Shown: positions 1 through 64,000 of the stretch, piece by piece
Layout: every line of letters begins with the position of its first letter
Position numbering within the stretch: position 1 is the first letter of the stretch
Assembly: GCA_964106645.2 (NCBI GenBank)
Contig: OZ067047.1
Strand: one strand, 5' to 3'
Length of the DNA stretch: 64,000 nucleotides
Source of the DNA: Podarcis pityusensis
Lineage: Eukaryota
Program-made: the position numbers and the translations under genes
Notes under the pieces: model-generated
Seen by the model: the letters and a program-made list of their open reading frames with translations, nothing else
Database searches by the model: none
Told to the model about the DNA's origin: nothing

Positions 1-245
1 AAAGATAGACCTTTAAGGAGAAAGGTTGCAGGAAGCAGGCTTTTAATTGCATTAGTCCAAGAAAAGGGGGGAAATGTTTACACCACACTTAACAGGAGCA
101 GGGAAGGAATATATTTGACAGAGTGGCTGGGAAGGTTACTTCCAATTAGCAATTTTTGGTGCCCTTTTTTGATGCATATCTTTAACATTTTGGAGAAATT
201 ATCCTTGTTATCAAAGGAGAATTTCAGGATGGAGAAACAAGGTCA

Positions 246-320
246 AGACACCCAGCCAGATGGGTGGGGTAATAATAATAATAATAGTAGTAGTAGTAGT
301 AGTAGTATATTATTATTATA
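246..320 (+). repeat. LINE (L2-like) extreme 3' tail with (AAT)n/(AGT)n microsatellite
   Basis: cccagccagatgggtggggt followed by triplet repeats; the same tail occurs at 1969-2070 (minus) and 5000-5062. Confidence 0.6.
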
Positions 321-975
321 GCATGGCATCAGTTTATATAGAACACACCTCTAATAACCCCTCATATGGGTGTAGGAGCCTGAGGTCAGGGGGGAATAAA
401 AGCCACTCAGCCAACATATAGAGATACTCTTGTTAGTGCCAAAAAGCAGAGCAAGAAATGCAACAGGAATTTTTTTCAGGAAACCTAAGCAAAATTGCCA
501 CAAAAATTTAGTATTTTGGGATTCAAAAGTATATACATCTACAGGACCAATCTGGAGTCAGCAAAAAGCCTCTAGGGCAAGGAGTGAAGGAGGGAGATGT
601 GGAGAAAAAAGGAGACTCATCTTGAAGAGCACTCAGTGTTGGGATACTGAGCCACTGACGCCCTACACTGATTTAAAAAAAACAAAAACTATGCACACAC
701 ACATGCACTCTCAAACAACACACAGGTTTTTCTAACTTTTTCAAAATCAGGCATTGCATTTTAGACCATGACAAAAGTTGATGGGTCTTCCCATTTAATA
801 CACGGATTTTCTTTATCCTAATACTTTCATTGTACTCTTCCAGACAACACATTTCCAACTAGATAGATAGATAGATATACACCCTGTTTTGTCACATAAT
901 TGAAGGGGGCTTAGCTGCTAACAATTCAGGTAGTCCAGACAGAAGCCCTCCAGAAGCTAGCAAGTTGCAGTTTAC

Positions 976-1119
976 CTGTGTCCCAGCTGCTACCTGAGGC
1001 ACAGACATTATTTGTGCTTGCTGTGTGACTGGCTGCGATGGAGCAGCTCCACTGGAAACTGAAGGCTGCTGAACTTGGTATTGCCCAGTCTGTTGTGAAG
1101 GGGCTGAAGGCTGGGTGCT
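976..1119 (-). CDS. WNK1: WNK1 exon 10 (144 nt): STQPSAPSQQTGQYQVQQPSVSSGAAPSQPVTQQAQIMSVPQVAAGTQ
   Basis: Acceptor ttcttctatgacag|AGC and donor CAG|gtaaac; phase 0-0; C-terminal PQVAAGTQ resembles mammalian PQVSAGKQ. Confidence 0.88.
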
Positions 1120-1348
1120 CTGTCATAGAAGAAAAAACAACAGCAGATTATTTACACTGGACAAAAACACCTTTCATCTGGAAATATTTTGCAGCAGTTG
1201 ATCTTGTTTTGGGTATATCTGAATTCCTGCTGTGTATGTGTGTATTCTAATGATAATATTTTGTTTTAAGATGTTCAACAGTACTGAAGTAGAGTTAGCA
1301 AAAACTTCCTGAGAAACAACTGAAAATAAGCACAGCCTACTTAAAGGT

Positions 1349-1700
1349 CAAGGGACGTGGGTGGTGCTGTGGGTTAAACCACAAAGCCTAGGACTTGCCG
1401 ATCAGAAGGTCGGAGGTTTGAATCCCCGTGACGGGGTGAGCTCCCGTTGCTCGGTCCCTGCTCCTGCCAACCTAGCAGTTTGAAAGCACATCAAGTGCAA
1501 GTAGATAAATAGGTACCGCTCCAGCGGGAAGGTAAACGGCGTTTCTGATTGCTGCTCTGGTTCACCAGAAGCGGCATAGTCATGCTAGCCACATGAGCTG
1601 TACGCCGGCTGCCTCGGCCAATAAAACAAGATGAGCGCCGCAACCCCAGAGTTGGCCACGACTGGACCTAATGCTCAGGGGTCCCTTTACCTTTACCTTT
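1349..1700 (+). mobile_element. Sauria-type SINE, near full length, with 11-bp target-site duplication
   Basis: tRNA-like head (gggacgtgggtggtgctgtgggtt...gtttgaatccc), (ACCTTT)n tail, and TACTTAAAGGT repeated at 1338-1348 and 1700-1710. Confidence 0.85.
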
Positions 1701-1967
1701 ACTTAAAGGTTGGGGGCGGGGAGGTGACATGTGCATGGTGGGAGGGGAATCAACAACTGGCACTCAGACAAAGGTGAAGTTCAGCCTTTCATTGGAACTT
1801 GGCTTAAAAAAATAGGAAGCTCAAACCAGAAAATTGTGATTTAAGGCCTTGTGGAAACCCAAACCAAACATGTCTTGCAATCTAAGTTCATAGGGAGATC
1901 TTGAAACACCATTTCCCAGTTCAAATAACACAGTAAACAGTGTGTTCTGAAGCCAGACATAGGAAGA

Positions 1968-1968
<1 letters not shown>

Positions 1969-2013
<45 letters not shown>

Positions 2014-2280
2014 TACCCTGCCCATCTAACTGGGTTGCCCCAGCTACTCTGGACTCTTGGTGGCTTCCAACAGAATATACAGAAACACAATGGAACACCA
2101 CACAATAAAAGTTTCCTGATACAGGGCTGCCTTCAGGTGTCTACGGAAGGTCGTATAATTATTTATCCCTTTGACATCTGACGGGAGGAAGTTCCACAGG
2201 TTGGGTGCCGCTACCAAGACCACCTCACTTCTCACAATGAGGGAGCAGCTAGAAGGCCCTCAGAGCTTAGGGGAGAGACA
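1969..2280 (-). mobile_element. L2-like LINE 3' fragment with (ATT)n tail
   Basis: Reverse complement of the 4826-5062 element; LWN.LP.D...F...LK.L C-terminal motif. Confidence 0.7.
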
Positions 2281-2971
2281 GCTCATGTTCATTGCTTGTT
2301 TTTACTCTTTGAAATCATAGTTCACAGGAACCAGGAACATTCTATCTATACTTTGCCAAATACTAATACTAGAAAAGTTAGCATGCAGAGCAAAGCTTTT
2401 TGAGAAAAGTTACATAGGAACACCACATGAAATTGTCTCATGCAAGATGAAAGCTAACTGTTAAATGGGACTGATTTCTACAGTTAATTATTTTCAACAC
2501 ATTAACAAACTTTCACCAAATATTAATTTGGGCACATTTCTGTGGAAAACGTACAGAATAAATCAAGCTAAGTCAAAGGAATGGTAATCACCTATAACTT
2601 GGAAGCAGAAAGGTAAAATTTTAAAAATACAAATCTTAAACAAATTCCACAGCAAATCCCCAAAGAAATCAGAAAAAAATGTACAAAATTCACTTTAGTA
2701 TATGTTAACTTAACCATGTCCCACCTTTCCTACCTAGAAACAAGGTAGCTGACTTCTTGTCCTCTAGATGTTGTTGAACTACAACTCCCATCTTCTCTGA
2801 CCATTGCCTGTATTTGCTCATGGTGATGGGAGCTGGAGTCCAGCATCAACTGGAGAGCCATAGAGTAGTCCAACCTGCTACCAAGTCAAACACTGAAAGC
2901 ACTATAAAAAAGAACTGCACTGAATATCCTCAACCTACAGAAATATATGAAAAACAGTTGCTCATCATTAC

Positions 2972-3049
2972 CTGTTGACTTGGCTGCATTAGCTGGGATG
3001 ATGTGCCAACTGATGAAGCGTTTGAAGTTGGCTGCCCTTTCATCTGCGC
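2972..3049 (-). CDS. WNK1: WNK1 exon 9 (78 nt): AQMKGQPTSNASSVGTSSQLMQPSQQ
   Basis: Acceptor tttcctttag|GCGCAG and donor CAG|gtaatg; phase 0-0; Q/S-rich like mammalian exon 9. Confidence 0.88.
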
Positions 3050-4825
3050 CTAAAGGAAAAAGACAGAGAATCAGATTCTTTGCCAACTTCTATACTGAAA
3101 ATAAGCACCTGAACAACACTGGCCTGTAGTTAAACATCCCCAATGAATTAGAACAGCATTCAATATGGACGCTTCAAACAAAGTACTGTCATTGCAATGC
3201 ATTGTTTTACAATGCATTATTTTTGTAGCATCTAATACAAGTTGCAAGTCTAAGTTCTGCATGATGCATTTCTACAATGAAAATCTCATCCTCCTGCAGT
3301 TTGTCAAAGATCTGCATCAGGTTATGCTGGCACAAGAGGAAACAATGAGCTGTAGTTTGGTTTAGCTCTATTAAATATCTGCATTTACAAGCAATATGTA
3401 ATCTAGGCCAATATTAATTCATCTTAATAAGCATCATAACTTAAGATTTGTCCTGGAATTTTGATTTCCAGCTAGTAACTTCCAATTTTAATAAGTAAGC
3501 AAGGCACAATAATCATGAATGGATGTGAAAGAAAGAAAAGAAAAGAAAAGCCAACTACCCAAACTTGAATGGAAATGATCGTTTTTGAAAAAGACATTTG
3601 CAGCATACTGAAATGTATACCACATTCTGGGCTTTATCTCAGTATATAATGGAAAAATGGTATGTACAAAGTGGAAAAATCAGAGCTAAAGCTTGTAATG
3701 TTGCAGTGACAAGGTTGAATAAGGTATACAATATTTGAACAATTACACAAAGAATTTTAAAGAAAAAAGGTAGCCGAGGAGTTCATTTACCCAAGTCAAA
3801 CCTATAGGAACGTATGGTGTCAGATTGTTATCAAACAAGCATATTCTATATACGCTTGCAGTATGGTGGAAACATGGGACAGAGCTGTGGGGTCATTTTG
3901 AGAGGTGGGAGAAAATACTATTCAATTAGCTTGTGAGGTTCATCTTGTAAGGTTTGGATCTGAATTAAGTGCTTCTGTGGAATCTATTTAGCCTGTTTCT
4001 GTTCAAGTTTCACCACAGAAACATTTCTCAACTTCTGCTGATTTCTCCAAGGAAATCCACAAACGAACTTGTAAATACAGCATTCCCATGTCTCAGTAAT
4101 AAAAACTGTTCGCCCCCCACCAAAAATGTGACTACTGTTCCAAAAAAGACTACTAGGACCCAGAAAAAGCAACAAGTTACAAGTCACTAATATAAAGTGA
4201 GTAAAGGAATAAAACTTTCACATTACTAGTTTCACTACTGCTACTGAAATGCTGCTATCAGTAAAAAGTGAGGTTTTGTTTTCAGGAAAAAAACATTTAC
4301 TTCCAAGACTTCACACTAAATACTTGCATAGTGCTTTTCTAAAACACTGGAAATACATTATCTCATGAAACCTGTAAAGAAGGTCAGCTTATTGTCCTCA
4401 TATTGACAATTGAGGGCTGAAGGCAACAGTTTACAAGTGAGACAAGATTTGAACCAGAGACTTCCACAACACTTAAGACATGCCACCTTACCAAGCTGTG
4501 AAGATCTGCATCTCAAGACTAATGTGAAATTGCTCTAATAAAATTGATTTCTCTTATAAATGTTACCCAAACACTACTGATTGATGCTCGTGAAACCCAT
4601 AGCATTCAACTGAGCTACTACCATGGGTGCTGCAAACTATAGTCTCTCAATGGTGGTAACTAGTTTATGCCAGTGAAAGCAATTAGACTGTCAACAAAAT
4701 CAAATCAAATCAAAGTTGAAAGACAGAGACTCTCAATGTAATTTTTAAGAGTTAAAATGCTTCAAAGCACATTTGTACAGTTAAAAACTCTTATCAATAT
4801 TCACTATCCTTTGTTAGTGGGAAGT

Positions 4826-5062
4826 TACAGGGAACCAGGCAGAGGGCCTTCTCGGTAGTGGCGCCCTCTCTGTGGAACGCCCTCCCACCAGATGTCAAAG
4901 AGAATAACAACTACCAGACTTTTAGAAGACATCTGAAGGCAGCCCTGTTTAGGGAAGCTTTTAATGTTTGATGTATTACAGTATTTTAATATTTTTTTGG
5001 AAGCCACCCAGAGTGGCAGGGGAAGCCCAGCCAGATGGGCGGGGTATAAATAATTATTATTA
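4826..5062 (+). mobile_element. L2-like LINE 3' fragment
   Basis: Encodes RAFSVVAPSLWNALPPDVK...FRRHLKAALF; ends in an ATT-repeat tail. Confidence 0.7.
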
Positions 5063-5101
5063 TTTGTGGGTTGCCTTACAAAAAGTATGTATACCCTACA
5101 T

Positions 5102-5237
5102 CAGGCCTCCTCAACCTCGGCCCTCCAGATGTTTTTGGCCTACAACTCCCATGATCCCTAGCTAGCAGGATCAGTGGTCAGGGATGATGGGAACTGTAGT
5201 CTCAAAACATCTGGAGGGCAGAGGTTGAGGAAGCCTG
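5102..5237. mobile_element. Short hAT-like MITE with 8-bp TSD
   Basis: TIRs caggcctcctcaacctc / gaggttgaggaagcctg; CCCTACAT on both flanks. Decayed relatives near 2740-2880, 16243-16345, 20395-20520 and 28852-28985. Confidence 0.8.
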
Positions 5238-6681
5238 CCCTACATATTTTGTTTTCTGGGCGTTTCTCTGATGAATAATTTTGTAAAAATTTTTCATGCT
5301 GTTTGCTTTCTAAATATAGCTTAGCATCTTGTTTATATGAAAGCATGTCACAATGGTTGTGCTCACAAACATAGTGGTAAGCTATGGTCTGTTCTAATAA
5401 TAGTTTGCTCAAGAAACCACAAGTCACCTTGAAAACTAAGGGGGGGGGGCGGGAGTCACAACTTGTTTCTCCATGCTTGGTTTGTTTTCCAACTGCTTTT
5501 CCCTCAATGCAATTGAAGCTTGGCAAGTGCTTGTGGTGGTGGAATACAAATCATGGTTAAGCAAGACTGATGGATTTAGGTATGTCAGACTCTAGAAGAA
5601 AACAAGCCACCGTTTGTAAGTCAACCACCACTATAGCTTCACCTTGTGGTCTGCTCTGGAGAGTTTGGATATTCAAGCAAACCATGCTTTGGCTAAACAA
5701 GCCATGGCTTAGCATAATGTATGAACCAGGCTATTGCAGTTTTATGACTGTAGAATAGTCCTTCTTCAATGTTACACAAAGTTTTCCCAGGGAGTTGTAA
5801 ATAGAGTAATAAAGTCTTCCTTGGAGCACACTATCATTGTCTCTGTCTTACAAATCAAACAGGTTTGTGCATTTTTGCAATGCTTTGAAGACTAACAAAA
5901 TCTATTTCATAGACCACACAAACTGGTCAGCCAATAATTTTGCTGGACAGTCCCCTTACCTATTTATGGTGAGGAAAGAATAAGCCAAACTCTCATACCT
6001 TCCTACTATTACTGCTTATGAATACCCCTCTATGGTTGGCAGTTAGAAAACACACATCACGCAGAAGGGTGGTTTGACCTAGAGATTGCCACTTTTGACC
6101 TCTGCAACAATAAGACAGAAAAACCTCCAACTCTAATCAGTTCTGTACAACACAGTGTATCTAACCTACAATAAGACCAAGAAAGTGCATGTGTTAAGAA
6201 AGGAGGGCACTACTCGGCACAGTATGACTATAGAGTGGTACTGTTTTGGTTTGTGTTTAAAGAACAGTTATTACTTCATCCAGTCTAGTACATCTTCAGG
6301 CTGTGAAACAGTCTCTGTATTTCTCTTACCTGAGCATCCAAGTGAGCATCAGATAAGTAAAAAAGAATTTTTTTCAACATTGTTAAATGACCAGCACTTG
6401 TTACCATATTAAACAGGCTCACATGACAAGGTTTTGACAACCATCAATACATACAACATAAACTAATCACGATGAGGGCTGCTCCTAGTAAGCTAGGATC
6501 ACAGAAGCTTCAACAACCACACAATACTGTTCTAATCTCAAATACTGCAGTAATTTGCAGGGATGTGAGGAGATTAAGGAAAGGTCGAAACAGGATAAGG
6601 AATACAAGGAGTTTTGCACTATGAAGTTGGGGGGAGGGTTTACGAAAAATGAAGTAATTTGGAAACATTTGTTCCTGTAAC

Positions 6682-7890
6682 CTGAGGATAGTGTGTAGAT
6701 GGTCCTGAAGAAGCCAGTGCCGAGAAAGCCTGTTGAGATGAAGTTCCCTGTGGGAAGTGGAAGATGATCTGTGAATCCTGAAATGCCTTCTGAGTCATCT
6801 GGGCAGCAGGCAGAGGCAAGCCTGAACCATACGACGCAGATACCCCAGTGGGAGGAGGAGAAAGAAAGTCACCAGTGTCTGAGGAAGTCAACTGTGATGA
6901 ATCACTGGAGTATCCTGGGCTACCTTCTGGCCAGCTCTGTAAGACAGAACTGCCTCTAGGCACCATGAACTCGGAGCCTAAGTAGCTGCACTGCTCTTCC
7001 GTTACAGGCTGAAGACGACCAGGCTGTATGGTTGTCTGAGGGGACTCCTCCTGGTTAAAATCTGTGGAGCCTCGACGATTTCTATAAACGCGCTGTGAGA
7101 GGACAGCACCGTCTCCTGCAGTTGCACTGGGTGCTTGAACATGGAACTCAAAGACACAACTTGCTCGACCGTCCCCACTGTGAGTGAGTATGGCAGGTGC
7201 AGAATGTGGAACAAATACTGGGTGAAAATTCATTTGTGTGGCATCTGCACTCAGTGGTGCTGACATACTAGACAATGGTGATGGTGGATTCATTCCAGAA
7301 TCCAGTCTCAAGTTCTGAATCTGTCTTGCCAGAAATGGCTGCCCAGTTTGATATTCAAAAGTAGAACTCTGCGGGGGGCCGCCTTGCAAATTTCTCTGTT
7401 CAGGAGCCTGCTGTAAGTGTTGCTCAGTCCCCTGGGGATTCTGGGGCACTGTATCATAGTGTTCTGGCAACTGGGACTGGTAGTGCATGCCCACTAAATA
7501 CATTGCTTCTTGAGTCAACATGCTTGTAGCATCCTTTGAAGGCGCTTGTCCAGATCTGTAATCACTCAACCCTTGAGCCGAGTCAAAACCAGGGTTAGCC
7601 TGCATATGCTCCCCAGCTGTGCTGCTCATTGTCACCAGTCCCTCTGGTGTCCAAGTTGCTGGACTACCAACAGGGAGAACAAAACTCTGACCAGTCTTGA
7701 GCAAGGGCTGGAAGTGGCAGGTTTGGGCTTCAAGGATGGAAGTGCTCTTGCGTCGCTGAGAAATGGCCACCCGTGAAGGGCAGATGGGTGGTGGCGAGAA
7801 AGACACTGGCCGTTCATGAACGGTTGGAAAAAATACTTGGGAATCTGGGAACGTTGGGGTTCCCCCACACGGATGCACCATGGATTGAGG
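6682..7890 (-). CDS. WNK1: WNK1 HSN2 neural cassette exon (1209 nt, 403 codons): PQSMVHPCGGTPTFPDSQVFFPTVHERPVSFSPPP...THYPQ
   Basis: ORF 6640..7908; acceptor atacag|CCTCAA and weak donor CAG|gttaca; N-terminus matches the HSN2 peptide. Confidence 0.93.
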
Positions 7891-9278
7891 CTGTATTGAC
7901 ATGAACAAGACAAGTAATTCACACGTTATAGAAGCATATTAGCATGTTCAGCTCAATAGGCAGCTCTCTTTAGTAACCTTATAGAATGGCTACGCCTAGT
8001 TCATGGTCAACACGTAAAATGCTTTGAAGGGTTATACATATCCATTAAATACATCCTTGGCAGATATCAGTGTCTATATGAGTATTTGCTTTTGTTAGAA
8101 GCTGCTTTTCCACCCATCTCCTTCTGTCAATATAAAAAACTTTGGACAACTTTCCTTAATGAAAATGGTTATTTCTCAACACATCCTTTATTTCCTATCA
8201 AAATTAGTTGCCTTTCAAGGAAAAGATTCTGTTGTGAATCTGGGGGGGAAAACAAGAAATGTAACTTCTTCAGAAACTTACTGTCCTTTCAAATGTGTAC
8301 CATCAATTAAGTGTTGAACATTTTAGTGCATCACCAAGGAGATTTGTAATCTCCCAATTCATGCACAAAAGATTGTAGAAAATATCAATGGGATAAATTA
8401 TAGCACCCCTGTATAAAGCTTATATGCCACTTCACCTTTATATGCCACTAACAATTTCTCTCTCTCTCTCCCACTGCACCAAAGTTTTGATTTATATTCT
8501 GGAAAAGCAGGAGCAAACTCTTATATGACACAAGTAACAGTACAGAGTGAGGATTAGTCCTACACCCTCTGTGAATAGAAGGCAATGTGTTTTTCTGTTC
8601 TGTAGAAAGTGATTCTCTCTTCCTCTCCTGCTCTAATGACTTATCACTTCAATCAAAGCAAGAATAAATTAATAGGAAATCAATTATCCCCAAGTGGAAG
8701 CAGTGACCGTCACATTAGTTTTGGCATCAGTTCTGGAAGTAAGAACAAGGAAAGGAGAAATGTAGTATACAAGGAAGCAGCACAGGACAAAAATTAAGAA
8801 CCGAACAGAAGAACTAGACTTCTAGCAATTTGAGTCTTTGATTTATACTGCCTGCTCACCAGAACCTTTTCTCCATAATGGTCAGAGCTGGAAACTTTCC
8901 CCCCTGTTAAATGGCAGAAAGCATTCACAGATGCCCCATGGTGGTTTTCAATGGCACTGGCATGGTTCTAGCCAGCTACATATACATATAATTTGAAGAA
9001 ATATTAACTGTAGCCCCAAAATCAAAGTGTATAAATCAGATCAGAACTAATCCATATAATTTGCAGATTTCATTTAAACTGCATGCTGCACTTCAGCTTT
9101 TCCCTGAAACTTCAGGCACATTAACTCTTAGGTTTTGGAGGAGGAAGAAGAATCAACTTTCCAGAAGCACAGGATAACACAGTCCCCATTTTGTCTCTTA
9201 TCTAATTTGAAGAATGACGCCAGGATGTATTTAGTGGTGACTTATCTGCAATGTGCCAGGAGGCATACAGTGACATAC

Positions 9279-9533
9279 AGGGTGGAGAAAGAGGGAAGGC
9301 AGGCTGGAACGCCGCTTGCTGCGTGGAGAGGCGGTGTGCATGGGCAGGACATTCTCCAAGGCTTTGGAAAGCTTTTCACCAAAAGTTTCCTCAGGGGCAG
9401 TCCGAAGGTAAGAAGGAGAAAGAGGTGCACATAACACTGATGGTGGAGTAGAAGGAGCACTGGGAGGGATTTGGGACAGCGGAGGGAAAGAAAGAGGGGA
9501 AGGACAAACCGACATGCTACAGCCACGTTGAGG
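9279..9533 (-). CDS. WNK1: WNK1 cassette exon 8B (255 nt): PQRGCSMSVC...PEETFGEKLSKALENVLPMHTASPRSKRRSSLPSLFLHP
   Basis: Acceptor tccttag|CCTCAA and donor CCT|gtatgt; phase 0-0; motif matches mammalian exon 8B. Confidence 0.93.
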
Positions 9534-11538
9534 CTAAGGAAGGAAACAAAAAGAAGTGAACATAAACCACATGGCTAATGAGCTAGAACTGAGGGAGACA
9601 CATTCATGACAAAGGGCCAATGCTGATCAGAACAAACAGGGTATGAAGGAACTTGACAGTGACATCATGTACAATAAAGAGGGTTATAAGCACCTCAGAG
9701 GACTGCAGGTTCTATTTTGACTGTCAAATTCCATTACTTCTGTCAAATAGTTTATATATATATGCAGGAAGTAGACATATGTTCTCATCACCCTGGTTCC
9801 ATAAAAAATGTGTTTAAGCTGTTCCCAGCACCGATACGTTTCCTAACTGAAAGCCTCTAGAAGTCTAAAGGGAATGAACATTGGTTTGAAATTGGCAACA
9901 TGGTGTGTGCAAAGATGTTTTCCTTCTTTCCAAATTTAGTGTTACTGTCTTCAAGTATTTTTGCTGACACCAGATTTCATTCTAAAGTGAACTGGCTTCC
10001 TAAATACAGGATTTGACTGGACACCTCAAGTTATTTATTCAGTCAAGGACTGCAAGACAACAGGAATCAACCATAGCATAAACTGTGGAACAAGGCAAGA
10101 CTTTAATTGTGACAGCTGTCTTAAAATTAGAATTAGGCCATCTTCCAGGAGAGGAGTTTATTAGAGAAGATAGTTGCTGCAATCTGCCTATACCCCAGAG
10201 GTCATTGGTTTATTTTTCTCATTGTAAACAAATTATCACCTAAATTACTGCTTTAAAATGTAATAGTTCCTCCGGCAGCCAGGTCGTTGTCCCCCCAAAC
10301 ATGCTTCTGTATTTTTCCCCAGAGCTTCTTGGGGAAAACCAAAATGATCTGTCTTTTTTGAAGTCTTCTCTCCCAATGAAACTGCACTCACAGCTGAAAC
10401 TTCCAGAAGAGTCTGCATGGAAGTTTTTCTGGAAGTCTTCGATTCATCATCCAAACCTGGTCTGCTCAGAAGAACTGTTAGTGTATTCCCCTGGTGTTAG
10501 CCATGATTATTCAACCTTGAAGCAAGGCATGTGAAGATTGCTTAATGGGTTATTGATTCAAGGCATGTCCTTGAACTGCAGCAATGGAACTCAACTCAAA
10601 TAAACTTTCAAAAAAGTATTAAAAGTTGTGATTGATCATGTGTTTAAAAGGGCACAAAACTTCATATGTGCATTTGAACAGAATGGAAAGATGCTCTGTA
10701 AAAACTGGCAAGAATTTTCCTCCAATGAGGAATTCTCTTCTACGATAGCTCTTTCCAATGTAACTTACAGAAATATATCATCATAATAACAGAGATAACC
10801 AAACCAGAAAGGCTGCATCCTCTAGATATAGGTAAATTATTTGAGGAACAGATACTTTTTTTTTGCCTTTACACAAGCAGCAAGGTTTGTAAAAAGATCT
10901 GAGTAAGAGTTTTTCTAGAAGACCCCCAAGGTCAGCTCTGAAAACATACCAGAAAAGGGTACCAAATAAAGGGTAACACAAATGAACGCATGAAGTGGGA
11001 AAGGTAATTGTGCCCATGAGCAATTCAATGCAAGCTATAAATCAATGGCAAAACAGAAGTGGGATCATTTAAAACTGCAGTGTCCGCATGCAGCATTCTA
11101 TAATGGTTAGGAATCCTTACCTTCTGTAGCTGTAATTAAAATCTTGCACAATATGTTCTCTTAACACACTCAGCTGTTTCATAAAGCTCATCATAACTTT
11201 TCAATTATAAACTTCCTCACACACTATGCATTGGAAGCTAAATAGAATTTTATATACCTCTATAGGTAAAATCAGCAAGTGAAAGGGAATTTTATTGCTG
11301 CTTCCACCCCAAGTTCTGCTGCCTTTATACCTTTCTATGAGATACCCTCTCTCTTGCCTGAAGAACTATCAGAGAAAGGAATTTTACATTGTTGTGTATG
11401 TTGTTTTACCCACACAAAATATATCTGAACTTCCATTAAAACCTCAGACTACAGGTTTTTTAAAAGCCTACACAAATAAAGGAATTCCGAGCAAGTCTCA
11501 TTAGAGTATTCCCTCTACTACTTTGGCTTTGGCCTTAC

Positions 11539-11726
11539 CACTCCAGACGTCTGATATCCTCCAGGTTGTTGTGATTGTGGCTGGCCAATAGGAGCTGCAT
11601 ATCCTGGGGGTTGAACTGTTGGGATAGACTGTTCATGCTGGGAACCATAAGAAGCTGTCTGTTGGCTGCTCACACATGATTCGGTAAAGACAGATGATCC
11701 TTGTCCACTATCAACGGTGCCATCAG
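11539..11726 (-). CDS. WNK1: WNK1 exon 8 (188 nt): SDGTVDSGQGSSVFTES...QPGGYQTSGV
   Basis: Acceptor tttacag|CTGATG and donor GTG|gtaagg; lies in ORF 11518..11739. Confidence 0.96.
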
Positions 11727-12032
11727 CTGTAAAGACCATAAAAGGGTGGGTTTTAAATTGCTCATGAACTCATGCTGAGTCAAAGTTCCAGAACTGCTTG
11801 TGAATTCATTTAAATTTATACAAAATTAAGGTAGAGACAGCAGCACTAGTACATGCCCCCTACTTCCCCCAAATCCTACAACACAAAATCACAGAAACTG
11901 TGCTCAGATTGAGTATGTTAGCAAGGACAATGGCAGTAATGAAGTTGTGCATCAGGAAGGCAGCAGGGACAGGTACAAGAAACCCGAAGCCCTAACTCCT
12001 GTCCATAACACCTTTTATTTCCACAGTATATA

Positions 12033-12760
12033 CCGTATTTTTCGCTCTATAACACGCACCCAACCATAACACGCACATAGTTTTTAGAGGAGGAAAACAA
12101 AAAAAATATTCTAAATGAAACAGTGGATGTATGATTTTTGTGGTTCATGCTGTGGCCACAGACGTGATCTGACGGTGAGTTTGGGGTAGCCCAAAGCAAA
12201 AATCCTGAGGATCCATGTGGATCCATGCTTTGTAACCACGTTTTTGCACCACTGCGGCCCCAGGCAACAGTGGGTGCATGATTTTTTTGGTGCAAGCTGT
12301 AGCCATAGACATGCTATGTGATCTGATGGTGAATTTGGGGTGACCCAGTGCAAAAATCCTGAGGATCCATGTGGATCTGTGCTTTGTAACCACATTTTAA
12401 GTGGGGAGGGAAGGAAAAGCACTCAAGGGACAAGGAGCACGCGTGGGGTGTGTGGAGAAGGATGCTGCTAATAATGTAGGTGAGGGGTATAACAGGAGAA
12501 GGCTCCTCTCCTCTCCCGCTTTGCTCCTTTAAAGCAAGCAGGCTCTCTGTCCCTCTCTCCTCCCCACTCAGCGGCTCTTCTCCCGCTTTGCTGTTTCAAA
12601 GCAAGCCACGGAGGAGGGAAGGAAGGGGAACTATGGATCCTCTGCTCACGACTGCAGCAGATGCCCCCACCATCTGTAGGCATTCGCTCCATAACATGCA
12701 CAGACATTTCCCCTTACTTTCTAGGAGGAAAAAGTGAGTGTTAGGGAGCAAAAAATACGG
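12033..12760. mobile_element. Non-autonomous Tc1/mariner-superfamily element with an internal ~120-bp tandem duplication
   Basis: TA|CCGTATTTTTCGCTC ... GAGCAAAAAATACGG|TA; duplicated unit at about 12128-12245 and 12275-12398. Confidence 0.8.
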
Positions 12761-14772
12761 TAGATAATGCTGATTGCATTTTGCTCCCGAAATGGCAACA
12801 AATCTGTTCTTGTTAAAAGTGAAGAGATTATCAAGAAGTCCAGATTCAATGCTTCACAACATAGAATGTTATGGCCATACTGTGACATTGGCTGAACATG
12901 CCAATGTTCATCTCTATGAACATGCCCTTGGCATCCATCCATAGACTGGAATACAATACAGTTGAAACATTTGGCTTTTAGGGACCAAAATACGGATAGG
13001 AGAGGAATCAAAATAGCATATTGCGTATCTGAAGATTTTACAGCCCATAGATGTTATGATCTGCTGCCATGCAATGAGCTCCCATTAAGGACCAATTTGT
13101 ACAGGGTCAACATGAGTTTTTTCTGGACACCACATTTCCTCCTATACCATCTCTTAATCTCATGAGACATCCCAAAGGATCGTCCCATTCTTCCACATCA
13201 TGTGCCAAATGCCAGACTGCCTCTGTTTTCAGAAAGGCCCAAATCTTCATAGCCATTATCATTTCAAAATTCAGCTGGTCTCACAAGGCAGTGGTGCTCC
13301 TGACCTCAAGTATCCTTTCGACAGCAAATGTGCAATGTACAATGAGCAATGGACAGCTAGCTGGTCCATATACATCTACAGTAGCTCTTGGCTCTTCCTT
13401 GACTGATCTATTGACTCAGAGAAGATTTGTGTTCAATAAGCGTTGTGTGTGATTCTGCTAACGTACAGTAGGATGTATTCTGGCAGTGAGAATATTGGAT
13501 AGGTGGCTGCAGAGCTGCCAGTTGTTCATTTAGTGTGTCTGTTATGCATTTCTACCAAGTCACTTGCCTCTCTAGGACAGTGGCATGGCTCTCCATGTAC
13601 CTCTTGAATTCAGCCTCAGAACAGCACATTGATGCGACCACTGTTTGGTAGAGTCCCTTAAACTCCCCCTTCCCCATATGCCTCTGCAATCAACTTTTAT
13701 TTGTGATTCTTGTAGGGATCTTCAGTGTTTCCCTGGTGGCCTTAACAAAATCCTTTTTCAAGCTGTACCATGTTTGTTTATTGATCCCAAGTCCCTTTTG
13801 TCTTATGTTCAATGGTACTTCTTCCCCTAGGTTTCCAACAGACATCACATAGTCTCAAGCTTGGCTCTTCAAAAATTGCCTGAACATAGTAATGGCACAT
13901 GATGGAAGGGTGGTGTGGCAGTGGTGTTTTTCTGATGGCAGCAATGTGAAATTGCTACAATAGTCCAGCAAGGTTAGAGGATCTCTAAGTTGGTTGCAGC
14001 TGTCCCACAGGTGTGCATGCATGCTAGTATGAACTTTGCTGCCTGTCCGGCAGCCAGCATCACCAACCCAGAGCTCTTTTGACTTCACTGCCACCTTACC
14101 CTATCCCACCCCACCAAGCACAATGCCACCATGAGGGCACCACTATGGCCTGAAATACCATCACTACCCATGTTGGTTCCACAACACTTGGATTTCCTGT
14201 ACTTTCCCCTCCTCCTGTATGAGTTTCTGTTCTGAAGGAGAAGAAAGAGGGAAGACAGGACATGGAACATAAACCTGATAGGCAGGTTAGGGTGTAGTAG
14301 GGCTAGCGCTTGCATGGCTAAGTCAAGGTTCTCTGCTTGTAGATAAAGCTCCAGATAGCAGCCACTCTCATTCTGGCTTTTTTTTTAGTCAGGAGAGCTG
14401 TCTTCAAAGCCATCGAAAGTGGAAATCAGACTGCAGCAAAACCATGGCCAAGTCATCAGCACCCTCATCTCCATTATACAATTCTTCCAAGAACAGTACC
14501 TTCAGGTCAAGATCAACATCAGCCACCTATGGGAGCTGGAATGAAAGTCTGCTCAAAATCTGGAGCTACATCAGGATCCTCATTCTGTACCCGGGTTTAA
14601 ACTCTTTGTATACTGCTTATGTGATAGCTGCATCCTGCCGATTCACAAGACACAGATCTACAAGGACTCTCAAGCTTCAGTGTTTGGCGTAAACACTGTT
14701 AGTGGACCAGTCACACATCTACATGAAGACAGTCCAAGGTGCATTTAGTCTGCTGGCAAAGCAATGAATGCC

Positions 14773-14798
14773 GTGTGTGTGTGTGTGTGTGTGTGTGT
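14773..14798. repeat. (GT)n microsatellite
   Basis: Directly visible. Confidence 0.95.
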
Positions 14799-15154
14799 GA
14801 CTTCACTTCCCATTCTGAGCAAAAGAAAATTTCTCCCAGGGAAGGGGGGTTGCATCTGTTGCAAGGGCAGCTTGGGTTGGGGAGCTGTCTGCATCAGCCT
14901 CAGTGCAAGTATGCTTCTTAGAGGTGGTCTTGCTTGTTCAGATGTTCAAGGAGCAGCTGATATGATGAGGTCTACCAAGATAGCAGTGGAGCCATCTATC
15001 TTGACCATTTATGTTTGTCTAAATCATAAATGCCTGTGGATGACCCAGGAGGATGGTGAATAGTTTATTGTATAGTGACATGTTTCAGTCACACCGGGCT
15101 TTAAGTATTGACTTAACTGTCCAAAAATACAGGTTAGAAGATGCATGTACTTAC

Positions 15155-15491
15155 ACAATACGGAAATGCTAGGTTGATGATACTGCAGCTGTTGATGTTG
15201 ATCGGCTTCTGGCTCCTCAGGCTCTACTTGTGTAGAAACTGAAGCTGAAGCAGCAGGGATGGCAGTGACACCAGTGGCAGGTGCAGCATGTTTAGTTCCT
15301 TGCTGGGTAGTGCCCGCTTGTAACTGCTGCTCTGTCTGCTGTTTCTGACTGACTTCTTCTTGCTTTCTTTTTTCCTGTTCTTCTCTCACCAACTGACGCT
15401 GCTCCCTCTTTCGCTTGATCAAGGACACTCTATCCTTTATAGCTTTGGCCATTGTCTTGTGATCCCCTTCACAGACATACCCAGACTCAAC
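15155..15491 (-). CDS. WNK1: WNK1 exon 7 (337 nt): VESGYVCEGDHKTMAKAIKDRV...coiled coil...EPEEPEADQHQQLQYHQPSISVL
   Basis: Acceptor ttttcag|GTTGAG and donor TTGT|gtaagt; overlaps ORF 15024..15452. Confidence 0.97.
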
Positions 15492-16789
15492 CTGAAAAGT
15501 GTATAGTTCATGCCATCAGATAAACAATGATAAAGCAAAATAAAAATTTCTATAATTATACATCAAACGCGCCAAGGCGGTTAGCTTTCCAACGCTGCAG
15601 CATTTCCAGCTAATACATGTTGCAGTAGTTAAACTATTGCAAGCTCATGCATGTCTTCTGAAAGAGCACTATTGGGGGAAAATCAAGGCAAAGAGATTAT
15701 AAGATCCTATCATAAACCAAATAATATCTTCACATGAAGCAATGGATAGCACATATACTACGAAGTGCATTTGCCTTCTCATTTATATGGCAGTCAGTGC
15801 AATCACCTTGAAGGGAAAAGATGGATACAGTGTCTTCTACCCCAGCTGCAAGGTTAAAGCAGCTGCATCAACCTTCTGTTCAGAAGTACTCAACCATTAG
15901 TTTGGAATTGGCTAAGGAATGAGACCTAGCAACATTTGCACCCTTCTAATTTATTGGAGAGAAGCTTGTTGCAAAAACTGATTCTGGTGGTGTTTTATGC
16001 CTTGGAGGGTAAAAATGTAAGTACTGTATCCAGCTTAAAATTATAATGGCAAGTGAGCAGATAGACAGATGTGTTTCTCTATGTGGTAAAAGTGCCCTAA
16101 AGTATATAATTTTTTGAAAGAAGTGTTAAAATATCATTGAACTGACAGATGGATGGTAGTAGTTAATCCCCCAAATTAACCCTTCTGGGAAATCATAAAG
16201 GCAAGTTTCAACAAATGCCCACTGCATCTACATAATCTAGAGCAGGGGTAGCCAATGATGTGCCCCCAGGTGCTGCTGGACTACAACTACCATCATCCCT
16301 GATGCAAGGATTTTTGGAAGTTTTATGTTCAGCAACATCTGAAGAGTATCACATGGGCTACCCATGAAGCAGAGCAACTCTTAAGTGCACTGATTATTCT
16401 TTACTTAAGAAAAATATGGGATTCATCCATTATTGAAAATATGTGCATGCAAGGGAACTATTGGGGGAGCAAGGGGAAATGAAAGTCAAAGCTACCTCTG
16501 TAAGTATGCTCAAATTAGAAGGGTGGCAGAGTTCAGCCCCTTACATTGTGTGACTGCTTTCCCCAGCTACTGTTTTTCAAACAGCTATGGAAGTCTGGCT
16601 TGTCTGAGAAATACATCACAACAACAAGAAGACACCATTTATTCCCAGTGTATTAAGTTTAATTGGGCTGCACTGAGGTGAGCAAAATAATGAAAGGAAA
16701 AAATCAGCTACATGGTTCAATTCCATGTCTCTGGCATCTGCCAAAATAGGTGCAGAAGTGGGAATATCTGTCATATCTATATGACATAC

Positions 16790-17009
16790 CATTTCTTGTG
16801 CTACATCTTCTGGGACATCTCTTTCCAAGTCGAAAGAAAATTCTATTGCTTCATTATCCTTATATTTGCCCTTAAGTTTTTTAATGTCTTCAATTCGTAA
16901 CCAGAGCTTGATGGCAATTTTCTCTCCATCATCTTCTTCTGCTAGCTCTACCCGCACACCAGTTTCTTCCTGGAAGAATGCATGATTCAGAAGGTCCTTG
17001 ATAGCATAC
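16790..17009 (-). CDS. WNK1: WNK1 exon 6 (220 nt): end of kinase domain and CCT-like/autoinhibitory domain ([17 protein letters not shown]...DVAQEM)
   Basis: Acceptor atcag|GTATGC and donor ATG|gtatgt; lies in ORF 16616..17119. Confidence 0.98.
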
Positions 17010-18083
17010 CTGATCATAACGGAAAGGAAATAATAAAAGGGGAATGGAAAAGACAGGAGAATGTTATCACATAGTACAATACACAAACAATTCCTCCATT
17101 TTCCAATTGGGCTACCCATATTCCACTGAATATTTAAATCTTGTTTTAAGACAAACTCTATATATCCATGCCATTTCTAAAGGGACTTACTTTTTTAAAA
17201 CAAGAAGGATGACTGATACTGAATGCTAAATACAATCCATGCACAATTTTTAGCAATCAGTCCTTAGTTGCTGACGGAGATTTATGTGGTCCTTTTGTCC
17301 ATAAATTGTTCCATTTATCCTCTTCAATGTTTATATGCCAAATTAATTCCCATCAGTTTTTTAAATGTTTTTGAGGGCAAAATCTTAATAAGGGTTTTGT
17401 ATAAAAGGGAAATCAATCCCTTAGTCATTATACTATCTCTTATTACTCTCTTTTCATATTCTGTTAGTTTCCTCGTAGCTTCATTTTTAATTTGTATATT
17501 GGTGAGAAATGGAAAGAACGTACAAAATAAAATTAGGAAGGAAAATCACGGCCAATAGAAAATAGGATCGGAAGATTACGGAACTGAGTGTGAATTAACA
17601 AACATACAATAAATAAATATCAAATATTATTTTAACATATGACCATAGTGTAGAGACTTTTGTGTGAACAAAGATGAAACAATTTATTATTTTTCAATAT
17701 GGAAGAAAGGTTGTTGAAGTTACTGGAGGAAAAGTTGTTACATTGGGCTAGAAAAAAATTATTGTCGACATTTATCAATAATAATAATAATTGGGGAAAC
17801 CCTTTTAGATGTTTCGTGTGGAAAGGAAAATTAATGAATTTGAGACATTTGGGTCTGAAGACTGAGAAAGTATCACTTAGCAGAAGGAAGAAAAGCTGGA
17901 TGTTATTGTAGAATGAATACTTTGAATAATCTTTTTATATGGAACTGACAGACAGGGAATCGAAAGTCCTTTTCATTTCTCTTTCTTTATTATTTTTATC
18001 TGACTGTTCAAGGAGTACACACCACTGTTATTGTGCACTATGGAATATCTGAAGTGCCTCATCCAAATGGAATGAATACCTAC

Positions 18084-18172
18084 CTTTCATCTTTGTTTTG
18101 ACGAATGCATCCCTCAATGATTTCCTTTACTTCAGGAATTGCTACTTTATCAAAGCTTGCTGGTTTGACTCC
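18084..18172 (-). CDS. WNK1: WNK1 exon 5 (89 nt): [30 protein letters not shown]
   Basis: Acceptor tttcag|GGAGTC and donor AAAG|gtaggt. Confidence 0.98.
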
Positions 18173-21100
18173 CTGAAATACAGAAGAATATGTGAGAAAA
18201 TGTGGTAACAAAAATGTCTATTTAAATCTCTAATGAAGTTTAGCATGGCTGGTGACATTCAATCTTATAGAGGCACAATGCTCGTGTCACATGGACAGTT
18301 TTATTCTTCACAAGATATGCCACGGTGATTTGATTCATGATTTCTCTCCAATTCAATGATCAAAACATTAGTTATATTTGAGTGTGGAAAACATCAGCTT
18401 TTAATCAAATGAACTTCCAAACTTAATTATGAAAAAACAACTTTTCTTATTTTACTTGTATTTTTGCAACTATATATTTTAAATGCTATTGCATTCATAA
18501 AAATCCATTTTTAAAGAGGAATGCTGGAAAGAATCCAACAAGCATATATATACAAATATATTGCCCTCCTCTCTCCTAGAAGTCTGCAACAATTAAGTAA
18601 GGCATGCTAAGATAATTTCTTTCTCTAAAGTAACCACTGGTTTCCAACTTACCCAGAATCTATCTTAGTCCTAATTGGCAAAATGAGATTCACTTTGTTT
18701 TCTCTCAAATACATTGCCACATTTATTATATCCATCGCTATCCTTTCTTTTCTCATTCCCAAAATGATGCAACACTAAATCATGGTTTAGTACGTACAAG
18801 CCTGCTCTTCCTCCTCTCTCCTCCTCTGACACATCCATTTCCATTTTATACCAGCTGCAGTTTGTCTTTTCCTCCAAATAGGGAACTGTGGTTAGTTTTA
18901 GTATGGTTTATCCAAACAGGCCAAGATCTGATTTCTGATCATACTACTCTTATGTCAAACCCAGTGGTCAGTCTCGCCTTCACCATGGCCTATCTTTCTG
19001 TACATAAACTAGCACAAAATTAATATTAACAGATTTTCCTCTCACCAGGCATAACCTATATTTACCATTAAGCCACAGTGCAAAGATTTTGAGGTAGTGG
19101 TGGGGGACAGAGAGACAGATAAACAGATGTAACAGAACAGGATAGGACTGTGTGAGTTTTACAAGATTAATATTTATTAAACCCAGAACTCAACACACAT
19201 AAAAAGGTCCTAATTTATATGGCATGCTCCCTTTGACCTGTGCTTCATGTTCCTTTGTACATAACCTAACAGTCTCAGAACTCTTCCTAAATAAACATTT
19301 ATTCACAGGTGATTGAAACCTCAATCCACGTTGGCACTTTGAGCAGTAAAATTATCTGAGTAGTAGTAACCAATTTGGAATCTTGGGGCCATGTAAAAAG
19401 TTAAAAAACTGTTGATATCATGGACCGTGATACAATACAAGCTACTGTCTAACTGGCATTCCAAGGGGCTTTTAGTCACAATTTTGCCCTATTAAATTTA
19501 CTCCTACCAGCTCACTTTTAGTGCCTTATCAACAAAGGCTGTTGGCTCAGATGAATTGTTCCTGTTCTTTTAGAAGTATGAATTTCGGTGAAAAGTCCCT
19601 GCTCTTATTGCATTGCAAAAACAGAACAAAACCCTGTTCTCCAGTTGCTCACCTACTAAAGGAAAACTATCAAATACAACGAAATGATTTTGAATAAAAA
19701 TGATACTTCCCTTATTTTTAGACATATGTGTTAACTGACTAATGAGGCATCCCTAATTAAAGGCCGCAGTTCTAAGTTATAACAGACTTTTATAAAACAT
19801 TTTAATCTACAACTCAAAAAAGGGGGGAAACTGTTAGTAATCTGACAGGCAGCCCTTATCAGTTAGAACACTTAATTGCATAGAGTTATGATCTGTGTAT
19901 TTTCATGCAGAACTATTCAAGGGAAAAGTCTTGAATTCAAATTACCTTCTTGTGATCTGATCACATGAAGTGATTACAATACAAATTCAAAAGTCCACCG
20001 AAACAATTTAAAAAACAAACTAGAGGGAGGGAGGGAGGGCAAGTAAAGGACATGTTGTACTGTTCAGGGCTTCCAGCCATGTACACAAAGCCATTTGAGG
20101 GTCAAGCTAACATTGAGAAGCAGTGTTAGTTATGTATAAGCTAGTGCACATCACATTCGGTCAACACACATATGTACAACACATTGTACCTGCATATAAT
20201 ACGAAGTATGCCTTCCAGTTACTAGCAGGGCATGATTTAGATAATGTTGACTTAGTAGTGCAAACTTTGATGACTTATTATAGGCAAGAGGCACACTGAT
20301 ATCTATTAGCACATTCTTCCTAATTACTTGGTCTTATTTATTCTGTGAAAAGAGCTGCTTACAGAGTTGTATCTAGTTGACTAGACAGGTAAGGTTTAAA
20401 TCAGCCTTCCCCAACTAGCTGCCTTCCAGGTGTTTTCCACTACAAATCCCGTTAGCCCCAGTCAACAAGGGCAACGGTGAGGGATGATAAGAGCTCAATA
20501 ACAATAGCACTTGTTTGGGATTGACAGATATAAAGTTGCTTGTTTATTATGTTACACCTTAAATGACCACCATAGGATTAGTAACAACTTGTGGGCTGAT
20601 TTTGTGAACCTATGCTCAGTATTGTAATAGCATACACAGAATTATACTCACTAACCACAATAAAGGCCAGTTTGGAACAGTTAATATTTCCATTGAAAGA
20701 GGACTATGAACATGCAAGTTTCAAGTTGATGTTTTAAGTTAATATCTCTTTTGAACTTAATGTTTCAGTTTAAGAAGTTTACTATTTGGCACTATACACT
20801 TTCACTGATATACAATTGTTTTGTATCAAATAATGTAAATACTTTATTCCATTCTCGAAGTCATACCAGCTTTGCATATATAAAAGATAATCAATCATAA
20901 CAAAAGATAATCAGAAAAACTCTGTGTTATCTTTGAGCTAATATAGTGTAGTAGCTAAGAAGCAAGACAATGAAACCAAAGTCACCAGACTGAGCATTCA
21001 TGGAACAGGATGAAGGAAGTCTGAAGTGAATCAGACCTTCCTCTTTCATCAATTAGTTGCCAAGTACATTAAATGGTACACTGGATAATTACGACATTTC

Positions 21101-22148
21101 CTCCTCTCAAGGCAATCCCCTGGATTAAGTATTTGCTGCTTTTGCACTGTTTTTGCAGAAGTTCCTGCTTGCTATTACATGCCAATTTAAACTATAGCCT
21201 ACTCTGTCACTTATATAATTTTTTCTGTGTTAACTATTTTTAAAGCATTTTAGAATCAAGTGAGTATAGCTCTCTTTCACGCTACTTGTGTTGAAAACTG
21301 GGTTAATATATTTGCACTAAGCTTTCTTTCACAGCAGTTCAAAATGGCAAGTGAACGATATGCTGAAAGGCAACTTTAGAGCCAAAAATAAATTCTTAAC
21401 TGCTCAACCAAGCACCAGAATATTGTATCTGCGTTAAAGTGGCATAGATTAACACAGCACTTATCAAAATAAGAGTGCTTAATACTCCATATCTTTGTCA
21501 AGTGTAATTAACTTACATTAGCCCATTTAAACATTCCTATTCCTTCCAACCAACCGCACAAGACAGGCACCACCATTAAATTACATTAACTGAAACTTTT
21601 GATTACCTTTCATTCTTACAGAGACAAACCTGCATTTTGTGCACAGTGATGGTTGGGCCCCATGCCTCCTTCACTTGTGTATGCGAAGAGTTATTCAAGA
21701 ACCCATATCTAGTATATCATCTAGTATATCAAAGATACTAGATGTATTCCTTTGCCCCCTCTTCTGCACAGTTTGCTGGTGTGTTTGTTCATCTTAGTCA
21801 GAAAGCCCTAGAAAGTCCTAGTACTGTATCTAGATTTCCAGGCATTATCGAAGTAATTGTGCCAACATTATTTTCCATGCACATGGAGACCATAATTCCT
21901 AAACAGATCTACACTAAACCTGAGTCTCAGCTGTCCTTTCTCCAATTAATTTGCACCAAAACCATTACATCCATACTTAAGTCCAGATACTTAATATTTT
22001 GAAGTCAGGACTGCCGCTGCATAGCACCCAACACATGAAAGTAGTTATAGAACAGATCTATACAGAATTCTCTACAGAAGCATCATGACCCCCTATTTCC
22101 CATCATATGACTTAAATGAATGCAAGCTAGTATAACTGAAATTCTTAC

Positions 22149-22235
22149 CTCTTTACCACAGTCTGTGTGAGAACAACAACAGTGTGAATTTATGATGACA
22201 AACACTGGGCAAAAATCTCTCTTGGAAAGATCCAT
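22149..22235 (-). CDS. WNK1: Coding part of exon 4A, the alternative first exon of kinase-deficient KS-WNK1: MDLSKRDFCPVFVIINSHCCCSHTDCGKE
   Basis: ATG at 22235, 87 nt, phase-0 donor GAG|gtaaga matching exon 5. The peptide resembles mammalian exon 4A as recalled (MDIKKKDFCSVFVIINSHCCCCPQKDCINE). Located in intron 4. Confidence 0.93.
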
Positions 22236-22700
22236 TAGGAGACTCAGAGGCAAATATGCTGAGAGACTTGTGCACGCAAAAGGAGAATGGACTGTTAAAG
22301 TCCACACTTAACGCACAGCAGAAGGAAAGCAGGGATAAAGCTTTGAAGGAAGCATAGTCTTCTCTACAGTTTTGCCTTCCCTCATCCTGTGTCAGCCTGT
22401 AGAAATCAGAACTCTGTTTTCCACTGGCCAAGCCCCTTGACACACAGCAATAATAAATGCCATGGAACAGGTAAGCCTTCTTAGGGCTCCTCCCATTTCG
22501 TCCTTCCCTGCTATTTCAGGCAAATTGGCATCTTCTTCTGCAAAACCCAGAATAGACTCTGTCCAAGCTTCCCTGTTATATCATGCAGAGTATTAAAAAG
22601 AATGTAGCTGAAACTGAAGTGTCTTGATGATTCTATTTATAATTTCAGGCACAACCACTTGACTGGCATTATAGCAATTATATGAATTAATCTGATAGCA
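22236..22700 (-). promoter_or_regulatory. WNK1: Presumed 5'UTR and renal promoter region of KS-WNK1 (boundaries not determinable)
   Basis: Positional inference only: immediately upstream of the exon 4A ATG. Confidence 0.4.
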
Positions 22701-23039
22701 CCACTAGGATGTTACTTAGTCAAATGCAGCTACAGAACTCCTCTTTCTACCTAGGTTACTGTATTCTTTTTATAAGTAGTCACACAACCCATTTTCTAAT
22801 TTTACTCCGCACTGGTAACAAATAATGGAACTATGTCCCTGCATTTACCTATGCCTCTACATTTTGCTCTTTTGCCAGTTATCTTATGGACTGTTGAAAA
22901 GTTTTACAAGGAAACCACATGCAGCACTAAAATACCATTGTTAGAACCTGGGATATGAATGCTAGGAGCCATGTGGCTCCCGGGACCTAGGTTGTGGGCA
23001 CCAAAACAAAATGTCTAGACACCATTGGGGTGGGGGGCT

Positions 23040-23395
23040 GCCCTACTACCAGACCAGGCAGCCCTGCAGCAAAAATTAAAAAATGCTGCCAGGCAGATCA
23101 GGGGTCTGCAGGGTAGATATGTCTTTTGTTACCGCTCTGCCCCGCCAAACACCTGATTCACCTGGCAGCAATTTATTTTATTTTTATTTGCTGCGTGGCA
23201 AATCAGGGGGGTCTGCAGGGTAGCACAGTACCCCACCAAACACCTGATTTGCCCAGCAACTCAGCAGCAAAAAAAGGCACATCTTTTGCTGCTGTGCTGC
23301 TGGGAGAATCAGGTATTTGCCAGGGGTAGTGCTGCAGCAAAAGACAAGTGTCTTTTGCTGCTGCTGTCCCCCCTGCAGACCAGCTGATTGCACCC
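23040..23395. repeat. Degenerate internally repetitive dispersed element
   Basis: Recurrent aatcagg..ggtctgcagggtag...gtcttttgctgctg units in both orientations; related copy at about 41390-41550. Confidence 0.55.
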
Positions 23396-24515
23396 AGACA
23401 GGTGGAGATGCTAGGTGCCAAGGGTGGGCCCAGTTGCAAAAGGCCCAGCTAATTTTGAATGCTGAATATAACTGAGAACATCAGCTACCTCTGCCAAAGC
23501 TGGAGAGCACCTTTGATACACTCTTAGCCCCTTGTTCTTCCCAAGCTACTGGGCAAGACAAAACATGACATTACTTTTCAACACTGACTCATCACATGCC
23601 CATTTTAACTGGTATTCAGATGAGAACATCCACAAAACAATCCAAGTCTTTCTACTGAAAAGACACCAGTCTGCTAGATACCATGTTGGTGCATAGCAGT
23701 GGAAAAGATAGAAGAGTGGCCGTGCCAGCAGGACTGCTAAGGGAGGGGAGGGATTGTAAGAAGATTGGAAACTTTTTCCAATTTTAGATATACAAGGAAC
23801 TCATGCAAGATCACATTCAGATCACATGTAGTTAATTGAATATGCATCTGTGTCACTGTGTATCCACATCAGGAAGCCACAACCCGTGGCTACTGCCCTC
23901 CCGTGAGATCACACACAACTATTTGTGCCCAATTTACATGCAGTTTCCTACATGGAAGTGCTAAGAAAGTTATGATAGCTGATAATGGTATTTAGGATTT
24001 CCCCCAAACAAGGGGATTAACAATAGAGTCTGAAAGGAATTTTACTCTAATTGCTTTAATCTTCTTTTAGACTTTGCCATTAATTATGTTGGCCCATGAA
24101 CTCTAGAGTCAAGCTGCAAGGTACTTTGAAAAATCTCCATTACTTTTTTACTAAGCTATTTCAGTACTGGTTTGAGCTAGATGTAGGCTGCTACAAACCG
24201 TTAAAGGAAATGTTAAAAGAACTCATGATCCTAATGGAAAACAAAGTTAACCCCTTCCTCCCAACCCTGAGGCAATACTATGCAAGGTAATTTAATTTAC
24301 TCCATGCATCTTATGAAATGCAAATTTCTGTTATGTTACCCAATCCATGCTTAACCACTTCATTCCTGACTCTAAAGCTTGCCCAGCTAAACTTCAATTT
24401 TAAATACCAATATCCAATCCAAATTATGATTTTTTTTCTTACCAGTATTACAGCTTGCTATGCCCTAGTAATGCACACAATACTCACCCCTACTGAGTGG
24501 TATCAACACATTTTA

Positions 24516-25028
24516 CCGTATTTTTCGCTCCATAAGGCGCACCTGACCATAAGGCGCACCTAGTTTTTAGAGGGGGAAATCAAGAAAAAAATATCCCCCC
24601 CCCGGCCCCAAAGAGCAAAGAAAGCGAGCGGGATCCATCCCGCTGGCTGTCTTGGCTTCTGCCATAGCCGCGCGCAGCCTCTCTCGGCCAGAGAAGTTGC
24701 ACGCGGCTAAAGAGGAAGCCAGGACAGCCAGCGGGATGGATCCCGCTGGCTGTCTTGGCTTCTTTAGCCGCGCCGGGAGAGGCTGCGCGCGGCTATGGCA
24801 ATTCCCCCACCTCCCACAAAAGCACCCTTTAAGGAGCGCACGGCTCCTGTGGGCTTTTCTATGAGGAGGGAGAAGGGACTGACTGGGGAAAAGCCCACAA
24901 GAGCCGCGCTGAGCTCTTGGGGGCTTTTCCTGCCTGCCTCCCCCCTGCATTTGCTCCATAAGACGCACACACATTTCCCCTTACTTTTTAGGAGGGAAAA
25001 AGTGCATCTTATGGAGCGAAAAATACGG
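24516..25028. mobile_element. Non-autonomous Tc1/mariner-superfamily element with the same termini as 12033-12760
   Basis: TA|CCGTATTTTTCGCTCCATAAG ... CTTATGGAGCGAAAAATACGG|TA; CpG-rich interior suggests a young copy. Confidence 0.85.
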
Positions 25029-26711
25029 TATTTCAGGATTTCTCAGAATACTTTCCATGCCTTAGAGATACTGAATTTTACCACCATAGTCCACATTTTG
25101 TGAACCAGCACTGCAGTACTGTCTTCATCATAACAGCTTTTATCCTGCACAACCAGTTTGACTCTCCTTTCCCCACCTTCATCCCCATCTTTGACTTTCC
25201 AGTGTGTGTCTGGGAAGCTTTGTTCTCCAGTTTATTCCTATCAAATGAATGGTCATATTATGATGGGGGAGTGTGTGGAGTTACTTCACAATGTGCATCT
25301 TCATAAATCCAATGTAGTTCTCACTAATTAACACTGCTGGTCATTGCGCTTCCTTAAACATATCCAGAGGGTGGGCTGATCTTGTTGCTCTGCTGGAGGC
25401 AGTATGTGAAAGGGGGAATTAGACATAAACATGAGAGGAGACAAACAGTGAAGGATGAAGTAGTGAGTGGGGTCAACTGGCAGTGTAATACACGGTGGAA
25501 GGTGGAAGGAAGATCAGTGATGACATGGAACAGTGCTTATGAAGGAGGCACTGAATTCCTCCGATTGCTGGCTGCCTCTGCCTCTACACCCCCCCATCTC
25601 CCCCCCCCCTCTCTCCATTTCAGTTCCATTCTGGGAATTGGGGTTCCCTTCAGGGACCACTGGGGCTGGAGCAGGATGCAGATCCTGTATTGCTCATGAC
25701 GAGACAAATGGTGCACTGTCTGTGCATGGCCATCTACCCAAATGCACACAGGCACTTGCATGGCCCCAGGGTGGGTGGGGGTGACAACCTTTCAAATGCC
25801 ATTTAGATCCTCCCACTTTCTAATGCTCTAATCCTGGCACACTGCTGCCTCAGAAAGGCAAAGGGCTGCAATGTGGATCTGGCCCTGGAGTGAATCTGAA
25901 ATTACTTTCCTGATGTGTTTGGGTTATTATATCCTAGCCTAGTAAATCCAAGTAATCAAACAAGTAATCATCAGCAGATCCCTGAGGATTCACAAATCAG
26001 TTTATGAATTGGTTATAGTAATTTTGTTCAGAGGGAGGTTACCTTCATTGCAGTGTAGAGACAGGCAAGTCTCAAATATAGTTCAATTTTAGGATCTCCT
26101 ACACATCTTTGACTCCACAGTCCATACCTATTTCAACACTTTACAGCAGATACTTTCATTAATGTGTTGCTTGGATGCATGAAATGCACTATGTTACCTT
26201 ATAAATCCCCACTAAAGAGACAGATTCACAGCTTATTTTGATTGCTAGAACTGAATGTAGGGGGTAGAAACTTTAAAAATGCAAATGAACTAGTCCTGTG
26301 ATGACTTGTCAGTTGACTTGCAGTTAAATGTGTGAACTTCCTCCGTAGAAAGTACAGTCATACGGAAGCTCCATCTATAATGTTTCATCTGTGATAGCTG
26401 TTTGCATTAAGTGGGGAAAATGCATGTGGGAACTGATCATTCTAAAAAACCAGATTAAATATATTCAGACCAGTTTCATTCCTAGACAATTAGTGGCATT
26501 ATATGGGCAAACATGTACAAAAAAATGGCCAACAGTCAAGCTAGACAAAACATTAAATTCATGATGACAGTCAAACTTTTTAAAAAGGTTTTTAAAGGCA
26601 CAGGGAGATCACAACTGCAGAGTATGGGGAGGAGAGATTTAATTATTTCCCACAAACATTGCAGTACTGATGAAGCAGGTATTGGCATTAATGGCATCTT
26701 ATGGGAGGGGG

Positions 26712-27122
26712 TGAGCTGGACCATAAAGAAGGCTGATCGCCGAAGAATTGATGCTTTTGAATTATGGTGCTGGAGGAGACTCTTGAGAGTCCCATGGACT
26801 GCAAGAAGATCAAACCTATCCATTCTTAAGGAAATCAGCCCTGAGTGCTCACTGGAAGGACAGATCGTGAAGCTGAGGCTCAAATACTTTGGCCACCTCA
26901 TGAGAAGAGAAGACTCCCTGGAAAAGACCCTGATGTTGGGAAAGATGGAGGGCACAAGGAGAAGGGAACGACAGAGGACGAGATGGTTGGATAGTGTTCT
27001 CGAAGCTACCAGCATGAGTTTGACTAAACTGCGGGAGGCAGTGGAAGACAGAAGTGCCTGGCGTACTCTCGTCCATGGGGTCACGAAGAATCGGACACGA
27101 CTAAACAACTAAACAACAGCAA
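26712..27122 (+). mobile_element. 5'-truncated BovB/RTE LINE with 11-bp TSD
   Basis: SWTIKKADRRRIDAFELWCWRRLLRVPWTARRSN...HGVTKNRTRL; (AAC)-type tail; ATGGGAGGGGG at 26701-26711 and 27123-27133. Confidence 0.92.
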
Positions 27123-27671
27123 ATGGGAGGGGGAGAGAAGTCAGCAAGTTAAATGCATTCACACATTTAAATATCACTATCTAGGCTCTAAGTTCAATGA
27201 GAACATGGGTCAGTAGCAAAATTCAGTGCTATAATAACAAAGTGGAATAGCATAATAGATAAGACGGTCTCTTTATATAGTACAGATTCAAGAACCATGA
27301 GGAGCAAAACACACTCAACATGTTTAGGCTACCTTTAAATAGTTTTAAACTGCCATAGACCTGTGCAGTTTCATTTTTTAAAAAATGCACTGAACAGGAG
27401 CCCTTTGGCTCTTCAAAGTCAACTGCGAGGGTGGGCATGACTCTTGCAATGATGGAACAAGCTCTCTTGAACGCTACCCATTCTGGCTGATGAAAGCCAG
27501 ATGGGGTGGGGGTGGGGGGCTGATCAGGTCAGCCCAGGGTGTGGAGAACATGCCTGCTGGCCTTAAAAAAAGCAGTGTCACATTCACTCTTGAAGAGGTT
27601 TACAATAAGTACCACCTGGTCATCAATACTTGCTTCTTGGGAAGGTGGTGGCAAAGGAGCTGCAGGATATT

Positions 27672-27780
27672 TTGTTTGTTCATTTGGTTTTGGTTCATTT
27701 GGGTTTTTTTGTTCGTTCATTTGGTTTGTTCATTCATATGGTTTGTTCATTTGGTTCATTTTGTTTGTTCATTTGGTTTT
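27672..27780. repeat. Tandem repeat of TTTGTTCATTTGG-like units, probably the expanded tail of the adjacent L2 fragment
   Basis: Directly visible. Confidence 0.75.
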
Positions 27781-28160
27781 AATTTGTATACCACCCTTCA
27801 TAGATCATAGGGCAGTTTACAGCAAAAAACACAAAATGATAACACAAAATATATAGTGAGAAAAAGAAAACAAACCCATAACGCCCCCTTCCACAAAAAC
27901 ATTTAAAAGGCCATAGATTGTTTAATCAGCCAATGGTCTGGTTACAGAGAAACGTTTTTATCAGGCACCTAAAAGTATGTAAAGAAGGCACCAGATGAGC
28001 CTCCTGGGAACAGCATTCCACAAACAGGGAGCCACCGCAGAAAAGGCCTGTCCTTGTGTTGCCACCCTCCAGACCTCTCATGGAAGAAGCACACGAAGAA
28101 GGGCTTCAGATGATGTTAGCATGGTTTGAGTCGGTTCATATGGGGAGAAGCAGTCCTTGA
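27781..28160 (-). mobile_element. L2-like LINE 3' fragment
   Basis: cagcattccacaaacagggagccaccgcagaaaaggcc, the reverse of the RAFSAVAP.LWN motif. Confidence 0.6.
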
Positions 28161-31100
28161 ATACAAACTATCAGGATCCAGTTCTATCTGGAATCAGGCT
28201 TGGTTTGGTGACTAAATCAGCCTGTGTTGCCCTGATGACCTGTACCAAGAACAGGGCAAGGAGAATACATCTCTGGCTCTTGCTTTTCAATCTGCTGAAA
28301 ATTTTTGATACCACCGACAGCAGTATCCTCCTGCCTCCTGGACTAGTTCTGTGAAGTGGTTACTGGAGTCTTCCTGAACTTAATGGGATTTCCTCCTGAG
28401 CAAACATCCATAATATTGGGATGAAAATCTCAAATAACGAGGTTCTTAATGAATGAATTCTAGAACTTAAACATAAAGCCTAACATTTTAAGAGAGATGT
28501 GTTATTTTAAGATATGATTCTATGATTCTGTGTATATATTAGGTTGTCCATAAATAAAACCTATTGTCTACATGAACAATTGAAGATAACTTCATACAAT
28601 TATCTAAACCTTGGAATCACTGAAATCACTCCAATTATCTGAATCTACCTTATTTTCCACACATTGTGGAAAGCAGCACTCTTATATGGAAATTCTGGGC
28701 AATATCGAAGTCACTGAACCAATTAATGCTGAATTGTACCAAACAACCCTATAGGAAATACAGAAAAACCTGTATCACCATAAGAGCTATGAAACAAAAA
28801 TGCTAGTCCCATATAATGTACTCAGGCCAAGTTTGGACATTGTGCTGAACCAGGCATGGGGAACCTGTGGCACTCCAGATATTGCTAGACTACAACACTC
28901 ATCATCCTTTACCATTAACCACGATAGCTTGGACTGATGCGAGTTGACAGTCCAGCTACTTTGGAGAGGCATAAATTCCACACTCCTACACTATACTGTA
29001 GCTTAAGTGACACGAACAAGCTTAGGTGAGCCTTAGTCTCACACATACATGATCTCTCGCCTCCTGAGAGCAGTCAGATGCTTCCACTTCTTCATTATTT
29101 GTCACTTCATCCAGATCAACAAACTGCTTAATGAGAACTATGAGCCAACTTGTTTCAAGGAACATTAATGTTTACCAGATTGGATGGAACAAACTAGTAC
29201 AGCCAAAGCTTTCAAACCTCTGCCCAGCTGAGTGAGAGAAGAGGAGAATGCAAGCCTGAGGCTCACCTAGGCTCATTCACTTCATGCTAAACTATGGTTT
29301 AGCATGACGTTCAAAAACAGCTTCCATGCAGAGGTTTGAAAGGTTAAAAAAGATGCAGGAAACTCAAGGACAGTTTGTCCTTTAACAAGTACCAAACTCC
29401 AAAACAACTTGTATCCATTCATGGTTAAGTATTTAGTGTAGCCCTGGGAGATTAGCAATAAACCTGGATCTTTTACACACATTTGTATGGAAATACAGGA
29501 GGCCAGCATACCTAACGTTTTAGCCCCAGGAGCTCTGCATACTTCTGAAGTAGCTTGGAAGTTGTATTACTCACTGTATTCACAAAGGATTAAAATAAAT
29601 TACTTTTGCCTGTACAGTTACAAGTCTGATTTCTGATCTTCAGATCTTTGCTGTTTGACATACAAACTCATGCAGAGAGGCAAGACAAAGTAAAGGGGAA
29701 ACAATAACTATCCTGATTTCTGCAGCTGCATTACTGGTAGTTTTGTCTTGCTTTTGGTTCTCTTTATTTAGCTCATGCGAATAATGAAGTTGGTTTCCCT
29801 TAAACTGTTTCTGCTGAACTTTAATAGCTTTTTGCCCTGCTCAGTTGCAAACCCAATAGAATCATTCCCTATTTCAGGAACGTTACAGAAACACTATTTC
29901 CTATGAATGAATTTAAAAGGCAAAAGTGAAATGAAATGGATTATAGTCTCTGATTCTCTTTTCTAACTTGACCCTTCATGTTGTGGGTTACCGGTATGCC
30001 TAAATCTGCAATGTGTATGCCACCCTGAACCGAATTTGGCCTGCATACAAGGCTTGATCTTCCTCTTTCTAACTTGGCCCAGTATACCAAAGCTTTCCCT
30101 CTGCTCTGCACAATCACACTCACTTATTATTATTAATCACCCACCCTTCCCCCTAAGGTCCCACAGTATGTCCAAATTTATACCACTTTAGTGCACATTT
30201 CATAGCCCTCTGATGAGGGTGACAAGGGAAATTCCATTCTAGGATGAAGGTGGGGAGGGGGTGGGGAGTCAAACCCCTAGGCAACCCCACCATCAAAACA
30301 AGATGCTGCTCACGGCTGCCTGGAGTCACCAACATAAGAGACACCAAATTTCAGAGTTAAAATTTCAGTACTACAAAACATCAGCTAAAAGAAAAAATAC
30401 AAACAGAAACTTTAATAATAAAGTTCACTGCATTCTATTCAGTTTATTATTTTAAAAGGTAGGCTTGCACACAGTGTCATCAGCGTGAATGGTGCTTTAC
30501 AGAGAAAAAAGACAGCTGGTCCCTGCCCAAAAAGTTTAAAATCCTACACAAGCAAAACAATAGAGGAAGGAAGTAGAAAAATGTATTCAATTCATTTGCA
30601 CTTAGGCTTAGCTTCCACAGATAATGTGATTGTGCCAAAGGCTTCATAGAAAAGGTGGACTTTTGAGAACGAGTTTGGGGGGTGGGGGATGCAACATCCT
30701 ATAGGTGGCTCAGGGAGGCAGCTGCAGTGAAGTCACCAACAAGGAAGAAAAGGCCAGAATAATTCAAAGGCTCTGTTTGCAAAGGAGCGCATGTCCCATC
30801 CAGGCCTAGGTGAGACCAGCTGACTAGCCTTAACTCCCACCTCCTTTGTGACTGAACTGGAAAAAAATCTGTTTTTTTCATAGTATTTTTTAATACTATG
30901 AGTTACTATCAAAAGGCACTGTTTATTGAACTGAACTGAACTGAACACAGGCTGAAACCCGCATCCATTTTCATTAAGTTCTCCCCAAAGTTTCTTAATT
31001 GTGGAGACACACTATTTCCCCCTGAATATGAGAGGCACACTTTGCTACTGAACTCGGAAAGCTTTCCTATTCATGTGCAAGGCTATGAATTTGCCACACT

Positions 31101-31323
31101 TGAAGAAGGCCATCTCCTGGGTATTTCTGCTCGAGTCACTGTTCTAAGGAGTGCAAGTTTAGAAAAATGAGTCATGCAGATGCACATCAGCGAGGCTTCT
31201 ATGTGGTGGGTAGTTTTCTCCATTTTGGTTCCCAACAATTTGCGGGGGAACATGGGGTGGAAACCAGCCCCATGCAGAGCTTATCTGAGGTCTGGGGTGG
31301 GAGTCTTGTTATAGTTATAAACT

Positions 31324-31324
<1 letters not shown>

Positions 31325-31361
<37 letters not shown>
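31325..31361. repeat. Poly(A) run, about 37 nt
   Basis: Directly visible. Confidence 0.9.
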
Positions 31362-31362
<1 letters not shown>

Positions 31363-32215
31363 CAGCTGGTCCTGGGTTGCCCCCCTGGTCAGCTTAGCCC
31401 TCCAGGGCCCAGAGAAAGTGTACCCAGCTGCCTTCCCCCATCTTCATGGACCTGGTGGAAACACTTGGGCTCAATCTCAGCTACATTACAATCTTGGATT
31501 TTACTAATGCTTTTTATAGCCACTGAATTCTCCCTGGGTGTTGTTTTTGGGAGGGGAGCTTCTTCCCACCACTTATTTTTTGCACCCCCACAAACCTCAA
31601 GCTTACCCCAGTCTGTTTATCCCTCATATGAAGGTGGTAGCTTCAGCTATATTTGTGCAAGCATGCTAAGACTTGAAACAGAAATAAGGATATTTCCACT
31701 GGAAACCAACGGAAAATAATATTTCCTTGAATGGTAGGGCAAAAGTATTTTAAACTTTTACTTACAGCTTGTATAAACAAGTATTTAGAATCCTAGTTAA
31801 GCAACACATGCCTATAATTCTTTCATTCTGTAACATATTTGTTCAGATCAAGAGCTAATGTTCAAGTTAATGTTTTGTAATGAAGAAAAAACTGACAGGG
31901 TCAAAAGATTTCCACCAATATCCAATTTTAGTTTGGTACAGTACCTGGTTACGCAACTTTTCCTGAATGAATGCCAATGAACAGTAGGATTAAAGAACTG
32001 ATTTCTACCTGAGCTTTAAGTGTGGGCTGTGGCTCTTCCTTTTTGTAGCATTCAACCTCTTGCATTTCATGTAGAGCTAGGAAAGAGAGCATCTACATTT
32101 TCCCAAGTGTGTGCTTTCTTTTCTTTTTCTCTCCTGCAAAGCTACCCATCCTCTATCACTGAAGGAAGACATCTTTTGTTAGCTGTGGTAGGAGCTCTAC
32201 AATTGTAGATGGTTA

Positions 32216-32386
<171 letters not shown>

Positions 32387-32453
32387 TTAAATTAAAAGAA
32401 CGATTCAGACTCTAAATGTCTCAAAGCGAGCAGAGGCTGCTGGCGTTACTCAC

Positions 32454-32478
32454 CGCAGAAGGGAGTAGATGGGTAGAC
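32454..32478 (-). other. WNK1: Candidate 25-nt microexon in intron 3 (phase 0-1, VYPSTPFC-G joining GTPEF)
   Basis: About 40 nt of polypyrimidine ending tctcacag|GTCTACCCATCTACTCCCTTCTGCG|gtgagt; 68 nt upstream of exon 4. Confidence 0.65.
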
Positions 32479-32779
32479 CTGTGAGAAAAGAAGAAGTGGA
32501 AGCAAAAAGAAGAGGGAGGAGACCCTCAGTCACTCTGTTTCATCAACGTATCCCATGGGTCTTCCATTGCAAGGCCTTTGCAAGAAGTGAGAAACCAACA
32601 GTTAAAGGTTTTTATGTTCACCATTTATATATATATTATAATGGAACAGAATCAGGGGGAACATGTGAAGATTTTAGTCATAATGGTATATGATTGAATC
32701 CCAGGTTGAAGATAAACGGAGAAAAATAAAGTAAGAGACTAGCTAGACTACAAACCAAATACTTGTTAGACACACTTAC

Positions 32780-32839
32780 CTTTCCTCCTTGTGAGAAAGG
32801 AGGTATGAGGCTTGTTTCAGCATCCCTGCCTGCCCTCTG
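32780..32839 (-). other. WNK1: Candidate 60-nt cassette exon in intron 3 (NAGNAG acceptor; phase-0 reading QRAGRDAETSLIPPFSQGGK)
   Basis: ttttttacag|CAG|AGG...GGAAAG|gtaagt; consensus donor. Confidence 0.65.
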
Positions 32840-33035
32840 CTGTAAAAAATTAGTACTGGAAAGAGTCCACAGCTAGTCTCTGACCCGTAACACTCCATTT
32901 ACTTCTGTTTAGTGTCACTTTAAACAAAGCCTTGCAATGAAAAACCCTGTGTTTATGAATAAAGGTTTCTTAAAAATTAATTTTTCAAAAATGTTCTGCA
33001 AAGGCCACTCACCAGAGCCCTTTTTACATACTTAC

Positions 33036-33096
33036 CATTTCACCTGCAGTACATTTTATAGGCCTACTGCAGATACAGGAAATAGTGAGGGACATC
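33036..33096 (-). other. WNK1: Candidate 61-nt cassette exon in intron 3 (an alternative donor at 33012 gives 84 nt)
   Basis: atttttgcctgtag|GATGTC...GAAATG|gtaagt, with a second strong donor CTG|gtgagt 23 nt downstream. Confidence 0.6.
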
Positions 33097-33286
33097 CTAC
33101 AGGCAAAAATACTCAGAAATATAGAGAGATTGAGTTATAGGCACAGAGGGCGAGATTCAATAAATCCTAATTTTAAAATCAATTTGTAGGAGGTGTATTA
33201 TCCCTGATGTATCAAACCAATGCACCCTTCCATTTCACAGAAATCTGCACTATATGAATCAGAGATATGTAAGAGCCAGAAATTAC

Positions 33287-33307
33287 CAATAAGCAGAGAA
33301 TTATTTC
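33287..33307 (-). other. WNK1: Candidate 21-nt microexon in intron 3 (phase 1-1, GNNSLLI)
   Basis: ctggtttgtttgcag|GAAATAATTCTCTGCTTATTG|gtaatt; open in the exon 3 frame; donor only moderate. Confidence 0.45.
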
Positions 33308-34201
33308 CTGCAAACAAACCAGATTGTATGCAAATTTACCAATCAATCACTTTTTACTTCCCTATCCATCTACCCATAATTCAGTGGTGTTCTAGCCTTA
33401 ACTGAAAGGGAGCATATTAATTCAGTTGTTCAAAAAAGTCAGAATATGGCAGTTTTCCAATTGAAAGTTGATCATAACATATGGAAAAGAGACTGCTATG
33501 TTAAGGAAGTTGGTCATTTCCCACTGAATATTCTCCCCTTTCCACTAACATTAATTGTTTCTAGACTGGCTGGAAAGCAGGAAATGTTTCATTGTCACAA
33601 AGGCCAAGATATTTGCAAATGTAAATTTGTATTGTTAAAATCAGGTATTACAACTTCTGAAAACAGAACTTCAGAAATAGCTGTAGATTGCATTCTAAAA
33701 ACACACACTAGCAGATGCAGACTAAAAAGGACTATCTTTTCCCTTGTTAGCTTGCATCCTTCACAAAACAAATAGCAGAACAGAGCTGTTAAAACCAATT
33801 ATCTGGTCATAGTTTCAGACCAGCTGACAAAGCTATTGTAGGGTACTTAAATGCAGCAGCCCAGAAATTTTAGGTATAAGGCAGAGGTTTGTATTTTTTT
33901 AAAAAAGAATTTTCATTAAAAACTCTGTGCTTCCCCTTAATCCCAGTTCAGAACAGTTATTTCAAAGGATGGAAATACTTTGGTTTTATCAAGTGTTCTG
34001 CTAAGTGAAAGAGCCTACACACCTTGAGAAGATTCTTTAGGAGAATACTAATATCAGGGACCCATATTTTATGAGACCTAAAACTCTAGAATTTTCAGGG
34101 ATGAAGCTTTTTTCATTTCCTTTTTTTGCTTTGTGAGAATTGGAAAATTCTATTAGGCAAATTTTCAAGTAAGAACTGCTAAAACAAAACCAGAAGCTTA
34201 C

Positions 34202-34422
34202 CTATCACACTCTTGGCAAAGGAAGCCCGCTTCAAGGTTGCCAGACCCAAGTCTCCTATCTTGACTGATCCTGTAGGGCCAGTAATAAAGATGTTGTCAC
34301 ACTTCAAGTCACGGTGGATAATGGGAGGAGTACGCGTGTGCAAGAACTGCAAACCCTTCAGTATTTGCCGGCACCAGCTTCGCAGTACTTTGATTTTCAT
34401 CACTTTAAACCTTTTTAAGTAC
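34202..34422 (-). CDS. WNK1: WNK1 exon 3 (221 nt): YLKRFKVMK...[15 protein letters not shown]...[19 protein letters not shown]
   Basis: Acceptor ctag|GTAC and donor ATAG|gtaagc. Contains the HRDLKCDN catalytic loop, the DLG motif and the activation-loop serine (S382 equivalent). Lies in ORF 34179..34580. Confidence 0.98.
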
Positions 34423-35454
34423 CTAGGGAAAGAGCCACAGGAATAAAAATAAGCTTCAAGCTTCATCTTGAAGTCCATGCTGTTGGGATGCCACAAGTGA
34501 ACTACAAACATCAAACAAACAGATCGTAACAAAAGCAGGCTTCGTATGAGCCAAACTCCACACCTCCAGAAAAAGAACATAGGGCAAAGAGAAGTACTGG
34601 GAGTACTGAAAACCAGTCTTCCTTTTCAGAGGTAATAGAAACTGCACAGCAGTGCTCCTTCACAAAAAGAATAACTACACCTGCAGCATTTATATAAATC
34701 AATAAAGTGAACTGATTGGCTCATGAGTTAGAATCCAGGGGCCACCAATCTTTCTGAATCTGTGGGCACATTTTAAATTTTGAGTGTGTGGTATAGGAGC
34801 AACCCACCTCTGGTGCTTTTCCTTAACTCCCTTCTCCAGAAAATACATGCATGTGCACATGCTCACATAAGCACAAACTCCCTCTCTTTCATATTCTTTG
34901 GGTTCTGGGTAAAAGTTGAGATTCAGTAGAATTAAAACAAATATTTTTTAGTGTGCATGATTTTATATGAGGTTCCCTTGCACCAGTAATGCATTTTTAG
35001 TAGTAGGTTGCACAGTAAAAATCACAGTGACAGTGCTTGCCAGCACCACAAAAACATGCCCAAAGCACAGATTCCCATGTATCTTCATGATTTTTACATA
35101 ACATGACAACAAAGTCACCATCAAATCACAGAACACATCTGTGACACAGGTGGACTATGATTTGACAATACTCTTGAGGTGAACCATGCACAAATTATGA
35201 GGTTCCATAAGGATTGACACCTCAGATTTACGTTGCTGCTCAATAGTAGCTCTGAAAGTCAATGAAGGCAGATATGATCTGTTATTTGATTTTGAGGGGC
35301 GCAAGGAGTAAATAATCTCTGAAACAATAAATGCGATTTCAAGAAGATCTGTTTTACTGGATCCATGTGTGCACACATGCTTTTTCTCTACTGACCTTGG
35401 CAACTCTTCTTTCTCTGCTGGCCATTCTTCATTCATCCCCTCAGTATCCTAGAA

Positions 35455-35691
35455 CAGGCATGCCCAACTCCCAAGTGACTGCGATCTACTCCCAGTATAA
35501 AAAAACTGGCAGCGATCTATCCATTGTCAGCTTTCTTTGGGAGGGAGTGGCAAGAGTTGTTGAGCTCTTTTTGAGGAGGCTTCATCAGAGTTGTTGGGCT
35601 TGCGGGGGGGGGGCGGGTTGTGATTCCACAATCGACCAGGGACAGCCCACAGTCAACCAGTAGGTAGCAATTGTCTGGTTGGACATGCCTG
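35455..35691. mobile_element. hAT-like MITE with 8-bp TSD
   Basis: TIRs caggcatgcccaac / gttggacatgcctg; TCCTAGAA on both flanks. Confidence 0.8.
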
Positions 35692-37889
35692 TCCTAGAAG
35701 ATCATTATTCCCCTTTCTTTCCTTTCCTCCTAATTACTCCACTTTCTAATCAGTTGCCTGAAGTCTTGAAAAGCACATAGGAAAACTCTTCCTTCGTCCT
35801 GTTTCATCTTTATATGTTTTTCAAAAAGAGGGCAAAATAAGCACATTCACTACCTCAAAGCAGTTTCTCTTTTTCATAGGAAACTAAAATAATTTTAAGT
35901 ATCCATTCAGTTTTCTGCACATGCTGTAATAATTTTTTTGTCTTTTTAAGCAATTAGCTTTACATCAATTCATTTTGCTTAAAACCTAGCTGTTACACTT
36001 CCTGCAAATGCTCCATTTTCAAGAGACTTCAGAAGTGATACCAGCTTAGGATAATATTTGAAAAGTCAGCATCCCTGGCAGGAAATGTTGGGGCCCAAAG
36101 CCTTTAAGAGAAGAGAATTGGCAACGGACAAGTACGTTTTAAGAGCCAAGAATGTAAGCAAAGACACTATAGCTGAGCCAAATTGCCTCTCTTAAGATGT
36201 ATCTTGTGCAATGGGCACAAAAACCTGACTGATATTATGTGAGCAGCAAAATACTCAAAGGGTATCTCAGCCAAGAAATCAAATCAGAACATGTACCCCA
36301 GCAGTTTCCTCTCCCAGTCTCCCATGAGCCCTTCATACTCATACTTTCCTTCTAATATCCTCCTCTTCTCAACTCTTATTCCAAGCTGAACTCCAATTTC
36401 CCTCTGAAACCATCTCTCAAATGCTTTTTACAGGGCAGTTTTCACACCAGGATTAATGTTTGAAATGTGATTTCAAAGTCCCTCCTTTTGAACTACAGAA
36501 ATTGTAGCAATGGGGATTAGTATCAATCATCCAGAACTGGCAGCTGTCCAAATTATTCTATCAAGACATGCTCTTACAATGAAGTGGATAAGCAGAGATC
36601 AGAACATGCACTGAATTGTTGTGGAATAATCACGATAAGCATCTATTGTAAGATCATATAATAATGGCATCCAAGCTAGTCACAGAATCCCAAACACCTG
36701 TCATGGGGGGTGACATGGGAAGCAACCTTTGAACGTTGAACGTTACATGGAAAGGAGGAAGCCTGTCAATATAGAGGAAAGGTTTATGGGGGGAAGGGGT
36801 ATTGCTAAAGGCTGAACTAAGAAATTAAATTATTTTCCTGGAAGCTAACTGGGGTATAATGAGGTTTGTTCACAGGACAATGGGCTTGTCAAGGCACACA
36901 AAAATAACTTTTCCCACCAGATTTTCGAGGAGGAGCAAAATGCTTCTGGAAGCACTGGCACCTCACTCACATTTAGATAAAGGGTAGTGGGGAGAGAATC
37001 GCAATACAGAATATGCCAACTAAAAATACGTTTCTAAAATTCTTAAAATTAGTGCAGATATTGTCATTGGACAGGATCAAGGTCTCAAGGAGAACATAAA
37101 AATCTTTTCATTTGTTAGCTTAATTACCATCAGTCAAGTAAAGGCAAGTTTACACTGTAACCAAGGCTTCCTGGCTGAGCTCCTTCATTTAATGTTTCAA
37201 TAGCTAAGTGGTTGCTACAGTGACATCATAGCTGTCATTCACTTTCCAACAAAAACTTCTTTTCATTCTGAGTTGACATTCTGCAGTTATGCTCCTTCCC
37301 CCATTTCACCCAGGGAAAGCAACAATGAACCAAAGCACTGTTCTGAATTTGAAAGCAGTGCATACCAGTACTGGCTAATTCTGTTAAAACAGATTGGCAG
37401 GTAAGGTAGTATCATATGTTGCAGCAAACGAAAATGAGCTTACAGGTCACTGAAATCTATCAGAGGAAGTGAAATAGCATCTGTAATTCAATTTATGTGG
37501 GTGACATGTGGCTTTTAATTCAAATGTTTTAGTCACTTCCAAGTGTCCTTGTAAATCTTTTAAATACTTGCTGTAACTAAATGCATTTCCATTTCTAGCC
37601 ACCTCTGAAATGCTGAGTATCATCTACTTTCCCATTTGTCCTGAACTTCTGTAACATAAATACTACCTTATCAAAACTTGCAAAAACAATAAACCATTTC
37701 CTAGGACTAACACAGCAACAACCTTCTAGGCTCATGAAGATCTAACATGCAGCCCACTCCCAGAATGAAAGCTCCGCAGCTGTCAGAGAGGTTGAGGGTC
37801 TCAGGGAAGGAGGTTTGCTCTGAGGTAGAGGGAAATAATACAATAGAAGGAACCCATTCCTTGGATGAGCTGGTATCCTCTTGTGCCAA

Positions 37890-38970
37890 GGATATTTTTC
37901 TAGGAGGTGGATGGATCCTGGTTGTGGGTTATTCAATAATTAGAGGCATAGATGGTTGCCATTATGATAGGCATACAGATTGCATGGTGAACCGCCTACC
38001 TGGTGCAAAGGGTGCAGGTGTTGCCCACTGCCCACAGTTAGACAGGTGGTTAGTATTAGGGAGAAGTCAGTGGTCATGGTGCATGTTTGCACCAGTGACA
38101 TGGGGGAAATGTATTCACGAAGTCCTGGAAGCAAAATTTAGGTTGCTAGATAGGATGCTGAAAGCCAGGACATTCACAGGACCAGCTAGTGTGGTGCAGG
38201 CTAGCAATCCCAATGTGTGGATGAGACACTGGTTGTGGGAAGAGGGGTTTGGATTTGATAAGCACCGGGAACATTTTGCAGCAAGCCAAGCCTGTACAAA
38301 AGGTATGGACTCCACTTGAACCAGAGTGGAAGCAGACTACTGACAATGAAAGAGAAAAGATGGCATAGCAGCTTTTGAACTGATTACGGGGGAAGTGCCA
38401 ACAGGAGCTGATTGGAACAAATCTGCCCCCTGAGATGAAGCTGGGGGGAGGGGGGAAAATGATGAAAATTTAAACTGTGGAGCTGTAGAAGGGGCAGAGG
38501 TCAGCAATTCAGAGAGGCCAAAGCACCCCAGGCCAAAGACACTTGAAGATGGACACTGTATGTAAATCTTTATAAGCTAATGTTAGAAGCTTCTGAGCCA
38601 AGGTGGACAAACTGGAGTGCATGGTCTTAAAAGACAGCATTGATATAGTGGGCACAATGGGAATCTCGTAGAATGGAGGGAGGTAATGGGAAATTGTTAT
38701 CTCCAGATATAGACTCTATAGTAAGGACAGGGAAAGTTGCACTGGAGATGGTTTCACTCTGTACATCAAAGATGACATTGAATCAAGCCAACTACAAATC
38801 CCAAAAGAGGCAGGCCTGTCCACAAAATTATTGTGGGTGGTGATACTGGGCCCCATGACTAATTTAGTATGGGGTATACACTATTACCCTCCCTTATCTA
38901 AATGCTCGGGGAGATCCTAAGATGAGTAAGGAAATCAAGAAAGCATGCAAAAGAGGACATGTAGTAATAG
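37890..38970 (+). mobile_element. Decayed CR1-clade LINE: ORF1 esterase-like remnant and start of ORF2 endonuclease
   Basis: ILVVGYSIIRGID...LPGAK (GDS-motif remnant); downstream YKLYKANVRS..LECMVLKDSIDIVG..RYRLYSKDRE..LYIK with stops and frameshifts. Confidence 0.75.
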
Positions 38971-38984
38971 CTGACAGGAGAATA

Positions 38985-39112
38985 GAATGCTATTGCATTC
39001 GGGTCCTGCTTGCAGGCTTCCCATGGGCATCTGGTTGGGCCACTGTGAGAACAGGATGCTAGACTAGATCAGCCAGTGGTCTGAGCCAGCAGAGCTTTTC
39101 TTATATTCTTAA
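38985..39112 (+). mobile_element. Retroposon 3' end (CR1/SINE-type tail ...ttcttatattctta)
   Basis: An inverse copy lies at about 42013-42180. Confidence 0.6.
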
Positions 39113-39834
39113 TCTCTGGTCAATTTAAGGCTTATGAAGCAGGCTTGTTTAACTAAAGTTTATTTTAAGCCATAACTTCTAAGATTGACGGTTTGCTTGC
39201 TTGGGAAAAGGGGGAAGCGGGTTTTAGAAGATGCTAGCAGATACAGCTGTTGCTCAAATAAGATATTTTGTAATGGTGGTTACATGTGCTCAGTCACTGC
39301 ACATGCAAGCCGATAATAAAGCCTACAAAAGTTGCCAACAGAGACTAATTACAGCCTTCTGTACCTGGACAGAAGTAAACCACTCACAATTTAAACTTAA
39401 TTCCATTATGGACAGCCAAATTTCGACTACAACTCAGGTAAATTCAATTAATCCTGTTGTCTTTGATTTGGGAAATAAAAGATTCATCAAAGTGCTGAGA
39501 TACAAGAATCTGGCATGAAAATGGCAATTGGTCTCCAAACCCACAGTTTCTGAAAAGGAATCTGGCAGACCTGGTAACTGATCCTTTTACCGCTTTTTAA
39601 CTAATCCTGTTTTGGGGCATCAGTAGACCTCAGAAAGAACTCAAGTTGAGATACTTTGACTAGCTTATCTACAGTCCTTTTCCGTAACTCACTGATTCCA
39701 TTCATTTAAGAGGATTTCAAACTTGACAGCTACTCTTCCTCACAATGTACCTCCACACAAAAACTAGTTGCCATTAAGGAATTCTAATTTTAAAAACAGT
39801 TTAATTAAGTAAGAATTTCTTAATGATATTACAT

Positions 39835-40030
39835 GAACTTATGAAAATAGGAAGCTGCCTTATACCAAGACAGAGCATAGGTCCATCTAGGTCAGTATTA
39901 TCTACACTGAATGGCAGCAGCACTCTAGGGATTCAGGCAGGGTTCTCTCCCAGCCCTACCTGGAGATGCCAGGAATTGAATTTGGGACCTTCGACATACA
40001 AGGCAGATGCTATATTTACGGTCCTTCCCC
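39835..40030 (-). mobile_element. Squamate tRNA-derived SINE, decayed
   Basis: Minus strand has a B-box-like ggtcccaaattcaattcctggcatctcc and a ggtataaggcagcttccta tail. Confidence 0.6.
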
Positions 40031-40433
40031 ATAGTTTATTTGATATATAATTCTATTCTGAATCAAAATATAGAGAAGAGCAAAGAGTGCTTCACTGACC
40101 ACTAGAGGACTCCCTTGCTGCTTATTTTGCCTGGAATTTCAAGCATTTGCTGTACAGGAGACATGATATGGCTTGCCAAAGTAGGACCTCAAAACCTATT
40201 AACATTTCTTCCTTCACAGTACAGCACTGACAATGGGTTGAGAGGTTTCATAATTTAAAGCCCAAAGAGTACACAGTAGCTATCATTCTGAACCTCCTTC
40301 TCAGAAATGGTCAATATATCCAAATATATATCCAATGGCTTTTAAAAGGCTTTTGCCCAAAAACTTTTCATTTATTTTTTGGTATTTTGATATCCATGTT
40401 CATCATTAGTGTATGGCTCTGGCCTATACTCAC

Positions 40434-40606
40434 GTTTTCAATGTGCCAGATGTCATAAGCTCTGTAACCAGAACAATACACTTCTTTCCCTTGACAGTAG
40501 ACTCCCAGGAATCATAGAACCTAACAATGTTAGGATGTTGAAGCCCTTTCAACATTTCAGCCTCCTCCTTAAATCGTTGCCTCTCCGATTTGGACAGCTT
40601 CCGATC
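40434..40606 (-). CDS. WNK1: WNK1 exon 2 (173 nt): [58 protein letters not shown]
   Basis: Acceptor tttag|GATCGG and donor AAAAC|gtgagt; kinase subdomains III-V. Confidence 0.98.
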
Positions 40607-41559
40607 CTAAAAGATGGGGGCAAGAAAACATATATGAAAAACTGGAACAAAAACAAATCAAGCTTAATTATATAGGCAAGGCCACAAACATGCTGACTCT
40701 TGGGGCAGGATTAGATGCTACAAGACACACAGGACTGAAGGAGCCCAGCCGCACACACACCCCTCCTCAGCCAACACGAGATGTAACATCACTGCGGTTT
40801 GCCATTCTTTATCTCCACAGCAGAAAGTCAGTGGTGTCTACTTGTGCTATACTAAATTTTACCAGTACTGTAAGGAGAAAGACACCTCAGGTGACCAGAT
40901 AAACTTGTAGCAGTAACTTCTTCCCTAGAAAAGTGTGGTTTTTACAGAACTTCGTGCAGTCCTTAAAAACCCATCTGGAGAATTTACTTTTGAATTTATG
41001 GCAAACTTATCAGACTTTGCCTACAAACGTATGAACACTTAACCACTGCAGACAAACCTTGTTTAAAAATACAATTTGCTCATTTAATACTTTAATTTCT
41101 AGTTTCTGCAAGGTTTAAAATATGCTGCATGACTACTCATAACCCTATAAAGGAATCCTTACTTTGAAATTACTCACTATCAAAGGATGATAAAAGAAAT
41201 AACAGAGAACTGTGGTGACCCTCCAGATTTTGCAGCATTCCAACTCCTATCAGGCCCAGTCAGGGTAAGATATGACCAGGGTTTGAAATCAGCTGGGCGC
41301 TAGTCACATTTTGCAACTTGCAACTGGCCTCTTGCGACCAGATGGAGATGTCAAAGTACCACCTTTGACACCTAACATCTCCACCTGCCTGGCCTGGTGA
41401 TTCATGGGGTCTTGCAGGGTAGCGCGACTGTAAAATACGTGTCTTTTGCTGCTGCGCTACCCAGCAGACCCCCTGAATCACTCAGCAGCAAAAATAATTT
41501 GTTTCTCTCTCCCTCTCTCTGCTGTGCTATTGTGTGAATCAGGTGTTGACGTAGTTTGC

Positions 41560-41795
41560 TTTTAGCAGGCACTGAAAATAGCGCAGTGAAGGTGCTTGAT
41601 CTCAATAGGTAGGGAGTTCCAAAGTGTAAGCAGTGCCACACTAAATGACCACCTTCTTACAAATGTGGAACGAGTTCTACATGGCACCTGTAGTAATGCC
41701 AATTCTGCAGATTGAAGAGGACAAGTGGGCACATGTAGGGTAAGGCAATCTCGTGGGTAAACTGGTCCTAAATTGTTAAGGGCTTTATATACTAA
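41560..41795 (-). mobile_element. L2-like LINE fragment
   Basis: LVYKALNNLGPVY..D.L...SFSVA...LWNSLP.EI motif in ORF 41562..41888. Confidence 0.7.
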
Positions 41796-42012
41796 TTTAT
41801 GCAATTCATATTTTTTTTGTATTTCTACTGAATGCTGCTTTTCTTTTCCCTTTTGACAGTTTTGATTGCTAGGTCCTTTTTTTAGCATGAAATACTGAAT
41901 GTTATCTTAGAATTCAGAGTCTTGCCGTTCAAGAATTTAAGCAAATGTGCTCGCACACAAAGCATAAAGAGAATGCCTCAGTAATCCAGAACAATGTAAC
42001 AATGCTACTTGA

Positions 42013-42180
42013 AAAACATACAAAGAACCTACTGGATCAGGCCATTGGCCCATCTAGTCCAGCATCCTGTTCTCACAGTGGCCAACCAGGTGTCTGTAGG
42101 AAACCTGCAAGCAGGACGCAAGCACAAGAGCACCCCCCCCCGCACCCTGCACCTGCGGTTTCCAGCCACTGGTATTCAAA
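42013..42180 (-). mobile_element. Retroposon 3' end, same family as 38985-39112
   Basis: ggatcaggccattggcccatctagtccagcatcctgttctcacagtggccaaccag. Confidence 0.6.
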
Positions 42181-45100
42181 ATGGCTGGAGATCTCAACAA
42201 TGCTGAATTCCAAAAGAGTAAAGAAAACCCTGGATTGAAAAGCGAAACACATGCAATTGTGTTCTACAAATTTAGAAACATTGAGTAACCTAATCTGAGA
42301 AATTTAAATACAGAACTTTCCAAAGCCTGAATTTCACCACCACCACAATTCTCTTCTTAAAAGTACTTTTGCAACAGATTTGTAATGGCAAACAGAATAC
42401 AATATAACCACATCTTACACAGGGTTTTGGTTCCAAGGGTTCCGCATATACACAAAAATTGTGTATACCCAAACCCTTGGAACATCCTTGTGGCTAGTGG
42501 GGGAAGGGAAGAGAGAGAACATGCCCAGAACTTCCAGAACCTGTACACAGAGCAGCCCTTGCCCTTTAAAAGCTTTTTCCACACAGTGGACCTGGCCCCA
42601 AAATAGCTTTTAAGCTCTCCACCTTGATTACATTCCAGTTGTGCAATTTTAACTGGCAGGTGTTCAATCATGTAAGTTAAATGTGTGGAATATGTGATTG
42701 TACTGTAAACTCATCTACTACCATCCTTTCCCAAAATTCACAAACATATGCATGACAAAAGAATTTATCTCACTTTTGTTGCACTAAAATCAGAAGAAAA
42801 CATGCTATTAGAAGTGCTGGTGCCGCAAATTACACTTTTGGAACAGGGCAACTGGTAAGCCACATATTTTGGGTCTTCTGCAAATTCTCTCAGATTGCAA
42901 GGATTCAACAAGCAGTATATGTAAGCCCAGTAACATTTTCAAGTATTCCTCAAAGACGCACTTAAATGAGAAAGCAAACACATTTGCACACATTTTAAAA
43001 AATGAACTACTGATGACTAGACAGCAAAACCAGGCCAGTTAAGTATGTTTCTTACTGGAAACCTTTAACCTTTGGATGTAAACATGGAATTTTTGACTTA
43101 AGATGCTTTCCCTGTTCTCTGCAGGGTGTGTCAAATGCTAACTACTCCAAAGTCATTTGGGAAAGGAGTGAATTGCACTGCAGCTGACAATGTATTATAA
43201 CATACTGTTTAAGGAAACACAACTCTGGGTAGCTGCCTGGAAGCCCTGTAATCTTGCTACTGCTCAGCAGGGATTGGGGATGGTACACAACCTTTTTAAC
43301 AATACATAGTTCCTTACCGATCAGGGCAAAACCCCTACAGCACACAGGCTGGTCATTTAAATGAGGTGCATGACCGTGTGGAAGTCTTCAAACATGTTCT
43401 ACCACTTATCAATTTCAATTTAATTGCCCCACAATATTAAGATGACATGTGCTTTGCTGTGTAATGATTAAGAGTGGTCCATGGCTTATATAGAATTTAT
43501 TTTTTCACTGTTATAAACAGATAATTAGAACAAATCATAAATGAAATCCCAAAGGATAATAAAGAAAATGGATAAACACTGCATTTCCTTGATAGCAAAC
43601 CTCCAGGGCTCGCCACATCCCCTTCAACAATATTGCCTCCCTAGCAAGTTGAAACAGATGCATGAAGCCTTGTCTGCTAGCTTTGTTCATTCCTTTCCAC
43701 CCACATTAAATTGTTTTGACATTGTTTCAACAGAAATGCAACACTACCCAGCATGTGACTTGCATTTCTGTAATATAAGGGCACTAAATGTGGACAGAAA
43801 ATAAAAGAATCATTCAAACCACAACTACCTTTCTTGGCAATTTATACTTGACAGGTATTCAACACTGGAGTCAGCATTCAGTATTAGAGATGCCCCAATG
43901 TGTAGCACTAAAGCCATTATATCATGGTCCAAATTATATTGATAGTTCATCCAAATAAAAATGCTTAGTTGTCTGTTCCAAAGCTTAACTTTCCTTTCCT
44001 TTCTGCATGTAACTTTTTTAAGTATCAAGGAGACACATTAAACAACATTCATACAACTGCCAGGCCAGCAGCTAGACTTCCTTCAAACATTTCTCCCATC
44101 TAGCTGCAAGATTAGAAGAACCTTCACTTATAACTTGGTCAACTTCATTTAGCTCCAGATCCAAATAAACAGGCCCCTGAAACTTCATAGAACATTCAGG
44201 TAATAGCAACCCATTTCCCCAGTCGACATTTCATTTTTTTTTATTCACAAGCAGAGAACCACAAAGCAATTGTTCAAGTTGCACACTTGGCTACCATGTG
44301 TTTCTTTTAGTGTCCCATCCACCCTCACTATATAAAGGAGTGGGTAGAATGAAACTGCCCCCCAACTCCAGGAGGTCCATATCCCTGTGCACCACTCTCT
44401 GTCACCAACATGTCTGGGCAGCATGAAGGAATCATGCTTACATAGCCCTTGCCTCCAATGGTTTTTATAGGAGCTGTTTCTAAAAAATATTTTTCCTACC
44501 ACTCTTGTGTGTCCACTAGTAAATTAGAATACTACAACTCTCTCTCTAGGTCCATGTTGGCACTTTGCATCCTCCTATCACTAACAAGGTTATTCAGGCA
44601 TGGCACTGAGTCAGCTATTCCTTGCACCTTCCAAAGCCCGTAACCCAGAAGTAAGCCTTCCATTTCAGGGTCTTTAACCCTGCTCCTCCTCTCCTCATCA
44701 CTGCTGACTGCTAATCCACCATTTCCTTCTGAACAGGAAAGAACAAGAGGCAATGGAAACAAGGAAGGTGGGTCAGCAGCCACTATTCTGCTCACACACG
44801 TCTGCCCTCCCCCCTCTGGGCAGTGATGTCAATTGAATGACTTTGCCATCATGGGCAGATGAAGGTGAATAGGAAATAGAGGTGAGGATGAGCAAAGCCA
44901 ACTATGGGTCACCAATATAACTTTTCAAACACATTTAAGTGTTGCTGTTTTTAAGGAAATATAGTTGCTCCAAAAGTAAGACAATTTTTTGTCCCAGAAA
45001 TAAATACTGATCATATTTTCTGAATTCCAGCTGTGTTTTTTAACCAATCCCCTAAAGGTTTTAAGTGGAGCAAGCCTGGTGAATCTCCCTTTGGGGTGTC

Positions 45101-46699
45101 ACAATATGTATGCCACTCCAAGAAAAAAACACACATTTCTAACAGACGATATCTTCATTGCAGACGATGGTGACAACCCAGAGCAAAGTCTCTCTAGCTG
45201 ATCTTAATTCACATGGGTGAATTAAACTGTCTTTGAGAGCTTATAAATTTTAAATGAGCAAGATAATTTTAAAAGCACACACACATGCATAATGCAGTAC
45301 ACAGTCTCCGATTACCGTTTTCTAAGATGAAAACACTGATATTTTATAAAGGACAGATATTACAAAGTCTATGAGAAATACAAGTGCATAGCAACTGGTA
45401 TCTTCAAAATTCTGTTTTTGTTTACATGAAACGATAAAGAGTAGATAAAATAATTAACATGCCGGCTATTCTGCAAATGCTTAAATTTACAAACTATGGC
45501 TTTGCCAGCAACTAGACAAAGACACACTTTTTAAAAAAAGTATAATTAGAACAATGGGATCCCAAACTATAGTAACTGTAGCTAGGCAACAAACAATCAG
45601 ATGTTTAACACCTGTGCACACTGCTCATAAGCACAGGGGACTGGAAGGAATAGAGCAGTTGCTTAGGAGAAAATTCTAGCATTCATGAACCCAAGAACAG
45701 CAGAACAAGATGGTATTTTTCAAAAAGATAATAGTGAACTGTACGGAGTCCAAAAGGAGGTCAGTGTCAGATATTATTCCTTGCAGAAGCATGGAAACCC
45801 AGGCCAGGGAGCGCATGCCAACTCCTGAAACAAATATCAGTCTGAGAGAACTGTTGGGGTTTCCGCTCTCGCACCTTCCCTGGGGCTACATAAGACTAAT
45901 GTGTTCCAAGGGAAGGCAAACAAAAAGAAACCTTGGCCAAGAAGCTAGTGCCAACAGCTCCTATATTTTACACTTTGGGGTATAAAATCTACCGAGTTGA
46001 GGAAATAAACTACAAACTCTTGTATGCATAAAGCCAAAGTGTGAGTGAAGCATGTGCAGGGCAAATGCAGTTCTTATCATAGTTTTGGATAAGGTCACCG
46101 TTCAATGTTCAGTTTTGTGTTTGTATTCATTTCCTCTTTACAAGGAAGCTGCCCTAGGAAAATACCATCTTCAAATATAGCCTTTAGTAATACTTATAAC
46201 TATCACCAGTTTGCCTGCTCAGTTCTCCTATCCTATGACTAACTCAAATATAAGCAATATGCCAGCTAACATACTAGAACTCTAAATCAATGTTTTTCTT
46301 CTAGATTTAAGTTTATAATTTCTGGCTAATTCAACAACGTCCCAATTAGTCTCATAGGTACAGTTTGCCTTGCATGTGAAGATCTAACTACTGTTTATAT
46401 TTGAATAATTCATACTAAGCAATTAATATATACTACTCATAACTGGCATTGTTGGGAATTGTAAGAGATCAAAAAAATCAGTGCAGCTTTTAAAGTTTCA
46501 GCCCACCATCTTGATTCAAATAGTGTCCAGCTGTATCCAAACACAGACGGAAACCTGTTCCTTGACCTCAGGAACCATCTAGCAATATTTGGGCACAATG
46601 TATTTTATGAAATATTCAAATGTATAGCAAGCACCTTTCCAGAATACATAATAGACATCTCTCTCACACATAGAGCACATTTTTTTAAGAATATGTATT

Positions 46700-47420
46700 A
46701 GCTTCAATACCTAAGGTGTCATTAGATTTAAAATTAAGACTAATACAACAGAAAATAATATTTAGAGTTTATTGGACCCCTTTACGGTTGTATAAAAAAG
46801 GGTTAGCTAAGACAGTTCAGTATTGGAGATGTGGCAAGGACAATGCTTCTCTGAAACACATGTTTGTACAGTGTTCTTTACTTAACAAGTTTTGGGAGAA
46901 ATTGCTGGACTGTGTAACTATGACTGTGCAGAAAGTTAAATCTTTCAGCAGCGAATATTTTATTGAACTATATACCTGCAGTATGGAAATTATCAATGAG
47001 ACAATGGAAATGGATTTTCCGTGCCCTAGTGGTGGCCAAGAGATTGATATTGAGGAATTGGAAAAATAAAGATATGATAGCTTTCAATCAATGGACAGAT
47101 GATATGACATCACTCGCAATTTATGAACAGACTGCTTACAGGCACAGACTCTGTATGGATAAATACGATAAAATTTGGAATGAGTTTATACATAATGTCG
47201 TAGGCTATTAACATTTACATAAGCACTAGGACAATAACACTATACCAATTTATACAAGAATGTATGGGAATATTGTATATTGCTTCTTCTTTTTTTGTAT
47301 ATTTGTGTTTTTTAATGTATCATTGTTATTGTTTTTCTCCCGCTCACTTTCCTCTTTTTTCTGTTTCACTTTATTTCTTTTAACTGAAATCACCATAATT
47401 AAATATAAATATTTAAAAAA
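46700..47420 (+). mobile_element. L1/Tx1-clade LINE 3' fragment (C-terminal Cys-rich region and T-rich 3'UTR), frameshifted
   Basis: KIIFRVYWTPLRL...WRCG...HMFVQC...FW, then AKRLILRNWK...W in the next frame. Confidence 0.8.
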
Positions 47421-48960
47421 GAACTGGAAACACCTCTTCCCCCACAGCCTGCTACCATCAATTGGCAGCTAGGCAAAAACTAACTGGATAGCTCTGAGCC
47501 TCAGCACAAGCTTACCCCTTTGCATGTAGGGAACAAAGAGAGTCCCATTTAGAATTTTCCTGTGCTAGTGGAATTCAGTTTTCAGCTGTAAAACAGCTCC
47601 AGAACCCACTCTCTAGGGAGACTGGTCTAGACCAATTTCTCTCATGCTTCAAGAAGCAGCTGAAAGCCTTATTCTTGCCAGGCCTTCTTTCTACGTCACA
47701 GTATGATATCCTATGCCTGAAAGCTGCAATTTGGTATGCTTTAGATTTTGAGTGTGGGTTTTACTGTTTTATTTCAGTCAAAGTCAGATGTCATATTGTT
47801 TTTAATGCTTGAAATTATTTTTATGTGCTTTTATTGTTGTTTTTATTGTGAAAGTTCTCAAAGTTATTTAACAGGAAGCAATCCATAAATAAAATAAACA
47901 AACACTTGTTTACGTGGCTGCAGTGTTTGTATTCCTGCTTCTAAATCTCTTAAATTGTCCTGACTACTTTCAAATAAAAACAGATTATACATTTTCACCT
48001 GTCCTTCCAAACTGAGTTTTTAAAAATACTGATATGCCCTACAGGGTGGTTGTAAGGATTAGTGGATTAATGTGTCCAAAGGTATTATTTTTTTAGCTTG
48101 CATAACCAAAAGAGACATTTGGTGTTATGAATAACTCAGAGGTTTGCTGTGGTAATTGTGTATAAGGCCTAATGATAAGGAAGCCAAAAGGATATGGTTT
48201 TGAATCTGTGAAGTATTTAATTATTGTGCCATGTAGCATTTTTATATATTTCTGAATGGGGTGTAAACAAGAAAACATGAAGTGCAGTAAGGATGAAAGA
48301 GAATTCAAAGTAAAAGACTAGTTATTCTGCAAGAATGCTGGACAGAACAAGAGAATGACCAGGAAATGTCAGTACTGTTAAGGATGAACAATATGACCTA
48401 AATGCATCATACAGCAAGATACCTATGATGTTATTCATACACAGTCTTACCAACAGAGAAGTCTGTTTCTCATTACTTTGTATTTTAAGGCACATGTTGT
48501 CCTTGGTTTTGCGCCATTCTATTTTTCAAAAGCCTGAATGAGAACAGTTTGGAGGCTATTTCTCAGGATTCAAAACCAGAACTCTGTAGGTTGTCATGGT
48601 TCAAGGAGCCTATATAATCAAGTCCCTACATCTTATTACCAGTGTTAGGAACTCAAATATATAAGCTAATCACCAAACAGAACCTTAAACCTAGGTTACG
48701 GTTGCCACAGTGGATGTCTAGGTGCCTTTTTTAAAGTGGTGTGATGATGATGATTTTCATTTCTATACCACTTAATATTTTAAAGGGAAAAAATCTCAAA
48801 GCTGTTTACAACACATTAAAACATCAAATAAAATAATCCAGAATAAAACAAACTCAAGCTTCAAAGAAAATATTTCAGATCCTTCTCTAAGTGAAATTTC
48901 CCCCATATTTATTTACCTACTTAATTTATATAGCTGCCCCATAGCAGAAGTACTCTAGGT

Positions 48961-49155
48961 AGCCAGTGTGGTGAAGTGGTCAGAGTACTGGACTAAAACC
49001 TGGGAAATCAGGATTCGAAACCCCACTGTCATGAAGCTCACTGAGTTACCTTGGGCCTCTAAACCTACCTCACAGGGTCTTTGTAGAGATTAAATGGGGG
49101 GGGGGGTAAACCGTGTACTCCTTGGAGAAAAAAGCGGGCTATAAAAACATAAATA
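48961..49155 (+). mobile_element. tRNA-derived CORE-type SINE
   Basis: A-box and B-box-like motifs (gtggtgaagtgg; ggattcgaaaccc) and a cctacctcacaggg core; related copy at about 63520-63720. Confidence 0.6.
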
Positions 49156-52100
49156 AGCTCTTCTGCTTACCTGGTTAAGAAAGCTGGAGATATCAGTCAC
49201 CAACCTGGCATCTAGAGATTAGGGCTGGGCGATATCTGGTTTTCAACATTGTGATATATGGCTATGTCACAATGTCTGAAATAAGGATGGAGCTAAGTAG
49301 AGGCATTGGCTAGCTTCACAGTTTTTAACACACTGGGATTTTTGCATACTGCATGCATGATCAAAAATTATGGAACCAGTATCACAATATGGATTTCATG
49401 TGGCTGCAACTAGACCCACGCCAGTAGCAAAATGCACCTGGCTAATTTCTAACACTGCTTATTACCTTCCTTCTGCCCCACTTAAGTCTTTTGTGAATCT
49501 CTGAAGATGGTATAATTCAACATAGACAAGTTGCAAATCTCAATGTGAGAAGAAATGGAGAAGATGAAAACAAACACTATTAGCATTTCTCTTTTAAAAT
49601 ATAAATGACCAGCCCTACCACAACCACAATGCCCGCCTTTCAAATTGCAGTTTAGTTGTCACAGCCAAGCTGTGTATATTACATGCTAAGAAATAGAGAA
49701 ATAATTAAAGTTTATGCTGAATATTGTGTATGAAATAAAAAGAATTCTGAAATTCCAAAGAATTAAGAAGTTTCTAGACACAGTGTTTACTATTCTGAAC
49801 TGCGCATTGATATATTCTTAAAGACAAACTGAAATTGCCAGATATAAAGCAGCAAAGTATTAAATGCTAATGAGTTTTCATTCTGTTCACTGCTCCCCAA
49901 TAAGTATTCAAAAGGATGACTGAATCTGTATTTTCCTCTTCCAGGAACGATGGAAAGTATCAGCCATCCTGCAAAAGAATGTGTTAGTAGAGTGAAGAAT
50001 CCTTTACAACTTCAAAATAATATAAATATATCACTTCAAGAAGGAATAAGAGATATATTATTTTAGAGGTCAGCTTTTGCATTTATTATGAAGCAGGCTA
50101 ACAAATCCCATACCTTTTAAAAGAAACGTTATATGTGAAGGTCAAACGGCTACCATGCCAATCTCTACAACACTGGTTACACAACCGAGTCCTCTAAGTT
50201 CCTTCAAAAAGCAATAAAGTGTTACATAACACTGGAATGCAAAAGTTGGCATGCAGTTCACAACAAATGTCCTATGCGATGTTAGGGAAGCTAATCTGAT
50301 CTCCATGGCTAATATCCTAGAAATAAAACTTTTGGAAAAATTTGGAGCATAGGTGGCTTTGTAATCACATCTTAGGCAGTTAGATGTGCATTTTTTTATC
50401 ACTATGCACAAAGGCATCTTGCCAGAAACATAAAAAGACATCAATAGGCTTCAAACTACTTGACTTCATCTACGTAGTCATATTTTAACAGCACAACTTG
50501 TGATGCACAATTTCTACCACAAATGTTTACTGAATAAACACTAGTGGTAGCAGAAGCAGCAGCTATAACCATTGTTAAAACACCACAAGGCCATTTGTGA
50601 ATATGTGATCACATCCCACTAATGCCAGCTAAAGCACACCATAAATACACAATGAATCATTGCCACTCTTAACACCACCTCTGGTACTAACTCCCGCAAA
50701 GGGTAGTCTACAGCCAATCCCAGTGTCAGCAGCTATAAGACAGCGCTGCTTGTCTACCTATCAAGAAACTGAAAATACATGACCCGCAGCAACAATCTCA
50801 GAGTTTTGTGTATAATCACAATTTCTATACAGCTCCTACCCAGGACACACCCTATCATGAAGTAATGTGAAGCAACCCACTTAAAGTAGCACCAGCAGGG
50901 AGAAGGGAGAAAATACAAGATTTGGGTTGCTTGGCGTGGTCATCTACACTTCCAGTATAGTGCCTTCTGTGAGTTGGCATCACATCCACACCACGATGGG
51001 CTTTTGGCCACAAGACCTGCCAAACCAATGCATGTAGGTTAGGTTTACGATTATTAAATTTGTATATCACATCTCATGAAAAAGTGAGCCCTATGGGATC
51101 TCTGCCAAGTGATTTTTCAGCAACATGCAATTTGCAAAAACTTTGTTTGCTTATTCCAACTTTATTCCAATAATTTGCTACATTTACTATATTTTCAGAA
51201 GTCTCATTAAAATCCTTTCTGCAACAGGATTAAATCTGTAAAGTGGATTTAGTCAAAAGAAACACGCTACTGTCAAGCAGCTTTCAGTGCCCGAGTTACA
51301 ATTCTGACTTATTTCAAGTTCAACTGGAAAGTTTTGTATTTTCACAACAGACATTTTCAAATTCAGATAGTACTTATGGTTTATTTAACTTAAAATTATT
51401 CCAAAAGGGTATACTGCCAGTTTGCTCACCATGAGAAAATCAAGAGCTTCAGCTGGGAACATTGAGCTCAGTATATATTAAGTACCTAACTATAATCCAG
51501 CCTTATATTTCAGCACATTTAAGACTTGCCTAGTAGCCATAAGCTGACAAGGAACTGCACAGCTGAGTGAATAGGCTGGCAAATCTATCACTTCTCTACA
51601 CACAGAATAGAAATCAAGCAGGTTGCCATGCATAAAAGTGTAAGGGGCAGAGCTCTTCATCCCACTTCAACCAGCTCCCCACCCTGGCTAGAAATTATCC
51701 TCCCCACCTGCCACATGTAAGTAACTTTCATGGGCTTATTTACAAGACTGCTACAATCGGCTACAAAGCAGCTTCAACAAAATATAACAGCTTTTCCTCC
51801 CTATATGCCCCCCTTACAATCCAAACTTTTACAGGCTTAACCTTAACCCACTAGCTCTAACCAATGCAGACTATCACTGTCAGTCACGACCACAAGACTA
51901 CTTCTTTTTATATTTTAACTTTTTTTCTAGCACTATCGCTTGGGCTCATTGAGTAACAAACATTTAAAGATACACACAAAAATGCAGACTAAAAGAACTG
52001 CATTAATGATATAATTTTAGTGCTGGCACAACACAATTGGGAAAACACACTATCACAAGTGAAGCACTTTCACTGTATGCTACTACATCATTCAGAGCAA

Positions 52101-52527
52101 TGCCCATGCCAAAATATTACTGATAAAAAAATTCTTCCAATAACCTTCACCCTTTGTCTACTCACTGCTATTTTTATTTGGGTCAAATTCAGTGCAACTA
52201 GGAAGCGAGCCAAAGCTGTTGATATTCCACAAAATTTCAGCATCCAACATATTAAAGCCACATAAGCCATCTATTTTTGTTTCTTGCAGGTAAAAATAAA
52301 AATGCTCGCCATGCACAGAATTCATACTAACATAGAACTCCATAGTTAATCACAGAGCACACAAAAAGAAATTACCATGTTTTTATTCAGAATAATAAAA
52401 TACAGCAGTAACTTTAGGAAACAAAAATCTAACTCACACCCTAATATGTATATAAAATCATTTGAAAGGAACAGTTTTAAGCCTTCCAATATATGACACT
52501 AAATGTCAGGAGTAGTGCAAGCAACTA

Positions 52528-52768
52528 CAGTAGTACCTCAGTTTAAGAACAGTCCAGTTTAAGAACGATTTGGTTTACAAACTCTGCAAAACCGGAAATA
52601 GTGTCTTGGTTTGAGAACTTTACCTCGGTCTAAGAACGGAATCCGAACGGTGGAAGGGCACCGGCAGCAGGGGGCCTCATTAGGGAAAGCGCATCTCGGT
52701 TTAAGAACGGTTTTGGTTTAAGAACGGACTTCCAGAACGTATTAAGTTTGTAAACCGAGGTACCTCTG
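52528..52768. mobile_element. TA-flanked mariner/Tigger-like MITE
   Basis: TA|CAGTAGTACCTC ... GAGGTACCTCTG|TA. Confidence 0.8.
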
Positions 52769-54150
52769 TACTTTTAAATGTTTCAGATTTCACTAGCAAA
52801 AATCCTTTTTTTCTGCTTGCATAAAATTGCCTCTAAGAACCATTCAAGTAGATTTAGGACCATGCTTGTTCTCCCATTAAAGGCCGTTTTCAGTGGAGTT
52901 ACCTGGCACTTAACTTTTTATGGTACTTTTAATTTCACATTATGTTCAACAGTGCATGTAACGCAAAATGAATTAACATAGCCAACAGGAATTTCTAAGC
53001 TTCCAACCTTTTCTCCAAGTAAGTTTGACTTAACACAGGTTTATTTGAATGGGGAAGTTGAAAGACACCTTCCAGGAACTGGGCACTAATTAAAACTATC
53101 CTTCATAGCAGTGGATTGTGTTGCTTCCTTCCCAGTATTCTGAAATGGTAGAAACAGGAGCTCAAACTTAACTGCAGGTTGTATCCTTTGGCCTGGGAAT
53201 GATGTCTGGATAATGCCAGATATGTGGGAAATGCTTGTGGTAACAAGTGGTAAGCAAAGTGTTAGGAATATACAGAGACACACCTACTGTTTCACCTGTC
53301 TGAGCACTGAAAATAGGTTCCAAAGGCCAAGTCTTGATGTGCCCAAATTGAAGTTCAAGCCTTGTCCCTCCCCTGGTTCAGTTTTTAGAAGAAACTAAAA
53401 CTATTTTAATGACTATTAAAAATGTGACGTTTCCTTCCTGTTCTGCTTTTCCATGTTGTTATGTAGTTTTACAACTACATAAATGCTTCATGAGATTGGG
53501 GAAAGATTCCTAGATCTGTTAACACTAAGCCTTCTAAATGGTTTGGGAGCTACATAATCAGAACCCCATGATCATGATTAAGGGGGGGGGGGCGGAATCA
53601 AAGTAGTTTTCTCCCCCCCAGCAAGGATTCTTCCAAGGATTCTTACATCATTCCAGCACTAAGCCTCCCTCATAGTTTGCCAATAAAACTGTATCAGAAC
53701 CATTGTGACTAACAGATGTCTCTAATTTTTATCAAAGTAACAGCCACAGCCTTTGAGCAGTGAAACTGCACACCAATCCTTAGACCTTGATTGTGTTTAG
53801 TAAAATCATATGCCATTTAAATTTCCACAAGAAACAAAATTAACAGTCACAGCTGATGAAATTATGTCTATTTAGAGTGGCAAAGCAGAAATGTGTTTTT
53901 TGCTTTGTTTTAGAGAACAAGGTAGAAAGCAGAACTCTCAACAAGACAGGGGAAAAGATTTTACACACAAAATGCCACAGAGCAGTTAAATTAAGTCCAT
54001 TAATTTACAAAAACAAAACCCATAATCTCTTAACAAGCTAACACAGAGCAAGAAGCTAACAAGCTAACATAGGGAATAGTTTTTTAACAAGCTAATATAG
54101 AGCACTGAACACATTCATGTTCAATGGCTTTACAGCTGTATAATCTAGTA

Positions 54151-54391
54151 CAGTGGAACCTTGGTTCTCAAACGCCTTGGTACTTGAACATTTCAGCTCC
54201 CGAATGCTGAAAACCCAGAAGTAAGTGTTCCAGTTTTCAAATGTTTTTTGGAAGCCGAACGTCCGATGCAGCTGTCGGCTATTGTTTCCAGGGCACCTGC
54301 GCCAGTCAGAAGCTAGGCATTGGTTTTCAAACATTTTGGAAGTCGAACGGACTTCCGGAATGGATAATGCTTGAAAACCAAGGTACCATTG
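54151..54391. mobile_element. TA-flanked mariner/Tigger-like MITE
   Basis: CAGTGGAACCTTGGTT ... AACCAAGGTACCATTG. Confidence 0.75.
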
Positions 54392-56195
54392 TCCTTGCAT
54401 GTGACTGAGCAATCATAAATCAACCACCACCTTATATCACCTCAAACAAAAGGCTTTTCAGTGGTCAGTGTATATTCTGCTTCATTAAATTATTTTGTAT
54501 TTTTGAATCCCACTCTTCCTCCATGCTGAAGCATAGGTTGACTAAGAAAAAAGTCAATAAAACTAGGAGATTAGTTAAAATCACAAGTTTTCAATAAAAT
54601 ATAAATAGGCAGTGATGATTATCTAAAGGATCATGCCATCAAGTGTTGAGTAATCAAGTGATGAGATTAAAAATGACAGGCATGCATGTGTCAACTGGCT
54701 TTAAGAATGTTCTGTATTAAGTCTATACAGAGCAGTCTCAGATTTTGTTAGCTGGCCTTTGCTTGGTTCACAAGCAAACACCTACAAACTCATTACGACG
54801 AGACTAAATTAGCCTGTCTAATTGCTTTAGCTTTTTAAAATCAAAACTACTATTCCATTTCCTTTCATGTTTAATATCTTGTTCGGTTAAGACAAACATC
54901 AAAAACCTATTATGTATAGGTAAAGAGATGAGAAAAACAGTTTATGGAGGAGAATCCTATGTAATAAATGCATGCTTAGGAATCTAGGATCAATAAACCA
55001 TCTTTTTCACCTAAAACCTCTTCATTGGCATCTTTATTATTGATACAAAATACCTTTTACTTATGGTCAGCAATCTAAGCAATACACATTACTATATATC
55101 ATTTCATATATGTACCAATTGTAATAATTTTGAGAGATACACTTCAACATAACTTTGTTAATATATTTATTAACGTTTATCTGAGTGTTTATAGTTGTTT
55201 AATTTTAATTTTATGTAATTGTTGCATGTCATATGTTCTTATGTAAACAAAGATGTATCTTAATGCAACCACATTAAACAGCTTAAAGATGAAAATGAAT
55301 AAAAGAGAATTTTAAAGAAAACTTTTTTTAAAAGTTTCCATTTCTGAGGGCAACTGAGAAATTTTAAGATGAAAGTATGGAAAGAAAGCAGACTGGAAAT
55401 ATACCAAGACTGGAAAAACATACAGGCCACTGAGCAAGCCATGGCCAAATTGAAGCTAGATCCAGCCATATATCAAAATCTATATATCATGACCTTTATG
55501 AATCTACTGAATAGAAGCCCAGAGATAAGATTGTTTTTCTGCAGTCCAGTGATATGCAAATTTTATTAAATAAATGAGTAGAAAGTATTTCATAATAGCA
55601 ACTTTAAAATGAATTAATTATCTAAATTGCATAGAAGTTTTGATGATTACGCGGTACATAAATCCTGTTAAATTAATTAAAAATATTATGGTTGTTCCCT
55701 GCTTTGTAGAAACCTGAAAACGAACATTTACATGGCAAATACTTAATCTATTTCTACAGGTGCAATGAAGGTTGAACAAAGGGCTGGCCTCTCTAGTGAT
55801 TCATTTAAATGCTGTAATTTGAGTTGTTCAAAAGTTTGTCAGAAGTTTTCCTGAAGTACCATCTAGAAATATTGCTATAGTTTTTTCTGTTTATTTTCAA
55901 TCATTTGAGAAACCCTGAAACTTCTGGGTTAGAATTTAATATGTCAAAACTGTAATTATAACACACACAACTGATAATGGAAGTTTCATTTTCATATTTC
56001 TGAAAGAACAATCACCTACAGGATAGAGAGTTGCATACATTTTACTTTCATTTCAGACACTCACCACAGCAATTTTAGCCACTTCCCCCAGGGCAATTTT
56101 GTAACTGCAATAAGGGGAGGTGAGCAAGCTGAGCAAGTTTACTGCATGCTCTGCATTTTTTGTACTTATCTTCAAGTCTTGTATTGAGTACTGTA

Positions 56196-56365
56196 CAGTG
56201 GTACCTCGGGTTACAGATGCTTCAGGTTACAGACTCCGCTAACCCTTTGCTTCAGGATGAGAACAGAAATCGTGCGGCAGCAGGAGGCCTCATTAGCTAA
56301 AGTGGTACCTCAGGTTAAGAATGGACCTTCAGAACTAATTAAGTTCTTAATCCGAGGTACCACTG
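56196..56365. mobile_element. TA-flanked mariner/Tigger-like MITE
   Basis: TA|CAGTGGTACCTCGG ... CCGAGGTACCACTG|TA. Confidence 0.85.
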
Positions 56366-58585
56366 TATAAAGCAAATATACTTATTCAGAGAAGCTCATG
56401 CACATACTTGTTTACAGCTCTGCAGTCAAACAGACAGCACTTCACTTTGCTTGGCTTCTACAGTTACTTCAACATAACATCAAGATAATTGCCAAGCCAG
56501 TTCTATGATTTCTTCTCATCTTAAGATTTAGAAGTGTTTTTAAAACTTGAAAGACAATGTCTGTTTTACTCAGGTAGGATAGGTAACATGGGAACATGCA
56601 GAAACCAATGTATCTATTAGGCCAGAGGTGAGCAGAACCCTTAAGGTTCAAGTAAAATAGATCCCACCAGACTTTAAGTCTGCCCACCCCTGTATTAGAT
56701 CCTGTTAGAACTCTGAACTACAGTTTCTGCTACAACCAAATGGGGAAACAGTGGTTCCATCTCTATTTATTAACCATAACATGAAACCAGACTTTAAAAA
56801 AAACAGGTTAGTAAGCTAATCAGATCCTGCTTTCATATCCTCATTAGTAAGCGAGGACTGAATAAATTCTGTGAAAGAAAGAAAAATACCAACACTTCAA
56901 GATCTAGTGCTTCACAAAGAAGAATGGCTGTAAACTGAGGCAACATGCAAATGAAAAGCACCAAAGTTAGAAACTATGCTTAATGCATCCTCAGCAATTT
57001 CCACAGTGCAAACCACTGCAGCATGCTATTGGTTAGTGTGTTAACTGTAAGCAAACAAATGTGAGCAAGATGAAGGTTTTACCCCGCAAAGATAGTTCTA
57101 AATACCACAACGCGCTGCTCACCTAAAACCACAAAGGGCAATGTCAAGAACTAAATATGGCACAGGAAGTTTTATGATACATACAAAATCTGATTGCATT
57201 TCTTCTTCCAAAATTAACTTTTTTCCCATCAGGGTATAAAGAATGAGCAGCTGGTAAGCACCTAATATATTTAATACCTTTACATTTTCACACCAGCTTG
57301 CATGCCTCTTTACCAGGGTGCATTTCAGCCCAAGTCAAACAGATTATTTCAATATAATTTTAAACCAGCCTTAAAAAAAAGCCACATGCATCTATAGGCC
57401 TACAGAAATGGCAGTATGTGTTAGTACAATGCTTCTTTGCAAACTCACAAGCAGAGGTATCCCAAACTGAATTTAAGTAAAGTCGAAGGTAGTCAGCCTT
57501 TGACAGACATGTCCATATTAAAATGTAAGTAAGAACAATCAACAGAGGATACTTAATATTTACAAAATGTAAAGATTTACTACAAAATTGTTCAGAAAAC
57601 CTAAAAATATGATCAGACCTGAAAACAAACCAAAAAGCTGCTATTAACAGATGAAGGTTACATAAGTGTAAATGTTCAAATCCTTAAGATAATCAGACTG
57701 GACTGCAGATTTTAATAGAAATATTTATGGTTTATCATTTATGAGCTATCAGTCCTAACAAGGATCAAGAATCAAAGTTTTATTATGGTCAAAAGAGCAG
57801 GGCCAAAAGCAGCTTGCTGACAAAGCAGGGCAAGATGATCAGAAGTGAAACGTAGGTAGAATGCAACACAGGTCAATTGGTCAGGCAAGAACACAAGCTC
57901 ATACTACAAGGTTACCATTAACTGGCAACACTGTTAAATGCATTTAATTTAAAATGGCCAGGAATCAAGGCTGTCCTGTTAAACCTGCTACATTAACAGT
58001 GCCTGAAAGTTTAATGATGTCTCACAGAATATAGTTTTCATCCAAATGAACATGCCCCAGCTTGATTTTAAGGCAATGTAAAATCCTGGAGACTTTACTG
58101 TAAAGTGGCAGGTAACTAGCTGATCCACAAAAAATTATTTAAAGCAAAACTAAACCTAAACCTGAATCCAATTCCAAATTCCAAATAAAATAAAATATTG
58201 TTAAGAGGATTGTTTTCTGGAATGAATCAAACCCAAACCTTAACATTCTGGCCCTAAAATACAAAACTGATTATTTACACACAAATACCAGGAACTGGTT
58301 CAAAATAAGTGATTCAATAATTCGAAGTCTGAGAGTAGTAAGAAAAGGCTTACAGGGTGGGTATGTGATATATATTGTTTATCTTAATCCCATGTAAACC
58401 AATAGCCAAACTCTAGTTAGCTAAATAAATGAGCTTTCATAACCTATGTTTTGAAATTGGCTTGCTTTGAAGCTGGCCAAAGTTTGTTTAAACTACAATT
58501 CAAGTTCATCTGCAGTCACAAATCATGATTTGTGGAAAGTGAAACTAAAGCTTTCAGAAGTCTTTCTCCTAACCAGACATGAGTA

Positions 58586-58798
58586 CAGTGGTACCTCTGG
58601 TTGCAAACAGGATCCGTTCCAGAGGCCCATTCGCAACATGAAAAGAGCGCAATCTGAAGCACCGTATCTGCGCAGGTGTGTGGCGCGATTTGGCACTTCT
58701 GTGCGTGCGAAAGCAGCGAAACCCGGAAGTAACCCTTTCCGGTACTTCCGGGTCACCGCGGGACATAACCTGAAAGAACGTAACATGAGGTATGACTG
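58586..58798. mobile_element. TA-flanked mariner/Tigger-like MITE
   Basis: TA|CAGTGGTACCTC ... GAGGTATGACTG|TA. Confidence 0.75.
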
Positions 58799-61361
58799 TA
58801 TCGGATGGGAGGTTGGCTTAATGCAGGCTTATTCCAACATGTGTAGGTAGAACTCAACAATTGCTTAGCATTACGTGCAAGCTGGATCAAATAAAAGAAG
58901 AAAAAGTTCTGCTTTTCACAACCATTTGGACTTTTATAAACACGCCAATCTCTAAGCTGTTCTCTATGCTAAAAAGCCAACCCAAAAGCTCTTCCTCACA
59001 AGGTCCTCCAAGCTCTTAACCATTTTAATGATTTACCTATATTTTTTAAAGCTCTAATATATCCTTGGGAAAGGGACAGCTAGAACAATAAGCAAAATGT
59101 GATATAGAATGGCACTGTACTTATATTCTGCATTGAAGAAACAGAGATAAAAAATAAATGTCATCTTATATTTCAGAGCAAGCCAATTTCATGAGAGATT
59201 ATCTTAAGCATAGCTCACTGTGGTTTGATCTTAATTTGATACAAATTGGCAGGTGCGAGTTGTTCCCTAAATTTCAATTCTGCGTTTAAAACAGTTTATT
59301 CCATCAGCAAAGCAGATCCCAAGAGTTCCCAAGTCCTAAAAAAAAACAGAAATCCGCCATTTAAAAAGGATAAGAAACAAAGCTATGTGTTGCAGATCAG
59401 ATAGAAAGCATTTTTTTAAATGAAAATATGAACAACACAACAACCAAGAAGAACACTGCAAGGAACAAGTAGTGGTGGGGCTCCCCTTCAGAAGGCATCA
59501 ATGACTATGAACCCTATATCTAATCATTGACAAAATTAGAGCTACTCTGTTGACGGATGTATTTTACCACAGTCAGAGTAATGGAGCTAATACAGTTTAT
59601 TGATATTCTAGCCTTCCCACAACTTTTAGATTTGAATATGGTAAACAAACCAAATATTACAGGCACTTTGCTCCTCCACCACTATAGCCACATTGGCAGG
59701 AGCCAAGCAATGGTTTGGCTTCAAGTTATGTAAAACCCAGGCTCATAGTTAATCTGCTCCCAACAAATCATAGGCACTATGCCAAGAACAAACCGTGGTT
59801 ACAAGCTTTTGGTTTGCTTGAAAAGAGACAACATGAGCCCTGCAACACTAAGCCCAAACATGGCATATCTCCGGGAAGGAAAGCAGGAGCAGGGGAAAGA
59901 GTGGAGCTCCTATAATGTTCACACCATGAACCATGTTCAACTTTAAACCGCAATTAAGCTTAAGTAACATGTTAAAGCGACATGTGAACCAGACCCTCAC
60001 AATATTAAATTTGCAAAATTAAAATAAAAGCTTGTAAAATTTCTGAACTGCAAGGAGCCAAAGTTTAGTTTTACTACTTCTGCACATCATTGCAGCATCC
60101 ACTATTGCTACAATTACTGTATGTACATTCTAAATGTGAGCTGAATGACAACTATAGGCATCACTGAAAACCAGCTGCCTTGCATCACTTTCTCTATATA
60201 AACTGTTTACATAGAGATTTACCCACATTGCTACTCTGATTGAGACAGCTTTGCCTTAAATTTGCCAACTATGATTCTAGATACTATTAAAATATCAGTT
60301 ATTTTCACTTATCCAGGAGGAAGGGCTTATCCAGCATTACAACTCAATGAATCCTCAATTTACACTGGAGACAAACTCATTTCAACCACATGCAAAGCAA
60401 TATAAACACAAATGTATTCCATGAAATATAGCAACCAACTTTCAAGTTTGGAAATATCTCCCCCCAATAGATGACAAGACTGTGTAACATAAATTTGCTT
60501 TATTTCAGTATGACTCAGAACTACTCTTAATTTCGGGAAAACTATGAAAACAAAACAACAGGCATTATATTCAGGGGTACAAAAGTGAGCACAGATATAA
60601 TTACTGCAAATTCACTTTATGTTGCACATGTATAACTACAGGCTTCATTTGTATACAGTAAATAGATTGCGTTAACCATTTTAGACCTGCATCTGACACC
60701 TGCTAAGGTTGATAGTTACATCTCCAAAATGGCTGTGATCTTAACTTTTTTAATGACTACTCAAACACAAGACCTTGTGTAGAGCACATTCCCTAACACT
60801 TTTTGTCACCGTATAGCTGTTCAACCATGCACTAAAGATGTGTTAAGAGTGGATAATTTTGGTGTGTGTGTTTTTTTTAAAGTCAAAATTGCTTATATTC
60901 AGTTTCATTTCAACCACAATTAAGGGTTGATTCTAAAAAAATTAGATGAAATCTGAGCTGATACACAAATATGTTGAAACTGTATGCATCTCTTAAGACT
61001 GAATCCATGATCTTCTAACAGACACATGAGAGGGAAAAAACAGGATAAGGGAGAATATTTGACTGCTGAGGTCAAGCCTTATAAATGTGGAACAATATAT
61101 CATTTATTGTACTTATTACTGGAGCAAGTCCTCTGGTATTTATAGAATATCAGCTGAACAACATGGCCATTTTATATCTAATCCAAAAATACAGCTTTTA
61201 CCCAGAAATTATCAGCCTTGCTTTTATAACATTCTTGGACTGTTTTACTGTATTGGATGGTGGCCCTTATTTTCAAATGAATGATCTTCCTGAAGTGTCC
61301 TCACAAGGATACGAAAGCTACATTTACACACACAGTAATGCTAAACCATAGTTTAGAATTT

Positions 61362-61824
61362 CAAGCAGCCCCCGGTTTACACCCCCGGGTAACATTCCGA
61401 GCCACCATGCACATTGGTGAAATCATGTACAGTGGTACCTCGGGTTAAGAACTTAATTGGTTCTGGAGGTCCGTTCTTAACCTGAAACTGTTCTTAGCCT
61501 GAGGTACCACTTTAGCTAATGGGGCCTCCTGCTGCCGCCGTCACGCGATTTCTGTTCTCATCCTGAAGCAAAGTTCTTAACCCAAGGTACTATTTCTGGT
61601 TTAGCGGAGTCTGTAACCTGAAGCGTCTGTAACCTGAAGCATTTGTATCCCGAGGTACCACTGTATAATTGAAACCCATTGAAAAAACCTACAAGTACCT
61701 CATTATGCGCCCGCCCGCACGTTTAGTGGCATTTCAGTGACATTTTTGGGCCACTTCTAGATTCAGCATGATGCACACATATTGAACACACGTAAACCGG
61801 GGGGGGGGGGGGGGAGGCTGCCTG
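61362..61824. mobile_element. Outer MITE interrupted by a nested MITE
   Basis: TIRs caagcagcccccggtttac / gtaaaccgg(G)n aggctgcctg. Confidence 0.7.
61430..61663. mobile_element. Nested TA-flanked MITE, inverted relative of 56196-56365
   Basis: TA|CAGTGGTACCTCGGG ... CCCGAGGTACCACTG|TA. Confidence 0.85.
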
Positions 61825-64000
61825 TATATGGAAAAGTCTCACTAGGCCTGAAGAAAGGAATAGGGTCACACACTGCTCCAGCTACCTTCACCCCTATAGC
61901 CAGGAGAGCTGCAAAGACTACTTTCAGTTTCCATGAATCTTGGCTGTGTTACTAACAAACAAGGTATCCTGGTTTAAAGTAAAAGCTGGTCAGTTTAATA
62001 AGTCAGCTTCATAACCCATAGCTTGAAGTTGGCTTATTTTGTTCGTTTGTTTTACACTACGTGTTTGGTTCCTACTCAAGGTGAGAGTCACGTTAACAAA
62101 GTAATTGGCAACTCTCTTCCAGTCAGCTGCATGGGAAGAGGGGAGGATGCAAGCCAGGGGCTTTGTTCAGCTCAATGAGATCCATCCACATAGCATTAAA
62201 CCATGGTTTAACATTATGTGACAATATAGTTAGTGGTGCATATTCTCTAAAAAGATTGTTATGGAAACCAGTTAGTACTGGACACTTGTTTAGGTAATGC
62301 ACAATTTACAACACAGTAAATAATTTAAATCAATTAAGATCAGCTGTGTCTTGGAAATTCAAATCATTACTTAAACTTCTGCAGTCTATTTTCAGATTCT
62401 GTGTAAACAAAGTAGTCATGTTTCAGCAAAAGTCGGTTTACATAACAGCAATACTTTAAAATAAGATCATGCTTGCTGCTGACCGCTAGCCTGGTCACCT
62501 GTGGCGAGTTAAGATTTTAACTACCCAGCCTCCTTTCTAGATAAGAGACAAAGACAACCCATTGTGCATTTTGAATGCTAAGGACAAGCAAGAGTGTGTT
62601 GGCTATAGTCTTCAAAAAACATTCCGAACACTGGATACAAGGCAATCTCCTTTCTAACCTTCTATCAATGAATTATATGACTAGAACAAGAAAGCCTTAT
62701 CTGCAGCCTCCATAATTCAAGAGACTCCATCATGCAAGCTGCGGGCAAGGTGAAGAATAGGCAACATTAGCATTCCATAAATGGCAGTTGCCGCCACCCC
62801 CTTCGGCAATCTGCAGAAGTGAAAGGATGCTGTGGGAGGAAGAGAGAGCAGTACAGTAGAAAGAAGTGGTCAAAAAGTACCAACAGAACATGGTGTAGAG
62901 AAGGCAAATGAGGAGGGTTCGGGCAGACAACTACCACAAGAGTTGATTTCCAAGCCTGAAGGAGACTGATCAGAATGTCAATAAAAACACAGGGGTAGAT
63001 GAACATTCTTTCTATAGTCAGGATTTTTTTCCACATTAAGATATGTGGTACATTCTTCCTTAAATAAAAATTTCCATAGAAGGAAGCTAACTTGGCTATT
63101 TCTTCCCCAGGCTGATTGGTAATTCCATTGCTCCTAACAAAGCATGTTTTACAAACAATTTTAACACTTCTTAATATTAAAAATAAACATTGCAACTTGA
63201 ATGTTCATGTTTTTCCACATAGAGATCTCCCAGTTTAGAGATCTTTGAGATTTTGAGTTTCAGGTAAATCTTTTTTTAACTCCATGGTCTAGTTAGGCAT
63301 ACTGCAACCTTTCCAAAGCAACAACACTGTACAAAGAAAATTGAAACAAATGACATATGCAATTTACTACGGACACATAGTAATTTAGAACAGCATTGTA
63401 ATCTTGTGTGATAATATACTAATGCATATTCTCACACAATGTAGAACAAACATCTATTTTTGAACTATTTATCTCTTAAATTCACATCTGTCTTACATCA
63501 TAAACAAAGGGAGCTTGGGGATAAGTAGCATAGTGGCTGAGATTGACCTACAGATCAAGAAGTTCCTGAGTCAGATCTTGCTTCTGCCATGAATTCCGAA
63601 GGTGACCTTAAACCACTCTCTCAACCTAGGTATAAAACCAAACCGCCCTGAAAGGGTTGCTGTAGAGATTACAAAAATCCAATATATGTGTAGCAAGCAC
63701 TTAAATGCTAAGCAGCAGCGTTTAACATACTGCACAATTAGGTACAGCAGCATGATAAGTTAAATAAGAACTGGTCCCTGAAGGCACGGTCCATTCCGAT
63801 CACTACAAAAAAGCAGAAAGGGGGAAATGACATAACATTCTTTTGTCAGGTCTGGATGACACAGCAAGTTGCCATGCATCAAAAACAGAAGGAAAATCTT
63901 CCAAAGTCCTTTACCGCACTGGAAGAGGTGTGAGGCTAGACTCACTCCTGTCATGATAAACCATAGTCCATCAGAATGTCCAAATACAGCCAGTGGCTTA

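What the first reader, a model, noticed from the sequence alone, without database searches (positions are those of the whole stretch)
32454..33307. Cluster of four candidate small exons that would insert into the WNK1 kinase activation loop
Seen: the 1.8-kb intron 3 has no repeat I recognise. On the transcribed strand it carries four AG...GT units: 21 nt (33307-33287), 61 nt (33096-33036), 60 nt (32839-32780) and 25 nt (32478-32454). Four near-consensus donors (G|GTAAGT twice, G|GTGAGT twice) fall within about 600 nt. The last three units read openly into exon 4 as ...[46 protein letters not shown]. Known: this junction lies between the autophosphorylated serine (SFAKSVIG) and the TPEFMAPE P+1 loop, and these units are not among the WNK1 alternative exons I know (4A, 8B, HSN2, 9, 11, 12, 26, 26a/b). 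Inference: a multi-exon splicing switch that remodels or disables the activation loop. I have an unverified recollection of similar inserts in some fish WNK1 predictions.
Basis: partly seen in the sequence, partly recalled or inferred. Interest (0 to 1): 0.85.

Follow-up and report, generated by a model that had tools for sequence, protein, structure and literature searches.

The report
Conserved off-switch exons in WNK1 intron
An intron of the lizard salt-sensing kinase gene WNK1 holds several short exon-like units and two RNA stems that reptiles and birds have kept, and they most likely turn down the full-length kinase by spoiling or stalling its mRNA rather than adding a piece to the protein.

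Summary
The four AG...GT units are at the stated coordinates in intron 3 of WNK1 (a Podarcis-like wall lizard). Three (61, 60, 25 nt) are real conserved elements: in five other reptile/bird loci their splice sites stay, with about 90% identity around them against 44% in the rest of the intron. The 21-nt unit's donor is not conserved. The coding reading fails: the 61-nt unit puts a conserved TAA 14 codons after exon 3, the 60-nt unit is 54-67 nt long across species, the 25-nt unit drifts in amino acids, and none of 313 squamate/bird WNK1 isoforms carries an insert. Two nested RNA stems enclose the 60-nt unit; every substitution keeps pairing. A 68-nt intron before exon 4 is 99-100% conserved. 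Best reading: a poison/decoy exon module under RNA-structure control that lowers kinase-bearing L-WNK1 but spares KS-WNK1. An 11-residue in-frame insert (8+25 nt) remains possible. Not found in the papers searched; the scan noted it only on this same stretch.

The parts
34202..34422 (-). WNK1 exon 3 (ends ...SFAKSVI, phase 1)
33287..33307 (-). Unit 1 (21 nt): acceptor at 33308 and about 15 nt after it conserved in sauropsids; donor not conserved. Not a conserved exon; the acceptor may be a further alternative 3' site of unit 2 (264-278 nt exon)
33097..33160 (-). Conserved branch-point/pyrimidine region and acceptor of unit 2 (86-91% identity in sauropsids, 69% in the mammal)
33036..33096 (-). 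Unit 2 (61 nt; 59-60 nt in other sauropsids): several acceptors (AG ending 33097, 33067, 33064, 33044); TAA at 33058-33056 is in frame with exon 3 in all six sauropsids
33036..33043 (-). 8-nt sub-exon (acceptor 33044, donor 33035); acceptor and donor also kept in the mammal; 7 nt in one bird locus
32995..33035 (-). Two competing donors of unit 2 (33035 and 33012), 90-95% identity in sauropsids
32926..32947 (-). Outer stem, 5' arm
32864..32884 (-). Inner stem, 5' arm; covers about -45 to -24 before the unit-3 acceptor, where branch points normally lie
32780..32839 (-). Unit 3 (60 nt; 54-67 nt in others): acceptor and strong donor conserved, body and frame not; looped out by both stems
32731..32749 (-). 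Inner stem, 3' arm
32557..32578 (-). Outer stem, 3' arm
32454..32478 (-). Unit 4 (25 nt in all five sauropsids with full sequence), very strong pyrimidine tract (19 of 20); frameshifting alone; read-through hits a conserved TGA at 32452-32450
32386..32453 (-). 68-nt intron between unit 4 and exon 4, 99-100% identical in sauropsids; ends in a weaker AAG acceptor
32228..32385 (-). WNK1 exon 4 (TPEFMAPE...); in-frame ATG at 32371-32369 is the start of a Crotalus RefSeq isoform

Best explanation
WNK1 intron 3 holds a non-coding cassette module (units 2, 3, 4) that regulates how much full-length, kinase-bearing L-WNK1 mRNA is made. Shown: conserved splice sites, non-conserved frame and peptide, premature stops in most combinations, two conserved nested stems around unit 3, a near-invariant 68-nt intron. 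Inferred: when the spliceosome uses these sites, the message gains a premature stop far upstream of many exon junctions and goes to nonsense-mediated decay (poison exon), or the sites engage the ends of intron 3 without splicing and the intron is held back (decoy exon). Inferred: the stems hide unit 3 (the inner one covers its branch-point zone) and bring the unit-2 donors next to the unit-4 acceptor, so folding speed or RNA-binding proteins set the outcome. The module lies upstream of exon 4a (22235-22149), so it would affect L-WNK1 but not the kinase-less KS-WNK1, shifting their ratio. Poison versus decoy cannot be told apart here (about 60:40 by my judgement).
For: Identity to four sauropsid loci: 86-95% around unit 2, 86-96% on three stem arms, 99-100% in the 68-nt intron, against 44-46% in the 5' part of the intron and 18-53% in the spacers. 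Unit 3 length 60/61/64/67/54/65; unit 2 gives TAA at codon 14 in all six; unit 4 alone frameshifts in all. Unit 4 codon changes are mostly non-synonymous while exons 3 and 4 show only synonymous ones. Stem energies -36 to -38 and -27 to -36 kcal/mol, beyond 199-200 of 200 shuffles in each of five species; 198 of 198 cells paired, six variable pairs, two with changes on both sides. 313 squamate/bird isoforms lack an insert while exon-4a isoforms are annotated. Same anatomy as BRD2 exon 3b/BRD3 exon 5b (PMC10789245) and SF3B1 intron-4 decoys (PMC6097662).
Against: Whole-region folding z-scores (-2.3 to -4.6) are matched by some other intronic windows, and stem limits were picked on this sequence. 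Only six sauropsid loci, four of them birds. One in-frame route (8+25 nt) survives in four of five species. In the mammal the stems and the donors of units 3 and 4 have decayed.
Confidence: 0.62

Rival explanations
1. Units 2-4 are 5' leader exons (or a reinitiation route) of a short, kinase-dead WNK1 that starts at the exon-4 methionine (MAPEMY), a second KS-WNK1-like isoform.
For: Leader exons need splice sites but no frame. RefSeq XP_039211536.1 (Crotalus tigris isoform X8, P0447) begins at MAPEMY. A TATAAA lies at 33060-33055.
Against: Unit 2 has several conserved acceptors with a conserved upstream tract, as an internal exon would. The TATA-like box is lost in L001 and the mammal. In birds an out-of-frame ATG in unit 2 overlaps the exon-4 start. 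One model among more than 300; it can equally be an annotation pipeline's longest ORF in a stop-containing transcript, and I could not see its mRNA.
Confidence: 0.12
2. A coding insert in the activation loop, in its only defensible form: 8-nt sub-exon + unit 4 = 11 residues, with the stems removing unit 3 so that this join is favoured.
For: 33 nt, open frame in this genome, L001, L005 and L013; unit 4 is fixed at 25 nt; the 8-nt unit is kept even in the mammal; the outer stem brings these two sites together.
Against: L002 has 7 nt and loses the frame; the peptide drifts (2-5 non-synonymous of 8 codons against this genome); the 8-nt acceptor has a poor pyrimidine tract; the 31-residue form exists only in this genome; no annotated isoform.
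Confidence: 0.1
3. The blocks are conserved for another reason (ADAR-editing duplex, enhancer, protein-binding site), and the splice-like motifs are seldom used.
For: 25-bp imperfect duplexes are typical ADAR substrates (general knowledge); no splicing seen.
Against: Conservation falls exactly on AG/GT sites, pyrimidine tracts and stem arms, not on the unit bodies; no Rfam match.
Confidence: 0.12
4. Chance cryptic sites with no function.
For: Unit 1 behaves so; GT/AG pairs are common.
Against: This is the longest conserved non-coding block found in the 40 kb shared with a kingfisher; cluster P about 1e-4.
Confidence: 0.04

Closest known systems
Poison exons controlled by conserved complementary regions: BRD2 exon 3b, BRD3 exon 5b (PMC10789245)
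   Same: Short stop-causing exon inside a conserved long-range stem of about -30 to -35 kcal/mol; conservation ends where pairing ends.
   Different: Here two nested stems, three units with several splice sites and a 68-nt near-invariant intron; in a signalling kinase; strong in sauropsids, decayed in the one mammal seen; no functional test.
Decoy exons in retained introns: SF3B1 intron 4 (E4a-f), OGT, ARGLU1, DDX39B (PMC6097662)
   Same: Intron over 1 kb with several short, conserved, non-coding exons and competing 5' and 3' sites.
   Different: Retention not observed here; RNA stems are not a described defining feature of those decoys in the passages I read.
Known WNK1 alternative exons 4a, 8b, HSN2, 9, 11, 12, 26, 26a, 26b (PMC3365125)
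   Same: Same gene; 4a, 8b and HSN2 are present in this window with conserved peptides.
   Different: All known ones are coding and lie downstream of exon 4; that survey does not mention intron 3.
KS-WNK1 (exon 4a first exon, kinase-less)
   Same: A start at the exon-4 Met would also give a kinase-dead protein with the C-terminal regions.
   Different: 4a has a conserved ATG and peptide; units 2-4 have neither and carry acceptors.

Membership tests
Structure-controlled poison exon (BRD2 3b / BRD3 5b type) | Exon with conserved splice sites inside an intron of a coding gene | tested here: met
   (units 2-4; not unit 1)
Structure-controlled poison exon (BRD2 3b / BRD3 5b type) | Inclusion gives a premature stop well upstream of later exon junctions | tested here: met
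   in silico: unit 2, unit 3 and unit 4, each alone, give a stop in every sauropsid with sequence; at least six coding exons follow exon 4 in the window; a few combinations stay in frame
Structure-controlled poison exon (BRD2 3b / BRD3 5b type) | Conserved complementary regions flank the exon, conservation tracking the pairing | tested here: met
   few sequences, two two-sided changes
Structure-controlled poison exon (BRD2 3b / BRD3 5b type) | Inclusion is seen in RNA and rises when NMD is blocked | not testable with these tools
Structure-controlled poison exon (BRD2 3b / BRD3 5b type) | Breaking the stem raises inclusion, compensatory change restores it | not testable with these tools
   needs minigene or antisense oligonucleotide
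Decoy exon (SF3B1 i4 / OGT / ARGLU1) | Intron over 1 kb with conserved short non-coding exons | tested here: met
   intron 1816-2035 nt in sauropsids
Decoy exon (SF3B1 i4 / OGT / ARGLU1) | Several competing 5' or 3' splice sites at the exon | tested here: met
   unit 2: two donors, four to five acceptors, conserved
Decoy exon (SF3B1 i4 / OGT / ARGLU1) | Host intron is retained, and retention needs the decoy sites; U2AF binds them | not testable with these tools
Coding cassette exon / microexon | Reading frame kept across species | tested here: not met
   93-nt route open only here; 33-nt route open in 4 of 5
Coding cassette exon / microexon | Peptide under purifying selection | tested here: not met
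   small numbers (8 codons)
Coding cassette exon / microexon | Isoform present in annotated proteins | tested here: not met
   0 of 313 squamate/bird isoforms; chicken and zebra finch were not among the listed hits
KS-WNK1-like alternative first exon | Conserved start codon/peptide and no upstream acceptor | tested here: not met
   unit-2 ATG absent in L001, out of frame in birds; acceptors conserved
KS-WNK1-like alternative first exon | Transcription start within intron 3 | not testable with these tools
   only indirect hint P0447

The most novel reading that the evidence does not exclude
The nested stems act as a three-way switch at the activation-loop junction of WNK1 in reptiles and birds: normal kinase, decay or retention, and a stable kinase-dead or loop-extended protein (11-residue insert, or a start at the exon-4 Met), set by RNA folding and possibly by temperature or salt stress; mammals have mostly lost it.
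Probability: 0.15. Interest if true: 0.78.

Novelty: new member of a known kind. Interest (0 to 1): 0.5.

Why it matters
WNK1 is a much-studied chloride and osmotic sensor whose splice catalogue lists only coding exons downstream of exon 4. A conserved unproductive-splicing module in intron 3 would be an unreported control of L-WNK1 dose that spares KS-WNK1. It gives a sharp test (NMD block, stem mutants, in chicken cells), and its decay in the one mammal seen marks a lineage difference. The mechanism class is known, and no RNA evidence was obtained, which limits the score.

Tried and rejected
Searching with the joined exon model was left out; the units alone are too short for the protein searches. 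Rfam: no match. Teleost locus L006 (Liparis) has no trace of the module; the other fish-like loci L011 and L012 end before it; alligator, Xenopus, shark and kangaroo-rat loci could not be fetched, so amphibians and the second fish paralogue are untested. Read-through ORFs P0004/P0005 may be of human origin and were not fetched or compared. L007 was judged non-human (seen on 7 contigs of one JGI series, no clear Alu, other SINEs). Assembly slip as the cause of the broken frame: rejected, since the 60-nt orthologues carry the same stop. Intronic polyadenylation: no AATAAA/ATTAAA in this intron, none conserved. Whole-region folding z-score alone: not discriminating. Seven paper searches and one supplement showed no report of WNK1 intron-3 exons.

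Full report
Setting. The window holds exons 2-9 of WNK1 on the minus strand. The HSN2 exon is 99% identical to the Podarcis raffonei protein and exon 4a is identical to that of a Podarcis muralis isoform, so the genome is a wall lizard or close kin. Intron 3 (34201-32386, 1816 nt, phase 1) splits the glycine codon between SFAKSVI and TPEFMAPE; a review places the activating Ser382 in this loop (PMC13686953).

Observation. Seven G|GTRAGT sites occur on the minus strand and four lie within 583 nt (P about 1e-4 under uniform placement, post hoc). The donors of units 2, 3 and 4 match U1 as well as or better than the true exon-4 donor; that of unit 1 is weak. From exon 3, every route through the 61-nt acceptor stops after 13 residues. 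An internal acceptor at 33044 gives an 8-nt sub-exon, and 8+60+25 or 8+25 nt are in frame in this genome.

Conservation. I fetched orthologous introns through read-through ORFs and a pattern scan: L001 (a non-bird reptile by exon-3 distances, species unknown), L002, L004, L013 (bird-like), L005 (kingfisher), L007 (non-human mammal) and L006 (snailfish). Against the four complete sauropsid loci, identity is 44-46% in the 5' part of the intron but 86-91% before unit 2, 89-90% in it, 90-95% over its two donors, 83-90% before unit 4 and 99-100% in the 68-nt intron before exon 4; exon 3 itself gives 84-88%. All splice sites of units 2, 3 and 4 are kept; the donor of unit 1 is lost in all, its acceptor kept. 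This is the longest conserved non-coding block in the 40 kb shared with the kingfisher. The mammal keeps the 8-nt unit with its acceptor and donor but has lost the 61-nt acceptor and the consensus donors of units 3 and 4, and carries SINE insertions in the loop. The fish copy examined has nothing similar.

Not coding. Unit 2 is 59-61 nt with a TAA at codon 14 in all six, so the extra base here is not the cause of the broken frame, while the PIKCTAGEM frame joins units 3 and 4 only because of it. Unit 4 is always 25 nt, frameshifts alone, and its read-through meets a conserved TGA. Its codon changes are mostly non-synonymous (2-5 of 8 codons), whereas exons 3 and 4 show none. The 93-nt route is open only here; the 33-nt route in four of five. 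Among 313 squamate and bird WNK1 proteins, retrieved with a region downstream of the kinase so as not to favour the plain junction, none has an insert, while exon-4a isoforms do appear. None of the 75 WNK proteins spanning this junction in the exon-3 search carries these peptides. One model, Crotalus tigris XP_039211536.1, starts at the exon-4 methionine; this hints at a transcript that reaches exon 4 out of frame or from a leader, but I could not see its mRNA.

RNA structure. Following an earlier scan note, I found two nested stems around unit 3: outer 32947-32926 with 32578-32557, inner 32884-32864 with 32749-32731. Duplex energies are -36 to -38 and -27 to -36 kcal/mol in five sauropsids, reached by at most 1 of 200 shuffles; they are not significant in the mammal. 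Three arms are 86-96% conserved (the fourth 65-70%) beside spacers at 18-53%. Over 33 pairs in six sequences all 198 cells pair; six pairs vary and two change on both sides. Caveats: few and related sequences, limits chosen on this sequence, and whole-region z-scores like these occur elsewhere in the window. The inner 5' arm covers the zone where the branch point of unit 3 would lie; the outer stem brings the unit-2 donors near the unit-4 acceptor.

Mechanism. Shown: conserved sites, unconserved frame, stops, conserved pairing. Inferred: use of the units sends L-WNK1 mRNA to nonsense-mediated decay or holds intron 3 unspliced, and the stems set how often. The first matches BRD2 exon 3b and BRD3 exon 5b, where such stems were shown by compensatory mutants to repress a poison exon (PMC10789245). 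The second matches SF3B1 intron 4, with several short conserved exons, and the multiple competing sites of the OGT, ARGLU1 and DDX39B decoys (PMC6097662). The same paper notes that one exon can do both. The very short, invariant intron before exon 4 suggests that the unit-4 donor and the exon-4 acceptor compete at close range (inference). Because the module lies before exon 4a, KS-WNK1 would escape it. I give this reading 0.62, a leader or reinitiation route to a kinase-dead form 0.12, a non-splicing role 0.12, a coding 11-residue insert 0.10 and chance 0.04.

What is missing. Amphibians, crocodilians by name and the second fish paralogue are untested.

Novelty. The survey of WNK1 isoforms lists exons 4a, 8b, HSN2, 9, 11, 12, 26, 26a, 26b and does not mention intron 3 (PMC3365125); seven searches found no report of this module, though the library lacks many journals and databases such as VastDB were not available. 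It works like a structure-controlled poison or decoy module; membership is met on anatomy and untested on function. Verdict: real, conserved, probably unreported, a new member of a known kind; interest 0.5.

Noticed in passing
window 22235-22149 (-): KS-WNK1 exon 4a homologue (29 residues, cysteine cluster), identical to the N-terminus of P. muralis XP_077791269.1; a conserved non-coding block at 22363-22306 just upstream may be its promoter.
   Followed up: partly
window 9533-9279 and 7890-6682 (-): Exon 8b and the HSN2 exon are present and open.
   Followed up: partly
window 11140-10932 (-): Conserved non-coding block (72-74% to kingfisher) about 400 nt downstream of exon 8, upstream of 8b/HSN2; no open frame seen; possible splicing element.
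   Followed up: no
P0447 (Crotalus tigris XP_039211536.1): RefSeq isoform that starts at the exon-4 Met (MAPEMY), lacking most of the kinase domain.
   Followed up: partly
L007 about 1850-2000 (mammal intron 3): The 8-nt unit with acceptor and strong donor survives in a mammal; a nearby acceptor would give a 27-nt exon without the sauropsid stop. Worth checking in mouse data.
   Followed up: partly
window 32385-32228: Exon 4 is more conserved at nucleotide level (90-96%) than exon 3 (82-88%); also so in fish, so it may reflect codon content.
   Followed up: partly
window 32842-32837 and 33069-33064 (-): Tandem acceptors (CAG CAG at unit 3; CAG TAG inside unit 2), mostly conserved in sauropsids.
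   Followed up: no

Follow-up and report, generated by a model that had tools for sequence, protein, structure and literature searches.

A nested RNA stem predicted around a candidate poison cassette in the WNK1 activation-loop intron of the lizard Podarcis pityusensis

Background

What might a long RNA duplex do in the intron that splits the activation loop of a kinase? The question is raised by a stretch of 64,000 nucleotides from Podarcis pityusensis (assembly GCA_964106645.2, contig OZ067047.1), called the window in the following, in which WNK1 lies on the minus strand. WNK1 is a chloride- and osmolarity-sensing kinase whose dose matters; it is tied to an inherited form of hypertension and to a sensory neuropathy (PMC13686953, PMC3365125). 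Ser382 is its autophosphorylated residue, and chloride binds at the activation loop (review PMC13686953). The alternative exons described for this gene are 4a, 8b, HSN2, 9, 11, 12, 26, 26a and 26b (PMC3365125). These share with the candidates discussed here that they are cassettes, with tissue-specific use, inside introns of the same gene. Yet none of the nine is located in the activation-loop intron, and the terms 'exon 3' and 'intron 3' are absent from that text (PMC3365125).

A sequence-only reading of the window had pointed to two distant arms within this intron, whose pairing would loop out a 60-nt unit, and had proposed that the resulting structure controls splicing. We followed up this proposal by RNA folding against shuffled and real controls, by searches for further copies and for homologs, and by an analysis of the splice sites and reading frames of the possible exons.

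Results and Discussion

The host intron has a length of 1.8 kb, is in phase 1 and splits the kinase activation loop. It separates two constitutive exons (Table 1), which we take to be exons 3 and 4 by human WNK1 numbering. All 73 residues of the upstream exon are identical to those of a WNK1 PDB chain, and it shows 100% identity with many annotated WNK1 proteins. The exon-exon junction is situated three residues past the activation-loop serine, and further WNK1 exons are present downstream of the second exon. A long open frame at 6640-7938, also on the minus strand, resembles the HSN2 exon.

The duplex within this intron is real. Its coordinates had been read correctly: 32947-32925 pairs with 32580-32557 over 23 bp, consisting of 21 Watson-Crick and two U-G pairs with one bulged G. 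About 345 nt separate the two outer arms, and the core has an energy of -35.9 kcal/mol on the minus (transcribed) strand vs. -26.1 on the plus strand. Folding against shuffled controls, the check that had been suggested along with the duplex, came out in its favour. The two flanking intron pieces reach -38.4 against a mean of -21.9 for dinucleotide shuffles (z -7.5, 0 of 200 as good), and the fold of 701 nt has a z of -4.98, with none of 20 shuffles as good. Two weaker extensions had also been listed. The first, AAGUGA/UCACUU, holds with a pair probability of 0.96, whereas AACAG/CUGUU forms in the two-strand duplex and is lost from the ensemble, in which 32905-32893 has a nearer partner. The strand preference of the fold is weak overall: the z is -5.1 on the minus vs. 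-4.4 on the plus strand for the whole region and -3.6 vs. -4.5 for the inner stem. The fold is therefore not clearly strand-specific.

According to the ensemble fold, the arms are predicted to be the outer helix of a larger nested stem, which holds candidate exon b in its end loop. The pairing in the earlier description was right, but this inner stem and a separate hairpin over candidate exon a had been left out of it. The 88-nt end loop contains candidate exon b (60 nt), with 12 nt of the acceptor before it and 16 nt on the donor side after it. Positions -45 to -20 of exon b have a mean unpaired probability of 0.25. The separate hairpin pairs microexon a along with both of its splice-site dinucleotides, AG of the acceptor and GU of the donor. 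In the fold model, none of the main helices is lost between 15 and 42 C. Rfam covariance models gave no match at E up to 1 in 32000-34500, and tandem repeats were not found. Within the AT-rich bulge on the 3' side, a 12-nt motif at 32643-32657 overlaps a branch-point-like sequence, and four residues are identical there in the protein P0121 from another organism (see below). This may be a distant branch point or chance, as block scores this high turn up in 86 of 200 shuffles.

Table 1. Features of the activation-loop intron of WNK1 and its surroundings (window coordinates)
Feature	Position	Strand	Remarks
Upstream constitutive WNK1 kinase exon, 221 nt	34202..34422	-	ends just past activation-loop serine
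Local hairpin, 8 + 10 bp (18 bp)	33034..33086	-	probability 0.91-0.99; z -3.55, 2/300 shuffles as good
Candidate microexon a, 8 nt	33036..33043	-	donor rank 10; acceptor poor, rank 1063; alternative acceptors 33096, 33066, 33063
Alternative strong donor, 23 nt downstream of the donor of a	33007..33015	-	rank 6
Outer stem, 5' arm	32924..32947	-	pair probability ~0.93
6-bp extension AAGUGA/UCACUU, 5' strand	32915..32920	-	pairs with 32590-32585; probability 0.96
Inner stem, 5' strand, helices of 4, 9, 4, 11, 5 and 6 bp	32852..32905	-	probabilities 0.8-0.99; z -3.6; covers upstream part of b acceptor region
Candidate exon b, 60 nt (57 nt via NAGNAG acceptor)	32780..32839	-	donor rank 1/3705, acceptor rank 409/4229
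Inner stem, 3' strand	32708..32763	-	ensemble fold; 32745-32762 identical in P0121
AT-rich one-sided bulge on 3' side, ~106 nt	32602..32707	-	diverged in second organism
6-bp extension, 3' strand	32585..32590	-	no forced change at positions fixed by P0121
Outer stem, 3' arm, bulged G at 32575/32576	32557..32581	-	overlaps cryptic acceptor AG (next base 32575)
Candidate exon c, 25 nt, long pyrimidine tract	32454..32478	-	acceptor rank 2/4229, donor rank 14; frameshifts alone
Downstream constitutive WNK1 kinase exon, 158 nt	32228..32385	-	
MITE, ~240 nt, terminal inverted repeats, 8-bp target-site duplication	~35461-35692	-	1533 genome candidates; positive control

Copy number and origin of the arms

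Shuffled controls overstate the surprise of such a duplex, because 27 stronger ones occur in 113.7 kb of real sequence, where it ranks 28th of the 158 at or below -27 kcal/mol. For 24 of these 27 there is another copy of an arm in the 126 kb of sequence compared or an inverted alignment of at least 58 nt; one is the MITE of Table 1 and two are unclassified. Duplexes of this strength are common in the P. pityusensis genome and mostly come from repeats. This abundance would fit a reading in which the arms are what remains of an ancient foldback or hAT-like element, or an inverted repeat that arose by chance in an intron of slow evolution, without effect on splicing. The same reading would account for the fold being nearly as significant on the other strand and for the CAGGG at the start of the 5' arm, which is similar to hAT termini. 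Furthermore, a scan with the arm motif yielded four isolated matches with one mismatch vs. none for a control pattern. However, about two to three of these are expected by chance according to our estimate, and the four sites share the motif alone, without a strong inverted partner. The duplex arms gave a single candidate in the genome (1.5 Gb), whereas the same tool found 1533 for a MITE located 2.7 kb away, which served as positive control and which we take to be hAT-like. Inspection of the duplex flanks by eye revealed no target-site duplication; the neighbouring control MITE has one of 8 bp. On these two grounds, the interpretation of the arms as termini of a MITE or DNA transposon was rejected. 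The conservation of the 3' strands in P0121, with a bulge that is not conserved and with changes that spare the pairs, and a cluster of splice donors (p 1e-4), both described below, also speak against a relic or chance repeat, which we regard as very unlikely.

Elsewhere in the window, strong inverted-repeat clusters with long inverted alignments are located at 24500-25600 and 23100-23400 and are probably transposon-derived. A 208-residue open frame on the plus strand (26486-27112) resembles, in our judgement, the C-terminal portion of a LINE reverse transcriptase of the RTE/BovB type.

Conservation of the stem

With a 74-residue antisense open reading frame as query one protein was found, P0121, a Logan ORF of another organism (E 2.9e-8, 54% identity), which has one near-identical cluster mate. 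From the acceptor of c through the outer 3' arm, P0121 aligns without gaps over 37 codons, 26 of them identical. A second block, 32745-32762 in the inner strand, is identical, and its score was reached by none of 200 shuffles. The bulge between these two matching blocks diverges. The blocks were aligned ungapped; this replaced a loose-gap alignment that was unreliable in the bulge.

In the outer 3' strand none of the six changes that P0121 forces breaks a pair, when the 5' strands are assumed to equal those of the window. Four of them affect unpaired positions, namely the bulged G and three sites in an internal loop; the other two, G-C to G-U and U-G to U-A, are consistent with pairing and one-sided, in a comparison of the 3' strands of one organism. 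No two-sided compensatory change was seen in this comparison. Of 81 possible amino-acid-changing substitutions in this strand, only 22 would be harmless. Furthermore, P0121 has 2 extra nt in the inner 3' strand, opposite a 2-nt bulge of the window, with which they can pair. In this comparison, the count of 18 of 18 uses window letters at the four outermost positions. A further change from U-G to U-A in the inner 9-bp helix (P0121 residues WRK at 32717) was not counted, its placement being ambiguous. All this comes from one organism, read through amino acids over the 3' strands and outside b, with changes that are clustered and not independent; neither the 5' arms nor b were seen in another species. 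The structure is single-copy and probably selected.

Other sources added little. An exact look-up recovered one of six open reading frames of the window in the collection; the relative P0124 keeps the region of the hairpin over a and is too close to be informative. No homologous element was detected in WNK2-, WNK3- and WNK4-like paralogues or in a fish-like WNK2/3 intron (best E 0.25). Three WNK paralogues have an intron at the same position, with lengths of ~4.6, 2.2 and 2.3 kb and without a similar element; the names of these paralogues are our assumption from their motifs. None of 80 metagenome loci matched.

Candidate exons and reading frame

Splice sites were ranked with an approximate matrix over the 3705 GT sites and 4229 acceptors of the window (Table 1). 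The region stands out by its donors. Four of the seven G/GTRAGT donors of the window (64 kb, minus strand) lie here within 583 nt (p ~1e-4, for a motif picked after the region had been seen), and four of the top 14 matrix donors belong to this cluster (p 0.003). The other three G/GTRAGT donors, at 56065, 24488 and 18653 on the minus strand, are all further than 25 nt from any tblastn coding block; they may mark the ends of exons that are not annotated, or occur by chance.

The best-supported candidate exon is c, which is outside the stem. The intron between c and the next constitutive exon (32453-32386) has only 68 nt, near the minimum intron length of vertebrates, and this shortness itself may limit the inclusion of c. 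That the 60-nt unit b is an exon, as had been proposed, is backed by its donor, the top-ranked one, but its acceptor is weak (rank 409 among 4229) and its peptide has no homolog in our searches. None of 22 candidates matched the b peptide at E up to 10, and a search of 1.84 billion representatives had no hit at E up to 0.001; both searches are weak for a target of 20 residues. An RBFOX motif is absent, and one QKI-type ACUAAY is found at the acceptor of b, to which we give no weight.

Inclusion of b, of c, of a alone, of a+b or of b+c each gives a premature stop upstream of later junctions. Although 60 nt is a multiple of three, b alone meets a stop in this phase-1 intron and would therefore be a poison cassette unless a and c are included as well; a premature stop before later junctions, as in poison exons, is found for candidate b. 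Among 55 combinations of exons and sites, 52 lead to a frameshift or stop. The three that stay open, a+c, a+b+c and a+b57+c, all require a plus c.

These open combinations suggest another use of the stem. It might bridge a to c, shortening the intron between them from 557 nt to ~166 nt plus stem, and so choose between a+c and a+b+c as an insert of 11 or 30-31 residues, three past the activation-loop serine. Both 8+25 and 60 nt are multiples of three and free of stops, exon a has its own hairpin, and c ends with Phe-Cys before Gly-Thr-Pro-Glu, rebuilding Phe-Cys-Gly-Thr-Pro-Glu. This resembles, we presume, the P+1 loop of AGC kinases. However, the scheme depends on an 8-nt exon with the poorest acceptor (rank 1063), the better acceptors of a turn it into a poison exon, and coincidences of frame are not rare among 55 combinations. 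Moreover, no protein with such an insert was seen among WNK sequences (0 of 120 and 0 of 62). In the set of 120, 64 have the canonical junction and 56 do not; none of these 56 matches a, b or c, and from their sequences they look like intron read-through or truncation. The 62 further cluster members comprise 39 canonical junctions, seven others and 16 without the searched motif. We therefore consider such a coding switch unlikely. Likewise improbable is its wider form, in which a three-exon cassette (8 + 60 + 25 nt) gated by an RNA fold would rewrite the WNK1 activation segment of an ectotherm and alter its chloride, osmotic or phospho-control.

Among the proteins searched, the WNK1 product P0145 (Logan) ends seven residues beyond the activation-loop junction and has a tail that differs from the usual intron read-through. 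It possibly reflects skipping of the next exon in another species.

A proposed structure-controlled poison cassette

Rather better than evenly supported, in our estimate, is a mechanism in which the nested stem of the activation-loop intron holds and represses candidate exon b as an unproductive cassette, similar to the BRD2 and BRD3 cases. The stem would form in the pre-mRNA. Its inner helices would hide the upstream part of the weak acceptor of b, while the outer helix would loop b out, so that the two kinase exons are joined directly by default. Opening of the stem by RNA-binding proteins, by elongation rate or by temperature would lead to inclusion of b and, in the absence of a and c, to nonsense-mediated decay. 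The latter would be the usual result, because 52 of the 55 combinations give a frameshift or stop far upstream of later junctions. The outcome would be a dial on the amount of full-length WNK1. The original proposal of a splicing-control structure is partly supported: its arms occur once in the genome, a second organism retains the 3' arm with changes confined to unpaired or wobble-tolerant positions, and b lies in the end loop together with the best of 3705 donors.

The structure might also be real and selected and nevertheless serve mainly something else: it might mask the cryptic acceptor at 32575 and thereby ensure the correct definition of c, act as an ADAR substrate or as a stem that induces editing, or promote back-splicing of b. 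The site at 32575, inside the outer 3' arm, has the second-best score among the acceptors of the intron, and c is the strongest exon, with a conserved acceptor side. A-to-I sites are overrepresented in long-range intronic duplexes (PMC8052449), and a circle is formed from the poison exon of BRD2 (PMC10789245). Against these roles, it is precisely the best donor of the window, with its 60-nt exon, that the stem encloses. In addition, the longest uninterrupted helix has ~19-21 bp, which is short for promiscuous editing. We rate a different main role as rather unlikely.

Comparison with known systems

The preferred reading, repression of a poison cassette, has close parallels. In BRD2 (exon 3b) and BRD3 (exon 5b) conserved complementary regions loop out poison exons; inclusion of the poison exon went up when the arms were blocked or mutated, and compensatory changes restored it (PMC10789245). 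The arrangement in WNK1 is alike in that complementary intronic arms lie on either side of a cassette with a premature stop, and in BRD2 and BRD3 the structure represses inclusion. It differs in that WNK1 is a kinase gene and the stem is predicted to be nested, with an inner helix that reaches the acceptor region. Furthermore, two additional candidate exons flank the WNK1 stem, with one combination that would put the message back in frame.

Pairs of conserved complementary regions (PCCR) were catalogued with thresholds of -15 kcal/mol or better, at least 10 nt and a distance within 10 kb; their median is -17.2, and exons looped out by stable pairs are included less (PMC8052449). With 23 bp, -35.9 kcal/mol and arms ~345 nt apart, the WNK1 duplex lies within these limits and far beyond the median. 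That catalogue is human and requires conservation in multiple species, whereas the 3' strands of the lizard WNK1 stem are kept in one other organism. WNK1 is absent from the searched part of the PCCR supplement (five files, a part of the 916,360 pairs), and a human entry is possible.

Another class comprises stem-loops that conceal a branch site ahead of a poison exon, for example in SF3B3 (PMC11162794). Similarly, the WNK1 inner stem pairs positions -45 to -20 upstream of b, and a hairpin covers the splice sites of a. Unlike in the local hairpin of SF3B3, the partner strand in WNK1 is located downstream of the exon. Among the rows listed in the supplement of PMC11162794, one belongs to WNK1 and has a different acceptor sequence; the supplement of PMC11632617 has no WNK entry. 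In the literature accessible to us nothing was found on this WNK1 intron or its structure; the full PCCR list and RIC-seq tables could hold a human counterpart.

Conclusion

This class of mechanism is already known; its proposed instance in the WNK1 activation-loop intron would be a new one. If the in-frame combination a+c is used, it would be a rare case of splicing within a kinase activation loop. If the preferred reading is true, a structure-controlled poison cassette would provide a new dial on full-length WNK1 and, should it also be present in mammals, a handle for splice-switching oligonucleotides.

Follow-up and report, generated by a model that had tools for sequence, protein, structure and literature searches.

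Introns of more than 1 kb can hold several short noncoding cassettes, or decoy exons, as in SF3B1 (intron 4), OGT, SNRNP70, and SPTA1; these cassettes have close alternative 5' splice sites and cause a premature stop if they are included (the parts of PMC6097662 and PMC7373989 on these genes). For similar cassettes, the relevant sections of PMC6097662 describe two outcomes, inclusion of the cassette or its action as a decoy. In tested decoys, the alternative donors are 7-12 nt apart (PMC7373989, in the part on these decoys). RNA structure is involved at BRD2 exon 3b and BRD3 exon 5b, which are stop-bearing cassettes in domain-coding regions and are repressed by arms in both flanks (PMC10789245, in the sections on these exons).

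In WNK1, an internal promoter in intron 4 gives rise to the KS-WNK1 isoform, whose first exon (exon 4a) encodes 30 residues with six cysteines in mammals (PMC6014176, in its description of this exon). When WNK1 of human and mouse was surveyed by RT-PCR, alternative exons were reported only at exons 8-10, 10-13, and 25-27; none of these regions, as given in the survey section of PMC3365125, is in the kinase domain. Tables S2a (mouse brain) and S5a (human neurons) of PMC13078869 list 12 and 10 skipped-exon events of WNK1, respectively; placed by the lengths of the flanking exons, none of them lies between exons 3 and 4. Further supplementary splicing tables had no row for WNK1, which is a weak negative, as these tables may be partial or may use other identifiers. 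We found no report of cassettes in WNK1 intron 3 in the literature that we searched, with subscription papers and bioRxiv supplements outside its scope.

Here we analyze candidate exons in intron 3 of WNK1 within a 64,000-nt stretch of the Podarcis pityusensis genome (contig OZ067047.1), which we call the window. A preliminary description of the window proposed a four-exon insert, whose parts we refer to as units A to D (Table 1). The intron resembles those with decoy exons in that it is longer than 1 kb and contains candidate noncoding cassettes with close 5' splice sites (33044, 33036, and 33013). The donors of unit B are 8 and 23 nt apart, which resembles the spacing in the tested decoys (PMC7373989, same part). 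Unit C resembles the BRD2 and BRD3 exons: it is a stop-bearing cassette in a domain-coding region with arms in both flanks. However, the known decoys are highly conserved and are supported by junction reads after nonsense-mediated decay was blocked and by minigenes, according to the parts of the two papers cited above, whereas the units in intron 3 are sequence predictions. Similarly, the BRD arms are conserved and were validated with compensatory mutants (PMC10789245, same sections), whereas the arms around C come from one genome, in a locus where similar stems are common. Thus, the mechanism class is already well known, and the case for this intron consists of motif statistics in one genome.

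Table 1. Positions of WNK1 exons, candidate exons, and complementary arms in the window
Feature	Position	Strand	Description
WNK1 exon 3	34422-34202	-	221 nt; HRDLK..DLG..SFAKSVI; ends in phase 1; from protein mapping
Unit A	33307-33287	-	21 nt; keeps the frame and, if included, would insert NNSLLIG in the activation loop; donor weak
Unit B	33096-33036	-	61 nt; candidate poison or decoy exon; donor ATG/GTAAGT
Unit B, alternative donors	33044 (53 nt), 33013 (84 nt)	-	missed in the preliminary description
Unit B, alternative acceptors	33066, 33063	-	missed in the preliminary description
Outer arm, 5' side	32947-32926	-	22 nt; complementary to 32578-32557
Inner arm, 5' side	32884-32871	-	14 nt; just upstream of the acceptor of C
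Unit C	32839-32780	-	60 nt; candidate poison exon; donor AAG/GTAAGT; in-frame TGA at 32819-32817
Inner arm, 3' side	32744-32731	-	complementary to 32884-32871
Outer arm, 3' side	32578-32557	-	complementary to 32947-32926
Unit D	32478-32454	-	25 nt; donor GCG/GTGAGT; 68 nt from exon 4
WNK1 exon 4	32385-32228	-	158 nt; from protein mapping
KS-WNK1 exon 4a, coding part	22235-22149	-	in intron 4; 29 codons, five cysteines, VFVII block; donor GAG/GTAAGA

Results

WNK1 intron 3

The window contains the WNK1 gene on its minus strand, and WNK1 proteins of snake and turtle map along that strand. The genome is in 336 contigs for 1.5 Gb, and the window is present in it once. Intron 3 is 1,816 nt long, has almost no repeat cover (0.01), and splits the kinase activation loop at SVI/G/TPEF, just after the serine that is equivalent to human Ser382. 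(In splice-site motifs, slashes mark exon-intron boundaries.) Ser382 is an autophosphorylated serine of WNK1 (PMC9496095 and PMC13686953, in the parts on its role). The peptide of exons 3 and 4 in a database homologue is identical to the chains of the solved WNK1 kinase. Downstream of intron 3, we mapped about 19 more introns. The acceptor of exon 4 (32389-32386, minus strand) ends in AAG, has a short pyrimidine tract, and is far weaker than the acceptor of unit D, which lies 93 nt upstream. Neither AATAAA nor ATTAAA occurs in intron 3, so a role in protecting against intronic polyadenylation would have no visible target. In three WNK paralogues, the activation loop is likewise interrupted by the matching phase-1 intron, which measures about 2.3, 2.2, and 4.6 kb and has repeat-like inserts; intron 3 has no similarity to these matching introns.

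Candidate exons in intron 3

As the preliminary description stated, all four units (21 + 61 + 60 + 25 = 167 nt) are flanked by AG and GT, and they stand as predicted exons. The acceptor and donor score 8.3 and 9.9 bits for B, 5.7 and 12.2 bits for C, and 13.3 and 9.5 bits for D. These sites are inside the range of real exons (acceptors 2.8-11.3 bits and donors 4.5-12.1 bits; the D acceptor is at 13.3). The acceptor of D is the strongest in intron 3, compared to 6.2 bits for exon 4, and if it were used to extend exon 4 by 93 nt, this would also lead to a premature stop.

Unit B had been described as a single 61-nt exon. This AG..GT unit is present, but its two additional donors and two additional acceptors had been missed. 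If B is entered from exon 3 in phase 1, it reads GCPSLFPVSAVGL and then TAA (33058-33056), as described, and all nine pairings of the three donors and three acceptors of B reach this TAA, which overlaps a TATAAA at 33060. The proposed outcomes for the other units also held up: C alone would introduce an in-frame TGA, D alone would shift the frame, and A alone would stay in frame. Of the 15 combinations of units, 14 lead to a premature stop, and only A alone stays open. A stop that arises from including B, C, or D precedes a later exon junction by more than 50 nt, as in poison exons that act through alternative splicing and nonsense-mediated decay.

Frame-preserving microexons are defined as having 3-27 nt, and A resembles them in its size and in being in frame. 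However, its donor is weak, its splice sites do not score above background (1.2-5.3 equal pairs are expected per intron of similar size), and none of the homologues listed bears an insert. We therefore rejected A as a frame-preserving microexon, and because its score is at the background level, we left it out of our reading of the cluster.

Clustering of donor motifs

Strong donors are unusually dense in intron 3, beyond what is expected by chance. Four G/GTRAGT motifs (33036, 33013, 32780, and 32454) occur within 583 nt on the sense strand, and none occur on the antisense strand. The other 21 mapped introns of WNK1 contain 8 sense and 5 antisense motifs in 94.6 kb (13 per 189 kb of both strands). 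In a genome background of twenty evenly spaced 10-kb pieces, analyzed on both strands, we found 30 motifs in 400 kb, with at most 2 in any 583 nt. The background rate is about 0.07/kb. The matching introns of the three WNK paralogues contain no G/GTRAGT on the sense strand. The scan P value, for a cluster like this one arising anywhere in a stretch of similar size, ranges from 5e-5, with the rate from WNK1 introns, to about 1e-3 (9e-4), with a conservative rate that is based on composition; if the tandem donors of B are counted once, it is 0.009-0.04.

Intron 3 also contains four strong exon-like pairs, which represent three distinct units, as compared to 0.11/kb in the other introns. When B, C, and D were scored as whole exons, a general consensus matrix and a post hoc threshold gave P of about 1e-3. 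With a matrix trained locally on 22 sites, P was 0.07-0.09 for these exons and 0.02-0.09 for the cluster, and by this measure the cluster is weak. The cluster was chosen from a large scan of many windows.

RNA structure around units B and C

Two nested pairs of arms (22 and 14 nt) enclose C, so that there are arms in both of its flanks, as in BRD2 and BRD3. The 421-nt region around C has a fold z score of -5.15 (-124.6 kcal/mol) as transcribed and of -4.61 (-116.3 kcal/mol) in antisense, and the transcribed strand has G-U pairs. The outer stem outscores 60 of 60 shuffles, but 20 of the 95 tiles of the locus contain an equally strong stem, and 11 of the 95 still do once repeats are masked, so this stem is suggestive only. 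A hairpin at B has a z score of -3.3 over 67 nt and of -1.0 with its flanks.

We also considered whether the arms derive from a transposon. The region around C has one DNA match in the genome, and the pattern of the arms has only four other matches with one mismatch. The genome search, which may miss old repeats, did not find a repeat family for the arm region, and Rfam had no match for it. An origin of the arms from a transposon is not supported by these searches.

Transcripts and homologous proteins

We mapped RNA reads to the intron sequence only, without exon anchors. Run X24 had no reads on intron 3, and run X22 had two, at about 32650-32780, which probably come from one fragment and contain no joints. 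For runs X15-X20, the share of sampled words that were present was 0.06-0.09, which is not evidence for splicing.

No peptides from the units were found at the junction of exons 3 and 4 in the best 120 of 6,726, the best 120 of 580, or the best 120 of 845 protein matches. The first of these sets has 65 proteins with the standard junction and 55 that read through into the intron; the second has 28 standard, 91 other, and 1 without the motif; and the third has 118 other and 2 without the motif. Matches of five residues to the unit peptides either came from the native AGMLK, which precedes exon 3, or were scattered and due to chance. All 16 of the cluster members P0121-P0136 have the standard junction. 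The open reading frame of C has no relatives among 1.84 billion representatives. Since poison exons would be rare in protein sets, the protein searches test only the coding models. In a metagenome scan, the best 80 of 343 loci included one vertebrate-like (fish-like) WNK, and its intron is unrelated.

Eight of 120 homologues have exons 2 and 3 spliced together and then read into intron 3, ending a few codons in. The short WNK1 proteins that enter intron 3 are P0005, P0012, P0014-P0016, P0019, P0039, and P0040. These endings might stem from retained introns, from polyadenylation within introns, or from the projection of gene models; among the homologues listed, read-through ends are also found at later introns.

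The frame of the joined units

The preliminary description emphasized that the joined units are one nucleotide short of being in frame. Adding a base does open the 167-nt join into a 56-codon insert, but this is no better than expected by chance: it was also true for 19.8% of 20,000 random sets of intron pieces with the same lengths and for 25.4% of shuffled units. If three or four of the shuffled units may be picked freely, one base is enough to rescue some choice of units in 79.6% of 5,000 trials. The site proposed for the extra base, GGCCT, is not special, because a base at any of 57 positions has the same effect.

The description also noted an ATG at position 2 of B, which might begin a second kinase-dead isoform that parallels KS-WNK1. 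The ATG is present and its frame is open, but this frame joins that of exon 4 only if D is included (B+D or B+C+D); from B alone or B+C it is not in frame. An ATG frame that is at least 20 codons long and joins exon 4 occurs in 25.2% of shuffles. Since rescue by one base and such ATG frames are both common in random sets, neither property is informative.

Exon 4a of KS-WNK1 is intact in this window, has a phase-0 donor, and is separate from the cluster in intron 3. It fits the published description of the first exon of KS-WNK1 (PMC6014176, in the text on exon 4a). A parallel to KS-WNK1 is thus not needed to explain B, because exon 4a is already present in intron 4. B and KS-WNK1 do share the gene, and any start within intron 3 would give a kinase-dead product. 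However, KS-WNK1 starts in intron 4 and has a cluster of cysteines with five bulky hydrophobic residues (PMC6014176 and PMC3365125, in their accounts of this isoform), whereas the B peptide has three scattered cysteines and no five-residue hydrophobic block. B was also rejected as the first exon of KS-WNK1 because it is in intron 3, while that exon belongs to intron 4 and is joined to exon 5.

Other features of the window

A 432-codon open frame at 7938-6643 (minus strand), which resembles the HSN2 exon of WNK1, is absent from the three reference proteins that we mapped. There is also a 100-codon open frame (PPVLCAPLSPSYLRTAPEETF..) at 9533-9234 (minus strand). It resembles the ends of two homologues, P0025 and P0034, and is probably a further alternative exon before HSN2. 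A stem that spans 595 nt (9181-8586) is beside this frame. Very strong short-range inverted repeats at 24782-24596, 23335-23223, and 5237-5102 are probably remnants of small transposons.

Discussion

We put the chance at about even that B, C, and D are independent noncoding cassettes, poison or decoy exons, that would lower long WNK1 only. They are predicted to be mostly skipped. If one of them were engaged, a premature stop in the activation loop would truncate the kinase before the APE motif, and the transcript would be subject to nonsense-mediated decay. Alternatively, the cassettes might serve as splicing decoys that delay the removal of intron 3 or hold it in the transcript. The RNA duplex formed by the arms would repress C, as for BRD2 exon 3b. 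Only the long, kinase-active form would be lowered, because the first exon of KS-WNK1 is downstream, in intron 4. We infer from the sequence that the spliceosome would recognize the cassettes, that decay or intron retention would follow, and that the duplex would repress C. Because the units need not be joined in splicing, their summed length of 167 nt is meaningless. When B, C, and D are considered one at a time, the poison logic of the preliminary description holds, and the clustering of their donors exceeds chance, but none of the three models that it offered (a degenerated coding insert, a base-calling error, or a kinase-dead isoform) is supported.

It is very improbable that the units descend from an ancestral coding insert of 56 codons that was turned into a poison cassette by the loss of one base. 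An added base at many positions would indeed restore the open frame, but 20-25% of random sets are rescued likewise, and 80% are if the subset can be chosen freely. No such insert lies between SVIG and TPEF in the best 120 of 6,726, 580, or 845 homologues, the frame of C has no matches among the representatives searched, and the units are absent from the WNK paralogues. Furthermore, 56 residues beside the equivalent of Ser382 and the P+1 loop would be unusual for a kinase. It is extremely improbable that the insert is truly in frame and that the assembly dropped one base. We sampled 232 31-mers over 2,195 nt, of which a single indel should remove about 3 (for a share of about 0.986). Run X1, which is from another study and has the same organism label, contains a share of 1.00 of these words, and this argues moderately against a dropped base, although X1 could be related to the assembly. 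The share in run X2 is 0.99, which would fit a minor discrepancy at some point in this stretch. However, the assembly is of few contigs for its size, a longer run of A after the TAA would leave the stop in place, and nothing beforehand suggested that the frame should be open. An internal promoter in intron 3, whose donors would belong to alternative first exons of a kinase-dead isoform, also seems quite unlikely. Translation would start at MSLTISC.. and continue through B+D, or else at a methionine in exon 4. The TATAAA at 33060 is about 45 nt upstream of the donor at 33013, the B+D and B+C+D frames are open, and WNK1 is known to use an internal promoter elsewhere (PMC6014176, as above). However, first exons would not need the acceptor that lies behind each of these donors, a second TATAAA occurs at 32629, and the N-terminus was not found in the best 120 of 580 homologues of exon 4. 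Open ATG frames of this kind occur in a quarter of shuffles, the cysteine-hydrophobic motif of KS-WNK1 is absent from the peptide, and a proper exon 4a exists.

The main rival to poison or decoy cassettes is that the units are chance pseudo-exons, accompanied by chance inverted repeats or by an old transposon remnant, and that the spliceosome ignores them. We consider this possible, if somewhat unlikely. The RNA, protein, and cross-species data that we examined gave no support for the units, pairs of splice sites at the level of A are expected 1-5 times per intron of similar size, 12-21% of tiles have a stem as strong as the outer one, and the feature was selected out of many windows. On the other hand, the scan P values for the donor cluster are 1e-4 to 1e-3 against two independent backgrounds, all of the donors lie on the sense strand (4 versus 0), and no repeat family was detected, with the caveat that old repeats may be missed.

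If B, C, and D are poison or decoy cassettes, a more elaborate scheme can be imagined, which we consider unlikely: a squamate switch in WNK1 intron 3, gated by RNA structure, that would affect the long form only and so reset the ratio of long WNK1 to KS-WNK1, together with a 21-nt microexon that alters the kinase. In an ectotherm, such a switch might be tied to body temperature or to salt load. The microexon would place seven residues beside the autophosphorylated serine and yield a full-length kinase with altered activity.

No alternative exon in the kinase domain of WNK1 is described in the literature that we examined. Salt handling and cell volume are controlled by the dosage of WNK1 and by how its long and kidney-specific isoforms are balanced. 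If B, C, and D are indeed poison or decoy cassettes, then intron 3 would contain a splicing control specific to the kinase-active form.
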